Below are positions 1 to 8,625 of a stretch of 8,625 bases of DNA, one piece after another. The notes under the pieces were generated by a model. The model searched no databases. It had not been told where the DNA came from and saw only the letters and a list, made by a program, of their open reading frames with translations. How positions within the stretch are numbered: position 1 is the stretch's first letter; every line of letters starts with the position of its first letter. The stretch lies in the IMG/VR virus record IMGVR_UViG_2778261676_000003, positions 1 through 8,625 of that record; one strand, 5' to 3'. Source of the stretch: a virus (taxonomy: Duplodnaviria > Heunggongvirae > Uroviricota > Caudoviricetes). A program made the translations under genes and the position numbers.

Positions 1-201
1 TTACCCATTGGCGCGGCTTAAGAGCTTATTTTTGAATTCACAGTGGTCACGATATAACCATCTTGCTCGCCCGTGGATAACTTTGGCTTTTGGCAGGTCG
101 CCGGACTTAATCCGGTCGTAGATGAAGGTTTTACCGAAGCCAGTATCGGCCATGATGAATTTCAAATCAACCAGTGAATCAGGTTGTAGTTCGTGTTGCA
201 T
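1..201 (-). CDS. torI: Excisionase / recombination directionality factor of the AlpA-Xis winged-helix family (TorI-like, 66 aa)
   Basis: Complete 66-aa ORF (ATG at 199-201, TAA at 1-3). The translation MQHELQPDSLVDLKFIMADTGFGKTFIYDRIKSGDLPKAKVIHGRARWLYRDHCEFKNKLLSRANG has the AlpA/Xis helix-turn-helix signature and matches my recollection of E. coli K-12 TorI (the KplE1 excisionase). The gene symbol is from memory and should be confirmed by BLAST. Confidence 0.85.
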   Translation of the reverse strand: MQHELQPDSLVDLKFIMADTGFGKTFIYDRIKSGDLPKAKVIHGRARWLYRDHCEFKNKLLSRANG

Positions 202-220
202 GAGTGCTATCTCCGAATAG

Positions 221-236
221 GGAATCGAACCTGCAA
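221..236 (-). other. tRNA T-arm-like 16-mer (minus-strand TTGCAGGTTCGATTCC); candidate att-core relic or recombinase-site remnant
   Basis: Plus strand 221-236 ggaatcgaacctgcaa is the reverse complement of TTGCAGGTTCGATTCC, which contains the canonical tRNA T-loop GGTTCGATTCC. As I recall the sequence it is identical to the T-arm segment of E. coli tRNA-Arg(CCU) argW. The flanking bases do not complete a tRNA, as there is no matching acceptor stem or CCA end. Confidence 0.4.
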
Positions 237-243
237 ATCAGGC

Positions 244-268
244 AATAAAAAACCGCCATCAGGCGGCT
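244..268 (-). terminator. Rho-independent terminator (minus strand) downstream of ORF 310..510 and upstream of torI
   Basis: On the minus strand: CCGCC-TGAT-GGCGG hairpin (plus 253-266) followed directly by TTTTTTATT (plus A-run 247-252). Confidence 0.6.
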
Positions 269-309
269 TGGTGTTCTTTCAGTTCTTCAATTCGAATATT
301 GGTTACGTC

Positions 310-510
310 TTATTCGATGCGTACTCCTGGTATTTCGCCTTTTGATATTGCTAAGTCATAAATTTGCGCGGCACTATATCCATCTCGCATCCATGAATCT
401 AAGGCGCGAACAGCCTCGCTACGCTTTTTATCTTCTCTCTCATTTTTGATATCAACGAGGACATCAACGCAATTAAGGCAAATGTGGATTTTGTCCTTAC
501 ATTCGATCAT
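310..510 (-). CDS. Hypothetical small protein (66 aa), possibly the C-terminal remnant of a zinc-ribbon protein
   Basis: ATG-initiated ORF with a weak ribosome-binding site. The in-frame stretch just upstream of the ATG encodes CSLCGG, and the ORF contains CLNC, so a CxxC...CxxC zinc ribbon appears split by the start position. No confident family assignment. Confidence 0.3.
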   Translation of the reverse strand: MIECKDKIHICLNCVDVLVDIKNEREDKKRSEAVRALDSWMRDGYSAAQIYDLAISKGEIPGVRIE

Positions 511-618
511 GGCTGCTTTACCATGATTTCCGCCACACAGTGAGCATAAATCTTCAGGGTCTGACTGTTATTTCTGTAACGTTAAAGGGTTGAATGTTGA
601 ACAGGCCATAATCATCTC

Positions 619-646
619 CATAAAACAAAACTCGCCGTAGCGAGTT
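619..646 (-). terminator. Rho-independent terminator (minus strand) downstream of the 767..1260 small-gene operon
   Basis: On the minus strand: 7-bp stem AACTCGC / GCGAGTT (plus 629-635 and 640-646) with a 4-nt loop, followed by TTTTGTTTTA. It lies inside the track ORF 554..754, which argues against that ORF. Confidence 0.5.
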
Positions 647-766
647 CAGATAAAAGAAATCCCCGCGAGTGCGAGGATTGTTATTGTCTTTTCTTCGTGC
701 ATTTGTCGCACTTTCGGCACCATCCAGATAGGCACATCCGTCCGCAATTAACACATATAGGCCACA

Positions 767-1045
767 TCATTTTTCCTCTTTTGGTTTATGAATCTGAATG
801 GTCATGCCGCTTTGAGTGGTGACTACAATGACAGAACCAGGCTGAAGACTGTTAAGATTGAATGCTTCGTAAAACGAATCCAAGGCCAGCGCTTTTTTAT
901 TCTTTCGGTTCCACCAACGCCATCCCTTGCTACAGGCTACACTGACAATCCACTGCCCACTCCTGTAAGCCATATAAAACCAGATGAGCAAAACCTGAAG
1001 GAATGCTATCCAGTCAATAATCGTATATTTCGCGAAGGAGTCCAT
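767..1045 (-). CDS. Hypothetical small membrane protein (about 92 aa; one predicted transmembrane helix followed by a basic W/R/K-rich segment)
   Basis: Strong Shine-Dalgarno AGGAGGTG 5 nt upstream of the ATG at 1043-1045. The track places the start at the GTG at 1046-1048. The stop of the upstream ORF overlaps this start (TGATG), indicating translational coupling. Hydrophobic stretch TIIDWIAFLQVLLIWFYMAY, then KGWRWWNRKNKK. Confidence 0.6.
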   Translation of the reverse strand: MDSFAKYTIIDWIAFLQVLLIWFYMAYRSGQWIVSVACSKGWRWWNRKNKKALALDSFYEAFNLNSLQPGSVIVVTTQSGMTIQIHKPKEEK

Positions 1046-1260
1046 CACTTCACCTCCTGCTGCGGTGCTGCTGGCATTTCACGCCAGTGCGTAACTGAGT
1101 GCGGATCCGGATATTCGGTGCCATCATCCCAGCGATTGCCATTCCACATTGCAGACCACATCTCACCGTCTTCATACATGACCATTACCGGAATTAACTT
1201 ATCGCGCCAGAAGCGCAGCAGGCTATCAGATTTGCAGAGCGTGAAGGAGTTCCTCTGCAC
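1045..1260 (-). CDS. Hypothetical small Trp-rich, mildly acidic protein (up to 71 aa; start uncertain)
   Basis: ORF ends with TGA at 1045-1047, overlapping the start of the downstream membrane-protein gene. The track start at 1260 is a GTG with a poor ribosome-binding site. Internal ATGs (codons 26 and 28) would give a 44-46 aa product. Confidence 0.45.
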   Translation of the reverse strand: MQRNSFTLCKSDSLLRFWRDKLIPVMVMYEDGEMWSAMWNGNRWDDGTEYPDPHSVTHWREMPAAPQQEVK

Positions 1261-1299
1261 ACCACAGACCTGTTACAACCAACTTCCCGCGTCGGAAAA

Positions 1300-2463
1300 A
1301 TGGCGCAGACTACAGCAGAAAATATCCCTCTGGCTGGCACAAGCGGAATGAGAGCAACGCAACAGGAAGCGAGAAGCCAGTTGGTGCAGAGATTTGCTGA
1401 TAAATTTGGTGAGTATGATCCAGCGGTTGTTATTGACAGCCTTAAAGCGAAAACATCAGGAATTCGTCGTGCCGCCGGTAATCGACTGGAGCAGGTTCAG
1501 AATGCTATGGCTGGAGTAAACATTCAGCCTGTGCGAGCAATTCAGCAGATTGATACTGAGATATCTAACCTGCAGAAGCTTGGTAAGGTCGCTGATAACG
1601 AGACGATTTCAAAACTTCAATCCTATCGTGATGAGCTTGTTCGCAATGCTGGTCCTGATGGTCCGGTAAATCTGGATTTGAAGCAATTAAGCGATCTGCG
1701 CAGCCAGTTCAGAATGGATGTGAAGGGTGAGCGACCAGTGTTACCAAACCGTTCCGATGCTGCCATTCAGCGCGTTTACAAGGCAATGACTGACGATATC
1801 AATGGTGCCATTGGTCAGAATCTTGGCAACGATACTCTCCGTAAATATCAGCAGGCCAATGCCGTCTACGCTGACGAAGCGGCGAAACTAAAGAATACCA
1901 GGCTGAAGAATGTTCTCATGAAAGGCGACCTGACGCCGGAAGTTGTCAACAACATGCTATTCAGCAAGAACAAATCGGAAATTAAGACTCTGTATAACTC
2001 AGTTGGTCGTGTTGGCAGGGCGCAAATGCGCAATGGCATCATTGGAAAGGCAATGGAGAAATCTGGCGGATCCCCTGACCAGTTCCTTCGACAGCTTAAC
2101 ATCCTGCAAAACCAGACTGGCATCACATTTAAAGGTCAGGATGCTGCTTATCTGAAAGGATTAAAAAACTACCTGCAATCCACGCAGCAGGCTGCAAAAG
2201 CGGCAGTAACAACACCCACAGGGCAGCAAACTATTCCGTTCATTATAGGGTATGGGACGGCAATGAACCCGGCGACAACTGGCGCAGCAGTAAGCTACGG
2301 ACTTCTTACTCGCGCCTATGAGAGCGAGCCATTCAGAAATGCAATGCTCCGAATGGCAAACACCCCACGCGGATCAACAGCGTTTGAGAAAGCCATGCAG
2401 CAGGCACAAAAGGCCATTAACGCCCTGACTCAGGGGGCTAAGTCTGATGCGTTGTCAGAATAG
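1300..2463 (+). CDS. Hypothetical phage protein, 387 aa, Q/A/N-rich with predicted coiled regions; possibly a DNA-injection (ejection) protein-like remnant by synteny
   Basis: Long ORF with ATG at 1300 and TAG at 2461-2463, and a weak ribosome-binding site (GGA). It sits immediately upstream of mnt and the tailspike, the position gene 16 occupies in P22-like phages, and its composition resembles ejection proteins. The functional call is by position and composition only. Confidence 0.7.
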   Translation: MAQTTAENIPLAGTSGMRATQQEARSQLVQRFADKFGEYDPAVVIDSLKAKTSGIRRAAGNRLEQVQNAMAGVNIQPVRAIQQIDTEISNLQKLGKVADNETISKLQSYRDELVRNAGPDGPVNLDLKQLSDLRSQFRMDVKGERPVLPNRSDAAIQRVYKAMTDDINGAIGQNLGNDTLRKYQQANAVYADEAAKLKNTRLKNVLMKGDLTPEVVNNMLFSKNKSEIKTLYNSVGRVGRAQMRNGIIGKAMEKSGGSPDQFLRQLNILQNQTGITFKGQDAAYLKGLKNYLQSTQQAAKAAVTTPTGQQTIPFIIGYGTAMNPATTGAAVSYGLLTRAYESEPFRNAMLRMANTPRGSTAFEKAMQQAQKAINALTQGAKSDALSE

Positions 2464-2552
2464 CTTCGCAAACACCAGGAACGTGCAAAAACCAAATATG
2501 TAGAACGCAATATTCAGCATATCTCTTTGCATATATCCTCCGTAACTGATAG

Positions 2553-2846
2553 TTAGCTGCTGTCTTTTTTATATAGCTCTTTGAGCGTATCAAAGACAAT
2601 TTTCTTAACCATATCAGATTGTTGTTCTGCCATACGCTCTGCATCGTCAATGTAAACTGATGCAGAGTTTTGTTTATCCAATGATTCCTCAATCGCTGCA
2701 ATTATCTCTGAGTTCAGCGACCTGTTATTCATCTTCGCACGCTGCTTAATTTTCGCGTGGAGTTCATGCGGAAGTCTCAAGTGAAACTGCGCCTCGTCGT
2801 ATTTGCTGTACATCCTTGATGCCTCACCAGTTGGGTGGAATGGCAT
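2553..2846 (-). CDS. mnt: Mnt-like ribbon-helix-helix (Arc/MetJ superfamily) transcriptional repressor
   Basis: Translation contains QFHLRLPHELHAKIKQRAKMNNRSLNSEIIAAIEESL (RHH motif) and the C-terminus DAERMAEQQSDMVKKIVFDTLKELYKKDSS, closely resembling the P22 Mnt C-terminus (...DAERLADEQSELVKKMVFDTLKDLYKK..) as I recall it. AGGT ribosome-binding site 4 nt before the ATG at 2844-2846. An alternative ATG at 2811-2813 would give 86 aa. Confidence 0.85.
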   Translation of the reverse strand: MPFHPTGEASRMYSKYDEAQFHLRLPHELHAKIKQRAKMNNRSLNSEIIAAIEESLDKQNSASVYIDDAERMAEQQSDMVKKIVFDTLKELYKKDSS

Positions 2847-2934
2847 CGTAACCTACTGGATAAATACTCAATAGTACCATTTCTGTATGCAATCACATCA
2901 TGGTTGCATCATATCATTCGTCTGGAGCAATGAA
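2847..2934. promoter_or_regulatory. Divergent intergenic region between mnt and the tailspike gene; contains an inverted repeat ATGCAA-N11-TTGCAT (2887-2909) as a candidate operator
   Basis: 88-bp AT-rich spacer between divergently oriented start codons, with 6-bp inverted-repeat arms. Promoter hexamers are not confidently assignable by eye. Confidence 0.35.
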
Positions 2935-5091
2935 ATGTCAGATATCACCGCAAATGTTGTGGTAAGCATGCCTTCGCAACTCTTCACTATGGCTCGTTCT
3001 TTTAAAGCCGTAGCCAATGGCAAAATTTATATCGGTAAAATTGACACTGACCCGGTAAATCCTGAAAACCAGATTCAGGTTTATGTGGAGAACGAAGACG
3101 GCTCTCACGTTCCTGTTTCGCAACCAATCATCATTAACGCTGCTGGTTACCCGGTATATAACGGACAGATTGCCAAGTTCGTAACTGTGCAAGGCCATTC
3201 TATGGCTGTTTATGATGCATACGGTGTGCAGCAGTTCTATTTTCCTAATGTGCTGAAGTATGACCCGGATCAGTTTTCTGCAGAATGGCTTGCCAAGATG
3301 TCTGCGCCTGATTCTTATGCATTATTTGGTACATTCTCATCAATAGCAGATCTACGAGCATTTACTGCATACTCATCAGTTAAGGAAAATGGAAGAGTCT
3401 ATGTTGATTCTTATCACCTTGGAACTGGTTATGGCGGAGGATATTTCCGCTGGAATTCAACCAGCACTGATACTGATGACGGAGGCTATACCATTAACCC
3501 AACTGGCAATACTGGAACAGGACGCTGGAAACGTGAATTCGTATCTGCATATTCAGCTCGCACAGTTTCGCCTTTAGAGTTCGGTGCTAAGATGAATGAC
3601 AGCACCTTCGATAGTGCCCCAGCGATCAATGCCGCCATTTCATACCTCAATCCTTACTTTGATGCCTCATATGACTCACATCAAGGCGGGGATGTAACCA
3701 TGCCTGCCGGGATGTTTTACATCAATGACACAATATACGGTTCTCCAAATGTAAGATTGATCGGTACTGGGGGAACGACCGGATTTAGATATTCACGTGC
3801 TGGGTGCTGCATCATCATATCCATGTCAACAATGGATGCAAACAAGGTACAATATGACACTGCTCCTTATAAAATCGACGGTACTGGTAGATATACTGAC
3901 ACCTCAACAGTGGATAATGGGCTGACAATAAGCCACGGCTATTACGGACAGTATTTAGAAAACTTGGTTTTTTTGGGAAATCCAGATCAAAAAGCCAACA
4001 TTCGTATCTGGCGAGTGCCAACGTCAAAGTTAATTGGTGTGGGAACATATGGCTGTCTAACCAACTTCTGGATTAGCGGTTCTTGGGGTACGGCAGTTGA
4101 AAATTGCTTTGCTCAAGGAGCAAAATACGCAACATTTTTGACTCCTCACACCACAGCACTAAACATTGTAGGTGGGTACTTCACTGGAAACACATCGCAA
4201 ACATGGGCAATGGGTTCTGCTCAGTGGTTCCACAGGACTGCCTCTGATTCAAATCGTCCAAATATTGCTTATGTAACAACATTCCTTTATGCGCATGATT
4301 CAGTTGATATCAATATGCATGGAGTTACTTGGGAGGGTTACTATAGGGATTTTGCTTTATTCTACTGCGGTAATGTTAACGTTTTTGGTGGCTATAACGA
4401 AAACTCTGTAATCCCTAGCTCCGAGTATGGTCACACAGTCTGGGTGCACTGTGTAGCCTCTAGGATTAATGCTTATGGAGTATTTCTAAATCATGGGTAT
4501 AAGGATTTCGCCGTTCAGTCAGGAAATTTAATTGACCCATCTACCGGGGCGTTAATCCCTTCTGAAATATCTAACATAAATCTTTATGACCCAAGAGTGG
4601 ACTCGAAGTTTTTACAGATAAACAAAGATCTTGGATACGGCGAATATAGTATATTCATTAGCTGCAAGCATCCTATAACATCAGATCTTGCTGTCACACT
4701 TGCCTCATTAAGAAACTACTCGGCCCAATTTGATGGCCTGCTTGATCAATACACTATGCGGGTTCCCTCAATAACTCCAAATGGAACAACAAGCTTTAGC
4801 TTCCAAATCAGTAATATATCTAGTAATGGTGAGTATAACGTGCGCTTTTTAGCCAGAAACTCTGGCGGCACTTTACATCAGGATATTAGATTTAAAATGC
4901 TAATTGGAAGCGTGGTGTCAGTGACAGGGGTGGAAGAGCGTTCGAAAGTAGGTACTGCAAGCTTGGGCTCACCTTCGGTTAGCTTTGCTTCTGGCACGGT
5001 AACGATAACCTTTAATGGGAATTCAGGACTATATTCTTTATACCGTGTGCAATGCTTGCCTGTTAACAATCAAGTTATTTACAGTTTCTGA
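2935..5091 (+). CDS. Phage tailspike protein: P22-type N-terminal head-binding domain fused to a divergent beta-helix-like receptor-binding/depolymerase domain (718 aa)
   Basis: N-terminus [59 protein letters not shown]...[11 protein letters not shown] closely parallels the P22 gp9 head-binding domain ([43 protein letters not shown]...). GGAG ribosome-binding site 7 nt upstream of the ATG at 2935; the track's upstream start at 2887 adds 16 residues not seen in homologs. Downstream [23 protein letters not shown] resembles the entry motif of pectate-lyase-like beta-helix depolymerases. Stop TGA at 5089-5091. Confidence 0.9.
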
Positions 5092-5097
5092 ATTTAT

Positions 5098-5128
5098 CCC
5101 CCCCCCGTACCCGCGGTGGGGGGGGGGG
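5098..5128. repeat. Homopolymeric inverted repeat C9-GTACCCGCGGT-G11 between convergent stop codons
   Basis: Read directly from the sequence: C-run 5098-5106, G-run 5118-5128, with a central CCGCGG palindrome. It starts 6 nt after the tailspike stop and ends 3 nt before the acetyltransferase stop (TGATCA at 5129-5134). Confidence 0.8.
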
Positions 5129-5131
5129 TGA

Positions 5132-7024
5132 TCACAAAAGAGGGTTTTTATGATTTTTCAAGTAAATCTTAGCCAATTCTCTTGCGCCATAAACATTTAG
5201 ATGTGCATGATCCATGTAAATAAACCTTCCATTTAAATAAACCTTGCAGCCTGAATCCGTGCAAAGGATATCATTTGGGTCTATATAAACTGGTTCTTTG
5301 TAGGAATTCATGATTTCATCTAATGAAATGTTAACATTTACTTTTTTAGCAAGTTCACTGTGGTCATCATTTCCAGATGCAATGTCAGATTTAAACTTGT
5401 TGAATTCCTTATAATCCATACCATTTGGTCTAAGTATTACAATTAGTTTAGCACCATGTGATGATAGGTATTCAAGAGTGGATAAGATGTCGTAACCATC
5501 TGCCTTGAAGTAACTGTCATCATTACCCCAACTAGCCCCTACAATCACGTTTTTATAACCCCTAGCCAAATCAATCCTTTTTTTGTTATAGGATAGCTTT
5601 TCCTCGCTACGGTATTTTGAAACCTTTGTGCCCTCTCTATATGGATTTATATTCATAATTGGTGGGAGCGAGCTTGAAACAGTAACAGCGACTGATTTTC
5701 CTGCATCCTTAGCCAAATAATCAATGAACTCTATGTATGACCCTGCTATCGAATCACCGATCATTATGGTCTCTGGCTTTTTTGTTACATCTCCTATGAT
5801 GCATAAACCATCTTTAGTTAGTGAATAGCTATCATAGCACTGAGAGTATTTGACCTCAGACCTGTTCTCATTTGCAAAATCGTTATTGTTAAATCTATCT
5901 GGGAATCCTTTCTCTGAGGAAGCCCAGAGGAAAATAAGTGAGAAAATTACAAGAGGAAGAATTAATAGAAGCAAGAGCGAAGGCAAGAATCCCATCTTAA
6001 ACTTGCGCACCTTAGTTTCAAAAGCATAAAAGTTGAATATAGAGAGAGCGATTGTTAGTATCAATACCACAAATTTAACAAAAATAGTGAACTCAACACC
6101 CCTATAATTAAGTAGGGCAATTATAGGCCAATGCCACAAATACATTGAATAAGAGATTTTGCCAATGAATATAACTGGTTTTAAACTTAAAACTCTGTTA
6201 ACAATTGGTGTAAAGGATTGATTGGCTCCAGCGATTATTATTAATGCCGCACCCACGCAAGGTATCAAAGCATTATAGCCAGGGAACAAGCTTTCTTTCT
6301 CTATTGAGAAAGAGCTAAATGCAATTAATGTTATACCTAAAATAGAGAAGGCGTTTGATACTTTTGTGGATTCAAATTTGTAATTACTTAGTAATATTGA
6401 AATAACGCCACCAATCATCAACTCAAAAGCCCTGAATGGGAGCATGTAGTATGCAAGCGATGTATATATAAGTGCGCCGTATTGCGAAACAGCAAACAAA
6501 GCAATTATTATCAAAACAAAGATCTGAAGCTCATACTTTCTAAATTTCAATATCACAAATGAAATTATCAAAGGTGCAATTAGATAGTACTGTTCCTCGA
6601 CGGATAAAGACCACGTGTGAAGAAGAGGGATCTGATCGGCGTTCCCTGAGAAATAGCTTGTAGTGTTGAAGTAAAAAAGGAAATTACTGATAGAAAGAAG
6701 AGTGAATATTGCGCTTTTGATCATGTATATAAACTCATCAGGCATCAATATGAAAATTGATGCGACTAATGTTGTAAATAACACGACCAATAAAGATGGC
6801 AAAATTCTCTTGATTCTTCTGTTGTAAAACCCTGAGTATGTGAAACTTCCGTTAGAAATTTCCTTTCTTATTATGGAGGTTATTAGATACCCAGAGATTA
6901 CAAAGAAAATATCTACCCCGATAAATCCGCCCGTAATGAACTGGCTACCAACATGATAGACTATTACCAATAGAACGGCTACTGCACGCAAGCCGTCAAT
7001 GTCTGGTCTATATCTAATCTCCAT
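5132..7024 (-). CDS. Integral-membrane O-acetyltransferase, acyltransferase-3 family with a C-terminal SGNH domain (OafA/Oac-like; likely O-antigen acetylation / serotype conversion), 630 aa
   Basis: N-terminal motif RPDIDGLRAVAVLLVIVYH and multiple hydrophobic segments typical of the acyltransferase-3 fold. C-terminal GDS (IGDSIA) and DHAH blocks typical of SGNH esterase-like domains. ATG at 7022-7024 with a GGGA ribosome-binding site. The gene looks AT-rich by eye. Confidence 0.9.
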   Translation of the reverse strand: MEIRYRPDIDGLRAVAVLLVIVYHVGSQFITGGFIGVDIFFVISGYLITSIIRKEISNGSFTYSGFYNRRIKRILPSLLVVLFTTLVASIFILMPDEFIYMIKSAIFTLLSISNFLFYFNTTSYFSGNADQIPLLHTWSLSVEEQYYLIAPLIISFVILKFRKYELQIFVLIIIALFAVSQYGALIYTSLAYYMLPFRAFELMIGGVISILLSNYKFESTKVSNAFSILGITLIAFSSFSIEKESLFPGYNALIPCVGAALIIIAGANQSFTPIVNRVLSLKPVIFIGKISYSMYLWHWPIIALLNYRGVEFTIFVKFVVLILTIALSIFNFYAFETKVRKFKMGFLPSLLLLLILPLVIFSLIFLWASSEKGFPDRFNNNDFANENRSEVKYSQCYDSYSLTKDGLCIIGDVTKKPETIMIGDSIAGSYIEFIDYLAKDAGKSVAVTVSSSLPPIMNINPYREGTKVSKYRSEEKLSYNKKRIDLARGYKNVIVGASWGNDDSYFKADGYDILSTLEYLSSHGAKLIVILRPNGMDYKEFNKFKSDIASGNDDHSELAKKVNVNISLDEIMNSYKEPVYIDPNDILCTDSGCKVYLNGRFIYMDHAHLNVYGARELAKIYLKNHKNPLL

Positions 7025-7223
7025 AAGGAATCCCTTTTGCTTACCCGTTTAAAATTAATATTTCAGACGCAAAGAAGTATCTTCTTCACATGATGTTGAT
7101 TGCAAACAGTGATCAAGCCATTTCATTACGCAATTCGTCGCTCTTATGCAGTTACAGTCATCATTTTCTACCTACAAAACTAGCGAAGTTGCCAAGTGCC
7201 TGACCTGTGTGAAACGCATATAT

Positions 7224-7251
7224 GCAAACAGCAAACAGCAAACAGCAAACA
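7224..7251. repeat. Tandem heptanucleotide repeat (GCAAACA)x4
   Basis: Four perfect head-to-tail copies read directly (7224-7230, 7231-7237, 7238-7244, 7245-7251), followed by a degenerate CAGCACAG. It lies in the 443-bp intergenic region about 200 bp upstream of the acetyltransferase start and about 215 bp downstream of the integrase stop. Confidence 0.8.
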
Positions 7252-7467
7252 CAGCACAGTGTAATAATGTGTTAACTATGCCAATCGAGGTGTACTTTGC
7301 AAATAGCTTTAACATTTCTTCTATCAGCTAATAATCAAAGGCATGAAGTCTATCATCCAAATCTTAAACGATCGATACTTGCTGTGGTTGATAAGACAAA
7401 ACTGAGACAAACAAAGCTTTGCGCTGGATTGCAAGGCTTTGTGCTCTTCGATAGTGGTTAAGGTGGA

Positions 7468-8625
7468 TCACTCCACCTTTTCATCAATCCAGTCCGCCCA
7501 CCATTGCATCATTTCTCTGCGTTTATCGAGATACTGAGCATGGTTGTAAATCCCACGCACAGAACCGCCGTTGGCATGTGCCAGTTGCACTTCAATAGCA
7601 TCAGCAGGCCATTCGTGCTCGTTCATAATCGTGCTGAATTCATGCCTGAATCCGTGACCGCTTTCCAGACCCTCATAGCCGATTTGTTTGATCACAAGTA
7701 GCACCGCGTTCTCGCAGATTGGCTTTTTCTTATCGTTGCGCCCGGCAAAAACAAACTCTGATACTGGTTTAGTGATGGAGCTTAGCGTAGTGAGAAGTTC
7801 AACCACCTGGTCCGACATCGGGACCACATGAATTTTGCGTCCCTTCATCACACTGGCGTCGATGGTGATAATCCTGTTTTCAAAATCGACGTTCTTCCAT
7901 TGCATGGAACGAAGCTCTTTTGTTCTTAGGGCTGTGTAGCGTAAAACCTTGGTCGCAATGAGCGATACGATGCTTCCTGAAAATGTTGCCAGTGCTTTGT
8001 TAAATGCCGGGATCTGGTCTGCAGGAAGAAACGGGAAGTTTTTCTTGCGGTATCCCTTCATGGCGTCAGCAAGGTCAGGTGCCGGGTTATATTTAGCCCT
8101 ACCAGTGACAATGGCGTAACGGAAAACCTCGCCGCATCTTCTGCGGGCTTTGTTGGCTCGCTCCATTGCACCGCGATCTTCAAATCTGCGGATTACTTCC
8201 AGCAGTTGCATCGGCTCAATATCCTGAATCTCAAGACCGCCGATGATAGGTAAAATGTCGTCATCAAACATTTTTGCAAGTTCATTTGCATAGCCTACTG
8301 ACCAGACTTGCTTCTTGTGCTCGTACCATTCCTTGTAAATCGCACTAAAGGAATTGTTGTTAGACGAAGCCTTTTTCGCCTTTACCGGATCGATGCCGAC
8401 CGAGATGTCTTTCCTCGCAGTCCATGCTTTATCCCTTGCCTCCTGCAAAGTCATAAGCGGATATTTTCCGACGGTCAGTATTTTTTCCTTACCGTCAATC
8501 TTGTAGCGAAGCTGCCATACCTTTTTCCCGGATACAGGAACATAAAGGTACAGGCCATTACCATCGAGAAGGCGGTATGGTTTTTCTTTCGGCTTTGCTG
8601 CTTCAATCTGCTTAACGGTGAGCAT
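7468..8625 (-). CDS. intS: Tyrosine site-specific integrase with an N-terminal arm-binding (DUF4102-type) domain, P4/CP4-57/IntS family (385 aa)
   Basis: N-terminus MLTVKQIEAAKPKEKPYRLLDGNGLYLYVPVSGKKVWQLRYKIDGKEK is the characteristic arm-binding domain of P4-type integrases. C-terminal catalytic-domain residues include ...HGFRHEFST... and ...LAHANGGSVRGIYNH.... The sequence matches my recollection of E. coli K-12 IntS, so the symbol should be confirmed by BLAST. The start codon is the last three bases of the window. Confidence 0.92.
   Translation of the reverse strand: MLTVKQIEAAKPKEKPYRLLDGNGLYLYVPVSGKKVWQLRYKIDGKEKILTVGKYPLMTLQEARDKAWTARKDISVGIDPVKAKKASSNNNSFSAIYKEWYEHKKQVWSVGYANELAKMFDDDILPIIGGLEIQDIEPMQLLEVIRRFEDRGAMERANKARRRCGEVFRYAIVTGRAKYNPAPDLADAMKGYRKKNFPFLPADQIPAFNKALATFSGSIVSLIATKVLRYTALRTKELRSMQWKNVDFENRIITIDASVMKGRKIHVVPMSDQVVELLTTLSSITKPVSEFVFAGRNDKKKPICENAVLLVIKQIGYEGLESGHGFRHEFSTIMNEHEWPADAIEVQLAHANGGSVRGIYNHAQYLDKRREMMQWWADWIDEKVE

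Follow-up and report, generated by a model that had tools for sequence, protein, structure and literature searches.

We found that a 16-nt sequence located just upstream of the ribosome-binding site of the excisionase gene torI, in a KplE1/CPS-53-like prophage, is identical to a segment of the tRNA gene argW into which such elements integrate. Because many distantly related phages retain its central ten bases at the same position, this box is probably a control site for excision, previously unstudied, rather than a decaying scar. It is a cis site of the recombination module that has been either unannotated or mis-annotated until now. Of the options raised in an earlier note on this DNA, the one best supported by the comparative data is that a recombinase would bind a site within the torI regulatory region. 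We favor a protein-binding operator that would tune torI and be read by TorI or by the integrase IntS, with the two binders about equally likely, and we give this reading a probability of roughly 45%. The box thus bears on how expression of the recombination directionality factor (RDF) is controlled in this prophage class. As a conserved, unannotated element right upstream of the torI ribosome-binding site, it offers a concrete and mutable candidate for control of the excision switch, and, being identical to part of the target tRNA gene, it may be read by the recombination proteins themselves.

Genomic Context of the Box

The window, i.e., the whole 8,625-nt stretch of DNA that was analyzed, is the body of a KplE1/CPS-53-like, P22/Sf6-type defective prophage, and it ends exactly at the start of intS (8625) and at the stop codon of torI (1). 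The two genes are encoded on the minus strand at opposite ends of the window, and in the circular form the order of genes and sites is box, torI, P arm, core, P' arm, and intS (Table 1). Prophages of the KplE1, Sf6, and HK620 types all have int and xis at opposite ends and transcribe them separately. TorI is a repressor of the intS promoter PintS, and control of excision has been attributed to expression of the RDF gene, by a mechanism that the authors left unexplained (PMC2951348).

The terminator preceding the box is the last element that the window has in common with Stx phages. Homology of the 933W type stops at 244, and Stx phages (933W, VT2-Sakai) share the upstream ORF and the terminator up to this position. 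In HK620-type phages, homology is found only from approximately 306-310 onward (hairpin, leader, and torI), and in both Sf6 and HK620 the hairpin, the 16-mer, and torI are identical to those in the window. Mosaic joints are thus located at 244 and at 306-310 and, judged from these homologies, the 66-aa ORF and torI are separate mosaic modules.

With regard to the remainder of the window, the best single-place match in any complete E. coli genome covers at most 46% of it. The ORFs at 788-2463 have no Pfam match, and related E. coli records carry DNA-transfer/ejection and lytic-transglycosylase genes there. TorI itself falls below the Pfam threshold (Phage_AlpA, E = 0.12; HTH_17, E = 0.008), and related excisionases are routinely annotated as AlpA/COG3311.

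Table 1. Coordinates of the box, neighboring features in the window, and related sites at other loci.
Feature	Position	Strand	Remarks
torI (66 aa), RDF	1..201	-	Identical to PDB 1Z4H
torI Shine-Dalgarno sequence, GGAG	211..214	-	Inside the conserved block CGGAGATA
Invariant decamer, GTTCGATTCC	221..230	-	Part of the 16-mer kept across genera
attB left (B) half-site sequence, GATTCC	226..221	-	Inside the decamer
TorI-type pentamer, GTTCG	230..226	-	Inside the decamer
16-mer, TTGCAGGTTCGATTCC	221..236 (read 236..221)	-	Identical to argW tRNA-Arg(CCU) nt 46-61
HK620-annotated cII-binding site, TTGCctgatTTGC	233..245; L003 2062-2074	-	Second TTGC is the start of the 16-mer
Intrinsic terminator	244..269	-	Stem 269..250, then T-tract to ~244
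66-aa ORF upstream of torI	310..510	-	Common to Sf6 gene 19 and 933W L0063
Two more strong intrinsic-terminator-like hairpins	628-679	-	Back to back, amid small early-left ORFs
ORFs	788-2463	+	
Arc/Mnt-type repressor	2553-2846	-	In prophage remnant
Tailspike	2887-5091	+	P22 head-binding domain
AT3+SGNH acyltransferase	5132-7024	-	Adjoins intS
intS integrase, partner of torI	7468..8625	-	Arm-binding, central, and catalytic domains
Leader argW copy in K-12	L238 10076-10091		No annotation
attR core in K-12 (pawZ)	L238 10385-10399		Annotated as argW pseudogene fragment
(G/C)TTCGAT heptamer, K-12 intB leader	L237 330-350		
(G/C)TTCGAT heptamer, P4 int leader	L479 3926-3965		

Identity of the 16-mer to argW and Position Relative to the Attachment Core

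Aligned to argW, the 16-mer matches at 16 of 16 positions, uninterrupted and in the same orientation, and spans the end of the variable loop, the 5' strand of the T-stem, the T-loop, and the first two bases of the 3' T-stem strand. The argW sequence (GTCCTCTTAGTTAAATGGATATAACGAGCCCCTCCTAAGGGCTAATTGCAGGTTCGATTCCTGCAGGGGACACCA) was that of K-12 and of a 98%-identical E. coli locus (L001). In both of these, the 16-mer occurs twice, upstream of torI and inside argW, each time on the same strand as torI and intS; the match to the integration target that the earlier note had pointed out is therefore correct. Within the window, the 16-mer has no further copy, even when up to three mismatches are allowed (0.06 matches expected from shuffled sequences). 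It is not part of an intact tRNA, as had also been recognized: ARAGORN found no tRNA gene in the window, an Rfam search of the window gave no match at E<=1, and the T-stem is left open, as the bases 3' of the 16-mer are CCCTA where argW has CCTGC. Reading along the minus strand, the terminator is followed by 7 nt (GCCTGAT), the 16-mer, 6 nt, the GGAG, and the torI start codon at 201. Two details of the earlier description are thereby corrected: 7 nt lie between the T-tract of the terminator and the 16-mer, and the gap to the ATG is 19 nt instead of 20.

The 16-mer is a common T-arm word and is not diagnostic of argW by itself. Among the 120 IMG/VR occurrences listed, 33 are in torI leaders and 18 in argW-like tRNA-Arg genes; of the remaining 69, 34 have a T-stem closed by CCTGC and 35 were binned as "other." The examples inspected from both of these bins, a subset of the 69, are T-arm-like and apparently belong to other tRNA genes. 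The torI leader is the only clearly non-tRNA context of the word among the matches listed.

In K-12, the leader copy is a larger argW fragment than pawZ. We found no mention of it in the two open-access KplE1 papers, one of them PMC2951348. With it, the K-12 CPS-53/KplE1 map gains a second argW fragment, internal to the prophage, in addition to pawZ.

The published KplE1 core is CTGCAGGGGACACCAT (PMC2951348), which corresponds to argW nt 61-75 plus T and is located approximately 73 nt downstream of the torI stop codon, outside the window, in L001, K-12, Sf6, and HK620. The 16-mer (nt 46-61) and the core are contiguous in argW and have only C61 in common. A KplE1-type att core is duplicated at both prophage ends and common to attP and attB, and the 16-mer is not. 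The earlier suggestion of an att-core relic does not hold for this sequence, whereas the accompanying remark on its location was accurate: the sequence is 5' of torI, the "wrong" side for a core that marks a prophage end. The core is palindromic (GATGTC-TGCAGGG-GACACC), and this palindromy suggests that the 7-bp overlap is TGCAGGG and that the left half-site of attB is GATTCC, the last six bases of the 16-mer, which would place that half-site exactly at the 3' end of the box. A 7-bp overlap and inverted half-sites are absent at the box itself, where the next bases, CTATTCG and GAGATA, are identical to the overlap at 0 of 7 positions and to the right half-site GACACC at 3 of 6.

Conservation of the Box Across Phages and Genera

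We gathered xis-attP-int modules from GenBank phages, one-genome-per-species contigs, and IMG/VR, and obtained 121 distinct leaders; as the first IMG/VR search with a TorI alignment returned only 100%-identical TorI, diverged queries were used to reach the others. The decamer is exact in 69 of the 121 leaders, and together with the variant GTTCGATTTCC it is present in 86. In the box-carrying leaders, which come from Escherichia, Salmonella, Erwinia, Serratia, Pantoea, Edwardsiella, and Enterobacter- and Klebsiella-type elements, the motif ends 16-20 nt from the excisionase ATG and 5-7 nt upstream of the Shine-Dalgarno sequence. Erwinia phage phiEt88, with a TorI identity of 36-39%, has AGGTTCGATTCCC 19 nt before the ATG, and the Salmonella phages g341c and Emek (TorI identity 45-52%) have AAGTTCGATTCCC. 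All 16 bases are found only in the E. coli lineage, and most other lineages keep CAGGTTCGATTCC. A Serratia leader (L015) has CAGGTTCGATTCCTG, in which the identity continues into the 3' T-stem strand (CCTG), and the Edwardsiella leader, ACAGGTTCGATTCCCTGT, keeps a T-arm-like ACAGG...CCTGT hairpin; these two leaders indicate an ancestral complete T-arm.

The 5' flanks of the box are unrelated in more than eight contexts, while the 3' side is common (CGGAGAT(A/G)AAACC-ATG), so the common sequence starts at the box. The box is also found in tandem duplicate, with a period of 16 nt in the Midgardsormr38 type and of 13 nt in L225. Among 86 E. coli-type leaders with identical TorI, there are 0.31 minor alleles per site in the 16-mer, compared to 3.69 at third-codon positions of torI and 3.2 just upstream, i.e., variation in the box is approximately 12-fold below that of the third-codon positions. 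The decamer also forms the invariant columns of an alignment of 17 diverse leaders, in which RNAalifold found no conserved pairs; the box therefore appears to act as primary sequence. A stem of 4-5 bp is kept in only a few lineages (L015, L021). Approximately 30% of the leaders have no box, with clean absence in two loci (L017, L033), suggesting that the box is modulatory and not essential.

We observed no covariation between the T-stem-like 5' flank of the box and the first bases of the att core (Edwardsiella has ACAGG with the core TGCAGG), and the T-arm is unchanged in the Edwardsiella-type argW. When leaders carrying other T-loop variants were sought with a pattern scan, the 120 matches listed for that scan included only one singleton, already known. 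As for relatives that use other tRNA genes and have a xis-attP-int layout, F116-type phages are arranged differently, Acinetobacter AM106 has no intergenic leader because the xis start abuts the upstream ORF, and VW-6S and YeP6 have no xis upstream.

These data also bear on a passive origin and persistence of the box. It is conceivable, though in our judgment unlikely, that the box is a T-arm joint produced when an aberrant Int reaction or illegitimate recombination at the tRNA gene fused the xis-attP-int module (or a remnant argW::torI) to the phage backbone, and that it persists by linkage to torI and has no present function. The full argW identity in E. coli would fit such a joint, as would the T-arm features of the Serratia and Edwardsiella leaders, the location at a mosaic module boundary with Stx-phage homology ending 7 nt upstream, the fact that argW identity in E. 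coli stops at the predicted Int cleavage position, and the leaders that manage without the box. However, a scar would not be expected to keep the decamer invariant while the adjoining leader, the P arm, and TorI (down to 36-39% identity) diverged, nor to stay intact each time its 5' flanks were replaced, to be duplicated with two different periods, or to have a diversity far below that of synonymous sites. The decaying relic of an earlier or tandem integration that had been proposed is a poor fit to a decamer that is invariant at a fixed distance from the ATG in front of TorI homologs that are only 36-52% identical.

TorI and IntS as Candidate Readers of the Box

In the operator reading that we favor, a copy of the argW T-arm was captured, and its central decamer would have been retained in the excisionase leader as a box that is sequence specific and probably binds protein, placed upstream of the Shine-Dalgarno sequence and just downstream of the intrinsic terminator. 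The recombination module's own proteins might thereby set the level of TorI, the expression of which is the deciding factor for excision in this prophage class. One option is that TorI binds the box in its own leader, giving negative feedback at the level of DNA or leader RNA. Alternatively, IntS may bind through its core-binding and catalytic domains, so that torI would be held down in the lysogen; such repression of torI by IntS would complement the known repression of intS by TorI. No sigma-70-like promoter was found in window 1-800, and a by-eye check of both strands gave no acceptable match to the IHF site WATCAANNNNTTR. An N-terminal extension of TorI through the box was considered and rejected: GSIP can be read in frame in three lineages, but the window has an in-frame TGA ahead of it, and other lineages do not keep the frame.

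For TorI, five binding sites (I1-I5) have been described in attL, with the cores GTTCG, GATCG, and GTCCG (Panis et al., PLoS Genet 2010, PMC2951348), and the box contains an exact GTTCG. The box region of the window has this one GTTCG plus an ATTCG 12 nt downstream, and tandem copies are found only in relatives, with the 16- and 13-nt periods given above. Other observations argue against TorI. The identical T-loop sequence in attL is not among the five listed TorI sites (PMC2951348), and the box does not covary with the DNA specificity of the RDF. Whereas the repeats in the P' arm change with the recognition helix of the RDF, the leader box is constant and has a similar frequency in all classes, remaining GTTCGATTCC where the P'-arm repeats have switched. 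P'-arm GTTCG repeats are associated with the helix types GFGKTFIY, GMGKTFIY, and GYTAKYFY; RTTACC with GFTAKYFY and GFTSKYFY; and inverted GGTTCT with GF(T/S)DRYFY. Examples of these P' arms are GTTCG in L002/L003, RTTACC/GTAACC in L130/L134/L137 and L009, and inverted GGTTCT/CGAAC in L172/L173/L165. This natural covariation of repeat and helix might offer a way to decipher how TorI-type excisionases recognize DNA.

IntS would be favored as the reader because it is the only protein whose reaction logic requires recognition of this exact sequence, the attB left half-site, to which the box is identical up to the inferred cleavage position (..GGTTCGATTCC, followed by TGCAGGG in argW). The integrases of these modules also all have the same target, which would explain the invariance of the box. 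Arguing against IntS, no drift of the box toward GRTGT(C/A), the stronger core-type consensus found at C and C', is ever seen, a one-base insertion (GATTTCC) is common, and the box has neither a partner half-site nor identity to the overlap.

A more specific proposal, which we consider unlikely, is that the box deliberately imitates the tRNA-gene half of attB. IntS, made constitutively in the lysogen, would then bind this half-site in the torI leader as a decoy and prevent expression of the excisionase, with a possible bridge to the arm-type site GCGGGTAAAAT right after the torI stop codon. If true, mutual repression of torI by IntS and of intS by TorI would form a toggle that decides between the integrated and excised states and, more broadly, T-loop copies of the target tRNA could be regulatory operators in tRNA-targeting integration modules.

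RNA-Level, Attachment-Site, and Promoter Explanations

The box might instead function as RNA, with GUUCGAUUCC in the torI mRNA leader affecting translation or stability through partial occlusion of the Shine-Dalgarno sequence (UUCG:CGGA), as a processing site, or by being recognized by an RNA-binding protein, as has been suggested for Vis on the P4 int leader. The box is always on the sense strand and at a constant 5-7 nt upstream of the Shine-Dalgarno sequence, and the minimum-free-energy fold of the window pairs UUCGA with UCGGA and buries the AUG. There is also precedent for action of an RDF on an mRNA leader (cited in PMC2951348). The possible Shine-Dalgarno pairing, however, amounts to just 4 bp over a loop of approximately 10 nt, no secondary structure is conserved among the 17 leaders, the T-stem is unclosed in most lineages, and no Rfam family matches, and thus we regard an RNA-level role as quite improbable. 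In the E. coli leader fold (window 190-245, minus strand), UUCGA pairs with UCGGA of the Shine-Dalgarno region and UUGC/CUG pair with the surroundings of the AUG, and other genera do not have this pairing. The z-score of the leader fold is -2.4 for an 86-nt stretch that includes the terminator.

There is very little to recommend the idea that the box is a functional att site, whether secondary or ancestral, or one half of a longer attP identity block that became detached when torI was inserted. The contiguity of the 16-mer and the core in argW, with torI and the P arm exactly between their counterparts in the phage, would be the signature of such a split. However, attP in most lineages reads (A/T)TTCGATGT(A/C) followed by TGCAGGG, a T-loop homolog in register with GGTTCGATTCC and TGCAGGG of argW. 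Because attP already has its own T-loop homolog beside the core, the leader 16-mer is a second T-arm copy and not one half of a split attP. Moreover, the box is followed by CTATTCG in place of the overlap TGCAGGG, so that strand exchange with attB is not expected, and in Serratia and Pantoea the tRNA identity extends past the supposed break. The specific version in which torI was inserted into a 30-nt tRNA identity block was ruled out by the same T-loop homolog in attP and by the Serratia and Pantoea identity.

CII sites of lambda and P22 have the canonical form TTGC-N6-TTGC. It is most improbable that the TTGC repeat at the box binds cII as part of a pI promoter driving torI-attP-int during the establishment of lysogeny, with the T-arm likeness incidental: the GenBank records of HK620 and Sf6 do annotate exactly this spot, but the spacing is N5 instead of N6, 22 of 86 E. 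coli-type leaders have TTAC in place of the first TTGC, lineages other than that of E. coli keep the decamer but not the TTGC pair, window 1-800 has no -10/-35 match, and such a promoter would co-express the excisionase with int, the wrong combination for integration.

Comparison With Known Systems

The leaders of P4 int, K-12 intB (leuX), and several argW-linked integrases, among them second integrases of the tandem arrays described below, contain a related heptamer, (G/C)TTCGAT (sometimes GTTCAAT), just before the int start and between two direct and one inverted arm-type repeats. It does not track the target T-stem and is absent from CP4-57 intA (L239). In P4, both Int and the RDF Vis are reported repressors of int (PMC2951348). 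Judged by sequence and placement, the P4-family heptamer may be the same kind of box as that in the torI leader: in both, TTCGAT stands next to the start codon in a recombination-gene leader. They differ in that the P4-family box is flanked by inverted arm-type sites, lacks the TCC extension, and shows no T-stem tracking.

Many of the loci are tandem arrays at argW, in which the core on the torI side leads directly into the P' arm and the start of a different P4-family integrase (L012, L019, L022, L043, L048, L049, L068, L074, L106, L122, L143, L225, L228, L233, and others). These second integrases are only 31-48% identical to IntS, and the arm-type words, one per integrase type, are GATGGTAT, GGGGCAT, CGGGTAT, GTGTATAAC, TGGGGGC, and GTTGGTAT.

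Compared to the TorI sites I1-I5 of KplE1 attL, the box has the exact GTTCG with a purine-rich prefix (cAGGTTCG, vs. tGGTTCG in I4 and cAGTTCG in I1 and I3) and belongs to the same recombination module, in which TorI is a known repressor at such sites. By contrast, it is a single site in the torI leader and not an array spaced by 11 bp in the P' arm, its conservation runs 5 nt past the pentamer, and it does not vary along with RDF specificity. The left core-type (B) half-site of attB and attL in argW matches the box up to the predicted cleavage, but the box lacks the identity to the overlap region and the inverted partner half-site, and it cannot be a recombination substrate because it is located approximately 300 bp from the real core.

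The annotations in the HK620 and Sf6 records cover the same nucleotides as the box. For HK620, a putative promoter ("phage integration") and a protein_bind feature for cII are annotated, and the record of Sf6 gives "pI; possible integrase expression promoter" as part of the boundary sequence bsq2. They rest on a TTGC-N5-TTGC resemblance that is polymorphic and confined to one lineage, and they mention neither the tRNA identity nor the conservation of the decamer across genera. The cII-activated pI annotation of this spot is poorly supported, and the present data correct a 20-year-old database annotation. Finally, pawZ, at the K-12 KplE1 attR, resembles the leader copy in being a partial argW copy at the torI end of the prophage and in the same orientation. 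However, pawZ is the 15-nt crossover core (argW 61-75) made by integration. The leader copy, in contrast, corresponds to argW 46-61 and lies within the prophage; K-12 has no annotation for it, and free phages such as Sf6 and HK620 carry it along.

Follow-up and report, generated by a model that had tools for sequence, protein, structure and literature searches.

The minus-strand gene pair at positions 767 to 1260 of the window (the whole 8,625-nt stretch of DNA that was analyzed) is very probably a relic of an exo-xis (pL) accessory operon from a P22-like or lambdoid prophage, lying within an 8.9 kb remnant of the KplE1/CPS-53 type. Downstream of a deletion joint, the DUF4752 gene is still intact and is followed by a Cys-rich ORF of 29 aa, a tandem of two hairpin terminators, a nonsense-mutated orf312-like gene, and torI. 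The unit is an ordinary and already catalogued exo-xis fragment and is probably silent here, and the small Trp-rich protein that appears to be encoded by its first gene is an artifact of a deletion joint.

The window covers an entire cryptic prophage remnant of the KplE1/CPS-53 type, inserted between argW and dsdC of E. coli and running from torI to intS. The gene order in the source contig was mlaA-yfdC-intS-acyltransferase-tailspike-mnt-gp16′ (387 aa)-DUF551′ (71 aa)-DUF4752-torI-dsdC-dsdX. Exactly two copies of the 16-nt KplE1 att core (CTGCAGGGGACACCAT) were found, 8.9 kb apart and bracketing the element; the description of the KplE1 family and the core sequence were taken from PMC2951348. 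The assignment to this family follows from the argW/dsdC site, the duplicated core, and the presence of intS and torI at opposite ends. The torI gene (1–201, minus strand), which encodes an excisionase (recombination directionality factor), matched the phrog_66 excisionase family, and positions 1–251 were 97% identical to the torI region of K-12; the intS module showed 95% identity to K-12 CPS-53. A torI annotation was also present in three comparison loci (L003, L004, and L018). The element thus shares with KplE1/CPS-53 of K-12 its insertion site, neighbors, att core, homologous intS and torI genes, and a defective state at a size of approximately 9–10 kb, whereas the internal content is entirely different. 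The remnant in the window retained the gp16 fragment, mnt, tailspike, and AT3-SGNH acyltransferase genes, while K-12 harbors gtrABS (yfdGHI) and yfdK-yfdT. The place that corresponds to the gene pair is occupied in K-12 by yfdS (DUF551) and yfdT, and YfdT is not a DUF4752 protein: it was considered as a relative due to its position after a DUF551 gene, and was rejected because it gave no Pfam hit and an hhalign probability of 0.15%. A small circular element, as might be read from an integrase gene that starts at 8625 and an excisionase gene that stops at 1, was likewise rejected, since intS and torI lie at opposite prophage ends in the KplE1 arrangement. No RNA family was detected when the entire window was compared with Rfam at E-values up to 0.1.

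The first ORF of the pair (1045–1260, minus strand) encodes 71 aa from a GTG codon and had been described as a small Trp-rich protein of 45–71 aa, a description that did not survive alignment with related phages. Only its last 52 codons (1048–1203), followed by the TGA stop codon (1045–1047), are genuine; these form the 3′ remnant of a gene of the Ea22/EaA type whose product ends in a DUF551 domain (1045–1203, minus strand), as delimited by alignments with phages Dewey and H19J. The last 52 residues were identical to the C-termini of the 178-aa Dewey protein and the 195-aa H19J protein, and homology to these full-length genes of 178–195 aa started only at position 1203. The full-length relatives overall measure 178–336 aa. 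The remaining 19 codons (1204–1260) run antisense to a gp16 coding sequence and, as the alignments show, are not ancestral coding sequence of the DUF551 gene. The ORF matched Pfam DUF551 (PF04448) above the gathering cut-off (42.3 bits against a cut-off of 22; E = 1.4e-10), although the match covered only profile positions 26–68 of 68, so that positions 1–25 are deleted and the domain is incomplete. Full-length relatives carry DUF551 positions 1–68, with or without an Ead_Ea22 domain. The stump resembles the Ea22/EaA exo-xis proteins (Ea22_V2 of Stx phages, the EaA-like protein of P22, and YfdS of K-12 CPS-53) in the C-terminal two-thirds of DUF551 and in its position upstream of xis, but unlike them it has lost the N-terminal and coiled-coil parts. 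A pro-lysogenic role has been reported for ea22 (PMC7093339), and this role cannot be assumed for a 52-codon fragment.

The break point lies at approximately 1203|1204 (1200–1207). The left-hand phage homology (Dewey and H19J) ended at 1203 and the right-hand gp16 homology began at 1200–1204, with the two parental homologies overlapping by about 4 nt. The joint is a head-to-head fusion of the 5′-truncated DUF551 gene on the minus strand to a 5′-truncated gp16 gene on the plus strand, and both genes lack their 5′ ends and promoters. The gp16 part (1204–2463, plus strand) is the 3′ portion of a gene for a DNA-ejection protein of the P22 gp16 family; BLASTP showed that 416 of 419 residues (99%) were identical to residues 227–645 of a 645-residue protein in locus L004. 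In the source annotation this remnant appears as a 387-aa ORF that starts at an internal ATG (1300), and that gene call matched Pfam Phage_P22_gp16. A large internal deletion, estimated at roughly 30 kb by comparison with relatives of 39–41 kb, made the joint. An assembly artifact at 1203|1204 is unlikely because the chimeric 71-aa ORF was recovered by exact look-up from three assembled contigs. Megablast against 5,426 complete E. coli genomes gave no record that spans the joint, and no exact match to it was found in GTDB species-representative genomes.

The second gene (767–1045, minus strand) is intact and encodes 92 aa plus a stop codon; the ORF at 767–1048 could be read as 93 aa from a GTG codon or as 92 aa from the ATG at 1045–1043. 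The product matched Pfam PF15944 (DUF4752) over profile positions 2–84 of 84 (124 bits against a cut-off of 27; E = 2.5e-36) and phrog_667 (E = 2e-38), and it was 100% identical to gp31 of phage HK106. Neither protein had been recognized in the original prediction, yet both belong to Pfam families, and both were 98–100% identical to proteins already annotated in phages and prophages. On the other hand, the view of the membrane protein as uncharacterized holds, as DUF4752 is a family without known function; a full-text literature search for "DUF4752" returned no mention. The family was found in Enterobacterales only. Its phage members (HK106 gp31, ST104 orf7, and SPN1S_0050) share a length of approximately 92–94 aa, a position in an early operon, and a start codon that overlaps the upstream stop codon; the protein in the window does not differ from them, but its gene lies in an apparently promoterless prophage remnant. 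Between the window and ST104, 12 of 16 nucleotide differences fell at the third codon position, with 11 synonymous and 3 non-synonymous changes, a pattern of purifying selection in this frame, and the family is conserved under such selection across Enterobacterales.

The predicted single membrane span and the adjacent basic, Trp-rich segment of this approximately 92-aa protein were borne out. A single strongly hydrophobic 19-mer was located at residues 8–26 (Kyte-Doolittle mean of 1.78), with one K/R and one D/E on its N-terminal side and seven K/R and no D/E on its C-terminal side (residues 28–52). The protein contains six Trp residues, and a juxtamembrane GWRWWNRK segment is conserved. By hydropathy and charge, the span of about 20 residues and the positive-inside bias are those of a bitopic inner-membrane protein with the N terminus outside and the C terminus inside. 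An AF2 model built with 77 homologues was of low confidence (pLDDT 64.8, pTM 0.31) and placed a long helix at residues 3–45, followed by a small C-terminal domain of a helix and a beta-hairpin. While sequence searches assigned both proteins of the pair to families, structural searches with DUF4752 were uninformative: a profile search of the PDB with the 77-sequence alignment gave chance matches only (E ≥ 0.67), Foldseek with the low-confidence model found nothing below E = 2.4 in the PDB, and in BFVD the single match of note was 97% identical to the query, with no informative match. An NCBIfam scan of all small proteins was negative. In PADLOC-DB, no match was obtained for DUF4752, the 29-aa ORF, or the orf312-like ORF, and the full-length DUF551 protein gave a chance-level match only (E = 0.037). 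Small inner-membrane exclusion proteins are encoded by several phages (P22 SieA, HK97 gp15, and T4 Imm). DUF4752 resembles these in being a predicted small bitopic membrane protein from the accessory region of a temperate phage. In contrast, no sequence or structural similarity to them was detected in the PADLOC, PDB profile, and Foldseek (PDB and BFVD) searches, and the DUF4752 gene is translationally coupled within an early lytic operon instead of being driven by a lysogenic promoter of its own.

The two genes overlap as TGATG, as had been predicted: the TGA of the first (1047–1045) and the ATG of the second (1045–1043) share one base. The strong Shine-Dalgarno sequence of the second gene (AGGAGGTG, 1058–1051, minus strand) could also be read directly; it lies 5 nt ahead of the DUF4752 start codon and falls inside the final codons of the gene upstream. 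These features support translational coupling of the genes. The unit is larger than the two genes that were originally described, as a third coupled ORF (681–770, minus strand) encodes 29 aa with six Cys (MMWPICVNCGRMCLSGWCRKCDKCTKKRQ), and its ATG overlaps the DUF4752 stop codon as ATGA. This ORF corresponds to gp30 in HK106, and tblastn identified copies in unrelated phages, among them C1, KFS-SE2, and Citrobacter Tr1, at 64–76% identity. A 33-aa ORF that starts at TTG (646–747) is annotated in Dewey; it is less likely to be real, and the 29-aa ORF is preferred on the basis of the HK106 annotation and the diverged homologues.

Downstream, two tandem GC-rich hairpins on the minus strand (679–658 and 647–628; together 628–679) were identified by a terminator scan and RNA folding. 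Their folding energies were −13.1 and −11.9 kcal/mol (z-scores of −5.2 and −4.3, respectively, and −4.8 for both together). At each site the stable GC-rich hairpin is followed by a U-rich run, as in rho-independent terminators, and the two look like a tandem of intrinsic terminators; the single clean terminator of the original prediction corresponds to the hairpin and T-run at 647–628, and the hairpin at 679–658 had been missed. The hairpin sequence was identical in phages Dewey and H19J, and the next gene of the same operon starts directly after it. That gene, a homologue of orf312 of phage H19J (310–621, minus strand; Cys-rich, phrog_3680), was recognized by DNA alignment and is interrupted by a TAA at 568–570, where H19J has TAC. 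A 66-aa ORF (310–510) is still open, and the match to phrog_3680 covers profile positions 34–99 of 99; an intact 99-aa copy is present in locus L003.

The longest ORF over the interval is on the opposite strand (788–1351, plus strand, 187 aa), and on that account it was weighed as the true gene, with the minus-strand ORFs as its shadows. This reading is extremely unlikely. The plus-strand ORF had no Pfam hit, whereas both minus-strand ORFs matched Pfam families; it spans the deletion joint and hence cannot be ancestral. Over DUF4752 it runs codon-for-codon antisense, and this in-register antisense frame contained no stops in the module shared by E. coli and Salmonella, but each of the four diverged homologues compared had three. 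The minus frame of DUF4752 was open in all of them. The substitution pattern likewise agrees with the minus frame and not with 788–1351. The minus strand is therefore coding, as originally proposed, and the plus-strand frame is a shadow ORF.

Transcription toward the excisionase in an early-left region, which had also been proposed, is borne out by the orientation of torI, upstream of which the pair lies on the same strand, and by homologous modules in HK106, ST104, and phiv205-1. In these phages the order is erf/abc2, Ea22 with DUF551, DUF4752, xis, and int, with further genes between erf/abc2 and Ea22 and between DUF4752 and xis, which places the module in the lambdoid exo-xis (pL early-left accessory) region. 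In intact phages these genes lie mid-operon with overlapping stop and start codons. In the published description of this region, a variable gene set lies between ea22 and xis, and pL drives early transcription of them all (PMC8614690).

This accessory location, together with the real translational coupling and strong Shine-Dalgarno sequence, is what could favor a dedicated two-gene system of a soluble Trp-rich protein and a membrane protein, with a superinfection-exclusion, toxin-like, or anti-defense role and still functional in the host. In lambdoid phages of E. coli and Salmonella, the gene upstream of DUF4752 also very often encodes a protein with DUF551 at its C-terminal end. However, that pairing is a single shared DNA module with 95–100% identity and is therefore not independent evidence. 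Across diverged genomes the two families did not co-occur as neighbors: in roughly ten DUF4752 contexts inspected, the upstream genes of diverged homologues encoded an Rv2179c-like exonuclease, a 153–157 aa protein of unknown function next to NinB, and unknown proteins of 257 and 201 aa, and DUF4752 was sometimes located in the nin region. Conversely, DUF551 genes occurred without DUF4752 in loci L004 and L013 and in yfdS-yfdT of K-12. Moreover, the supposed small protein consists of 52 of 178–336 codons and lacks the N-terminal third of DUF551, no PADLOC defense family was matched, and a consensus scan gave no promoter belonging to the pair. The truncation and the partner variability largely refute a dedicated system, which we consider very unlikely; a conserved, self-contained pair is not what the locus holds, as the first ORF is a stump and the partners of DUF4752 vary. 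DUF4752 is not tied to DUF551, and the neighborhood is mosaic.

A separate question is whether DUF4752 alone, possibly with the 29-aa peptide, has been retained as a functional gene that is expressed by read-through or from an unrecognized promoter and confers some host benefit, for example phage exclusion or tolerance of envelope stress. Its ORF and Shine-Dalgarno sequence are intact while its neighbors are truncated or nonsense-mutated, and the purifying selection on the family points the same way. A second remnant that keeps DUF4752, there fused to an integrase fragment, was found on contig P0006, and there is a precedent in cryptic-prophage genes that aid stress resistance, as reported in PMC3105296. 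Against this, the 523-bp segment at 681–1203 was 100% identical to the copy in another E. coli genome. This identity fits a recent deletion and also fits selection; with zero divergence from intact prophage copies, the intact ORF needs no selection. Many partial or frameshifted DUF4752 copies in E. coli genomes indicate that the gene decays readily, no similarity to defense families was detected, and no promoter consensus was found. Retention as a functional gene is thus regarded as unlikely. A bolder proposal makes DUF4752 an important N-out/C-in inner-membrane effector of enterobacterial temperate phages that is expressed early via pL or pR, acts through the invariant GWRWWNRK segment and the cytoplasmic mini-domain on a host membrane-associated target (for example, in anti-defense, in the exclusion of competing phages, or in regulating division or the envelope), and still gives the host a phenotype from the intact copy; this is equally improbable.

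The fossil exo-xis fragment remains the preferred reading. In the intact phage, the gene string would be transcribed from pL, and the terminators would be read through under N-type antitermination, as in lambdoid phages generally. DUF4752 would be translated through UGAUG coupling and its own strong Shine-Dalgarno sequence. Hydropathy and the positive-inside rule predict an N-out/C-in topology. This would put the Trp/Arg-rich segment on the inner side of the membrane and a C-terminal domain of about 40 residues in the cytoplasm, where it would probably bind a partner from the host or the phage in the early lytic phase. The remnant has lost the upstream gene's 5′ part and, it appears, pL and N, and a crude consensus scan of the minus strand upstream of the unit, which leaves room for weak or non-consensus promoters and for read-through transcription (for example, from the mnt side), found no sigma-70 consensus site. 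This makes it most likely that the unit is silent or reached by stray read-through only, and the idea that it functions on its own does not fit an 8.9 kb dead prophage that has lost pL. The intact DUF4752 ORF is attributed to the recency of the deletion and not to a system formed with the stump.

Both proteins are already catalogued, and near-identical, annotated counterparts occur in dozens of sequenced phages and in hundreds of E. coli genomes. Discovery value at this locus is thus small, and its useful outcome is corrective, namely the recognition of a joint artifact, a shadow ORF, and a mosaic "pair". DUF4752 itself is a well-conserved small membrane protein of phage early operons, and it would be a cheap target for exo-xis and anti-defense screening.

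The window begins with the stop codon of the excisionase gene torI (1-201, minus strand) and ends with the start codon of the integrase gene intS (7468-8625, minus strand), both identified by comparison with annotated E. coli chromosomes. These are KplE1/CPS-53-type recombination genes, located at opposite prophage ends between dsdC and the tRNA-Arg gene argW. An exact match of a 71-aa ORF of the window was found in a 511 kb E. coli-type chromosomal contig (GCA_002518955.1), in which the gene order was mlaA, yfdC, intS, AT3-SGNH acyltransferase, tailspike, mnt, gp16' (387 aa), DUF551' (71 aa), DUF4752, torI, dsdC, dsdX, and dsdA; exact look-up recovered this chimeric ORF in three contigs. The KplE1 attachment core is a 16-nt sequence, CTGCAGGGGACACCAT (PMC2951348), of which the GCA_002518955.1 contig contained exactly two copies (2460-2475 and 11334-11349 of the compared locus L017), 8.9 kb apart and flanking the element. 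Because torI and intS form its ends and att cores flank it, the window is an entire, heavily deleted cryptic prophage of 8.9 kb, running from intS to torI and derived from a P22-like phage. It has the torI and intS ends alone in common with CPS-53 of K-12. Since intact relatives measure 39-41 kb, approximately 30 kb is missing; pL, the immunity region, and the genes for replication, lysis, and the head were among the losses. The remnant harbors an apparently intact Mnt/Arc repressor gene (2553-2813, minus), a tailspike gene with a P22 head-binding domain (2887-5091, plus), and an AT3-SGNH acyltransferase gene (5132-7024, minus) that probably encodes an O-antigen acetylase. Surface-modifying genes were thus kept in an 8.9 kb remnant without any head or replication genes.

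The first ORF (1045-1260, minus; 71 aa from GTG) had been taken in the original prediction for a small Trp-rich protein of 45-71 aa, but it is the stump of a longer gene. Only its last 52 residues (DKLIPVMVMYEDGEMW...PQQEVK) were homologous and identical to the 178-aa protein of phage Dewey and to orf588 (195 aa) of H19J, and its first 19 residues were unrelated to either. Its Pfam match to DUF551 covered only profile positions 26-68 of 68, whereas full-length relatives matched positions 1-68, often together with an Ead_Ea22 domain (for example HK106 gp32, ST104 orf8, and phiv205-1). Megablast against phages aligned 500-1203 at 97-99% identity with many lambdoid, P22-like, and Stx phages, and no match extended beyond 1203. 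The plus-strand sequence that starts at 1204 codes for residues 227-645 of a DNA-ejection protein of the P22-gp16 family, 645 aa in full (416 of 419 residues identical); the 387-aa ORF starting at an internal ATG (1300) within this 3' part (gp16', 1204-2463) is thus an incomplete gene. Because phage homology stops at 1203 and gp16 coding begins at 1204, position 1203/1204 is a deletion joint from which two 5'-deprived genes diverge. The homologies to both parents overlap there by approximately 4 nt, which we infer to be the expected trace of a deletion by illegitimate recombination. The joint was absent from 5,426 complete E. coli genomes and from GTDB representatives, and is specific to one lineage.

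The second ORF (767-1048, minus; 93 aa if read from GTG and 92 aa if read from an ATG, 1045-1043) matched Pfam family PF15944 (DUF4752) over its full length (124 bits, cut-off 27). Neither protein had been recognised originally, although both belong to Pfam families, one partially (DUF551) and the other completely. The DUF4752 protein and HK106 gp31 had the same sequence (100% identity), copies in about 50 sequenced phages were 97-99% identical to it, and the 681-1203 stretch was matched in 625 of the 5,426 complete E. coli genomes. DUF4752 is a small and narrow family, because profile searches yielded about 118 clusters at 90% identity (nearly all of about 94 aa) and only 46 representatives at 50% identity among 1.84 billion proteins, and all named members were from Enterobacterales (Escherichia, Salmonella, Enterobacter, Citrobacter, Kosakonia, Lelliottia, Cronobacter, Raoultella, and Edwardsiella). 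An A6 run (893-898, codons 49-51) was followed directly by a frameshift in two clusters, P0024 and P0025 (19 member sequences), and the 73-aa variant that results has no C-terminal domain; sequencing error, decay, and slippage are all possible causes. In another sequence (P0006, 154 aa, on a 7.2 kb Logan contig), an integrase fragment continued in frame into a complete DUF4752; this is a second, independent deletion remnant keeping the gene.

The prediction of a single-pass membrane protein of about 92 aa with a basic juxtamembrane segment was supported by hydropathy and charge. Hydropathy revealed one span (residues 8-26), with seven K/R and no D/E on its C-terminal side and one K/R and one D/E on its N-terminal side, so the positive-inside rule predicts an N-out, C-in topology. 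Conserved features include D11 and W22 within the hydrophobic span, the juxtamembrane motif GWRWWNRK(D), and the motifs LxxDSFYEAF and PG...T..G..I. The AF2 model was of low confidence (pLDDT 64.8), with one long helix (residues 3-45), a second, short one (50-61), and a beta-hairpin (72-86). Solved and predicted structures, defence families, and curated NCBI families gave no functional lead, and a full-text literature search found no mention of DUF4752. A tentative best guess is a membrane-anchored adaptor with a cytoplasmic mini-domain that binds a host or phage partner.

A plus-strand ORF of 187 aa (788-1351) runs codon-for-codon antisense to DUF4752 and spans the deletion joint. It contained no stops in the near-identical E. 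coli/Salmonella module, but three stops in each of four diverged homologues, in all of which the minus frame was open. Moreover, 12 of the 16 differences between the window and ST104 fell at codon position 3 of the minus frame (11 synonymous versus 3 non-synonymous codon changes). The plus frame was therefore rejected, and the minus-strand coding originally proposed was upheld.

The original prediction also regarded the two genes as a dedicated system. In lambdoid phages of E. coli and Salmonella, DUF4752 is usually preceded by a gene that ends in DUF551; however, these cases are one DNA module (95-100% identity) and therefore count as one observation. The upstream partner differed elsewhere: an Rv2179c-like exonuclease in Edwardsiella prophages, and proteins without a named family in Enterobacter prophages (153-157 aa), an E. 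coli prophage (257 aa), and Salmonella phage SPN1S (201 aa). Three Enterobacter prophages (L010-L012) carried a diverged DUF4752 (3001-3285, about 46% identity) just before ninB: there it is part of the pR nin region rather than the pL exo-xis region, with the replication genes on one side and ninB-ninE-ninG-Q on the other. The gene therefore moves between the two early operons. DUF551 genes also occurred without DUF4752, being followed by Eag in the torI-annotated locus L004, by DUF4406 in L013, and by yfdT after yfdS in K-12; yfdT was considered as a DUF4752 counterpart and rejected. The constant feature of DUF4752 contexts was a stop/start overlap of 1 or 4 nt with any upstream gene, which is ordinary packing of compact phage early operons. 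These comparisons indicate that the DUF551 and DUF4752 genes are neighbours in a mosaic, not a system. K-12 YfdT (L009 11874-12179) has neither domain, but begins like the Dewey DUF551 protein (MTTFT.KELI) and ends, like the stump (window 1045-1062), in ...QQEVK and a stop codon. The Shine-Dalgarno of the following gene is encoded in this common 3' end, which may mark a joint of recurrent mosaic recombination.

The overlap originally described was confirmed on the minus strand: the TGA of the first ORF (1047-1045) and the ATG of DUF4752 have one A in common (TGATG), and AGGAGGTG lies at 1058-1051, 5 nt before that ATG. The two coupled ORFs stand, but a third had been missed (681-770, minus; 29 aa, six cysteines, MMWPICVNCGRMCLSGWCRKCDKCTKKRQ), whose ATG overlaps the DUF4752 stop as ATGA. 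It is annotated as gp30 in HK106, and tblastn located copies at 64-76% identity in the unrelated phages Escherichia C1/S192, Salmonella KFS-SE2, and Citrobacter Tr1. The ORF probably encodes a genuine zinc-binding micro-protein whose movement is independent of that of DUF4752. The stable hairpin with a U-run 3' of the unit is likewise real, but there are two (679-658, -13.1 kcal/mol; 647-628, -11.9 kcal/mol; both minus; z -4.8 as a pair versus shuffles) rather than a single terminator, and they directly precede the start codon of the next gene of the operon. Between the cassette and torI, this gene (310-621, minus) is a homologue of H19J orf312 (phrog_3680), with a CxxC...CxxC segment weakly matching a ClpX-type zinc finger. 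A TAC-to-TAA nonsense change at codon 18 (568-570) left a 66-aa ORF and is a further sign of remnant decay.

In intact phages, the homologous block belongs to the exo-xis region, with the recombination genes on one side and xis on the other. There, ea22 precedes small genes whose set varies, all of them on early transcripts from pL (PMC8614690). The ea22 gene was reported to be pro-lysogenic (PMC7093339), and DUF551 has been described as a portable domain that also occurs in YfdS of CPS-53 (PMC10834534). DUF4752 and the 29-aa peptide would be delayed-early products there, translated by coupling and the strong Shine-Dalgarno. The tandem hairpins, which directly precede the start codon of the next gene in the same operon, would be terminators overridden by the phage antiterminator. 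In the remnant, the promoter and antiterminator gene have been deleted, the gene upstream survives only as a stump that lacks a Shine-Dalgarno, and a consensus scan found no promoter upstream of the DUF551'-DUF4752 unit, which is most likely a transcriptionally quiet fossil. Everything described here belongs to known types (a cryptic prophage of the KplE1/CPS-53 type, a fragment of an Ea22/EaA-DUF551 gene, a DUF4752 gene, and a truncated gp16 gene); the only novelty is the lineage-specific deletion joint, and the finding is ordinary. What value remains lies in DUF4752, a conserved small membrane protein that phages encode in their early operons and that is still unstudied.

What the first reader, a model, noticed from the sequence alone, without database searches (positions are those of the whole stretch)
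1195..2463. Probable deletion scar: a late-region ORF abutting early-left-type small genes with only a 39-bp divergent spacer
The 387-aa plus-strand ORF and the minus-strand small-gene operon start only 39 bp apart, too little for two independent promoter regions. The 387-aa frame is open back to a TAA at 1195-1197, with no alternative start before the ATG at 1300. Together with the absence of all head, lysis, replication and immunity genes between torI and the tailspike, this suggests a large internal deletion joined an early-left accessory region to the 3' portion of a late gene. If so, the 387-aa ORF may be an N-terminally truncated remnant with uncertain expression.
Basis: inference. Interest (0 to 1): 0.45.

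Follow-up and report, generated by a model that had tools for sequence, protein, structure and literature searches.

The report
Deletion scar in decayed P22-like prophage
The 387-aa reading frame is the leftover back end of a phage DNA-injection gene, fused by a roughly 30-kb deletion to the tail end of an unrelated early phage gene; this is ordinary prophage decay, now mapped to the base.

Summary
The window is almost all of an 8.9-kb defective Sf6/P22-like prophage at the E. coli argW tRNA-Arg gene.

- **Right side.** Homology to the 665-aa P22-gp16-type injection protein (Sf6 gp13, Gally gp12) starts at window 1200, which is codon 245. The ATG at 1300 is internal Met279.
- **Left side.** Homology to a 267-aa EaA/DUF551 early-left gene ends at 1203.
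- **Junction.** The two parents share a 4-bp microhomology, TATC, at 1200-1203. This points to one illegitimate-recombination deletion of about 30 kb that removed the head, lysis, replication and immunity genes.
- **The 39-bp "divergent spacer" is not a promoter region.** Both ORF starts lie inside gp16-derived DNA. The 71-aa minus-strand ORF is a chimera of 19 antisense-gp16 codons plus the last 52 EaA codons.
- **Expression.** No sigma-70-like promoter was found, and the native pL and late promoters are deleted.
- **Distribution.** This junction is absent from 5,426 complete E. coli genomes. At least three other remnants at argW carry independent junctions, and PGAP calls one equivalent gp16 fragment a pseudogene.

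This is a new member of a well-known kind (KplE1-like cryptic prophage). Interest is low.

The parts
1..201 (-). torI (recombination directionality factor/excisionase), intact, 66 aa
   Evidence: 100% identical to the Sf6 gene 18 product. Annotated as TorI in Sf6 and in related remnants.
250..269 (-). Intrinsic-terminator-like hairpin between the early-left remnant and torI
   Evidence: 8-bp stem followed by a T run. Fold of -13.2 kcal/mol.
310..621 (-). Sf6 gene-19 homologue, interrupted by a premature stop at codon 18 (window 568-570). The 66-aa ORF 310-510 is what remains from an internal Met.
   Evidence: Translation compared with Sf6 gene 19: Y18 (TAC) has become TAA. PHROG 3680 matches only profile positions 34-99 of 99.
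767..1048 (-). DUF4752 early-left gene, apparently intact (92-93 aa)
   Evidence: Pfam DUF4752 E=2.5e-36, covering the full profile. Corresponds to Gally GALLYPH_22.
1045..1203 (-). 3' remnant of the EaA-type gene (DUF551 C-terminal domain): codons 216-267 of 267, plus the stop
   Evidence: Residues 20-71 of the 71-aa ORF are 100% identical to Gally EaA 216-267. DNA homology ends at 1203. Pfam DUF551 matches only profile positions 26-68 of 68.
1200..1203 (.). Deletion junction: the 4-bp microhomology TATC is present in both parental sequences
   Evidence: Three-way alignment of the window against the Gally left and right parents.
1045..1260 (-). Chimeric 71-aa ORF: 19 codons antisense to gp16, fused to the last 52 EaA codons. 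RefSeq names it as a DUF551 protein (WP_244586424.1).
1200..2463 (+). 3' remnant of the P22-gp16-type DNA ejection/transfer protein gene (Sf6 gene 13): codons 246-665 of 665, plus the stop
   Evidence: blastn against Sf6 and Gally starts at 1200. 416 of 420 aa are identical to Gally gp12 residues 246-665.
1300..2463 (+). 387-aa ORF starting at internal Met279 of the ejection protein. It is preceded only by a weak GGA Shine-Dalgarno-like motif 3 nt upstream, and no promoter was detected.
2553..2813 (-). mnt-type Arc/Mnt repressor gene (86 aa by the gene call; 97 aa from the first ATG at 2846)
   Evidence: Pfam Arc plus Repressor_Mnt. Gene call in L006.
2935..5091 (+). Tailspike gene (718 aa): P22 head-binding domain plus a receptor-binding part with no close relative in the collections searched
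   Evidence: Pfam Head_binding E=1.3e-66. Gene call. Only the N-terminal third or so matches phage records.
5132..7024 (-). AT3 + SGNH acyltransferase (O-antigen acetylase type), 630 aa, low GC
   Evidence: Pfam Acyl_transf_3 plus SGNH. GC 0.33-0.39.
7468..8625 (-). intS-type tyrosine integrase, full length (385 aa)
   Evidence: Pfam domains. In the positional comparison of the 386-character translations (385 aa plus the stop symbol), 381 positions are identical to Sf6 Int.

Best explanation
The window is a defective Sf6/P22-like (Lederbergvirus) prophage integrated at argW of E. coli. An internal deletion of about 30 kb arose by illegitimate, microhomology-mediated recombination at the tetranucleotide TATC.

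The deletion joined codon 215/216 of a minus-strand early-left gene (EaA type, 267 aa, C-terminal DUF551) to codon 245/246 of the plus-strand late gene for the P22-gp16-type DNA ejection protein (665 aa). Everything between them was lost: the rest of the pL operon, N, the immunity region, replication, nin, Q, lysis, terminase, head, and the gp7 and gp20 ejection genes.

The 387-aa ORF is what a mechanical ORF finder sees from the first internal Met (Met279) of the truncated gene. The 71-aa ORF opposite is a chimera that runs from a fortuitous GTG in antisense-gp16 DNA into the EaA tail.

Both lost their native promoters (pL with N antitermination; the late promoter with Q-type antitermination). 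They are therefore most likely silent pseudogene fragments.

**Shown:** the junction, both truncations, and the genomic context.
**Inferred:** that a single event did it, that the mechanism was replication slippage or illegitimate recombination, and that the fragments are not expressed.
For: **The ORF is the C-terminal part of a longer protein.**
- The 387-aa product matches only positions 257-666 of the 668-position DNA-transfer-protein profile PHROG 770.
- It is 99.2% identical to the C-terminal 387 aa of Sf6 gp13.
- Codons 1201-1299 upstream of the ATG are 100% identical to Gally gp12 residues 246-278, so ATG1300 is Met279.

**The junction.**
- DNA homology to Sf6 and Gally gp16-type genes begins at 1200.
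- Homology to EaA/DUF4752 regions ends at 1203, at 100% identity to many E. coli prophages.
- The three-way alignment shows the shared TATC.
- Residues 20-71 of the 71-aa ORF equal EaA 216-267. Residues 1-19 have no EaA counterpart.
- In Gally coordinates the missing segment is 21204..38682 plus 1..12488, which is 29,967 bp and holds all the missing functions.

**Genomic context.**
- The window is 100% identical to a 66-kb assembly contig with the order dsdC | attL | torI ... intS | attR-argW | yfdC.
- The att repeats carry the 16-nt core ATGGTGTCCCCTGCAG. This is the KplE1 core CTGCAGGGGACACCAT on the other strand (PMC2951348).

**Independent parallels.**
- Other remnants at the same site have different junctions: gp16 codon 259 with a TGAA microhomology, gp16 codon ~6, and inside gp20.
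- PGAP marks the equivalent gp16 fragment as 'incomplete; missing N-terminus'.

**Expression and age.**
- No sigma-70-like promoter was found on either strand in 1-1400 or in 900-3000 near the junction.
- dN/dS of the fragment against Sf6 and Gally is 0.03-0.04. The differences therefore accumulated under selection in functional phages, before the deletion.

**Chance estimate (my own hand calculation).** A junction overlap of 4 bp or more is expected by chance in about 1.6% of blunt joins. Here two independent junctions both show 4 bp.
Against: - No intact parent carrying both arms at argW was recovered. Gally has both junction parents but a different integrase, and Sf6 has the integrase, torI and gp13 but a different early-left segment. 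The 30-kb size and the single-event claim are therefore inferences, and successive deletions would leave the same final junction.
- The ORF is perfectly intact, with no frameshift or stop, so sequence alone cannot exclude expression or function.
- The promoter scan is a simple consensus search. It cannot exclude weak or non-sigma-70 promoters, or read-through.
- Two independent deletions break gp16 within 42 bp of each other. This could hint at something non-random, although the second one was found precisely because it produces the same ORF.
Confidence: 0.93

Rival explanations
1. The 387-aa C-terminal fragment of the ejection protein is a retained, expressed gene. It might, for example, act as a dominant-negative or decoy protein that interferes with ejectosome assembly of superinfecting P22-like phages.
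For: - The ORF is intact.
- Two independent deletions leave exactly the same 387-aa ORF.
- In P22, escape mutations against SieA exclusion map to the C-terminal regions of gp16 and gp20. gp16 and gp20 must also interact in a type-specific way (PMC10461980). The retained part is therefore functionally interactive.
Against: - No promoter was detected, and the only Shine-Dalgarno-like motif is a GGA with 3-nt spacing.
- The junctions are rare: 0 and 1 of 5,426 complete genomes.
- Other remnants keep full-length gp16, or gp20 fragments, instead.
- The low dN/dS predates the deletion.
- The second 387-aa case was found through the shared ORF call, so it reflects ascertainment bias.
- A cytoplasmic fragment would lack the virion route by which gp16 normally reaches the envelope (established knowledge about ejection proteins).
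Confidence: 0.04
2. The junction was not made by a simple intra-prophage deletion. It came instead from recombination between two different (tandem or separate) prophages, from several successive deletions, or from an IS-mediated adjacent deletion.
For: - The left arm (686-1203) is closest to Stx-phage and O26 prophage sequences (99.8-100%), while torI, gene 19, gp16 and int are Sf6-like. The parent was therefore mosaic, or there were two parents.
- A related remnant carries an IS21-family element (H41).
Against: - One known phage (Gally) carries both junction parents in the expected order and orientation.
- No IS end or repeat lies at 1190-1210. Only 4 bp of shared sequence is present.
- Mosaicism of early-left regions is normal in this phage group (established knowledge).
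Confidence: 0.05
3. The junction is an assembly or sequencing artefact (a chimeric contig).
For: The window junction was found in no complete E. coli genome and in no species-representative genome.
Against: - The whole 8,625-bp window is 100% identical within a 66-kb contig, with a coherent host context and matching attL and attR.
- Four contigs from NCBI and Logan sources carry the exact protein.
- The same architecture, with other junctions, exists in closed genomes.
Confidence: 0.01

Closest known systems
KplE1 / CPS-53 defective prophage of E. coli K-12
   Same: - Integrated at argW.
- Same 16-nt duplicated core (CTGCAGGGGACACCAT).
- Same IntS/TorI recombination module.
- A remnant of about 9-10 kb with no repressor, replication, lysis or head genes (PMC2951348).
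   Different: - Different retained cargo. Here it is a gp16 fragment, mnt, a P22-type tailspike and an AT3-SGNH acyltransferase. By my recollection of K-12 annotation, K-12 keeps gtrABS-type and tail-fibre-assembly remnants.
- A different and independent deletion junction.
Shigella phage Sf6 (intact Lederbergvirus that integrates at argW)
   Same: - torI is 100% identical.
- Int is about 99% identical.
- The gene 19 region is 97.8% identical at DNA level.
- gp13 residues 279-665 are 99.2% identical.
- Same gene order: ejection gene, tailspike, acetylase, int.
   Different: - Sf6 is a complete 39-kb genome with a full 665-aa gp13.
- Its early-left region beyond gene 19, its tailspike receptor-binding part and its oac gene are unrelated to the window's.
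Escherichia phage Gally (OV696608.1)
   Same: Carries both parental genes of the junction: EaA (267 aa, 100% identical over the retained 52 aa) and gp12 (665 aa, 99% over 420 aa). They lie in the orientation that a single deletion requires.
   Different: Gally has a different integrase/excisionase and tailspike, and extra genes between gp12 and mnt. It is a model for the parent, not the parent itself.
E. coli UR21/11-869 (NZ_OU342919.1) argW remnant
   Same: - Same site and the same overall layout.
- Also leaves a 387-aa ORF from Met279, with a 39-bp gap to a chimeric minus-strand ORF.
- Also has a 4-bp microhomology junction.
   Different: - The break is 42 bp further into gp16 (codon 259).
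- Its left partner is a different small gene next to torI.
- It has a different tailspike and acyltransferase.
- PGAP already annotates the gp16 fragment as a pseudogene.
P22 gp16 ejection (pilot) protein
   Same: Sequence family (PHROG 770; Pfam PF26808 listed for the product). About 75% identity to ST64T/ST104-type gp16 over the 387 aa.
   Different: - Lacks the N-terminal 278 residues.
- Lacks the partner genes 7 and 20, and any virion to carry it.
- It cannot act as an ejection protein.

Membership tests
P22-gp16-type DNA ejection/transfer protein (PHROG 770 / Pfam PF26808) | Significant sequence match to the family profile | tested here: met
   PHROG 770 E=9e-158. PF26808 is listed for the product. 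99% identity to Sf6 gp13 and Gally gp12.
P22-gp16-type DNA ejection/transfer protein (PHROG 770 / Pfam PF26808) | Full-length protein (about 609-665 aa) including the N-terminal 40% | tested here: not met
   Only profile positions 257-666 of 668 are covered. Coding DNA for residues 1-244 is absent, and homology starts at 1200.
P22-gp16-type DNA ejection/transfer protein (PHROG 770 / Pfam PF26808) | Encoded in a late operon after the gp7 and gp20 homologues, alongside virion genes | tested here: not met
   No gp7, gp20, head or terminase genes occur in the window or its flanks.
KplE1-type defective prophage at argW (IntS/TorI module) | Integration at the 3' end of argW, with the duplicated 16-nt core CTGCAGGGGACACCAT | tested here: met
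   tRNA-Arg(CCT) lies next to intS. The 16-nt repeat is at L006 8613-8628 and 17487-17502. The core sequence comes from PMC2951348.
KplE1-type defective prophage at argW (IntS/TorI module) | Intact intS and torI genes | tested here: met
   385-aa Int with all three domains, about 99% identical to Sf6 Int. TorI is 100% identical to the Sf6 homologue.
KplE1-type defective prophage at argW (IntS/TorI module) | Lacks the genes needed for a lytic cycle (defective) | tested here: met
   The 8.9-kb element has no repressor, replication, lysis, terminase or capsid genes.
KplE1-type defective prophage at argW (IntS/TorI module) | Still excisable in vivo by IntS plus TorI | not testable with these tools
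   Needs PCR for attB/attP products. Only the presence of the parts was shown.
Microhomology-mediated (illegitimate) deletion | Short identical sequence at both parental breakpoints, with one copy kept | tested here: met
   TATC is present in both parents and once in the window, at 1200-1203.
Microhomology-mediated (illegitimate) deletion | No IS element, long repeat or site-specific recombination site at the junction | tested here: met
   The two flanking homologies abut directly with no inserted sequence. No repeat family involves the junction itself (window 1195-1210 = L006 9896-9911).
EaA / DUF551-containing early-left protein | Full-length protein with a complete DUF551 domain | tested here: not met
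   Only DUF551 profile positions 26-68 of 68 are matched. Only EaA residues 216-267 of 267 are retained.

The most novel reading that the evidence does not exclude
Internal deletions of argW P22-like prophages may be non-random. On this reading, selection repeatedly preserves a block running from the C-terminal part of the ejection protein through mnt, the tailspike and the O-antigen acyltransferase to intS. The gp16 C-terminal fragment would be expressed at a low level and help exclude related superinfecting phages by poisoning gp16-gp20 conduit assembly.
Probability: 0.04. Interest if true: 0.6.

Novelty: new member of a known kind. Interest (0 to 1): 0.15.

Why it matters
**Mainly for annotation.**
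- The 387-aa ORF should be labelled a 5'-truncated pseudogene of a gp16-type ejection protein.
- The 71-aa "DUF551 domain-containing protein" (a RefSeq WP_ accession exists) is a junction-created chimera, not a real gene.
- The 39-bp "divergent intergenic region" is not a regulatory region.

**More broadly.**
- The locus is a clean, base-resolved example of prophage decay by microhomology-mediated deletion.
- With three other independent junctions at the same attachment site, it could feed a survey of how cryptic prophages shrink and which cargo survives (tailspike, O-antigen acetylase, int/xis).

None of this challenges current understanding.

Tried and rejected
- **Pfam and NCBIfam** gave no usable family for the gp16-type protein, full length or fragment. 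There were only sub-threshold chance hits to PDH_C and Snapin. The local Pfam copy lacks PF26808.
- **PDB sequence search** with full-length Gally gp12: no hit.
- **Rfam** on the whole window: nothing at gathering threshold.
- **tRNA search** in the window: none. argW lies just outside it.
- **Exact 40-nt junction search** in the 185,579 species-representative genomes: 0 hits.
- **Junction search in complete E. coli genomes:** 0 of 5,426.
- **Promoter scans** found nothing near the junction. The terminator-like hit at 1299-1283 on the minus strand has a poor T tract and lies inside gp16 coding DNA, so I disregard it.
- **Clustering of right-hand breakpoints.** I considered whether four junctions falling within gp20/gp16 shows selection. 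I rejected this as evidence, because these remnants were found by ranking on similarity to this window and by the shared 387-aa ORF call, which is complete ascertainment bias.
- **PHROG 29117 (327 aa) and PHROG 29864 (399 aa).** I considered whether these show a natural short gene. They align to ORF residues 79-380 and 2-106, so neither shares this N-terminus. They probably reflect split gp16 annotations in some phage records (for example H20).
Full report
**1. What is in the window**

The ORF map and family scans give the following gene order.

| Window position | Strand | Feature |
|---|---|---|
| 1-201 | - | torI |
| 310-510 | - | 66-aa ORF |
| 767-1048 | - | DUF4752 gene |
| 1045-1260 | - | 71-aa ORF with a partial DUF551 match |
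| 1300-2463 | + | the 387-aa ORF |
| 2553-2846 | - | Mnt/Arc-type repressor |
| 2935-5091 | + | tailspike with a P22 head-binding domain |
| 5132-7024 | - | AT3+SGNH acyltransferase |
| 7468-8625 | - | full-length IntS-type integrase |

No head, terminase, lysis, replication or immunity gene is present.

An exact-protein look-up found the whole window, 100% identical, inside a 66-kb assembly contig (L006). Its context is evgSA-emrKY-dsdAXC | torI ... intS | tRNA-Arg(CCT) | yfdC-mlaA.

A 16-nt direct repeat, ATGGTGTCCCCTGCAG, lies 88 bp left and 161 bp right of the window, 8,874 bp apart. On the other strand this is the CTGCAGGGGACACCAT core reported for the defective prophage KplE1/CPS-53 at argW. 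That paper states the recombination module is shared with Sf6, HK620 and CUS-3 (PMC2951348). The window is therefore essentially a whole 8.9-kb cryptic prophage at argW of E. coli.

**2. Checking the observation**

- The ORF runs 1300-2463.
- The frame is open back to TAA at 1195-1197, with no ATG, GTG or TTG in frame in 1198-1299.
- The nearest minus-strand ORF starts at 1260, so the gap is 39 bp.

**3. What the 387-aa ORF is**

- It matches only positions 257-666 of the 668-position PHROG 770, 'DNA transfer protein'.
- It is 99.2% identical to the C-terminal 387 residues of Sf6 gene 13 protein, which is 665 aa and annotated as similar to P22 gene 16 protein.
- Translating from the codon after the TAA gives 420 residues. 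Of these, 416 are identical to residues 246-665 of phage Gally gp12.
- The codons 1201-1299 upstream of the ATG are 100% identical to residues 246-278, and the ATG is Met279.
- In the 90%-identity protein cluster (1,036 members; 40 read, 15 listed), the listed members are 665 aa. The exceptions are one of 644 aa and two 387-aa forms.

It is not met. The ORF is a 5'-truncated remnant.

**4. The junction**

- blastn of the window against Sf6 and Gally shows gp16-type homology beginning exactly at 1200. Many complete E. coli genomes also begin to match at 1200.
- Homology to the early-left DUF4752/EaA region of other prophages and phages runs from 686 to exactly 1203. Identity is 100% in many O26 genomes, 99.8% in Stx1a phages and 98.3% in Gally.
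- The three-way alignment reads as follows.
  - Left parent: ...AATTAACT-TATC-CGGCATT...
  - Right parent: ...GTGGTGC-TATC-GCGCCAG...
  - Window: ...AATTAACT-TATC-GCGCCAG...
- The junction is therefore a 4-bp microhomology at 1200-1203.
- The TAA at 1195-1197 belongs to the left parent.

On the minus strand, residues 20-71 of the 71-aa ORF equal EaA residues 216-267 (100%). Residues 1-19 are simply the antisense of gp16 DNA. Intact EaA is 267 aa with DUF551 at positions 206-263.

Both genes at the junction are thus truncated. The '39-bp divergent spacer' lies wholly inside gp16 coding sequence, so there is no divergent-promoter puzzle.

In Gally coordinates the missing DNA is 21204-38682 plus 1-12488, a total of 29,967 bp. 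It carries EaD/EaE, abc/gam/recT, N, C2, cro, C1, O/P, nin, Q, lysis, terminase, portal, scaffold, coat, head completion, needle, gp14, gp7 and gp20 homologues.

**5. Mechanism**

- The two homologies abut with nothing inserted between them. Only the 4 shared bases are present, with no IS end and no long repeat.
- By my own hand calculation, an overlap of 4 bp or more is expected by chance in about 1.6% of blunt joins.
- This fits RecA-independent illegitimate recombination or replication slippage, which is a standard route of prophage decay (established knowledge).
- A single event is the simplest reading. Successive deletions cannot be excluded, because only the last junction survives.
- No intact parent with both arms at argW was recovered. 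The parent is modelled from two mosaic relatives: Sf6 for int, torI, gene 19 and gp13, and Gally for DUF4752, EaA and gp12.

**6. Expression**

- The native promoters (pL with N; the late promoter with the Q-type antiterminator) lie in the deleted segment.
- A consensus scan finds no sigma-70-like promoter on either strand in 1-1400, and none near the junction in 900-3000.
- The minus-strand early-left remnant contains three terminator-like hairpins, at 679-658, 647-628 and 269-250.
- The ATG at 1300 is preceded only by GGA with 3-nt spacing.
- I infer that both junction ORFs are silent or nearly so. This is inference from sequence, not measurement.
- The fragment has no internal damage. Its dN/dS against Sf6 and Gally is 0.03-0.04, so its differences arose while it was part of a working phage and the deletion is comparatively recent.
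- A separate sign of decay is a premature stop (TAC to TAA, codon 18) in the Sf6 gene-19 homologue at window 568-570.

**7. Distribution and parallels**

The window junction occurs in 0 of 5,426 complete E. coli genomes and in 0 species-representative genomes. Four assembly contigs carry the exact protein.

Other argW remnants carry independent junctions.

| Remnant | Right breakpoint | Left partner | Notes |
|---|---|---|---|
| L007/L008/L009 | gp16 codon 259 | a small gene next to torI | TGAA microhomology; same 387-aa ORF and 39-bp gap; 1 of 5,426 complete genomes; PGAP annotates the fragment 'incomplete; missing N-terminus' |
| EC7518 (L004) | about gp16 codon 6 | early-left gene | |
| OHT76-1 (L002) | inside the gp20 homologue | early-left gene | |

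These remnants were found by similarity to this window or by the shared ORF call. Their clustered right endpoints therefore cannot be taken as evidence of selection.

**8. Comparison with what is known**

- The element is a member of the KplE1-type family of cryptic prophages at argW. Site, core, IntS, TorI and defectiveness were all tested and met. Excision was not testable.
- It derives from a Lederbergvirus (P22/Sf6-like) genome.
- The 387-aa product belongs to the P22 gp16 sequence family but fails the full-length and operon-context criteria. It should not be filed as a functional ejection protein.
- P22 gp16 acts after release from the virion, at the inner membrane, together with gp20 and gp7 (PMC10461980; PMC8954989). 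A cytoplasmically made C-terminal fragment, with no virion and no partners, has no obvious route to that role.
- The most novel reading not excluded is a dominant-negative anti-superinfection role. SieA-escape mutations map to the C-terminal regions of gp16 and gp20. I rate this at about 4%.

**9. Verdict**

The scar is now placed at 1200-1203 with a TATC microhomology, both flanking ORFs are shown to be junction artefacts, and the deletion is sized at about 30 kb. This is ordinary prophage decay and a new instance of a known kind. Its value lies mainly in correcting annotation, for example the RefSeq 'DUF551 domain-containing protein' WP_244586424.1.

Noticed in passing
window 3300-7200 (tailspike receptor-binding part and AT3-SGNH acyltransferase): This 3.9-kb stretch has no blastn match, even in 'distant' mode, in 5,426 complete E. 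coli genomes. The C-terminal ~480 aa of the tailspike have no tblastn match in 50,697 phage records. The acyltransferase region is low in GC, at 0.33-0.39. It looks like a rare serotype-specific tailspike plus O-antigen acetylase module.
   Followed up: partly
window 568-570 (minus strand), within 310-621: The homologue of Sf6 gene 19 (103 aa) carries a premature stop at codon 18 (TAC to TAA). This leaves the 66-aa ORF 310-510 starting from an internal Met, and is a second sign of decay in the remnant.
   Followed up: yes
window 221-236; L006 8922-8937 vs 17502-17517: A 16-nt copy of the argW segment that directly follows the att core in the tRNA (GGAATCGAACCTGCAA) sits just upstream of torI. 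This is inside what Sf6 annotates as the pI promoter / 'bsq2 boundary sequence'. The tRNA 3' half thus appears split around the torI segment, which may be a trace of how the torI module was acquired.
   Followed up: no
L002 (OHT76-1), L004 (EC7518), L007/L008/L009 (UR21/11-869 and others): At least three further independent ~30-kb internal deletions occur in P22-like prophages at argW. Each keeps torI on one side and an ejection-gene remnant, tailspike, (acyltransferase) and intS on the other, and each has different tailspike and O-antigen-modification cargo. Whether this pattern is selected or an ascertainment effect was not resolved.
   Followed up: partly
window 1045-1260 (minus strand): The junction-created chimeric 71-aa ORF has a RefSeq non-redundant accession (WP_244586424.1, 'DUF551 domain-containing protein'). 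Its 90% cluster is full of 30-51-aa DUF551 fragments, which suggests that many truncated EaA-type remnants are annotated as proteins.
   Followed up: partly
window 628-679 and 250-269 (minus strand): Three terminator-like hairpins lie in the early-left remnant, against about 1.1 expected for the region. This fits an operon that normally needs N antitermination, and fits torI being transcribed separately from upstream genes.
   Followed up: partly
L007/L009 left flank: In the UR21/11-869-type strains the prophage remnant abuts the csc sucrose-utilisation cluster (cscR, cscA, cscK, cscB) and a truncated dsdX, rather than dsdC as in L006.
   Followed up: no

Follow-up and report, generated by a model that had tools for sequence, protein, structure and literature searches.

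The 8,625-nucleotide stretch of viral DNA analysed here (the window) is what survives of a P22-like (Lederbergvirus) prophage belonging to the argW-integrating type, and in it an mnt-like gene lies beside the tailspike gene. On balance we favour the reading that this gene represents the P22-family 'ant moron' in its mnt-only form, an immI remnant, within a deleted argW-type prophage; and, as part of the same reading, that an 86-amino-acid Mnt would be made from a homologue of the P22 promoter P_mnt and would bind a 15 bp pseudo-palindrome at 2874–2888 as P22 Mnt binds O_mnt. Lone mnt genes under purifying selection fall into reading-head classes, each with a conserved palindrome at the O_mnt position, and neither arc nor ant was detected in 157 loci of two lone-mnt classes. 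These findings are new here and together argue for a function of lone mnt.

An mnt gene next to the tailspike gene in a deleted prophage

The genes of the window, and the small early-left genes recognised by domain search, are as follows.

1–201, minus strand: excisionase/TorI-like gene (open reading frame list and domain search)
between the 1–201 gene and the gene-16 fragment: small early-left genes (DUF4752, DUF551)
1200–2463, plus strand: 3′ part of a gene-16-type DNA-ejection gene (lytic transglycosylase family), cut near 1200 at the deletion junction
2553–2813, minus strand: mnt-like gene, likely coding region (86 amino acids plus stop), ribbon-helix-helix with QFHLR and C-terminal tetramerisation helix
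2814–2846, minus strand: 11-codon upstream extension of the same reading frame, probably untranslated; ATG 2846 is the start assumed earlier
2935–5091, plus strand: tailspike gene (718 amino acids), P22-type head-binding domain followed by a putative receptor-binding part
5132–7024, minus strand: AT3-SGNH acyltransferase gene
7468–8625, minus strand: IntS-type integrase gene

A related E. coli locus has the same frame, running from torI through remnants, mnt and tailspike to intS and tRNA-Arg. Similarity to E. coli genomes sets in abruptly at window position 1200, a point that falls inside genes whose annotation is either lytic transglycosylase or DNA transfer protein, and no complete genome spans the junction near 1200. 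A deletion has therefore removed the interval from the early-left genes to the middle of gene 16, and the window prophage has no late promoter, head genes or lysis genes. The gene-16 fragment is of the other gene-16 type (Sf6 gp13/lytic transglycosylase) and the open reading frame at 1300–2463 has no similarity to Sf101 gp13. mnt is placed between this gene-16 homologue, from which it is separated by 89 bp, and the tailspike gene, antisense to the end of the late operon. Within this prophage the mnt module is probably idle.

The tailspike was identified by its Head_binding domain (Pfam, 1.2e-66, residues 1–113) and by the agreement of its N-terminus with P22 gp9. Searches of the window with tblastn found no arc, ant or sieA, and neither of the intervals flanking mnt is long enough for a gene, leaving no room for arc or ant. 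The antisense RNA sar is encoded at the arc-ant junction, which is absent here, and no sar match was obtained from Rfam in 2300–3200 (E up to 1), nor any other Rfam family in that interval. The initial annotation had described an orphan Mnt-like gene divergent from the tailspike gene, with neither arc nor ant and with the tailspike as the only gene opposite the Mnt regulatory region, and this description was borne out.

The mnt product, its translation start and its selection

The open reading frame at 2553–2846 (minus strand, 97 amino acids) was confirmed in the open reading frame list. Its product matches the Pfam Arc ribbon-helix-helix family (PF03869, 3.1e-14, residues 18–59 of the 97-amino-acid frame) and the whole of the Repressor_Mnt profile (PF11423, 3.4e-14); among structures it matches both the N-terminal domain of P22 Mnt (1mnt, 1.3e-18, residues 6–79) and the P22 tetramerisation domain (1qey, 1.6e-08), with 47.5% identity to P22 Mnt. 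These homologies show the predicted product to be a Mnt-family ribbon-helix-helix repressor with the C-terminal Mnt tetramerisation helix. Its reading head is QFHLR versus HFNFR in P22 Mnt, in keeping with the earlier remark that the DNA-reading region differs from that of P22.

Translation of mnt probably starts at ATG 2813, giving 86 amino acids, and not at ATG 2846 as first annotated. Close homologues are annotated (by PGAP and others) from MYSKYDEAQ, giving proteins of 84–86 amino acids, and a GAGG lies 8 nt 5′ of ATG 2813. The 97-amino-acid start was set aside: ATG 2846 lies within the block TACGATGCC, which is invariant as DNA in 31 distinct upstream sequences and is read here as the predicted −10 region, and the upstream ATG is out of the mnt frame in Gally and in distant relatives from Buttiauxella and Serratia. 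Substitutions within 2814–2846 are non-synonymous, and they concentrate in a repeat's loop. With the start at 2813 the spacer between mnt and the tailspike gene becomes 2814–2934 (121 bp); the distance is 88–121 bp depending on whether 2846 or 2813 is taken.

The mnt family is under purifying selection. Nei–Gojobori comparisons of the 86-amino-acid coding region with its relatives (dS up to 0.3) gave dN/dS values of 0.04–0.2, and these low values, together with the conserved operator core described below, argue that lone mnt is being maintained and is not in decay, although single copies can degenerate, as shown by an in-frame stop in one Citrobacter copy.

Predicted promoter and candidate operator of mnt

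The features of the spacer are the following.

2818–2847: inverted repeat GATGCC-N18-GGCATC, with inner CACC/GGTG pairing, overlapping the P_mnt −10
2845–2850, minus strand: predicted P_mnt −10 (TACGAT on the mnt strand); GCATCGT invariant in 31 distinct upstream sequences
2866–2871, minus strand: predicted P_mnt −35 (TTGAGT on the mnt strand); matches TTGAGA of P22 P_mnt, with CAA of CAAT invariant
2874–2888: candidate Mnt operator, pseudo-palindrome GTACC-N5-GGTAC, centre 2881, abutting CAAT
2887–2909, plus strand: inverted repeat ATGCAA-N11-TTGCAT, 9 bp stem (arms 2887–2895 and 2901–2909) and 5 nt loop
2924–2927, plus strand: tailspike Shine-Dalgarno GGAG, invariant in both leader-type alignments, 7 nt before ATG 2935

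Assignments of promoter and operator were made by positional homology and conservation. The predicted P_mnt hexamers of the window (TTGAGT-15-TACGAT) correspond to TTGAGA-17-TATCAT in P22, TTGTTG-17-TACGAT in the JEP4/VSe13 subgroup and TTGTGG-17-TATGAT in ST64T, the −10 TACGAT aligning with TATCAT of P22 and TATGAT of ST64T; the spacer of only 15 bp accounts for the absence of this promoter from the promoter-scan list. We infer leftward transcription of mnt from this P_mnt homologue, and no clear terminator was found between mnt and the gene-16 end. The repeat at 2818–2847 spans the mnt leader and Shine-Dalgarno sequence and folds with a ΔG of −14.9 on the plus and −12.7 on the minus strand (z about −2.5 on both). 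It is conserved in both lone-mnt classes described below, the inner stem reading GTCC/GGAC in the Buttiauxella relative (L012), and single variants in it point both ways as to whether it is read as RNA or as DNA.

When spacers were aligned on CAAT, the complement of the P_mnt −35, a palindrome was found to begin at the next base in every Mnt type. In P22 this palindrome is AGGTCCACGGTGGACCT, the annotated mnt operator in AF527608, and at the same position ST64T has TAAGACCACCGTGGTCTTA, JEP4 TACCGTTTCGGTA, L012 GTACCATTTTGGTAC and Gally AAGACCACAGTGGTCT; Sf101 and IME10 share GTACCATTTCGGTAT, and the palindromes of L012, JEP4 and a further relative (L059) are perfect. The candidate operator of the window thus begins right after CAAT, in the same place as P22 O_mnt, and this 15 bp pseudo-palindrome at 2874–2888 is where Mnt would bind.

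Conservation of the operator was judged only on 31 distinct upstream sequences that had been obtained via the protein and not via a DNA pattern, since a further 120 loci had been chosen with a pattern containing the operator core. Across the 31 sequences the invariant blocks of the spacer are CAA of the −35, GCATCGT of the −10, TACC and GGTA, the window allele being the sole exception in the GGTA half-site. The window allele (GTACCATTTCTGTAT) carries a G-to-T change at 2884 within this half-site and is a minority form, found in about 4 of 85 loci; it agrees with GTACCNNNNNGGTAC at 13 of 15 positions but is a poor palindrome (TACCA versus TGTA sides), and a palindrome search of the window does not list it. 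No further operator copies beyond chance were found in the window. An operator-like site in Sf101 (GTACCAGATGTGTAC, 36 bp upstream of int) was also considered as a further target but was treated as chance, as about 5% of shuffles give two sites.

A predicted RNA hairpin in the tailspike leader

The initial annotation had pointed out the inverted repeat ATGCAA-N11-TTGCAT in the spacer. The repeat is real (2887–2909) but is probably not the Mnt operator, the positional equivalent of O_mnt being the palindrome at 2874–2888; the way the repeat varies is suggestive of an RNA hairpin in the leader of the tailspike mRNA. It folds with −9.8 kcal/mol (z −2.7) on the plus strand and −6.6 kcal/mol (z −1.3) on the minus strand, and in 22 distinct sequences its stem pairs in 98% of cells as plus-strand RNA (194 of 198) versus 86% as minus-strand RNA (171 of 198). 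One pair occurs as G:C, U:G and U:A and another as U:G, U:A and C:G, with further changes from C:G to U:G and from A:U to G:U. These sequences are few and close relatives of one another, and the observed level of pairing was reached by 8 of 500 shuffles. A protein-binding DNA palindrome was rejected for this repeat because the commonest allele has a T/G position and pairing is kept only on the plus strand. A rho-independent terminator was likewise rejected, the element being missed by the terminator scan and having G:C at 3 of its 9 pairs and a tail, CAUAUCAUUCGUC, that lacks a U tract. Folding of the whole of 2873–2940 was no better than shuffles (z −0.31), with only the local hairpin standing out. 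An in-frame upstream start for the tailspike at ATG 2887 was ruled out, as it reads ATT in one relative (L010).

The other type of tailspike leader, which includes that of P22 itself, carries the 'boundary sequence' CCGTAGCCAYGCTGCGG, which is spaced equally far from the Shine-Dalgarno of the tailspike gene. Here too the pairing over 22 distinct sequences is higher on the plus strand (96%) than on the minus strand (78%), with three pair types at several positions. Two non-homologous sequences are thus predicted to give a plus-strand hairpin at corresponding positions of the tailspike leader, and its role could be in processing, stability or partial termination.

Distribution and reading-head classes of lone mnt

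The lone-mnt arrangement is common and has been described previously. Villafane et al. (PMC2629481) named the interval between genes 16 and 9 the 'ant moron' and suggested that the moron may affect the level of tailspike, with a possible part for Mnt and Arc; 'mnt-only ant morons' have been described for ST64T, ST104 and phage L (Villafane 2008; Zaworski 2020), and the published work on phage L and on the ant moron has already asked whether such genes function or are remnants. Phages Sf101 and IME10 share 97% identity with the window over the stretch from mnt through the spacer to the tailspike start. Of 5426 complete E. coli genomes, 277 (about 5%) contain the module, among them E. coli W with 98.7% identity, and it also occurs in 426 IMG/VR stretches. 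Other phages with a lone mnt beside the tailspike gene are SE1, ST160, ST64T, L, Gally, 720R6, JEP4 and VSe13, and most lone-mnt copies are intact, in 38–40 kb prophages and in viable phages. In Sf101 the gene product, gp14, bears the annotation 'partition protein ATPase', and mnt is nowhere mentioned in the paper on that phage; the IME10 gene is unannotated. The class to which the window belongs, with a QFHLR head and a TACC-N5-GGTA palindrome, has been sequenced before but not analysed.

To compare contexts, 80 IMG/VR loci were sampled for each of three Mnt types, with genes detected by sequence motif; IMG/VR loci are highly redundant and the counts are not independent events. In the P22 type (HFNFR), arc was downstream in 75 of 80 loci and the palindrome was GGTCCAC-N-GTGGACC. 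The QFNLR class had no arc in 77 loci and a tailspike within 200 nt in 68; its palindrome, AGACCAC-N-GTGGTCT, has perfect arms of 7–9 bp with all four bases occurring at the centre. The QFHLR class of the window had no arc in 80 loci, a tailspike downstream in 75, and the palindrome TACC-N5-GGTA. In these sampled loci the reading head is thus associated with the palindrome and with the gene context, and by motif detection arc was found in none of the 157 loci of the two lone-mnt classes. Matches to the operator pattern were in mnt–tailspike contexts in 110 of 120 cases. A comparison with intact relatives had been proposed as a way to see whether arc and ant were deleted: the absence of arc held throughout the QFHLR loci, and no arc- or ant-bearing relative with the same operator was found among the 110 contexts.

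What a lone Mnt might do

On the reading that we favour, transcription from P_mnt would run leftward through mnt to give the 86-amino-acid Mnt, which would occupy 2874–2888 abutting the −35, as at P22 O_mnt, and could coexist there with its own promoter. Bound Mnt would shut off whatever transcription starts rightward in the tailspike leader or passes through it. As the strong P_ant of P22 is not conserved, the effect of Mnt would be limited to weak rightward initiation, to polymerase traffic or to its own expression. The benefit might lie in control of residual transcription directed at the tailspike, in immunity to related phages, or in the leftward transcript acting as an antisense RNA. If there is no rightward promoter, selection for operator and protein would have no evident basis on this reading, which leaves room for three other explanations.

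The initial annotation had raised the possibility that the repressor was rewired to control the tailspike. Stated fully, this would be a working switch, in which the tailspike gene is transcribed from a promoter of the spacer derived from P_ant, and this promoter is repressed by Mnt in lysogens. In its favour the operator core has been kept though arc and ant are gone, the operator precedes the tailspike start by 54 nt and so occupies the site at which P_ant is blocked by Mnt in P22, and an influence of Mnt and Arc on tailspike level is the proposal of Villafane et al. The promoter is the difficulty. A consensus scan lists no plus-strand promoter in 2400–3100, and the P_ant hexamers TTGACA/TATATT of P22 read GAATGG/TAAATA at the aligned positions of the window, so that no conserved P_ant was found. 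A looser scan gave as its best rightward candidate ATGGCA (2840–2845)-17-AATACT (2863–2868), a weak 8/12 match which does have A at −11 and T at −7 and would start near 2875, within the operator; however, chance yields matches at such a level and the candidate is not conserved, a hexamer of it reading AATCAA in the JEP4/VSe13 subgroup and varying freely as TTnnATCC in the QFNLR class. With no convincing sigma-70 promoter, a tailspike promoter controlled by Mnt is possible but unsupported, and we regard the switch as rather unlikely. To our knowledge the tailspike gene is the last gene of the late operon in all P22-like phages, and most simply it would be expressed mainly as such.

The second explanation, that mnt and its site are functionless leftovers of a degraded immI, was also raised at the outset and for the copy in the window it is a fair description: this copy sits in a prophage that has lost the interval from the early-left genes to the middle of gene 16, and its operator half-site carries the minority G-to-T change. 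The stop in the Citrobacter copy also speaks for this explanation, and the authors on phage L kept the option open. For the family the evidence runs the other way. The dN/dS values and the intact state of most copies speak against decay, as do the invariant operator core and the QFNLR class, which keeps perfect arms while the centre base varies; and random decay from a P22-type locus would not give the pattern of 157 loci of two head classes without arc. For the family as a whole, we therefore think a relic improbable.

The third explanation is immunity in trans, in which resident Mnt or an antisense leftward transcript acts on superinfecting relatives by operator occupancy or base-pairing. 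It draws on phage BTP1, whose lysogens express a leftward RNA at the same junction (STnc6030); this RNA is antisense to the end of gene 16 and to the beginning of the tailspike gene, and it excludes superinfecting BTP1 (PMC7067206). mnt would be transcribed in the orientation and place of STnc6030, with no clear terminator before the gene-16 end, and a leftward promoter-like sequence (CTGACA-17-AATGAT, 2941–2913, 9/12) lies at the tailspike start. The number of such promoter-like sites, however, equals the chance expectation; selection acts on the protein sequence and not merely on a transcript, and the 110 contexts include no ant-carrying phage with a GTACC-N5-GGTAC operator. We give this explanation little credence.

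P22 immI is a textbook circuit, and whether lone mnt has a function or is a remnant is a question that has stood since 2008. We suggest, very tentatively, that the lone mnt cassette may be a device in its own right, kept by selection where gene 16 meets the tailspike gene and present in at least two specificity classes that were sampled without arc or ant. Mnt bound in the tailspike leader, acting with its leftward transcript antisense to the late mRNA, would gate tailspike production, or else the cassette would exclude superinfecting relatives in the manner of STnc6030; mnt would then be an immunity or dosage module linked to the tailspike and not a controller of an antirepressor. For the window, the consequence is that an ordinary module sits in a dead prophage, and that its predicted leader hairpin is not to be mistaken for the operator.

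Comparison with known systems

With P22 immI the window shares a Mnt of the same two-domain architecture, its place between gene 16 and the tailspike gene and its orientation, along with homologous predicted P_mnt hexamers and a candidate palindrome that abuts the −35 where O_mnt lies. It differs in lacking arc, sar and ant and a conserved P_ant, in its candidate operator (TACC-N5-GGTA within 15 bp, with a 5 bp gap, versus GGTCCAC-N-GTGGACC), and in that the prophage-maintenance function of mnt is not evident in the window. Arc of P22 has the same ribbon-helix-helix fold, and the strand QFHLRLP of the window protein is closer to QFNLRWP of Arc than to HFNFRMP of Mnt; Arc, however, has 53 amino acids without a tetramerisation helix, and the window protein scores 1.3e-18 against Mnt versus 9e-04 against Arc.

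In ST64T, ST104, L, SE1, ST160 and Gally, as in the window, a lone mnt is divergent from the tailspike gene, at a distance of 121–146 bp. The ant morons of the ST64T/L type have in common with the window the GATGCC...GGCATC repeat, the P_mnt layout, a palindrome at the same position and the lack of arc in any sampled locus. They differ in the QFNLR head, in the AGACCAC-N-GTGGTCT palindrome, in hosts that are mostly Salmonella, and in a tailspike leader with the 'boundary sequence' hairpin, where the window has ATGCAATCA...TGGTTGCAT.

The lysogen-expressed leftward transcript STnc6030 of BTP1 occupies the gene 16/tailspike junction of a P22-like prophage, but is non-coding (no open reading frame above 60 amino acids) and its superinfection exclusion has been shown experimentally. 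Closest to the window are Sf101, with gp14, and IME10, viable temperate phages of Shigella and E. coli, in which the protein is 97–98% and the spacer 97% identical to those of the window; they carry the common operator allele CGGTA versus CTGTA in the window.

Mnt reading head and genomic context

Across IMG/VR loci (L018–L097 and L221–L380), the DNA-contacting strand of Mnt, its reading head, predicted the genomic context of the gene. arc accompanied mnt copies with the HFNFR head, that of P22, in 75/80 loci; it was found in 0/77 loci with the QFNLR head (ST64T, SE1 and Gally) and in 0/80 with the QFHLR head of the window. In these last two groups, the lone-mnt classes, it is the tailspike gene that mnt faces, in place of arc.

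Many relatives (prophage loci L022, L024, L043, L094, L023, L032, L045, L059 and others) keep the tailspike start MSDIT followed by a break after five codons, and some 520–560 bp past this broken start, upstream of mnt, lies a different tailspike gene with a start of its own, so that tailspike replacement leaves the block of mnt, operator, hairpin and start intact. In phage JEP4 (L006 3803–6463), KilA-type, Rha-type and c2-like repressor genes lie between gene 16 and mnt; this set is a different antirepressor-like module, placed on the opposite side of the lone mnt.

Structures in the mnt and tailspike leaders

The mnt leader carries the following repeat:

2818–2847, inverted repeat GATGCC-N18-GGCATC with inner CACC/GGTG pairing

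The repeat overlaps the mnt Shine-Dalgarno and the -10 of the predicted leftward promoter P_mnt. It is kept in both lone-mnt classes and absent in P22; a Buttiauxella locus (L012) has GTCC/GGAC in place of the inner stem. Single variants of the repeat favoured neither strand.

In P22, ST64T, SE1, Gally and others (L221–L300, L007, L008, L098), a separate 'boundary sequence' directly precedes the tailspike gene. It shows covariation and behaves as an RNA hairpin of the + strand, with 96% pairing there versus 78% on the - strand. At the matching position, the window-type leader has an unrelated hairpin (2887–2909).

Variation, decay and naming of mnt

In the VSe13/JEP4 subgroup (VSe13, L003; JEP4, L006; Citrobacter locus L014), the QFHLR DNA-binding domain carries another C-terminal third, EEERLASLISEQVKEVAADILRKEKTRS; this pairing suggests a recombination point inside mnt that lies between its head and its oligomerisation helix. 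One truly decayed copy is the L014 gene (3001–3252), in which codon 5 is an in-frame stop (MYSK*).

RefSeq labels Mnt homologues 'partition protein ATPase' (Sf101 gp14, L002 6009–6302; the mnt genes of NC_011802, NC_004348 and NC_011976), the label of PHROG 795, which matches the Mnt protein at 2e-35. This looks like the propagated misannotation of a repressor. The IME10 homologue has no annotation.

Gene content of the deleted prophage

The window is a P22-like prophage with heavy deletion. Around position 1200 the early-left genes torI/xis, DUF4752 and DUF551 run into a gene-16-type ejection gene at its middle (1–1300), a junction spanned by none of the complete E. coli genomes, any one of which covers at most 46% of the window. 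Its right-hand part contains:

5132–7024, AT3-SGNH acyltransferase gene
7468–8625, intS, at the right end

The acyltransferase, likely an O-antigen acetyltransferase, is AT-rich (34–39% G+C versus 43–49% in the rest of the window) and, with the C-terminal part of the tailspike, forms the least shared portion.

Comparison with Sf101 and BTP1

In Sf101 the operator pattern is nearly matched a second time, by GTACCAGATGTGTAC (L219 18350–18364), which lies 36 bp upstream of where the integrase gene starts; about 5% of shuffles gave two such sites per genome. At the tailspike start the window has:

2913–2941, - strand, promoter-like CTGACA-17-AATGAT (9 of 12), overlapping the tailspike start codon

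Sites of this kind are as numerous as expected by chance. This one is overlapped by TGnTATGAT, and its position recalls the start of STnc6030, the lysogen-expressed leftward antisense RNA at the gene 16/tailspike junction of prophage BTP1.

What the first reader, a model, noticed from the sequence alone, without database searches (positions are those of the whole stretch)
2935..5091. Chimeric tailspike: conserved P22-type head-binding domain joined to a divergent receptor-binding domain
The first roughly 115 residues are near-collinear with the P22 gp9 head-binding domain. The remainder diverges into a beta-helix-like depolymerase domain that I cannot assign to a known specificity. This is the classic module-swap point of podovirus tailspikes, and the receptor-binding part looks more AT-rich than the N-terminal part, suggesting separate acquisition. 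A tailspike retained in a decayed prophage with no head genes may have been kept as a free O-antigen-modifying enzyme or be usable by helper phages.
Basis: partly seen in the sequence, partly recalled or inferred. Interest (0 to 1): 0.5.

Follow-up and report, generated by a model that had tools for sequence, protein, structure and literature searches.

The report
Modular P22-type tailspike in cryptic prophage
This is an intact phage tailspike gene, with a standard P22-type virion-attachment domain joined to an uncharacterised sugar-cutting beta-helix, left behind with an O-antigen acetylase gene in an 8.9-kb dead prophage at the argW tRNA gene of E. coli; it is an ordinary example of a well-known module swap, and only its target sugar is unknown.

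Summary

The body belongs to a small, compact family (~36 clusters) that also occurs behind T7-type and TSP1/gp66-type adaptors, so the module swap is real. The AT-richness claim is weak: 42.5% versus 43.8% GC, clearer only at third codon positions.

The window is a KplE1-type argW remnant (torI to intS). gp16 is cut at codon 226 and fused to a DUF551 fragment. The tailspike and its acyltransferase form a 4.4-kb cassette that differs by one substitution from a copy in an intact P22-like prophage elsewhere, so decay or transfer was recent.

Nothing supports a domesticated free enzyme: there is no signal peptide, no lysis genes, and pseudogene fragments are retained alongside. Verdict: a new member of a known kind, of low to moderate interest.

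The parts
1..201 (-). torI (excisionase / recombination directionality factor of the KplE1-HK620-Sf6 argW module)
   Evidence: 97-98% nt identity to annotated torI in L001 and L002. It is the last gene before the att core next to dsdC in L004.
310..510 (-). small early-left ORF (phrog_3680, unknown function)
   Evidence: PHROG hit, E 2e-43
767..1048 (-). DUF4752 early-left gene
   Evidence: Pfam PF15944, E 2.5e-36
1045..1199 (-). 3' fragment of a DUF551 gene, truncated by the deletion
   Evidence: Pfam PF04448 matches only the C-terminal part. The full-length L002 homologue is 165 aa.
1199..1201 (.). deletion junction that removed roughly 30 kb of a P22-like genome (immunity, replication, lysis, head and tail-hub genes)
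   Evidence: tblastn of L002 gp16 gives aa 226-645 = window 1201-2460 at 99.3%. DNA identity starts at ~1200.
1201..2463 (+). C-terminal fragment of the gp16-type DNA ejection/transfer protein (pseudogene)
   Evidence: phrog_770 positions 257-666 of 668; precomputed PF26808 Phage_P22_gp16; missing the first 225 codons
2553..2846 (-). Mnt-type Arc/ribbon-helix-helix repressor gene (the likely start at 2813 gives 86 aa)
   Evidence: Pfam Arc PF03869, E 3e-14, and Repressor_Mnt PF11423, E 3e-14; called as 86 aa in L004
2887..2909 (.). imperfect inverted repeat ATGCAATCA-N5-TGGTTGCAT between mnt and the tailspike RBS; a candidate operator (inference only)
   Evidence: sequence
2935..3273 (+). tailspike aa 1-113: P22-type head-binding domain
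   Evidence: PF09008, E 1.2e-66, full profile; PDB hits to Sf6 gp14 and P22 gp9; 92% and 74% identity
3274..3306 (+). tailspike aa 114-124: linker and module junction
   Evidence: Identity to Sf6 falls to 2/16. DNA identity to L001 and L002 ends at 3273-3276.
3307..3546 (+). tailspike aa 125-204: neck domain shared with WceF, CBA120 TSPs, Fri1 gp49 and K2-2 TSP; the first part of the mobile receptor-binding unit
   Evidence: PDB sequence and profile hits 6tgf, 6c72, 8iq5, 5w6h. Conservation across adaptor types starts at aa ~128-136. WceF neck description in PMC7949094.
3547..4662 (+). tailspike aa 205-576: cap helix and right-handed parallel beta-helix (predicted depolymerase body). Family-invariant E467 and E489 on consecutive rungs are candidate catalytic residues.
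4663..5091 (+). tailspike aa 577-718 plus stop: helix and C-terminal beta-sandwich domain
   Evidence: AF2 secondary structure and pLDDT >90. No homologues outside the family except two weak hits.
5098..5128 (.). C9...G10 hairpin between the convergent tailspike and acyltransferase genes; probable bidirectional terminator
   Evidence: tract lengths vary between window, L003 and L005
5132..7024 (-). AT3-SGNH acyltransferase (predicted O-antigen acetylase, serotype-conversion gene). It is co-inherited with the tailspike as one cassette (window ~3037-7392).
   Evidence: Pfam PF01757, E 5e-32, plus PF19040, E 2e-29; phrog_6705 O-antigen acetylase, E 5e-154, full length; cassette near-identity with L003
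7224..7251 (.). (GCAAACA)x4 heptamer array in the acyltransferase upstream region
   Evidence: TRF; a one-unit difference in L003
7468..8625 (-). intS, the argW-specific tyrosine integrase
   Evidence: Pfam arm-binding, central and catalytic domains; annotated intS in L001 and L002; tRNA-Arg(CCU) lies 160 nt beyond it in L004

Best explanation
The gene is the tailspike (gene 9 / gene 14 equivalent) of a P22-like temperate podovirus. That phage integrated at argW with the KplE1/HK620/Sf6-type IntS-TorI module and then lost about 30 kb by one internal deletion.

Predicted domains and roles:
- aa 1-113 dock a trimer onto the tail hub of a P22-type virion.
- aa ~125-204 form a neck domain.
[quoted passage not shown] This most likely binds and cleaves a surface polysaccharide of the E. 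coli host, most probably its O-antigen, as an endoglycosidase.
- aa ~577-718 form a C-terminal beta-sandwich.

The adjacent, convergently transcribed AT3-SGNH acyltransferase is the matching lysogenic-conversion gene. It would acetylate the same polysaccharide so that phages carrying this spike no longer adsorb.

Tailspike and acetylase travel together as a ~4.4-kb cassette, exchanged between P22-like backbones by recombination. One arm lies in the conserved 5' end of the head-binding region.

In this window the tailspike is a stranded, still intact passenger of a recently decayed prophage, not a domesticated host gene.

Shown: domain content, fold, module boundaries, deletion junction, cassette identity, genomic site.
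Inferred: trimer, enzymatic activity, substrate, role of the acetylase, lack of expression or function in the remnant.
For: - Head-binding domain: PF09008 over the full profile, and ungapped identity to the P22 and Sf6 tailspikes.
- Modularity: the same body at 48-90% identity occurs behind PF09008, PF18668 and PF03906 adaptors. Carriers include a T7-like 40-kb contig and a tape-measure-bearing siphovirus-like contig.
- Family size: ~36 clusters in 5.8e9 proteins, collapsing to one 50% cluster. Remote relatives are PF12708 beta-helices.
- Site and decay: L004 is 100% identical to the window. It shows dsdC | att core - torI ... intS - argW | yfdC, an 8.9-kb island. gp16 is cut at codon 226.
- Cassette: window 3037-7392 differs from an intact P22-like prophage at ybhB/bio (L003, which has coat, gp4, gp10, gp26, gp7, gp20 and gp16) by one substitution, plus homopolymer and heptamer length changes. 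There are 15 differences clustered in 2938-3036.
- Acetylase: AT3+SGNH domains and the full-length O-antigen acetylase PHROG.
- General precedent: RBD exchange across Lederbergvirus, Kayfunavirus, Kagunavirus and other genera (PMC10408124), and the shared argW recombination module (PMC3509656).
Against: - No enzymatic or binding data exist, and no characterised homologue of the beta-helix body, so the substrate and even the hydrolase/lyase distinction are unproven.
- The window protein itself does not reach any Pfam threshold beyond PF09008 in the local library.
- The trimer was not modelled.
- The host serogroup is unknown.
- The neck domain also occurs in exopolysaccharide-specific enzymes (WceF). 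A relative, the Salmonella phage SEN22 tailspike, is labelled colanic-acid degrading in its record. A capsule or EPS target is therefore possible.
- Expression in the remnant was not assessed. An intact mnt gene and an intact ORF leave open that the tailspike is made under some condition.
Confidence: 0.8

Rival explanations
1. Domesticated free enzyme: the host keeps the tailspike, WceF-like, to trim or remodel its own O-antigen or exopolysaccharide.
For: - The ORF is intact in a remnant that lost nearly everything else.
- Head + neck + beta-helix + sandwich is the same architecture as the bacterial enzyme WceF. The sequence hit to 6tgf over aa 7-290 has E 4.8e-21.
- Other argW remnants also keep a tailspike.
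Against: - The N-terminus aligns from residue 1 with virion tailspikes and has no Tat or Sec signal, by direct reading. WceF has a Tat signal and sits in an EPS biosynthesis cluster.
- The island has no holin or lysin to release the protein.
- The flanking gp16' and DUF551' fragments are retained as well, so retention needs no selection.
- There is one substitution in 4.3 kb relative to an intact prophage, so the remnant is too young for intactness to be informative.
- The other remnants were found by searching with this window or tailspike, which is an ascertainment bias. K-12 KplE1 has no tailspike.
Confidence: 0.04
2. Resource for other phages. Either the resident tailspike is assembled in trans onto superinfecting P22-like virions (phenotypic mixing), or the remnant serves as a recombination donor of the tailspike-acetylase cassette. 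The whole 8.9-kb island may also still be excisable through IntS/TorI.
For: - The HBD is 92-96% identical to those of HK620, Sf6 and other E. coli P22-like phages, so it should fit their tail hubs.
- The same cassette, nearly identical, sits in three different backbones: the window, L003 and L005. Breakpoints lie in the HBD 5' end and at ~7392, showing recent recombinational transfer.
- intS, torI and both att cores are present. KplE1 with the same module is excisable (PMC3509656, PMC2951348).
Against: - The direction of transfer is unknown. The remnant may simply descend from a phage that already had the cassette.
- No late promoter or antiterminator remains upstream, and no sigma-70-like + strand promoter was found in 2847-2934.
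- A superinfecting phage that adsorbs to this host already has a suitable spike.
- Nothing here tests trans-assembly.
Confidence: 0.12
3. The receptor-binding part is not an O-antigen endoglycosidase. It could be a lyase, or a capsule/colanic-acid-type depolymerase, or a non-catalytic binding module.
For: - The neck domain is shared with EPS and capsule depolymerases.
- The SEN22 relative is annotated as colanic-acid degrading.
- The best structural neighbour, TSP1, has a non-classical putative site, adjacent Glu456/Glu483 (PMC3966878).
Against: - Characterised P22-like tailspikes with this HBD are mostly O-antigen endoglycosidases (P22, Sf6, HK620; general knowledge and PMC3966878 introduction).
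- The linked gene is an O-antigen-acetylase-type AT3-SGNH protein.
- Related spikes sit next to gtrABC O-antigen glucosylation genes (L008).
- Two family-invariant glutamates, E467 and E489, on consecutive rungs fit a glycosidase.
Confidence: 0.2

Closest known systems
Tailspikes of P22-like podoviruses (P22 gp9, Sf6 gp14, HK620 gp9, CUS-3)
   Same: - N-terminal head-binding domain: 74% identical to P22, 92% to Sf6, ~95% to HK620.
- Abrupt loss of similarity at residue ~114.
- Beta-helix receptor-binding part.
- Gene position: gp16 - (immI) - tailspike - conversion gene - int.
   Different: - The beta-helix body has no detectable sequence similarity to any of them. It is 11-13% identical in structural alignments.
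- It has an extra neck domain that P22, Sf6 and HK620 lack.
- Specificity is unknown.
- The gene lies in a remnant without virion genes.
CBA120 TSP1 (ORF210; PDB 4oj5)
   Same: - Neck-type domain preceding the helix.
- A pair of conserved glutamates on neighbouring rungs. TSP1 has Glu456/Glu483 (PMC3966878); here E467/E489 are invariant.
   Different: - Only 11% identity.
- Different N-terminal adaptor (myovirus branched-complex type).
Pantoea stewartii WceF (PDB 6tgf)
   Same: Same four-part architecture: P22-like head domain, CBA120-like neck, beta-helix, C-terminal sandwich. The sequence hit over aa 7-290 has E 4.8e-21.
   Different: WceF is a chromosomal, Tat-exported enzyme in the stewartan gene cluster. 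The protein here has no signal peptide and sits in a prophage remnant. The beta-helix bodies are unrelated in sequence.
KplE1 / CPS-53 cryptic prophage of E. coli K-12 and the argW recombination module (IntS, TorI, attL/attR)
   Same: Same insertion site (argW, between dsdC and yfdC), the same intS and torI, and the same 16-nt att core. It is a defective remnant with a conversion gene next to intS (PMC3509656).
   Different: Different internal content. K-12 carries gtrABS and no tailspike. This island carries an AT3-SGNH acetylase, an intact tailspike, mnt and a gp16 fragment.
Cross-genus exchange of tailspike receptor-binding domains in E. coli phages (Pas et al. 2023, PMC10408124)
   Same: The same receptor-binding body occurs behind different anchors in P22-like, T7-like and siphovirus-like genomes.
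   Different: This RBD subtype is absent from 50,697 deposited phage genomes. It has no serogroup assignment.

Membership tests
P22-type tailspike (Head_binding PF09008 + beta-helix RBD) | N-terminal head-binding domain matching PF09008 over its full length | tested here: met
   E 1.2e-66, 222 bits against a cut-off of 24, aa 1-113 = profile positions 1-113/113; PDB hits to the P22 and Sf6 head-binding domains
P22-type tailspike (Head_binding PF09008 + beta-helix RBD) | C-terminal right-handed parallel beta-helix receptor-binding/depolymerase part | tested here: met
   [not shown]
P22-type tailspike (Head_binding PF09008 + beta-helix RBD) | Encoded with the partner tail-hub and head genes (gp4, gp10, gp26, coat) of a P22-like virion | tested here: not met
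   These genes are absent from the window because they were deleted. A protein with only 2 residue differences (S2T, V9I) lies in an intact P22-like prophage, L003, that has these genes.
P22-type tailspike (Head_binding PF09008 + beta-helix RBD) | SDS-resistant homotrimer with endoglycosidase activity on host polysaccharide | not testable with these tools
   Needs purified protein. Only monomer models could be made.
Pectate-lyase-like beta-helix family PF12708 (Pect-lyase_RHGA_epim) | Pfam gathering-threshold match | tested here: inconclusive
   The window protein has no PF12708 hit at E <= 0.01. Some family members carry weak precomputed PF12708 hits. All ten remote HMM relatives tested are PF12708.
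Pfam PF27114 Phage_tail_beta | Match to the family model | tested here: met
   A precomputed hit is listed for this exact protein and all relatives. The model is not in the local Pfam copy, so it was not re-run here.
KplE1/HK620/Sf6-type argW recombination module | intS + torI + att core repeats flanking the island at the 3' end of argW | tested here: met
   intS domains; torI 97-98% nt identical to annotated torI; ATGGTGTCCCCTGCAG at both ends; tRNA-Arg(CCU) adjacent
AT3-SGNH O-antigen acetyltransferases (OafA/Oac-like conversion enzymes) | Fused Acyl_transf_3 and SGNH domains | tested here: met
   PF01757, E 5e-32, and PF19040, E 2e-29; phrog_6705, full length
AT3-SGNH O-antigen acetyltransferases (OafA/Oac-like conversion enzymes) | O-acetylation of the O-antigen and the resulting phage resistance | not testable with these tools
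   Needs LPS chemistry. The nearest phage homologues are only 29-40% identical.
Domesticated tailspike-like host enzymes (WceF/WcaM type) | Export signal and location in a polysaccharide biosynthesis locus | tested here: not met
   The N-terminus [17 protein letters not shown] aligns with residue 1 of virion tailspikes. It has no twin-arginine or hydrophobic signal (direct reading). The locus is a prophage remnant. WceF has a Tat signal.

The most novel reading that the evidence does not exclude
The 8.9-kb island is more than debris. It could be a still-excisable (IntS/TorI/att intact) mini-element that keeps a Mnt-controlled tailspike and a matching O-antigen acetylase.

It might supply its spike in trans to superinfecting P22-like phages, since the head-binding domain is 92-96% identical to those of HK620 and Sf6. 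Or it might donate the 4.4-kb cassette to them by recombination. Either way it would act as a chromosomal reservoir of host-range determinants.

The near-identical cassette in three different backbones is compatible with this reading but does not require it.
Probability: 0.08. Interest if true: 0.6.

Novelty: new member of a known kind. Interest (0 to 1): 0.25.

Why it matters
- It adds an uncharacterised receptor-binding subtype to the catalogue of E. coli tailspikes. The subtype is absent from about 50,000 deposited phage genomes and from 5,426 complete E. coli genomes, yet it is shared by P22-like, T7-like and siphovirus-like elements.
- If its polysaccharide target were identified, it could be used for serogroup typing or for engineered host ranges, as with other tailspikes.
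- The tight linkage of the spike to an acetylase, moved as one cassette, is a clean natural example of how receptor specificity and the matching superinfection block travel together.
- Nothing here challenges current understanding of tailspike modularity or of cryptic prophages.

Tried and rejected
1. The full-length AlphaFold run with the 30-sequence alignment gave a poor model: pLDDT 62.7, with the HBD and aa 203-289 below 50. The Foldseek results on it are only qualitative. It was replaced by the aa 125-718 model built with 60 sequences.
2. Sequence and profile searches of the PDB with the beta-helix body alone returned only noise, such as antibody light chains at E 0.3-1. No solved relative exists by sequence. 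The equivalence of E467/E489 with TSP1 Glu456/Glu483 could therefore not be tested.
3. Megablast of the RBD plus acetylase against complete E. coli genomes found nothing, so the serogroup could not be read from annotated strains. Cluster names gave no serotype for this spike. Only the 65%-identical relative P0007 has members labelled O74:H39.
4. The promoter scan found no + strand sigma-70-like site upstream of the tailspike. Promoter-like hits in the window are fewer than in shuffles, so expression cannot be argued either way.
5. Rfam found no RNA family in the window.
6. dN/dS on the remnant copy against the intact copy was abandoned, because only one substitution separates them.
7. The idea that recurrent retention of tailspikes in argW remnants shows selection was rejected. 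Those loci (L001, L002, L008) were found by searching with this window or its relatives, which is an ascertainment bias. They also retain pseudogene fragments.
8. The NCBIfam scan gave no named family for the tailspike.
Full report
**What is at the coordinates.** The mechanical ORF runs 2887-5091. The start supported by homology is the ATG at 2935 ([10 protein letters not shown]...), with GGAG 7 nt upstream. This gives a 718-aa protein that is exactly WP_244586425.1, annotated "phage tailspike protein [Escherichia coli]".

**Head-binding domain.** Pfam finds one domain, Head_binding PF09008, covering aa 1-113 against the whole 113-position profile (E 1.2e-66). Against solved structures, the N-terminus aligns without gaps to the P22 tailspike (87/117 identical). 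It aligns to Sf6 gp14 with 104/113 identical in aa 1-113 and then only 2/16 in aa 114-129. DNA identity of 91-93% to two other E. coli argW prophage remnants likewise stops at nt 3273-3276.

**The divergent part.**
- A tblastn search of 50,697 phage records hit 185 records. None covers more than 37% of the protein and none extends past aa ~268. There is therefore no uniform homology to a characterised tailspike.
- Sequence and profile searches of the PDB hit only N-terminal adaptors and a small neck domain (aa ~126-246). The hits are WceF 6tgf, Fri1 gp49 6c72, K2-2 TSP 8iq5 and CBA120 TSP4 5w6h. The helix body alone returns noise.
- A first full-length AlphaFold model was poor (pLDDT 62.7).
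- A second model of aa 125-718 used 60 aligned sequences and is confident (pLDDT 89.4, pTM 0.87). It shows a small beta neck domain (aa ~132-200), a cap helix, about 13 rungs of beta-strands (aa ~250-576), a helix, and a C-terminal beta-sandwich (aa ~620-709).
Both fail, so the reading stands.

**Is it a swapped module?**
- The part from aa ~128 to the C-terminus has about 36 relatives at 40-94% identity among 5.8 billion proteins.
- These relatives carry different N-termini. Some have the P22 head-binding domain (PF09008). Many have the TSP1/gp66-type Tail_spike_N (PF18668). One has a T7 tail-fibre N-terminus (PF03906). Some have almost no adaptor.
- One carrier lies on a 40-kb T7-like contig with ocr and a T7-type terminase. 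Another lies on a tape-measure-bearing siphovirus-like contig. Others are in Yersinia, Pantoea and Mixta genomes.
- An exhaustive HMM search of 1.84 billion 50%-identity representatives collapses the family into a single cluster. Further hits (E 1e-16 to 1e-3) cover only the first ~215-290 positions. All ten of those tested are PF12708 pectate-lyase-like beta-helices.
- The receptor-binding body is therefore a compact, isolated subfamily of the usual depolymerase fold. It is exchanged between phage types in the way described for E. coli phages by Pas et al. (PMC10408124).
- The mobile unit includes the neck domain, which is of the kind seen in CBA120 tailspikes and WceF (PMC7949094).

**Composition.**
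- Whole-sequence GC is 0.438 for the head-binding part and 0.425 for the rest. Of 345-nt blocks within the gene, 31% are at least as GC-rich as the first one.
- At third codon positions the values are 0.443 and 0.368. Only 2.8% of contiguous 115-codon blocks reach that contrast.
- The "more AT-rich" impression is therefore weak. It adds little to the much stronger homology evidence for separate histories.

**Surroundings.**
- The window is identical over all 8,625 nt to a contig of an E. coli assembly (L004).
- That contig shows emrKY-dsdAXC | att core ATGGTGTCCCCTGCAG - torI ... intS - att core within tRNA-Arg(CCU) argW | yfdC-mlaA-fadL. This is the KplE1/CPS-53 site and the IntS/TorI recombination module shared with HK620 and Sf6 (PMC3509656).
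- The island is 8.9 kb.
- Reading from the left, it holds torI, a small PHROG ORF, DUF4752 and a 3' fragment of a DUF551 gene, all on the minus strand.
- At nt ~1200 comes the last 420 codons of a gp16-type DNA-ejection gene. This is codons 226-645, 99.3% identical to the full-length L002 protein.
- Then follow an Mnt-type repressor gene, the tailspike, a convergently oriented AT3-SGNH acyltransferase (a full-length match to the O-antigen acetylase PHROG), and intS.
- No head, tail-hub, lysis, replication or immunity-C genes remain. "Decayed prophage with no head genes" is correct. The decay is a single internal deletion of roughly 30 kb.

**A tailspike-acetylase cassette.**
- A tailspike differing at only two residues lies in an apparently intact P22-like prophage at a different chromosomal site, next to ybhB/bioA. 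That prophage has coat, gp4, gp10, gp26, gp7, gp20 and gp16 genes (L003).
- Between window 3037 and 7392 the two loci differ by one substitution, by length changes in the C9/G10 hairpin, and by one 7-nt repeat unit. There are 15 differences clustered in 2938-3036. Similarity ends near 7392, just downstream of intS.
- A third contig (L005) combines the window's gp16-mnt left side with the L003-type right end.
- The spike and the acetylase therefore move as one ~4.4-kb unit between P22-like backbones. In the latest event the left crossover lay inside the conserved head-binding region, not at the residue-114 junction.
- The cassette is rare. It has no megablast match in 5,426 complete E. coli genomes. 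The protein cluster has 16 member sequences.

**Likely mechanism (inferred).**
- By analogy with P22, Sf6 and HK620, a trimer docks through aa 1-113 onto the tail hub. The beta-helix then binds and cleaves the host surface polysaccharide.
- The substrate is most likely the O-antigen. The linked gene is an O-antigen-acetylase-type enzyme, and a 65%-identical spike in another argW remnant sits next to gtrABC glucosylation genes (L008).
- Two glutamates, E467 and E489, lie 22 residues (one rung) apart in the most conserved block, [27 protein letters not shown]. They are invariant in the family and at least 90% conserved when remote PF12708 relatives are added.
- The best structural neighbour, TSP1, has a proposed pair of adjacent glutamates, Glu456 and Glu483 (PMC3966878).
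- A lyase, or a capsule/EPS target, remains possible (about 0.2).

A WceF-like domesticated enzyme is unlikely, for three reasons.
- WceF is Tat-exported and sits in an EPS gene cluster. This protein begins at residue 1 of the virion domain with no signal sequence, and the island has no lysis genes.
- Useless fragments (gp16', DUF551') are retained beside it.
- One substitution in 4.3 kb relative to an intact prophage means intactness reflects youth, not selection.

Other argW remnants with independent deletion junctions also keep gp16-mnt-tailspike-intS (L001, L002, L008). They were found by searching with this sequence, so they cannot be counted as evidence for selection.

Use by other phages, through trans-assembly or as a recombination donor, is not excluded. 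The head-binding domain is 92-96% identical to those of HK620, Sf6 and relatives, and the cassette has demonstrably moved between backbones. No result here requires this, and no promoter for the stranded gene was identified.

**Verdict.**
- The chimeric-tailspike interpretation is supported and refined.
- The AT-richness argument is weak.
- The domestication and helper-phage ideas are unsupported.
- This is a new, uncharacterised member of a well-known kind, in a well-known kind of cryptic prophage.

Noticed in passing
window 5098-5128: A C9-GTACCCGCGGT-G10 hairpin sits between the convergent stop codons of the tailspike and the acyltransferase. It is probably a bidirectional terminator. The homopolymer tract lengths differ between the window, L003 and L005.
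   Followed up: partly
window 7224-7251: A perfect (GCAAACA)x4 heptamer array lies ~200 nt upstream of the acyltransferase start. L003 differs by exactly one 7-nt unit, so the copy number varies. It could modulate acetylase expression.
   Followed up: no
window 221-236 (L004 7287-7302): The 16-mer GGAATCGAACCTGCAA is identical to an internal segment of the argW tRNA (L004 15867-15882). It lies just upstream of torI and is separate from the att core at the island end. It may be a relic of an older or differently registered attachment site, or part of the phage attP arm.
   Followed up: partly
window 2887-2909: An imperfect inverted repeat, ATGCAATCA-N5-TGGTTGCAT, lies in the 88-nt gap between the Mnt-type repressor gene and the tailspike RBS. 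Arc and ant are absent here, so Mnt may act directly on a promoter facing the tailspike. This was not tested.
   Followed up: no
window 1199-1201: This is the single deletion junction. It fuses a 3' fragment of a DUF551 gene (- strand) to codon 226 of the gp16 ejection-protein gene (+ strand). The listed 387-aa ORF 1300-2463 is only the part of this fragment after the first in-frame ATG.
   Followed up: yes
L001 6001-14709; L002 6001-17785; L008 3330-13235: Other E. coli strains carry argW remnants with different deletion junctions: an IS100 fragment, DUF551|holin, and dsdX'|'gp20. All still keep gp16-mnt-tailspike-(conversion genes)-intS, with different receptor-binding parts and different conversion modules (none, AT3 acetylase, gtrABC). 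This is suggestive of a pattern but confounded by how the loci were found.
   Followed up: partly
L005 (whole contig) compared with window 1333-7445: This third backbone combines the window-type gp16/mnt left side with the L003-type right end. It shows that the region around window 7392, just downstream of intS, is a second recombination boundary of the cassette.
   Followed up: partly
window 5132-7024: The acyltransferase is the most AT-rich gene in the window (GC 0.357). Its nearest homologues in deposited phages are only 29-40% identical (Enterobacter phage Tyrion, E. coli phage PAS61, Pseudomonas phages). It is as uncharacterised as the tailspike body.
   Followed up: partly

Follow-up and report, generated by a model that had tools for sequence, protein, structure and literature searches.

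What is an inverted repeat made of two homopolymeric tracts doing between the stop codons of two convergent prophage genes? In the window, by which is meant the whole 8,625-nt stretch of DNA analysed here, a C9 arm (5098–5106) and a G11 arm (5118–5128) flank the spacer GTACCCGCGGT (5107–5117), which carries CCGCGG at 5111–5116. Read from the window sequence, this repeat at 5098–5128 is exactly what a preliminary description had claimed. The ends of the spacer pair as an inner 4-bp stem with a 3-nt loop, and the complete predicted RNA hairpin (5094–5131, plus strand) has a stem of ~17 bp that includes A–U and G–U closing pairs. The hairpin occupies almost all of the 40-nt intergenic gap (5092–5131), with each tract located 3′ of both stops, namely the tailspike TGA (5089–5091, plus strand) and the acetylase stop (5132–5134, minus strand). 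The convergent arrangement, the length of the gap and the position of the tracts outside both reading frames were thus described correctly. Predicted folding energies are −33.2 kcal/mol for the plus-strand RNA and −27.5 kcal/mol for the minus-strand RNA.

The C9/G11 pair is the highest-ranked inverted repeat within the window, where no further G or C run of at least 6 nt occurs. Under an independent-base model, the chance expectation is 0.017 G or C runs of at least 9 nt per window, and about 5e-7 per window for an inverted pair within 30 nt.

The sequences that follow the stem are UGAUCACAAAAG on the plus strand and AUAAAUUCAG on the minus strand. Neither contains a U-tract, as had been noticed at the outset, and E. 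coli RNA polymerase would therefore not be expected to terminate efficiently here by the intrinsic route; a terminator scan of the window makes no call here, and an Rfam search of the window matched no family. Other structural readings were dropped, including G-quadruplex and triplex (there is only a single G run and no third tract) and BoxC/PIT (the hairpin is single copy). The only ORF that runs across the hairpin (38 aa; 5015–5131, plus strand, ending in FIPPPYPRWGGG before its stop) is out of frame with the tailspike gene and was judged spurious; its stop end would move with tract length.

Flanking genes and prophage context

The hairpin stands at the 3′ end of both neighboring genes, for which Pfam and PHROGs bore out the identities first proposed. 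On the plus strand, the tailspike gene (2935–5091) encodes 718 aa from ATG 2935 and carries a P22 Head_binding domain, which stops near 3275 and gives way to a novel receptor-binding part. The mechanically called tailspike ORF comprises 734 aa from 2887, 16 codons upstream of the Head_binding domain; ATG 2935 is probably the true start, and a public collection holds the 718-aa product from there. On the minus strand lies an AT3-SGNH O-antigen acetylase gene (5132–7024) with Acyl_transf_3 and SGNH domains, whose product is named as an E. coli protein in the source records. It is a lysogenic-conversion "moron" gene, presumably expressed in the lysogen. GC content is 35.7% in the acetylase gene, 42.4% in the tailspike receptor-binding part and 42–49% in the acetylase's neighbors. 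Outside Enterobacterales, the best matches to the acetylase in species-representative genomes are mostly from Flavobacteriia (33–37% identity). Only distant relatives of this kind were found, at no more than 37% in species-representative genomes and 30% in viral contigs, and they are uninformative for the junction.

The window covers the end of an E. coli prophage resembling Sf6, IME10 and HK620 (Lederbergvirus). Its other genes, as assigned with Pfam and PHROGs, encode a Mnt repressor, a partial gp16-type DNA-ejection protein and an IntS-type integrase, and known phages match positions 1200–3275 and 7458–8625 at about 96% identity. Positions 1–1200 hold early-left prophage genes on the minus strand, namely an hkaC/xis-like gene (1–201), a gene-19-like gene (310–510) and a DUF4752 gene (767–1048), and a fusion at ~1060–1200 joins these to an internal part of the DNA-ejection gene (gp16). 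The fusion identifies the prophage as an internally deleted remnant of ~8.6 kb. Since its late region is lost, at most the acetylase side of the hairpin is relevant in that strain. In other carriers of the cassette described below, gp16 is full length (665 aa). The window itself is 100% identical to contig 26 of Logan SRR5185384.

Two further features of the region deserve mention. A 12-nt inverted repeat (7411–7442; ACAAAGCTTTGC / GCAAGGCTTTGT, 92% complementary) lies directly 3′ of the integrase gene, close to the right-hand boundary of the cassette, and is a candidate for the int terminator. In four of the E. coli loci compared (L004, L007, L010 and L011, at ~8180–8690 of those loci), an HNH endonuclease gene (PF13392) sits between tailspike and mnt; it is missing from the window.

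Relatives of the hairpin at the same position

The hairpin is part of a cassette (3276–7457) that also comprises the tailspike receptor-binding part, the acetylase gene and its upstream region. Searches of phage records and of 5,426 complete E. coli genomes, sensitive mode included, turned up nothing that matches 3276–7457, and the same held for the junction when it was compared by megablast and blastn with phage records and complete E. coli genomes. Diverged versions of the cassette, at 70–82% protein identity, occur in Yersinia kristensenii (L013), in Enterobacter ludwigii (L019) and at the locus L017. Between alignable flanks, these relatives carry a short hairpin of the form CCCC(C)GC...GCGGGG(G), with a T-run in two. 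At the position of the window's element, Y. kristensenii has AACCCCCGCAGGCGCGGGGGTTTT, which resolves into AA-CCCCCGC-AGGC-GCGGGGG-TTTT, while L017 has CCCCCGCAGGCGCGGGG, followed by TTTTAATTT on the acetylase strand. The E. ludwigii hairpin, CCCCGCGCACAGCGCGGGG, resolves into CCCCGCGC-ACA-GCGCGGGG and has no U-tract. A much closer relative (L104, 98%) carries C6-GCACCCGCGGGT-G9, which is intermediate between the short hairpins and C9/G11.

The same slot is also filled in known phages. Sf6 has a canonical bidirectional terminator there (AAAAGGGGCCATATGGCCCCTTTT, gene 14/oac; annotated as a terminator), and vB_EcoP-683R2 has another (AAAAAACCACCTCATAATGAGATGGTTTTTT). In a 49% relative (P0006), the convergent genes overlap and there is no intergenic hairpin. 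Phages vB_EcoP-611R6 and CUS-3 were set aside as comparators, since the genes that follow their tailspike genes are co-directional. As for the proteins that accompany the hairpins, the cassette of L017 is fused to a different tailspike N-terminal domain (PF18668), and the Yersinia and Enterobacter versions keep only the final 240–330 nt of the tailspike gene.

None of the five diverged versions, and none of the E. coli alleles, has lost the stem. RNAalifold found a conserved core stem with essentially no covariation; the core is invariant among the relatives and hence uninformative on structural selection. Judged by sequence comparison, the window's element is an orthologue of a bidirectional terminator-type hairpin, in which the arms appear to have lengthened and the A/T tracts to have been lost. 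Among the options raised in the preliminary description, a bidirectional stabilizer or terminator-like structure fits the orthologous hairpins of the relatives and the Sf6 and vB_EcoP-683R2 terminators.

Length variation among E. coli carriers

The E. coli comparison set consisted of ten loci with an identical acetylase and one further locus reached via the tailspike. An alignment of homologous loci had been suggested beforehand, and it places the element at the junction in all 11. The carriers of the cassette are all draft assemblies, and exact lengths from short-read drafts are unreliable; read with that caution, 11 loci display 10 alleles of the element, 31–35 nt in length. The tracts range from C9 to C11 and from G8 to G12, with edge substitutions in addition. 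Nine alleles can be written as C9/G11, C9/G8A, C10/G10, C9/G10A, C10/G8, C3TC6/G12, C11/G9A, C10/G9 and C10/G9A, and the tenth has a T-to-G change that joins the spacer to the G run. With L004 left out, the tailspike-side flank has 1 segregating site in 1796 nt and the acetylase-side flank has 3 in 1907 nt. Different tract lengths occur between identical flanks in L005 versus L008, and in L007/L011 versus L010. The two loci that share C10/G8, L007 and L011, show no difference over 5.9 kb and could come from one isolate. Slippage makes long homopolymer runs hypermutable, and the slipped-strand hotspot that had been predicted is borne out by these differences in tract length between otherwise identical loci.

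Substitutions cluster at the tract edges, with T to C at 5097, T to G at 5117 (the spacer change, in one locus) and the last G to A at 5128; the C3TC6 allele has a C to T substitution within the C run. The last-G-to-A variant, present in four loci, lies on four different backgrounds, and this recurrence could reflect recurrent mutation, recombination or systematic error. Earlier work has shown that substitution rates are elevated beside G runs, and the edge-clustered substitutions agree with this (PMC4928981).

The folds of all the natural alleles range from −24.7 to −33.5 kcal/mol. Because at least 8 G:C pairs remain in the stem of every allele, changes in tract length are probably near-neutral.

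A probable shared 3′ end and its alternatives

The account that we favor, and regard as reasonably probable, is that the element is a shared terminator-type 3′-end hairpin with slippage-expanded arms that still acts on both mRNA 3′ ends. It builds on what is observed at the locus, that is, on the position and fold of the element, its orthology to short hairpins, the C6/G9 intermediate and a hypervariability that is confined to the element.

Under the favored account, the hairpin would be the common 3′ end of two transcription units that converge in a P22/Sf6-like prophage: a plus-strand unit, with the tailspike gene as the presumptive final gene of the late operon, and a minus-strand unit, consisting of the O-antigen acetylase moron. 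The ancestor would have been an ordinary hairpin composed of an A-tract, a CCCC(C)GC stem and a T-tract. Replication slippage in the E. coli lineage would then have extended the C and G arms, with arms beyond about 8 nt becoming hypermutable homopolymers and the flanking A/T tracts being lost. Position and ancestry suggest that such a very stable 3′ stem-loop on both mRNAs would block 3′-to-5′ exonucleases, and that the hairpin would also pause RNA polymerase or terminate leakily. Head-on collisions between polymerases could conceivably assist during transcription of both genes. Where convergent genes rely on polymerase collision for termination, a stem-loop has been reported to be required for positioning (10.1101/2022.10.23.513370), and REP hairpins have been found to serve both as partial terminators and as mRNA stabilizers (10.64898/2026.03.23.713779). 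Work with BTP1 lysogens has also shown that an acetyltransferase operon beside the tailspike gene is highly expressed (PMC7067206).

It is also conceivable, though we consider it unlikely, that the hairpin is a decayed terminator that no longer has a function. The homopolymers would then be a by-product of runaway slippage in a relaxed spacer, and transcripts would end elsewhere, via Rho or not at all. The U-tracts of the relatives are indeed gone here, and the Enterobacter version likewise has none; each arm varies on its own, and nothing points to equal lengths being maintained; and the window's prophage is defective. However, five diverged versions have kept the stem, as has every E. coli allele (with 8 or more G:C pairs), and no C-rich, G-poor rut-like stretch lies directly downstream on either strand, where nothing convincing was found. 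Moreover, very stable stems at mRNA 3′ ends impede exonucleases, and a stem of −27 to −33 kcal/mol at such an end would be expected to do so whether it is selected or not.

A third possibility, which we regard as improbable, is a tunable 3′ switch. Reversible, heritable changes in arm length would alter hairpin strength, acetylase mRNA stability or read-through antisense to the tailspike gene, and members of a population would come to differ in O-antigen acetylation or in superinfection immunity. In its favor, allele diversity is extreme at the element alone, and a neighboring locus type in CUS-3 (neuO) is phase variable through repeats. In BTP1, antisense RNA against the tailspike and injection genes gives immunity (PMC7067206). 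On the other hand, the tracts lie 3′ of both stops, where no on/off frameshift is possible, and the alleles are similarly stable (−24.7 to −33.5 kcal/mol), with little functional difference predicted between them. The antisense immunity of BTP1 (PMC7067206) also suggests a narrower version, in which the arms might serve as a hypermutable 3′-UTR "rheostat" that would tune acetylase mRNA stability or antisense-tailspike read-through via slippage; this we hold to be very doubtful.

Continuity across the element and sequence quality

The preliminary description had also considered a recombination or module-exchange joint between the tailspike and acetylase genes. The tailspike receptor-binding part has 42.4% GC and the acetylase gene 35.7%, a step that does suggest different ultimate origins. 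Nonetheless, homology to the relatives is continuous over the element at 68.5–82% DNA identity, with a single BLAST alignment running through it in L017 (window 3427–6931, 82%), in Y. kristensenii (window 4856–7089, 79%) and in E. ludwigii (window 4764–7076, 68.5%). Among the E. coli prophages compared, which differ in head-binding domains, integrases and integration sites, mosaic breakpoints lie instead near 3275 and at about 7407–7475, and never at the hairpin. Since the alignments are uninterrupted across the element, the idea of a joint is rejected as having scarcely any probability. The cassette is ~99% identical across E. coli prophages with different head-binding domains and neighbors; it is inherited, and moves between these prophages, as one unit. 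It occurs at three chromosomal sites (mlaA-yfdC-int, dacD-sbmC and bioA-ybhB). At the latter two, no integrase gene was called between the chromosomal flank and the acetylase gene.

An artefact of sequencing or assembly, whether of the element or of its length variation, is an equally remote explanation overall. Inverted repeats and GGC are known to trigger sequence-specific errors on the Illumina platform (PMC3141275), assemblies break at orthologous hairpins (L014, L016 and L105), and the cassette is found in no complete, long-read-grade genome. Against this, the element occurs with identical flanks in 12 of 12 sequences (NCBI and Logan assemblies), the separately produced L007 and L011 assemblies both read C10/G8 (though they perhaps represent one isolate), and the 98% relative has the C6/G9 intermediate. 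As an explanation of the element itself, an artefact is effectively excluded. The suspicion of an assembly artefact voiced in the preliminary description thus falls away for the element, which is present in all 11 other assemblies, but stands for the exact lengths, which are uncertain in short-read drafts. That technical error accounts for part of the length variation is a distinct possibility, if somewhat short of an even one. The breaks in related assemblies fall exactly at the orthologous GC hairpins, with an N run in L014 (5904–5946) and contig ends after ...CCCC(C) in L016 and L105, and such hairpins are evidently hard to sequence through.

Implications

The element exists, varies between loci and has an unusual form, yet its explanation is ordinary. 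It would provide a natural example of terminator-hairpin decay, in which the arms slip into hypermutable homopolymers and the U-tracts vanish. In practical terms, short-read assemblies break or are mis-sized at such hairpins, as the orthologous ones show, and this one can serve as a marker of the rare tailspike-plus-acetylase cassette. Should arm length prove to affect mRNA stability or antisense read-through, the hairpin would represent an unusual 3′-UTR contingency element beside a surface-antigen modification gene. A rheostat of that kind, if it exists, would generate heritable heterogeneity in O-antigen acetylation or phage immunity while leaving coding sequence and promoter untouched.

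Comparison with known systems

Terminators are among the closest known systems. The element has the stable GC-rich stem-loop of an intrinsic terminator and lacks the U-rich tract 3′ of the stem. As in bidirectional terminators (Sf6 gene 14/oac; Ju et al. 2019; Wang et al. 2022), one GC-rich hairpin fills a short gap between convergent stops, here of 40 nt (5092–5131), and as with the Sf6 terminator, the slot lies between a tailspike gene and an O-antigen modification gene in a Lederbergvirus-type prophage. The A-tract 5′ and T-tract 3′ of such terminators are present in Sf6 and vB_EcoP-683R2, partly present in Yersinia and L017, and absent from the window; the diverged orthologues of the hairpin still resemble terminators of this type. 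Unlike bidirectional terminators, the window's hairpin is thus without an A- or U-tract, and its stem is about twice as long, homopolymeric and length polymorphic.

REP-type palindromes offer a second parallel, in that they too are GC-rich stem-loops without a U-tract, at mRNA 3′ ends and between convergent genes. Like them, the hairpin would plausibly block exonucleases and attenuate read-through. In contrast to REP, it is single copy and cassette specific and has no REP consensus. The pattern C6-GTACCCGCGG-N-G8 had no match in species-representative genomes, IMG/VR or JGI metagenomes and was found only in this cassette, so the hairpin does not have the multicopy character of dispersed repeats (REP, BoxC/PIT or MITE).

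A third comparison is with homopolymeric contingency loci, in which long G or C runs vary in length between near-identical strains. The slippable, length-polymorphic homopolymer of such loci is present here, as read from short-read assemblies, and like the neuO switch of CUS-3 (a heptanucleotide repeat), it adjoins a prophage gene for a surface-polysaccharide acetylase. The tract of a contingency locus, however, is located within a reading frame or within promoter spacing. Unlike these loci and neuO, the tracts of the hairpin are downstream of both stops, so the reading frame cannot switch.

Finally, the lambdoid prophage moron architecture (Juhala/Hendrix) consists of a gene with its own promoter and terminator. 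Much like a moron, the AT-rich accessory acetylase gene is inserted between tailspike and int, and a hairpin stands at its 3′ end. Unlike in morons, the terminator has no U-tract and is common to both genes, and the receptor-binding part of the tailspike also belongs to the cassette. Considering all of these systems, the hairpin is not a new kind of element but a hairpin of the known terminator type, novel in its runaway homopolymer arms.

What the first reader, a model, noticed from the sequence alone, without database searches (positions are those of the whole stretch)
5132..7467. AT-rich O-antigen acetyltransferase module convergent with the tailspike (a serotype-conversion pairing)
A 630-aa acyltransferase-3/SGNH fusion of the OafA/Oac type sits next to the integrase, as serotype-conversion genes do in P22- and Sf6-like phages. 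It is convergent with the tailspike and looks markedly more AT-rich than the integrase and the left part of the window, implying acquisition from a different genomic background. An O-antigen acetylase paired with an O-antigen-targeting tailspike is a typical superinfection-exclusion arrangement. The gene appears intact in an otherwise decayed prophage, suggesting selection for the host.
Basis: partly seen in the sequence, partly recalled or inferred. Interest (0 to 1): 0.5.

Follow-up and report, generated by a model that had tools for sequence, protein, structure and literature searches.

The report
Prophage O-acetyltransferase paired with its tailspike
An intact, AT-rich membrane acetyltransferase of the kind that acetylates O-antigen sits tail-to-tail with the tailspike in an 8.9-kb E. 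coli prophage remnant. The two genes travel together between different phages, a textbook receptor-masking arrangement rather than a new kind of system.

Summary
Window 5132-7024 (-) encodes an intact 630-aa AT3+SGNH acyltransferase. Every residue shown essential in Salmonella OafA is present, the model is confident, and its best solved-structure match is the OafB periplasmic domain. It lies between the integrase and a convergent tailspike, exactly where Sf6 carries oac and BTP1 carries gtrA*-gtrC(OafB). GC is 35.7% against 45.4% for the rest of the window.

New points:
- The 443 nt upstream are not plain spacer. They hold a 47-codon gtrA remnant, so this is a decayed gtr operon like BTP1's.
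- The tailspike receptor-binding part, a GC hairpin, the acetylase, its leader and the gtrA scar (about 3427-7189) form one co-inherited cassette. It occurs in P22-like, lambda-like and other backbones. Yersinia and Enterobacter keep the acetylase next to a mere tailspike stub.
- Tailspikes 64-65% identical are paired with gtrABC instead. Relatives in virulent phages have no modification gene.
- A heptamer repeat in the gtrA scar varies from 3 to 5 copies between strains.

The function, most likely O-acetylation of the tailspike's polysaccharide receptor, is inferred and not shown. Verdict: a new member of a known kind, of moderate interest.

The parts
5132..7024 (-). AT3-SGNH fused O-acyltransferase, 630 aa, intact
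   Evidence: Pfam and PHROG matches. All OafA-essential residues are present: R13, H24, G32-G33-F34-x-G36-V37-D38, R70/R73, S113, E336, S425, D605, H608. AF2 pLDDT is 90.4, and the best PDB fold match is 6SE1, the OafB SGNH domain. dN/dS is 0.08-0.21.
2935..5091 (+). Tailspike, 718 aa: P22-type head-binding domain (to about 3320) plus beta-helix receptor-binding part
   Evidence: Pfam Head_binding at aa 17-129 of the longer ORF. PDB sequence hits to the Sf6 and P22 tailspike N-termini only. Relatives carry precomputed PF27114/PF12708 beta-helix domains. The ORF is open in all 7 loci examined (truncated by the contig end in L176).
3427..7189 (.). Co-inherited cassette: tailspike receptor-binding part, hairpin, acetyltransferase, leader and the distal end of the gtrA remnant
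   Evidence: Continuous DNA homology of 87.8% to L184 (lambda-like siphovirus backbone) over 3427-7189, and 81.7% to L011/L012 (non-E. coli host, different tailspike N-domain) over 3427-6931. The unit shares atypical codon usage.
5094..5135 (.). G/C-rich hairpin (C8...G11) between the two convergent stop codons; probable bidirectional terminator without a clear U-tract
   Evidence: Sequence. Folding gives -32.2 kcal/mol on the + strand and -27 on the - strand, though z-scores are only -2.2 and -1.3. The terminator scan did not call it. Run lengths differ among loci. Sf6 has an annotated terminator at the same place.
7025..7171 (-). 147-nt leader between the gtrA remnant stop and the acetyltransferase ATG, with an AAGGGA Shine-Dalgarno sequence
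   Evidence: It is shared with L184, and the last 65 nt or so are shared with Y. kristensenii L008. In BTP1 the equivalent region holds a second transcription start (PMC4413052).
7172..7315 (-). gtrA 5' remnant (47-codon ORF): scar of a gtr operon
   Evidence: Aligns with intact gtrA of E. coli argW prophages. The translation MLKLFAKYTSIG... matches GtrA. The same gtrA'::leader junction is present in L184, and a longer gtrA* (about 80 GtrA codons) precedes the homologue in E. ludwigii L177.
7224..7251 (-). Heptanucleotide repeat (TGTTTGC)x4 inside the gtrA remnant; copy number varies between strains
   Evidence: n = 3 in L003 and L004; n = 4 in the window/L002, L006, L007 and L176; n = 5 in L005. 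All reading frames stop 136-155 nt before the acetyltransferase ATG.
7316..7467 (-). Conserved int-gtrA boundary region with the presumed gtr promoter: -10-like TAGACT at 7352-7347, predicted +1 near 7340, single GATC at 7370-7373
   Evidence: Window 7239-7500 matches the int-gtrA junction in 858 of 5426 complete E. coli genomes. The spacing of the GATC and ATG equals the P22 gtr geometry (GATC4 at -33, start site 25 nt before the ATG; PMC2909390). The promoter is inferred by position only, and the consensus scan found none.
7468..8625 (-). IntS-type tyrosine integrase (argW-specific, Sf6/HK620 type)
   Evidence: Pfam; 96% DNA identity to Sf6 int; tRNA-Arg(CCT) and the Sf6 attP core lie just beyond it in L002.

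Best explanation
The gene encodes an inner-membrane, two-domain O-acetyltransferase of the OafA/OafB class. By analogy with OafA/OafB, the 10-11-helix AT3 domain takes an acetyl group from cytoplasmic acetyl-CoA across the membrane. The periplasmic SGNH domain (Ser425-Asp605-His608) then transfers it to a sugar of the surface polysaccharide that the neighbouring tailspike binds and cleaves, most likely the host O-antigen.

The gene is expressed from the prophage as a lysogenic-conversion function. It is probably transcribed from the retained gtr promoter through the gtrA remnant, and/or from a promoter in the 147-nt leader, and is terminated at the shared GC hairpin. The resulting acetylation changes the serotype and sterically blocks depolymerisation or adsorption by tailspikes of this family. 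That protects the lysogen from the phage itself and from virulent phages carrying related tailspikes.

Evolutionarily the gene sits in the gtrC position of a decayed gtr operon, where gtrA is reduced to 47 codons and gtrB is gone. Together with the tailspike receptor-binding part it forms one cassette. The cassette is exchanged between phage backbones by recombination in two conserved flanks: the N-proximal tailspike segment, and the gtrA 5' end with the int-gtrA boundary.

Shown: architecture, catalytic residues, fold, purifying selection, gene order, co-inheritance. Inferred: substrate, expression route, exclusion phenotype.
For: Domains and family.

Functional residues: all twelve mapped from OafA mutagenesis (PMC7448272) are present. 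All were checked in a 53-sequence alignment spanning 32-81% identity: ten are invariant, S113 is kept in 41 of 53 and D605 in 44 of 53.

Structure: the model has pLDDT 90.4, with 11 long helices followed by an alpha/beta domain. The best solved-structure match is 6SE1, the periplasmic domain of the S. Paratyphi A LPS acetyltransferase (E 9e-7).

Selection: dN/dS is 0.08-0.21.

Gene order: identical to Sf6 (tailspike, terminator, oac, promoter, int) and to BTP1 (int, gtrA*, gtrC, convergent tailspike). For both phages, acetylation has been shown to block the phage's own tailspike (PMC4413052, PMC9558356).

Co-inheritance: wherever a homologue of at least 70% identity has downstream sequence, the homologous tailspike or its 3' stub follows. 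This holds for L176, L011/L012, L184, L008/L009 and L177/L178.

Reciprocal test: tailspikes 64-65% identical sit in the same two backbones but are paired with gtrABC (L179, L186). Relatives 71-77% identical in T7-like and SU10-like virulent phages have no modification gene.

gtrA remnant and shared junction.
Against: - No biochemical or phenotypic data exist. The acceptor sugar and even the polymer (O-antigen or capsule/EPS) are unknown.
- The host O-serogroup could not be determined with these tools.
- The periplasmic domain is too diverged from OafA/OafB to align by sequence, so acceptor specificity cannot be transferred.
- No sigma-70 consensus promoter was found upstream, so expression is inferred.
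- Tight linkage with the tailspike 3' end could partly be physical hitch-hiking of adjacent DNA.
- The hairpin lacks a U-tract, and its folding z-scores are modest.
Confidence: 0.75

Rival explanations
1. Same enzyme class, but the acceptor is a capsular or exopolysaccharide (K antigen, colanic-acid-like EPS) rather than O-antigen, with a tailspike that is a capsule depolymerase. This would resemble the CUS-3 pair of neuO and endosialidase in the same genomic slot.
For: CUS-3 carries a capsule O-acetyltransferase between its tailspike and int, at the same position (PMC3046976). The N-proximal tailspike region matches a PHROG named for colanic-acid degradation, and the PDB entry 6TGF 'exopolysaccharide biosynthesis protein' over aa 23-306. 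AT3 proteins acetylate many glycans (PMC9558356).
Against: Those tailspike matches cover only the N-terminal 300 residues, not the specificity-determining beta-helix. The related tailspikes are paired with gtrABC, which is an O-antigen glucosylation system. Characterised AT3-SGNH proteins in enterobacterial P22-like prophages act on O-antigen.
Confidence: 0.15
2. The acetyltransferase is kept mainly for host benefit (antigenic change, serum or immune evasion). Its association with the tailspike is only physical hitch-hiking of neighbouring DNA, not functional matching.
For: Y. kristensenii and E. ludwigii keep an intact, purifying-selected gene with only a tailspike stub. In Yersinia it sits on a P4-like satellite with no tailspike of its own. 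The C-terminal third of the tailspike, which is physically nearest the gene, shows the tightest co-conservation.
Against: The whole receptor-binding part (aa 181-718), not only the adjacent end, is 87-98% conserved in every acetylase-linked copy across three backbones. Copies linked to gtrABC or found in virulent phages diverge to 47-68% over the C-terminal third (aa 481-718), although the virulent-phage copies stay 82-93% over aa 181-480. The two alternative cassettes each recur in two unrelated backbones. Host benefit and phage exclusion are not mutually exclusive.
Confidence: 0.2
3. The gene is an unexpressed relic in this remnant prophage. Its integrity only reflects the recent date of the deletion.
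For: The remnant is 98-99.6% identical to apparently longer, less deleted prophages carrying the same gene. Other genes in the remnant are also intact. No consensus promoter was detected.
Against: dN/dS is far below 1 across lineages. The gene is retained elsewhere after loss of the tailspike. The identical protein was found on 24 contigs read, with 27 index blocks listing it, in several prophage states. In BTP1 the analogous gtrA*-gtrC locus is constitutively transcribed from two start sites (PMC4413052).
Confidence: 0.05

Closest known systems
BTP1 gtrA*-gtrC (OafB, 'family 2 GtrC') of Salmonella Typhimurium ST313 (PMC4413052; PMC7448272)
   Same: - P22-like prophage with the order int, truncated gtrA, AT3-SGNH gene of about 630-640 aa, convergent tailspike.
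- gtrB has been lost.
- RXXR, the TMH1 His and the Ser/Asp/His triad are present.
- The best structural match of the periplasmic domain is OafB.
- It lacks the full Dam/OxyR phase-variation signature, as BTP1 does.
   Different: - Only 35% identity, confined to the AT3 half; the periplasmic domain is not alignable by BLASTP.
- The host is E. coli, the integration site is argW with an Sf6/HK620-type integrase, and attP lies on the other side of int.
- The tailspike receptor-binding part is unrelated.
- The gtrA remnant is shorter (47 against 92 codons) and carries a variable heptamer repeat.
Shigella phage Sf6 oac (gene 15)
   Same: Same phage lineage: int is 96% identical at the DNA level. Same slot and orientation (tailspike, terminator, oac, promoter, int) and the same argW attP core. 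Sf6 is the paradigm of O-acetylation blocking the phage's own endorhamnosidase (PMC9558356).
   Different: Sf6 Oac is an AT3-only protein of 333 aa with no SGNH domain. It is alignable over only about 80 residues. It has no gtrA remnant.
Salmonella OafA (abequose O-acetyltransferase)
   Same: Same AT3-SGNH architecture. Every residue whose mutation abolishes or strongly reduces OafA activity is present.
   Different: OafA is a chromosomal gene, not prophage- or tailspike-linked. There is no detectable sequence match to the solved periplasmic domains by phmmer.
gtrABC glucosylation cassettes of P22-like and lambda-like prophages (PMC2629481; PMC2909390)
   Same: They occupy the same slot. The window keeps their 5' end (promoter region plus gtrA start). 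Sister tailspikes (64-65% identical) are paired with gtrABC in the same two backbones. Their mobility between phage types is already documented.
   Different: The chemistry is acetylation, not glucosylation. GtrA and GtrB are dispensable here and have decayed. Only one of the four GATC sites of the phase-variation switch remains.
CUS-3 neuO (K1 capsule O-acetyltransferase)
   Same: Same slot between tailspike and int in a related argW phage. It is a receptor-modifying acetyltransferase matched to the tailspike's substrate, and heptanucleotide repeats occur at the locus.
   Different: NeuO is a soluble hexapeptide-repeat enzyme. Its repeats lie inside its own coding sequence and gate translation (PMC3046976). 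Here the repeats are in an upstream pseudogene remnant, with no frame-dependent link to the acetylase ORF.

Membership tests
AT3-SGNH fused carbohydrate O-acetyltransferases (OafA/OafB class) | N-terminal Acyl_transf_3 (PF01757) membrane domain fused to a C-terminal SGNH domain (PF19040) | tested here: met
   E 5e-32 (aa 8-329) and 2e-29 (aa 400-622), both above the curated cut-offs.
AT3-SGNH fused carbohydrate O-acetyltransferases (OafA/OafB class) | TMH1 Arg and His; RXXR in TMH3; the GG-F/Y-xGV-D motif specific to fused proteins; conserved Glu after TMH10 | tested here: met
   R13, H24, G32-G33-F34-I-G36-V37-D38, R70-I-K-R73 and E336. All are invariant in 53 homologues except F34, which is F or Y.
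AT3-SGNH fused carbohydrate O-acetyltransferases (OafA/OafB class) | SGNH catalytic triad: block I GDS Ser, and block V DxxH Asp and His | tested here: met
   G423-D424-S425 and H608 are invariant. D605 is conserved in 44 of 53 sequences.
AT3-SGNH fused carbohydrate O-acetyltransferases (OafA/OafB class) | Periplasmic domain with the OafB-like extended SGNH fold | tested here: met
   AF2 model with pLDDT 90.4. The top Foldseek PDB hit is 6SE1 (E 8.9e-7, TM 0.62 on the target), followed by PatB and a GDSL esterase.
AT3-SGNH fused carbohydrate O-acetyltransferases (OafA/OafB class) | Transfers acetyl groups to O-antigen sugars | not testable with these tools
   Needs LPS chemistry on deletion and complemented strains.
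Sf6 Oac-type (AT3-only) O-antigen acetylases | Single AT3 domain of about 330 aa with no periplasmic SGNH domain | tested here: not met
   The protein is 630 aa with an SGNH domain. BLASTP to Sf6 Oac aligns only 80 residues (38% identity, E 3e-7).
Degenerate 'family 2' gtr operon (gtrA*-[gtrB lost]-AT3-SGNH gtrC) as in BTP1 | Truncated gtrA directly upstream and gtrB absent, with the acetyltransferase in the gtrC position, convergent with the tailspike | tested here: met
   The gtrA remnant at 7172-7315 aligns with intact gtrA. There is no gtrB. The layout compares directly with BTP1.
Degenerate 'family 2' gtr operon (gtrA*-[gtrB lost]-AT3-SGNH gtrC) as in BTP1 | Orthology of the acetyltransferase with Salmonella family 2 GtrC/OafB | tested here: inconclusive
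   35% identity over 441 aa (E 4e-70), with the periplasmic domain unaligned. This shows a homologous AT3 half but not clear orthology.
Phase-variable gtr promoters (Dam/OxyR switch) | Four GATC sites in two pairs, overlapped by OxyR half-sites, within about 115 bp upstream of the start site | tested here: not met
   There is only one GATC (7370-7373, at the position of GATC4) in the 152-nt int-gtrA' spacer. The next GATC overlaps the int stop codon.
Prophage lysogenic-conversion / receptor-masking superinfection exclusion | Encoded in the moron slot between the tailspike and int/att of a temperate phage, and linked to the cognate receptor-binding protein | tested here: met
   It is absent next to related tailspikes in virulent phages.
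Prophage lysogenic-conversion / receptor-masking superinfection exclusion | Expression in the lysogen blocks adsorption or cleavage by the cognate tailspike | not testable with these tools
   Requires phage plating, adsorption and tailspike digestion assays.

The most novel reading that the evidence does not exclude
The 3.8-kb unit (tailspike receptor-binding part, hairpin, acetyltransferase, leader, gtrA scar) may be a self-contained 'key plus lock-changer' exchange cassette. It would move by homologous recombination between podovirus, siphovirus and satellite backbones, with a sister cassette that pairs a diverged tailspike with gtrABC. In addition, the strain-variable heptanucleotide repeat in the transcribed gtrA scar could tune or phase-vary acetylase expression by slipped-strand mispairing. 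That would be a mechanism distinct both from the Dam/OxyR switch of gtr operons and from the in-frame repeats of neuO.
Probability: 0.12. Interest if true: 0.6.

Novelty: new member of a known kind. Interest (0 to 1): 0.38.

Why it matters
This acetylase is found in no complete E. coli genome and no sequenced phage searched here, so it predicts an uncharted O-acetyl modification. That modification would alter serotyping, vaccine and antibody epitopes, and phage susceptibility in the strains that carry it. The comparative data give unusually clean natural evidence that a receptor-binding domain and the gene that masks its receptor are inherited as one unit across unrelated phage backbones, with acetylation and glucosylation as alternative partners for sister tailspikes. 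This is useful for predicting host range and resistance in phage therapy. It also suggests reading prophage remnants as retained serotype-conversion genes rather than junk.

Tried and rejected
- Close relatives by DNA search: megablast and blastn of the acetylase and of the tailspike receptor-binding part against 50,697 phage records and 5,426 complete E. coli genomes gave nothing. The only matches were the int-gtrA boundary and one 160-nt weak hit.
- phmmer of the acetylase against PDB sequences found no hit. The relationship to OafB appeared only through fold comparison.
- The scan of one genome per species gave only relatives at or below 37% identity, mostly low-GC Flavobacteriaceae. This is too distant to name a donor, so I do not claim a Bacteroidota origin.
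- The viral-contig scan found only 30%-identical relatives. The metagenome scan added one 70% copy that gave no downstream context (tblastn).
- I tested whether the heptamer copy number changes where the gtrA' ORF ends relative to the acetylase start, which could imply translational coupling or an N-terminal extension. All frames stop within a 20-nt window 136-155 nt upstream, and an in-frame TAA lies 10 codons before the ATG. A frame-dependent switch is therefore not supported.
- A role for the repeats as a promoter spacer was considered by eye and rejected for lack of -35/-10 matches. This is inference; the scan found no site.
- I looked for the Dam/OxyR gtr phase-variation signature and it was not met.
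- L003, L004 and L006 list no tailspike gene, which might have meant a pseudogene, but the ORF is open in all three.
- I tried to identify the host of L011 by megablast against E. coli and found no match. It is therefore not E. coli, but the genus remains unknown.
- The host O-serogroup could not be determined with the tools available.
Full report
**1. What is there**

The window is a Sf6/HK620-like (Lederbergvirus) prophage remnant. Its genes, left to right, are:

- a xis-like gene (1-201, -);
- two small early-left genes, including DUF4752 (767-1048, -);
- a 5'-truncated DUF551 gene (1045-1260, -);
- the C-terminal 387 codons of the gp16 injection protein (1300-2463, +);
- mnt (2553-2846, -);
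- the tailspike (2935-5091, +);
- a 630-aa acyltransferase (5132-7024, -);
- an IntS-type integrase (7468-8625, -).

The window is 100% identical to part of an E. coli contig (L002; chromosomal flank 99.9% identical to E. coli). In that contig the element is bounded by the 16-bp Sf6 attP core. One copy lies at the 3' end of tRNA-Arg(CCT), i.e. argW, and the other lies 74 nt beyond the xis end. The whole prophage is therefore about 8.9 kb. A deletion joined mid-gp16 to the early-left region at about window 1200. In Sf6-type phages attP lies upstream of int. This is why int and the conversion gene are neighbours in the prophage as well as in the phage.

**2. The observation**

The finding is correct as stated.

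- The ORF has Pfam Acyl_transf_3 and SGNH-fused-to-AT3 domains. It matches PHROG 6705 'O-antigen acetylase' end to end (E 5e-154).
- It is convergent with the tailspike. The stop codons are 40 nt apart and are separated by a C8...G11 hairpin.
- GC is 0.357, against 0.454 for the rest of the window and 0.477 for int. GC3 is 0.360 against 0.528 for int.
- Synonymous usage is extreme: no CTG among Leu codons, ATA at 39% of Ile codons, and AGR at 86% of Arg codons. The bias is therefore not only due to hydrophobic amino acids.
- Homologues are equally AT-rich (0.335-0.362) in Yersinia, Enterobacter and an unidentified host.
- The tailspike receptor-binding part shares the odd codon usage (GC3 0.368; ATA/Ile 0.33; CTG/Leu 0.06).

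**3. Is the enzyme intact?**

Pearson et al. (PMC7448272) identified the residues whose mutation abolishes or strongly reduces OafA activity: R14, H25, F35, D39, R69, R72, S112, E325, S412, D587 and H590. G34A gave no detectable protein. The window protein has the equivalents: R13, H24, G33, F34, D38, R70, R73, S113, E336, S425, D605 and H608. Most are invariant in a 53-member alignment spanning 32-81% identity.

An AlphaFold model built on that alignment is confident (pLDDT 90.4, pTM 0.85). It shows eleven long helices followed by an alpha/beta domain. Its best match among solved structures is 6SE1, the periplasmic domain of the S. Paratyphi A LPS acetyltransferase OafB, followed by PatB and GDSL esterases.

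Pairwise dN/dS with homologues is 0.08-0.21.

**4. The upstream 443 nt**

Window 7239-7500 matches the int-gtrA junction of argW prophages in 858 of 5,426 complete E. coli genomes. Reading the minus strand, an ATG at 7315 opens a 47-codon ORF, MLKLFAKYTSIG..., which is the 5' end of gtrA. Homology to gtrA stops near 7170. A 147-nt leader follows, and then the acetyltransferase ATG with an AAGGGA ribosome-binding site.

The locus is therefore a decayed gtr operon with an acetyltransferase in the gtrC position. This is the arrangement Kintz et al. described for BTP1: gtrA* with a premature stop, gtrB deleted, gtrC an AT3-SGNH acetylase, and a convergent tailspike (PMC4413052; layout).

The single GATC (7370-7373) lies 58 nt before the gtrA' ATG. 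That is exactly where GATC4 (-33) and the start site (25 nt before the ATG) of the P22 gtr promoter would place it (PMC2909390). A TAGACT -10-like hexamer sits at 7352-7347. The other three GATCs of the Dam/OxyR switch are missing. I infer a retained but not phase-variable gtr promoter, as in BTP1. This is positional inference only, because the consensus scan found no promoter.

**5. Relatives and context**

The exact protein was found on 24 contigs read (27 index blocks list it), in draft E. coli assemblies. These are argW prophages in several states: apparently longer, less deleted prophages (complete over the 10-kb flank retrieved), truncated ones, and the 8.9-kb remnant. The gene is absent from all 5,426 complete E. 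coli genomes and all 50,697 phage records. In a database of 5.8 billion proteins, only a handful exceed 45% identity.

In every relative of at least 70% identity with downstream sequence, the homologous tailspike follows convergently:

| Locus | Acetylase identity | Tailspike or context |
|---|---|---|
| L176 | 98% | tailspike 98% |
| L184 | 93% | lambda-like siphovirus backbone; tailspike has a different N-terminal adaptor (PF18668); DNA 87.8% identical over window 3427-7189 |
| L011/L012 | 82% | host is not E. coli; tailspike receptor part 89% identical; DNA 81.7% over 3427-6931 |
| L008/L009 (Y. kristensenii) | 81% | only the last 77 tailspike codons remain; the gene abuts the integrase of a P4-like satellite |
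| L177/L178 (E. ludwigii) | 70% | a 108-codon tailspike stub |

L184 shares the same gtrA'::leader junction as the window. E. ludwigii has a longer gtrA* (about 80 GtrA codons) directly upstream. The gtrA*-acetylase fusion therefore predates the spread of this clade.

**6. The reciprocal test**

The tailspike receptor-binding part has only 37 relatives in the protein database.

- Those 64-65% identical occur in the same two backbones: P22-like at argW (L179) and the L184-like siphovirus (L186). Both are followed by gtrC-gtrB-gtrA instead of the acetylase.
- Those 71-77% identical occur in a T7-like phage (L182) and an SU10-like phage (L183), neither with an adjacent modification gene. A 72% relative (L185, siphovirus-like contig) also has none within 5 kb.
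- Along the tailspike, acetylase-linked copies stay 87-98% identical from residue 181 to the end. Copies linked to gtrABC or found in virulent phages fall to 47-68% in the C-terminal third. All share a 90-93% identical segment at residues 181-240.

I interpret the N-proximal tailspike segment on one side, and the gtrA 5' end with the int-gtrA boundary on the other, as the homology arms through which the cassette is swapped. This is inference. Mobility of gtrABC between phage types is already documented (PMC2629481).

**7. Mechanism proposed**

By analogy with OafA/OafB, the AT3 domain would pass an acetyl group from cytoplasmic acetyl-CoA across the membrane. The SGNH domain would then transfer it to the polysaccharide that the tailspike recognises. 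By analogy with Sf6 Oac and BTP1 GtrC, this changes the serotype and blocks the tailspike. That protects lysogens from the same phage and from virulent phages with related tailspikes.

O-antigen is the most likely substrate, given the gtr ancestry and the gtrABC-paired sister tailspikes. A capsule or EPS target is not excluded.

The claim of selection for the host rests on three results:
- dN/dS well below 1;
- the Yersinia and Enterobacter loci that kept the acetylase after losing the tailspike;
- persistence of the gene in the remnant.

It does not rest on integrity in this window alone, because the neighbouring genes are intact too.

**8. Comparison, novelty and verdict**

It works like BTP1 GtrC/OafB and Sf6 Oac, and it meets the defining features of the AT3-SGNH O-acetyltransferase class. 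It is not an Sf6-Oac-type protein. Orthology with OafB is not established: identity is 35% and confined to the AT3 half.

It is a new, rare member of a well-known kind of lysogenic-conversion module. The added value lies in three things:
- recognition of the gtrA scar;
- the clean evidence for a co-inherited cassette of tailspike and modification gene, with an alternative gtrABC partner;
- the variable heptamer repeat.

Interest is 0.38.

Noticed in passing
window 7224-7251 (minus-strand reading); L003/L004/L005 equivalents: A heptanucleotide repeat (TGTTTGC)n lies inside the gtrA remnant. It has 4 copies here, 3 in L003 and L004, and 5 in L005, in loci that are otherwise 98-100% identical. 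With two copies the remnant reads in the native GtrA frame, suggesting the run expanded from two copies; intact gtrA alleles examined have no perfect repeat there. All reading frames terminate 136-155 nt before the acetylase ATG, so any regulatory role is unproven.
   Followed up: partly
window 5094-5135: A C8...G11 hairpin sits between the convergent stop codons (-32 and -27 kcal/mol on the two strands). It has no U-tract and was not called by the terminator scan. The homopolymer lengths differ among loci (C9/G10, C9/G8), which may be real slippage or assembly noise.
   Followed up: partly
window ~1200 (junction), 1045-1260 and 1300-2463: This is the deletion junction of the prophage remnant. 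The C-terminal part of the gp16 injection protein is fused back-to-back to a 5'-truncated DUF551 gene, removing the immunity, replication, lysis and head genes. Apparently longer, less deleted relatives (L003, L007) align only from window 1200 rightwards.
   Followed up: partly
L002 8224 and 17098 (flanking the window): Exact copies of the 16-bp Sf6 attP core CTGCAGGGGACACCAT lie at the 3' end of tRNA-Arg(CCT) and just beyond the xis-like gene. The att-bounded remnant is therefore about 8.9 kb and still has intact int and xis-like genes, so it might still be excisable.
   Followed up: partly
L008 1-12564 (Yersinia kristensenii GCA_001091065.1): An 81%-identical acetylase with a 77-codon tailspike stub sits beside the integrase of a P4-like satellite (Phage_GPO_N (PF05929) and Phage_cap_P2 (PF05125) capsid-related genes, AlpA, primase, Ogr/Delta). 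A phage-satellite appears to have captured a serotype-conversion gene from a tailspike-bearing phage.
   Followed up: no
L179 and L005 (E. coli argW prophages): Two prophages are truncated at the same host junction (GntP permease next to a shortened injection-translocase gene). They carry different cassettes, tailspike B with gtrABC against tailspike A with the acetylase. This suggests cassette replacement within an already defective prophage, or shared ancestry of the truncation.
   Followed up: no
L006 (GCA_021723195.1) 8978-10001: The same acetylase-tailspike prophage lies next to dacD-sbmC-yeeA-yeeX and CP4-44-like genes. Only the last 60 nt or so of int are left, which indicates a rearrangement or a second insertion context.
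   Followed up: no
window 2553-2846: An intact Mnt repressor gene (Arc/Mnt domains) is retained in the remnant without arc or ant. In complete relatives an HNH gene or ant/arc lie between mnt and the tailspike.
   Followed up: no
L177 13640-14937 (Enterobacter ludwigii): A separate gtrA-gtrB pair lies 1.7 kb beyond the acetylase and tailspike stub, on the opposite strand. This locus therefore holds remnants of two modification systems.
   Followed up: no

Follow-up and report, generated by a model that had tools for sequence, protein, structure and literature searches.

A copy-number-polymorphic heptanucleotide tract in a gtrA remnant upstream of an acyltransferase gene in P22-like prophages of Escherichia coli

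Upstream of an acyltransferase gene carried by P22-like prophages of E. coli lies a tract of TGTTTGC heptamers, the copy number of which differs between otherwise identical sequences. The tract is located inside the truncated 5′ end of a gtrA gene (gtrA′). Arguing from anatomy only, we consider it rather probable that the tract is a young hypermutable microsatellite, born by slippage in this decaying fragment of the leader, and that it is neutral or nearly so.

Results

The tract and its neighbouring genes

The window (the whole 8,625-nt stretch of DNA that we analysed) comes from a temperate phage or prophage of E. coli of the P22-like group (Lederbergvirus) and covers its end from tailspike to integrase; patches of it are about 96% identical to IME10, Sf6, HK620 and their relatives. 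A P22-type head-binding tailspike is encoded at 2887-5091. The slot between tailspike and integrase, in which the tract is found, is also used by phase-variable genes for surface modification, P22 gtr and CUS-3 neuO among them. The integrase, gtrA′ and the acyltransferase are co-directional, all on the minus strand:

7468-8625, minus strand: IntS-type tyrosine integrase of 385 aa, of a Sf6/HK620/CPS-53-like phage (Pfam; matches to K-12 intS and phage integrases)
7411-7442, no strand assigned: 12-nt inverted repeat (ACAAAGCTTTGC / GCAAGGCTTTGT) between the int stop and the gtr promoter (repeat search; distant blastn)
7347-7375, minus strand: putative gtr-type promoter core (positional alignment to P22 gtr)
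7172-7315, minus strand: gtrA′ remnant, an ORF of 47 codons at four copies, ATG 7315-7313, TAG 7174-7172 (DNA alignments to gtrA)
7224-7251, minus strand: heptamer tract (Tandem Repeats Finder; shuffles; three to six copies among related loci)
7025-7171, minus strand: non-gtrA spacer from the remnant ORF to the acyltransferase start (alignment; RNA fold)
5132-7024, minus strand: acyltransferase of 630 aa, AT3 membrane domain and SGNH domain (Pfam PF01757, PF19040)

The acyltransferase, labelled 'acyltransferase family protein [Escherichia coli]' in the source records, matches two Pfam families above their cutoffs: PF01757 (Acyl_transf_3) over residues 8-329 (E=5e-32) and PF19040 (SGNH) over residues 400-622 (E=2e-29). 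An N-terminal AT3 domain with a C-terminal SGNH domain is the architecture of the OafA/OafB-like two-domain carbohydrate acyltransferases, and the substrate is presumed to be a surface polysaccharide. A sequence search of the PDB returned no match and hence no sequence-related solved structure, and the species-representative genomes hold only relatives of 41% identity or less, which are uninformative for the leader. Inside the 3′ end of the acyltransferase ORF, on the opposite strand, there is a 17-nt tandem duplication (TCCATGTAAATAAACCT, 2.1 copies, 94% matches) at 5211-5245, which is constant across near-identical loci. Two inverted repeats capable of forming hairpins lie 3′ of int, at 7411-7442 and at 7460-7479, the latter spanning the int stop codon. 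The former is conserved in many lambdoid phages (Stx phages, 434, the HK-series); under the match, HK620 has an annotated terminator, and epsilon34 a terminator and putative CII-binding sites.

The tract reads (GCAAACA)x4 on the plus strand at 7224-7251, that is, (TGTTTGC)x4 on the minus (coding) strand. This repeat had been reported in the initial annotation and is borne out: Tandem Repeats Finder returns the same coordinates for the window, with a period of 7, 4.0 copies, 100% matches and the consensus GCAAACA, and a direct reading of the letters (atat-(GCAAACA)x4-cagcacag) agrees. When a three-unit heptamer pattern is searched with up to two mismatches allowed, the tract is the sole match in the window, and the same pattern has no match in 200 dinucleotide-preserving shuffles of it. 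The tract is not explained by chance. From its end to the acyltransferase ATG at 7024 there are 199 nt, in agreement with the roughly 200 bp given earlier. In the searchable literature library, no paper contains the dimer of the heptamer in either orientation.

Copy number varies on identical backgrounds

Megablast did not find the acyltransferase gene in the complete RefSeq genomes of E. coli or in the phage collection, and the isolate data therefore come from draft assemblies. The sample comprises the window and 24 further E. coli loci, these being contigs that encode either the exact acyltransferase of the window or one of three near-identical variants. Of these 25 prophage copies of the module, 23 have a countable tract:

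3 copies: 5 sequences
4 copies: 15 sequences, the window included
5 copies: 2 sequences
6 copies: 1 sequence
uncountable: 2 Logan contigs (L117 and L118), which start inside the tract

All differences in tract length are exact multiples of 7, and the flanks are identical. Nine sequences without a single substitution over 2092 nt from the tract to the gene end (the 199-nt downstream flank plus the 1893-nt acyltransferase gene) carry three, four or five copies; the two sequences of a single-substitution haplotype, 1734T, carry five and three; and haplotype B is represented by four and six. Copy-number differences within these haplotype groups, in which no substitutions are seen, require at least five independent length changes. 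Lengths also vary within the four contexts in which the module is found (argW/IntS, dacC, bioA/ybhB and a lambda-type integrase). With varied copy numbers on identical 2.1-kb backgrounds and in four contexts, slippage must be recurrent, and at this 28-nt tract it outpaces point mutation over 2 kb. Comparing copy number among isolates had been proposed in the initial annotation, and the outcome is positive: three to six copies occur on an identical or near-identical flank and gene.

The two-copy state, which we take below as ancestral, is absent among the 25 sequences (23 countable), which might be a hint that three or more copies are selected for. Searching the metagenome, viral and species-representative genome collections for the exact flanks with one to nine copies between them returned nothing, the pattern itself working on the loci analysed here. 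The three-copy heptamer by itself does occur in 11 environmental viral contigs; as the flanks there are unrelated, we regard these as irrelevant.

We judge it very improbable that the repeat or its variation is an artefact, be it a chance low-complexity run or a short-read assembly error. The two Logan contigs that begin inside the tract do speak for such trouble, as k-mer assemblers can struggle here. However, the chance expectation from the shuffles is zero, reads far exceed the tracts (21-42 nt) in length, and the differences come only in whole heptamers between perfectly conserved flanks. The alleles moreover recur across pipelines (three, four, five and six copies in NCBI GCA drafts; three, four and five in Logan contigs), and variation seen in both kinds of assembly argues against an assembly artefact. 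As for the two contigs themselves, both start exactly inside the tract (positions 1-30 of each, GC plus four units) and have the same SNP haplotype as L114, the locus with six copies. Such starts fit tracts too long for a 31-mer assembler, and longer alleles may thus be under-counted in k-mer assemblies.

The gtrA′-acyltransferase module as a whole is found with zero to two SNPs in 2.1 kb at no fewer than four chromosomal sites (L004-L013 and L113-L125; for example dacC in L008 at 812-1978, bioA/ybhB in L011 at 430-2254, and the lambda-type int in L122 at 1-679). The prophages that carry it differ in integrase and in tailspike (718, 719, 731 and 734 aa), and a near-identical module in differing prophages implies recent spread by recombination among P22-like prophages. 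In one acyltransferase haplotype (P0122, loci L113-L121) substitutions are dense from about nt 1086 of the gene onward (window position ~5940 and below), with the 5′ half almost identical; the pattern suggests a mosaic, recombinant SGNH-domain half.

The tract lies in a truncated gtrA

The tract had been described as lying in intergenic DNA. We find that the interval 7025-7467 holds a 5′ fragment of gtrA on the minus strand (ATG at 7315) and that the tract is inside this fragment. DNA alignments to the gtrA genes of K-12 CPS-53, HF4s, P22, BUCT554 and E. coli CP8-3/XJ34 identify gtrA′ as the first ~46 codons of a gtrA, the homology ending at about 7172-7175. Collinearity with the gtr regulatory region and with the beginning of gtrA extends, on the minus strand, from the int stop to about 7172. 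Matches to the intS-gtrA region, in K-12 CPS-53 as in hundreds of E. coli genomes, seemed to break off in mid-tract, at 7239, because there is a 14-nt insertion at this point, that is, two heptamers; it is the sole length difference between the window and the gtrA alignments.

With four copies, gtrA′ translates as MLKLFAKYTSIGIVNTLLHCAVFAVCCLLFAYMRFTQVRHLATSLVL followed by a stop (7315-7172). With two copies it ends in AVFAVCIYAFHTGQALGNFASFVGRK and a stop, parallel to VVFGVCIYVAHTNQALANFAGFVV of K-12 GtrA; removal of two units thus restores a GtrA-like frame (AVFAVCIYAFHTGQALGNFASFV). Against the Pfam profile GtrA_DPMS_TM, this two-copy reconstruction scores E=5e-4 and 20.7 bits, below the 26.1-bit cutoff, and at the DNA level gtrA′ is 87.5% identical to gtrA of Enterobacter phage BUCT554 over 79 nt. 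Judged by its DNA, gtrA′ is clearly gtrA-derived, as a gene fragment and not as a full member of the GtrA family (PF04138). In every frame and at any copy number it has 40-60 codons, versus 120 in intact GtrA, a membrane protein of four helices. The other ~75 gtrA codons are absent from the window, as are all of gtrB and gtrC, and the acyltransferase gene begins 147 nt past the end of gtrA′.

The closest intact gtrA genes are those of Enterobacter phage BUCT554, E. coli CP8-3 and E. coli XJ34, and their heptamer pairs read TGTTCGC-TATTTGC, TTTTCGC-TATTTTC and TGTTTGC-CATTTGC. All six gtrA genes that we compared (these three and those of K-12, P22 and E. ludwigii) have two imperfect heptamers and no expansion. 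In intact gtrA the pair encodes V-F-A-I/V-C of the first transmembrane helix. In the lineage of the window both units are identical (TGTTTGC TGTTTGC) and have been multiplied. To judge from these alignments, the tract is an expanded gtrA proto-repeat, and only copies of the gene that are already truncated contain it. None of seven predicted variants of the gtrA′ peptide has an exact counterpart in the protein collection, as is to be expected given that gene callers skip this ORF.

The following sequence of events would account for this anatomy. An AT3-SGNH acyltransferase gene would have replaced most of the gtrABC operon in a P22-like E. coli prophage, leaving the gtr promoter and the first ~46 gtrA codons as a leader of ~316 nt. 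As the alignments and the alleles show, the two imperfect heptamers became identical in the lineage of the window. Since the truncated gtrA frame no longer needed upkeep, slipped-strand replication expanded the tract, to three, four, five and six copies, and keeps altering it. Transcribed as part of the leader, the tract would by its length alter only the frame and the tail of a vestigial gtrA′ peptide, and for this reason the variation in copy number is most likely neutral, or nearly so, for expression.

The probable promoter is upstream of the tract

Positional alignment to P22 gtr places the promoter core at 7347-7375, with a -35-like TCGATC (7375-7370), a 17-nt spacer and a -10-like TAGACT (7352-7347; TACACT in P22). 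Nearly all related loci have this core unchanged, even those in which the sequence farther upstream differs according to the integration context. The P22 gtr start site has been mapped 25 bp upstream of the gtrA ATG (PMC2909390). For the window we infer transcription to start at about 7340, with a leader of ~316 nt that would hold the gtrA′ ORF and the tract. Such a start, lying upstream of the tract, would put the heptamers at about +90 to +117 of the transcript.

The initial annotation had assigned the tract to the region of the acyltransferase promoter. The homology with P22 argues otherwise, since the aligned promoter is upstream of the tract and the tract is within the vestigial gtrA frame. 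The candidate promoter suggested between repeat and gene (TTGCAA at 7100-7105 and GATACT at 7076-7081) does not hold up well either: it matches four of six positions in each hexamer with an 18-nt spacer, is below the threshold of our scan and has its -10 in a predicted hairpin. The scan of 6900-7600 returned no sigma-70-like promoter and no intrinsic terminator; a weak internal promoter may yet be present.

The spacer between gtrA′ and the acyltransferase gene (7025-7171) is A/U-rich and has a Shine-Dalgarno region (AAAGGGA) upstream of the acyltransferase ATG; conservation with relatives in Yersinia and Enterobacter extends over its final ~60 nt. At ~7070-7092, some 50-70 nt upstream of the ATG, an A/U-rich hairpin of 11 bp (GAAGAAGAUACUUCUUU) is predicted, which overlaps the earlier-proposed -10 hexamer. 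It is not terminator-like, as no U-run follows it. An Rfam search with E up to 1 gave no match.

The gtrABC operons of P22 and Salmonella are phase-variable through Dam and OxyR, and the window resembles P22 in keeping the gtr regulatory block, the start of gtrA, the aligned -10, the leader and one GATC site. In P22, GATC sites are found at -110, -97, -46 and -33 from the start site (PMC2909390), which we compute as -135, -122, -71 and -58 from the gtrA ATG. We compared the regulatory regions of the window (7347-7467), P22 (21005-21140 of locus L101) and K-12 (1578-1730 of locus L001). Unlike P22, in which the four GATC sites form two pairs lying within OxyR half-sites, the window retains only the one at -58, and the same is true of K-12 CPS-53 and E. 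ludwigii. This lone GATC of the promoter core is at 7370-7373; the other GATC of the window, at -154 from the ATG, is unrelated and lies in the int-end hairpin. The Dam/OxyR switch requires two GATC pairs within three OxyR half-sites upstream of gtrA, and this arrangement is not found in the window. With three of the four sites missing, the methylation switch is probably not intact, and E. coli-type gtr promoters (those of the window, CPS-53 and E. ludwigii) are probably not methylation-switched. No slipped-strand signature was found upstream of gtrA's coding sequence in P22 (PMC2909390), and the heptamer tract is peculiar to the present E. coli module.

Tract length and expression of the acyltransferase

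Polymorphic repeats beside surface-modification genes are a classic signature of contingency loci. The tract could accordingly be a functional contingency element, with copy number modulating expression of the acyltransferase, in a graded or an on/off manner, from the 5′ leader. We regard this as possible but unlikely. Three routes can be envisaged: the gtrA′ upstream ORF, through its frame, its length or the position of its stop, could affect ribosome coverage, mRNA stability or access of Rho; the tract could take part in long-range RNA pairing with the translation start; or it could determine how far apart, and in what helical phase, the gtr promoter region and a downstream promoter lie.

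Several observations favor a function of this sort. Polymorphic copy number on identical backgrounds is the population signature of contingency loci, and all three frame classes are seen (three and six copies; four; five). The gene, which encodes an acyltransferase of surface-polysaccharide type, occupies the slot for lysogenic conversion in a P22-like prophage, and it is in this very slot that neuO of CUS-3 is switched by a heptamer tract, of 3-53 copies (PMC13001214). The apparent loss of the P22 Dam/OxyR switch, with one of four GATC sites kept, would leave room for another source of variation.

We simulated the frames for zero to nine copies and folded the leader for zero to eight. The three frame classes of gtrA′ terminate before the acyltransferase ATG, at distances of 155, 147 and 136 nt, and the acyltransferase frame has three stops between gtrA′ and this ATG. 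A translational fusion of gtrA′ to the acyltransferase, which we considered, is ruled out by stops in all frames, and with every frame ending 136-155 nt upstream translational coupling is implausible. The tract, 199 nt from the ATG, is outside the regulated frame; its length shifts only the truncated gtrA′ frame, which is not the translational arrangement of neuO. Predicted accessibility of the ribosome-binding site does shift, from ~0.76 for two copies or fewer to lower values for three or more, as a contingency element acting through RNA structure would have it; the shift depends on long-range pairs of low reliability, and the alleles of three, four and five copies share the same predicted accessibility (0.54-0.56). 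The A/U-rich spacer is, in our own reading of the sequence, presumably not an obvious loading site for Rho. The tract is probably neither between nor beside promoter hexamers, and at three to six units it is short, so that switching would be slow compared with classical loci. To go by these predictions, we see no mechanism that would make expression differ between the observed alleles.

Relatives without the repeat also speak against a need for it. In E. ludwigii, an acyltransferase 70% identical to that of the window has the gtr promoter and gtrA directly upstream; in Yersinia kristensenii, one 81% identical has no gtrA upstream; neither has the repeat. The E. ludwigii gene is located 56 nt downstream of a 110-codon gtrA, with no gtrB (L099, 2613-2945 and 3001-4893; L100, 1-351 and 407-2299), and similarity of that gtrA to GtrA is lost after about residue 80, the C-terminal part being degenerate. 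The pattern appears to represent another stage, independent of the first, in the decay of gtrA beside the acyltransferase. A layout with a degenerate gtrA and without the repeat makes gtrA decay look general and the repeat unnecessary for expression. Finally, origin in a truncated pseudogene explains the tract without invoking a function, and a slippage-born, nearly neutral microsatellite is the reading that we prefer.

The heptamers are unlikely to be an array of binding sites

As an alternative, the initial annotation had suggested that the heptamers are binding sites for a recombinase or a regulator: integrase arm-type sites, or an iterated operator, with copy number setting occupancy. Short direct repeats near an integrase gene do resemble arm-site arrays, and further near-copies of the unit are present at 7100-7109 (TTGCAAACAG) and 7297-7306 (TTGCAAATAG). 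We nonetheless give this explanation only a slim chance. In related loci, as in K-12, the tRNA-Arg gene argW is immediately upstream of the int start. The att junction is thus next to argW, on the 5′ flank of int; it lies outside the window, at a distance of more than 1.5 kb from the tract, and it is because the junction is on the other side of int that the integrase-site idea fails. Furthermore, an identical tract is found in prophages beside dacC and bioA/ybhB and together with a lambda-type integrase of 356 aa, while IntS phages with an intact gtrA (K-12 CPS-53, HF4s and XJ34) have no array. A period of 7 bp would also set successive sites on different faces of the helix, and no regulator that binds TGTTTGC sites spaced by 7 bp is known to us.

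Discussion

The closest analogue of the tract is the neuO heptamer of phage CUS-3. In this E. coli K1 prophage, (AAGACTC)n in the 5′ coding region switches translation of a capsule O-acetyltransferase; copy number ranges from 3 to 53 among genomes, and only multiples of three give the full-length protein (PMC13001214). The two systems share the phage genus (Lederbergvirus), the argW/IntS integrase, the tailspike-int slot, a 7-nt unit with a copy number polymorphic among isolates, and the position beside an acyl- or acetyltransferase of surface-polysaccharide type. They differ in that our tract is in a vestigial gtrA frame 199 nt upstream, from which no frame reaches the acyltransferase; in addition, its unit is unrelated in sequence, the enzyme is of the AT3-SGNH type and the tract is far shorter (3-6 copies).

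Two further kinds of system invite comparison. In Neisseria meningitidis, nadA has a TAAA tract upstream, and tracts of this kind, upstream of or inside the promoter, alter the binding of regulators or the spacing of hexamers. Ours is likewise a short tandem repeat outside the regulated ORF with a copy number that varies between strains, but it is downstream of the putative promoter, in what would be transcribed, formerly coding DNA. The Salmonella 'family II' GtrC/OafB systems are gtr operons with an acyltransferase as the third gene. Like these operons and Sf6 oac, the window has a surface-polysaccharide acyltransferase in the P22-like conversion slot with gtr sequences before the gene, and the E. 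ludwigii relative, with the order promoter, gtrA, acyltransferase, is akin to the family II operons. Unlike the latter, the window has no gtrB, and its gtrA is cut to ~46 codons; unlike Sf6 Oac, a single-domain AT3 protein, its enzyme combines AT3 with SGNH. We know of no repeat tract in family II gtr operons or in Sf6 oac.

Given the proven heptamer switch of an O-acetyltransferase in the same slot of CUS-3, convergent use of a heptamer is not far-fetched. A more specific and correspondingly more speculative version of the contingency reading, which we think improbable, would make the tract the second, independently evolved heptanucleotide contingency tract of E. coli P22-like prophages besides neuO. 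It would exert its effect from within the 5′ leader, by way of the frame or length of the gtrA′ ORF or of RNA structure, would vary an O-antigen-type AT3-SGNH acyltransferase, and would replace the lost Dam/OxyR switch.

To our knowledge, repeat-driven contingency loci are rare in E. coli, with neuO as the main example. This rarity, and the location in the same slot of the same phage family as neuO, make a second polymorphic heptamer tract worth recording. For annotation the case is a caution, as seemingly intergenic repeats near promoters may sit in unannotated gene remnants. If the tract is neutral, as our preferred reading of a slippage-born microsatellite has it, it would document a clear, datable birth of a microsatellite, from imperfect in-frame heptamers of gtrA to a perfect repeat expanding after truncation, and it would be useful as a high-resolution marker of the mobile acyltransferase module among E. 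coli prophages.
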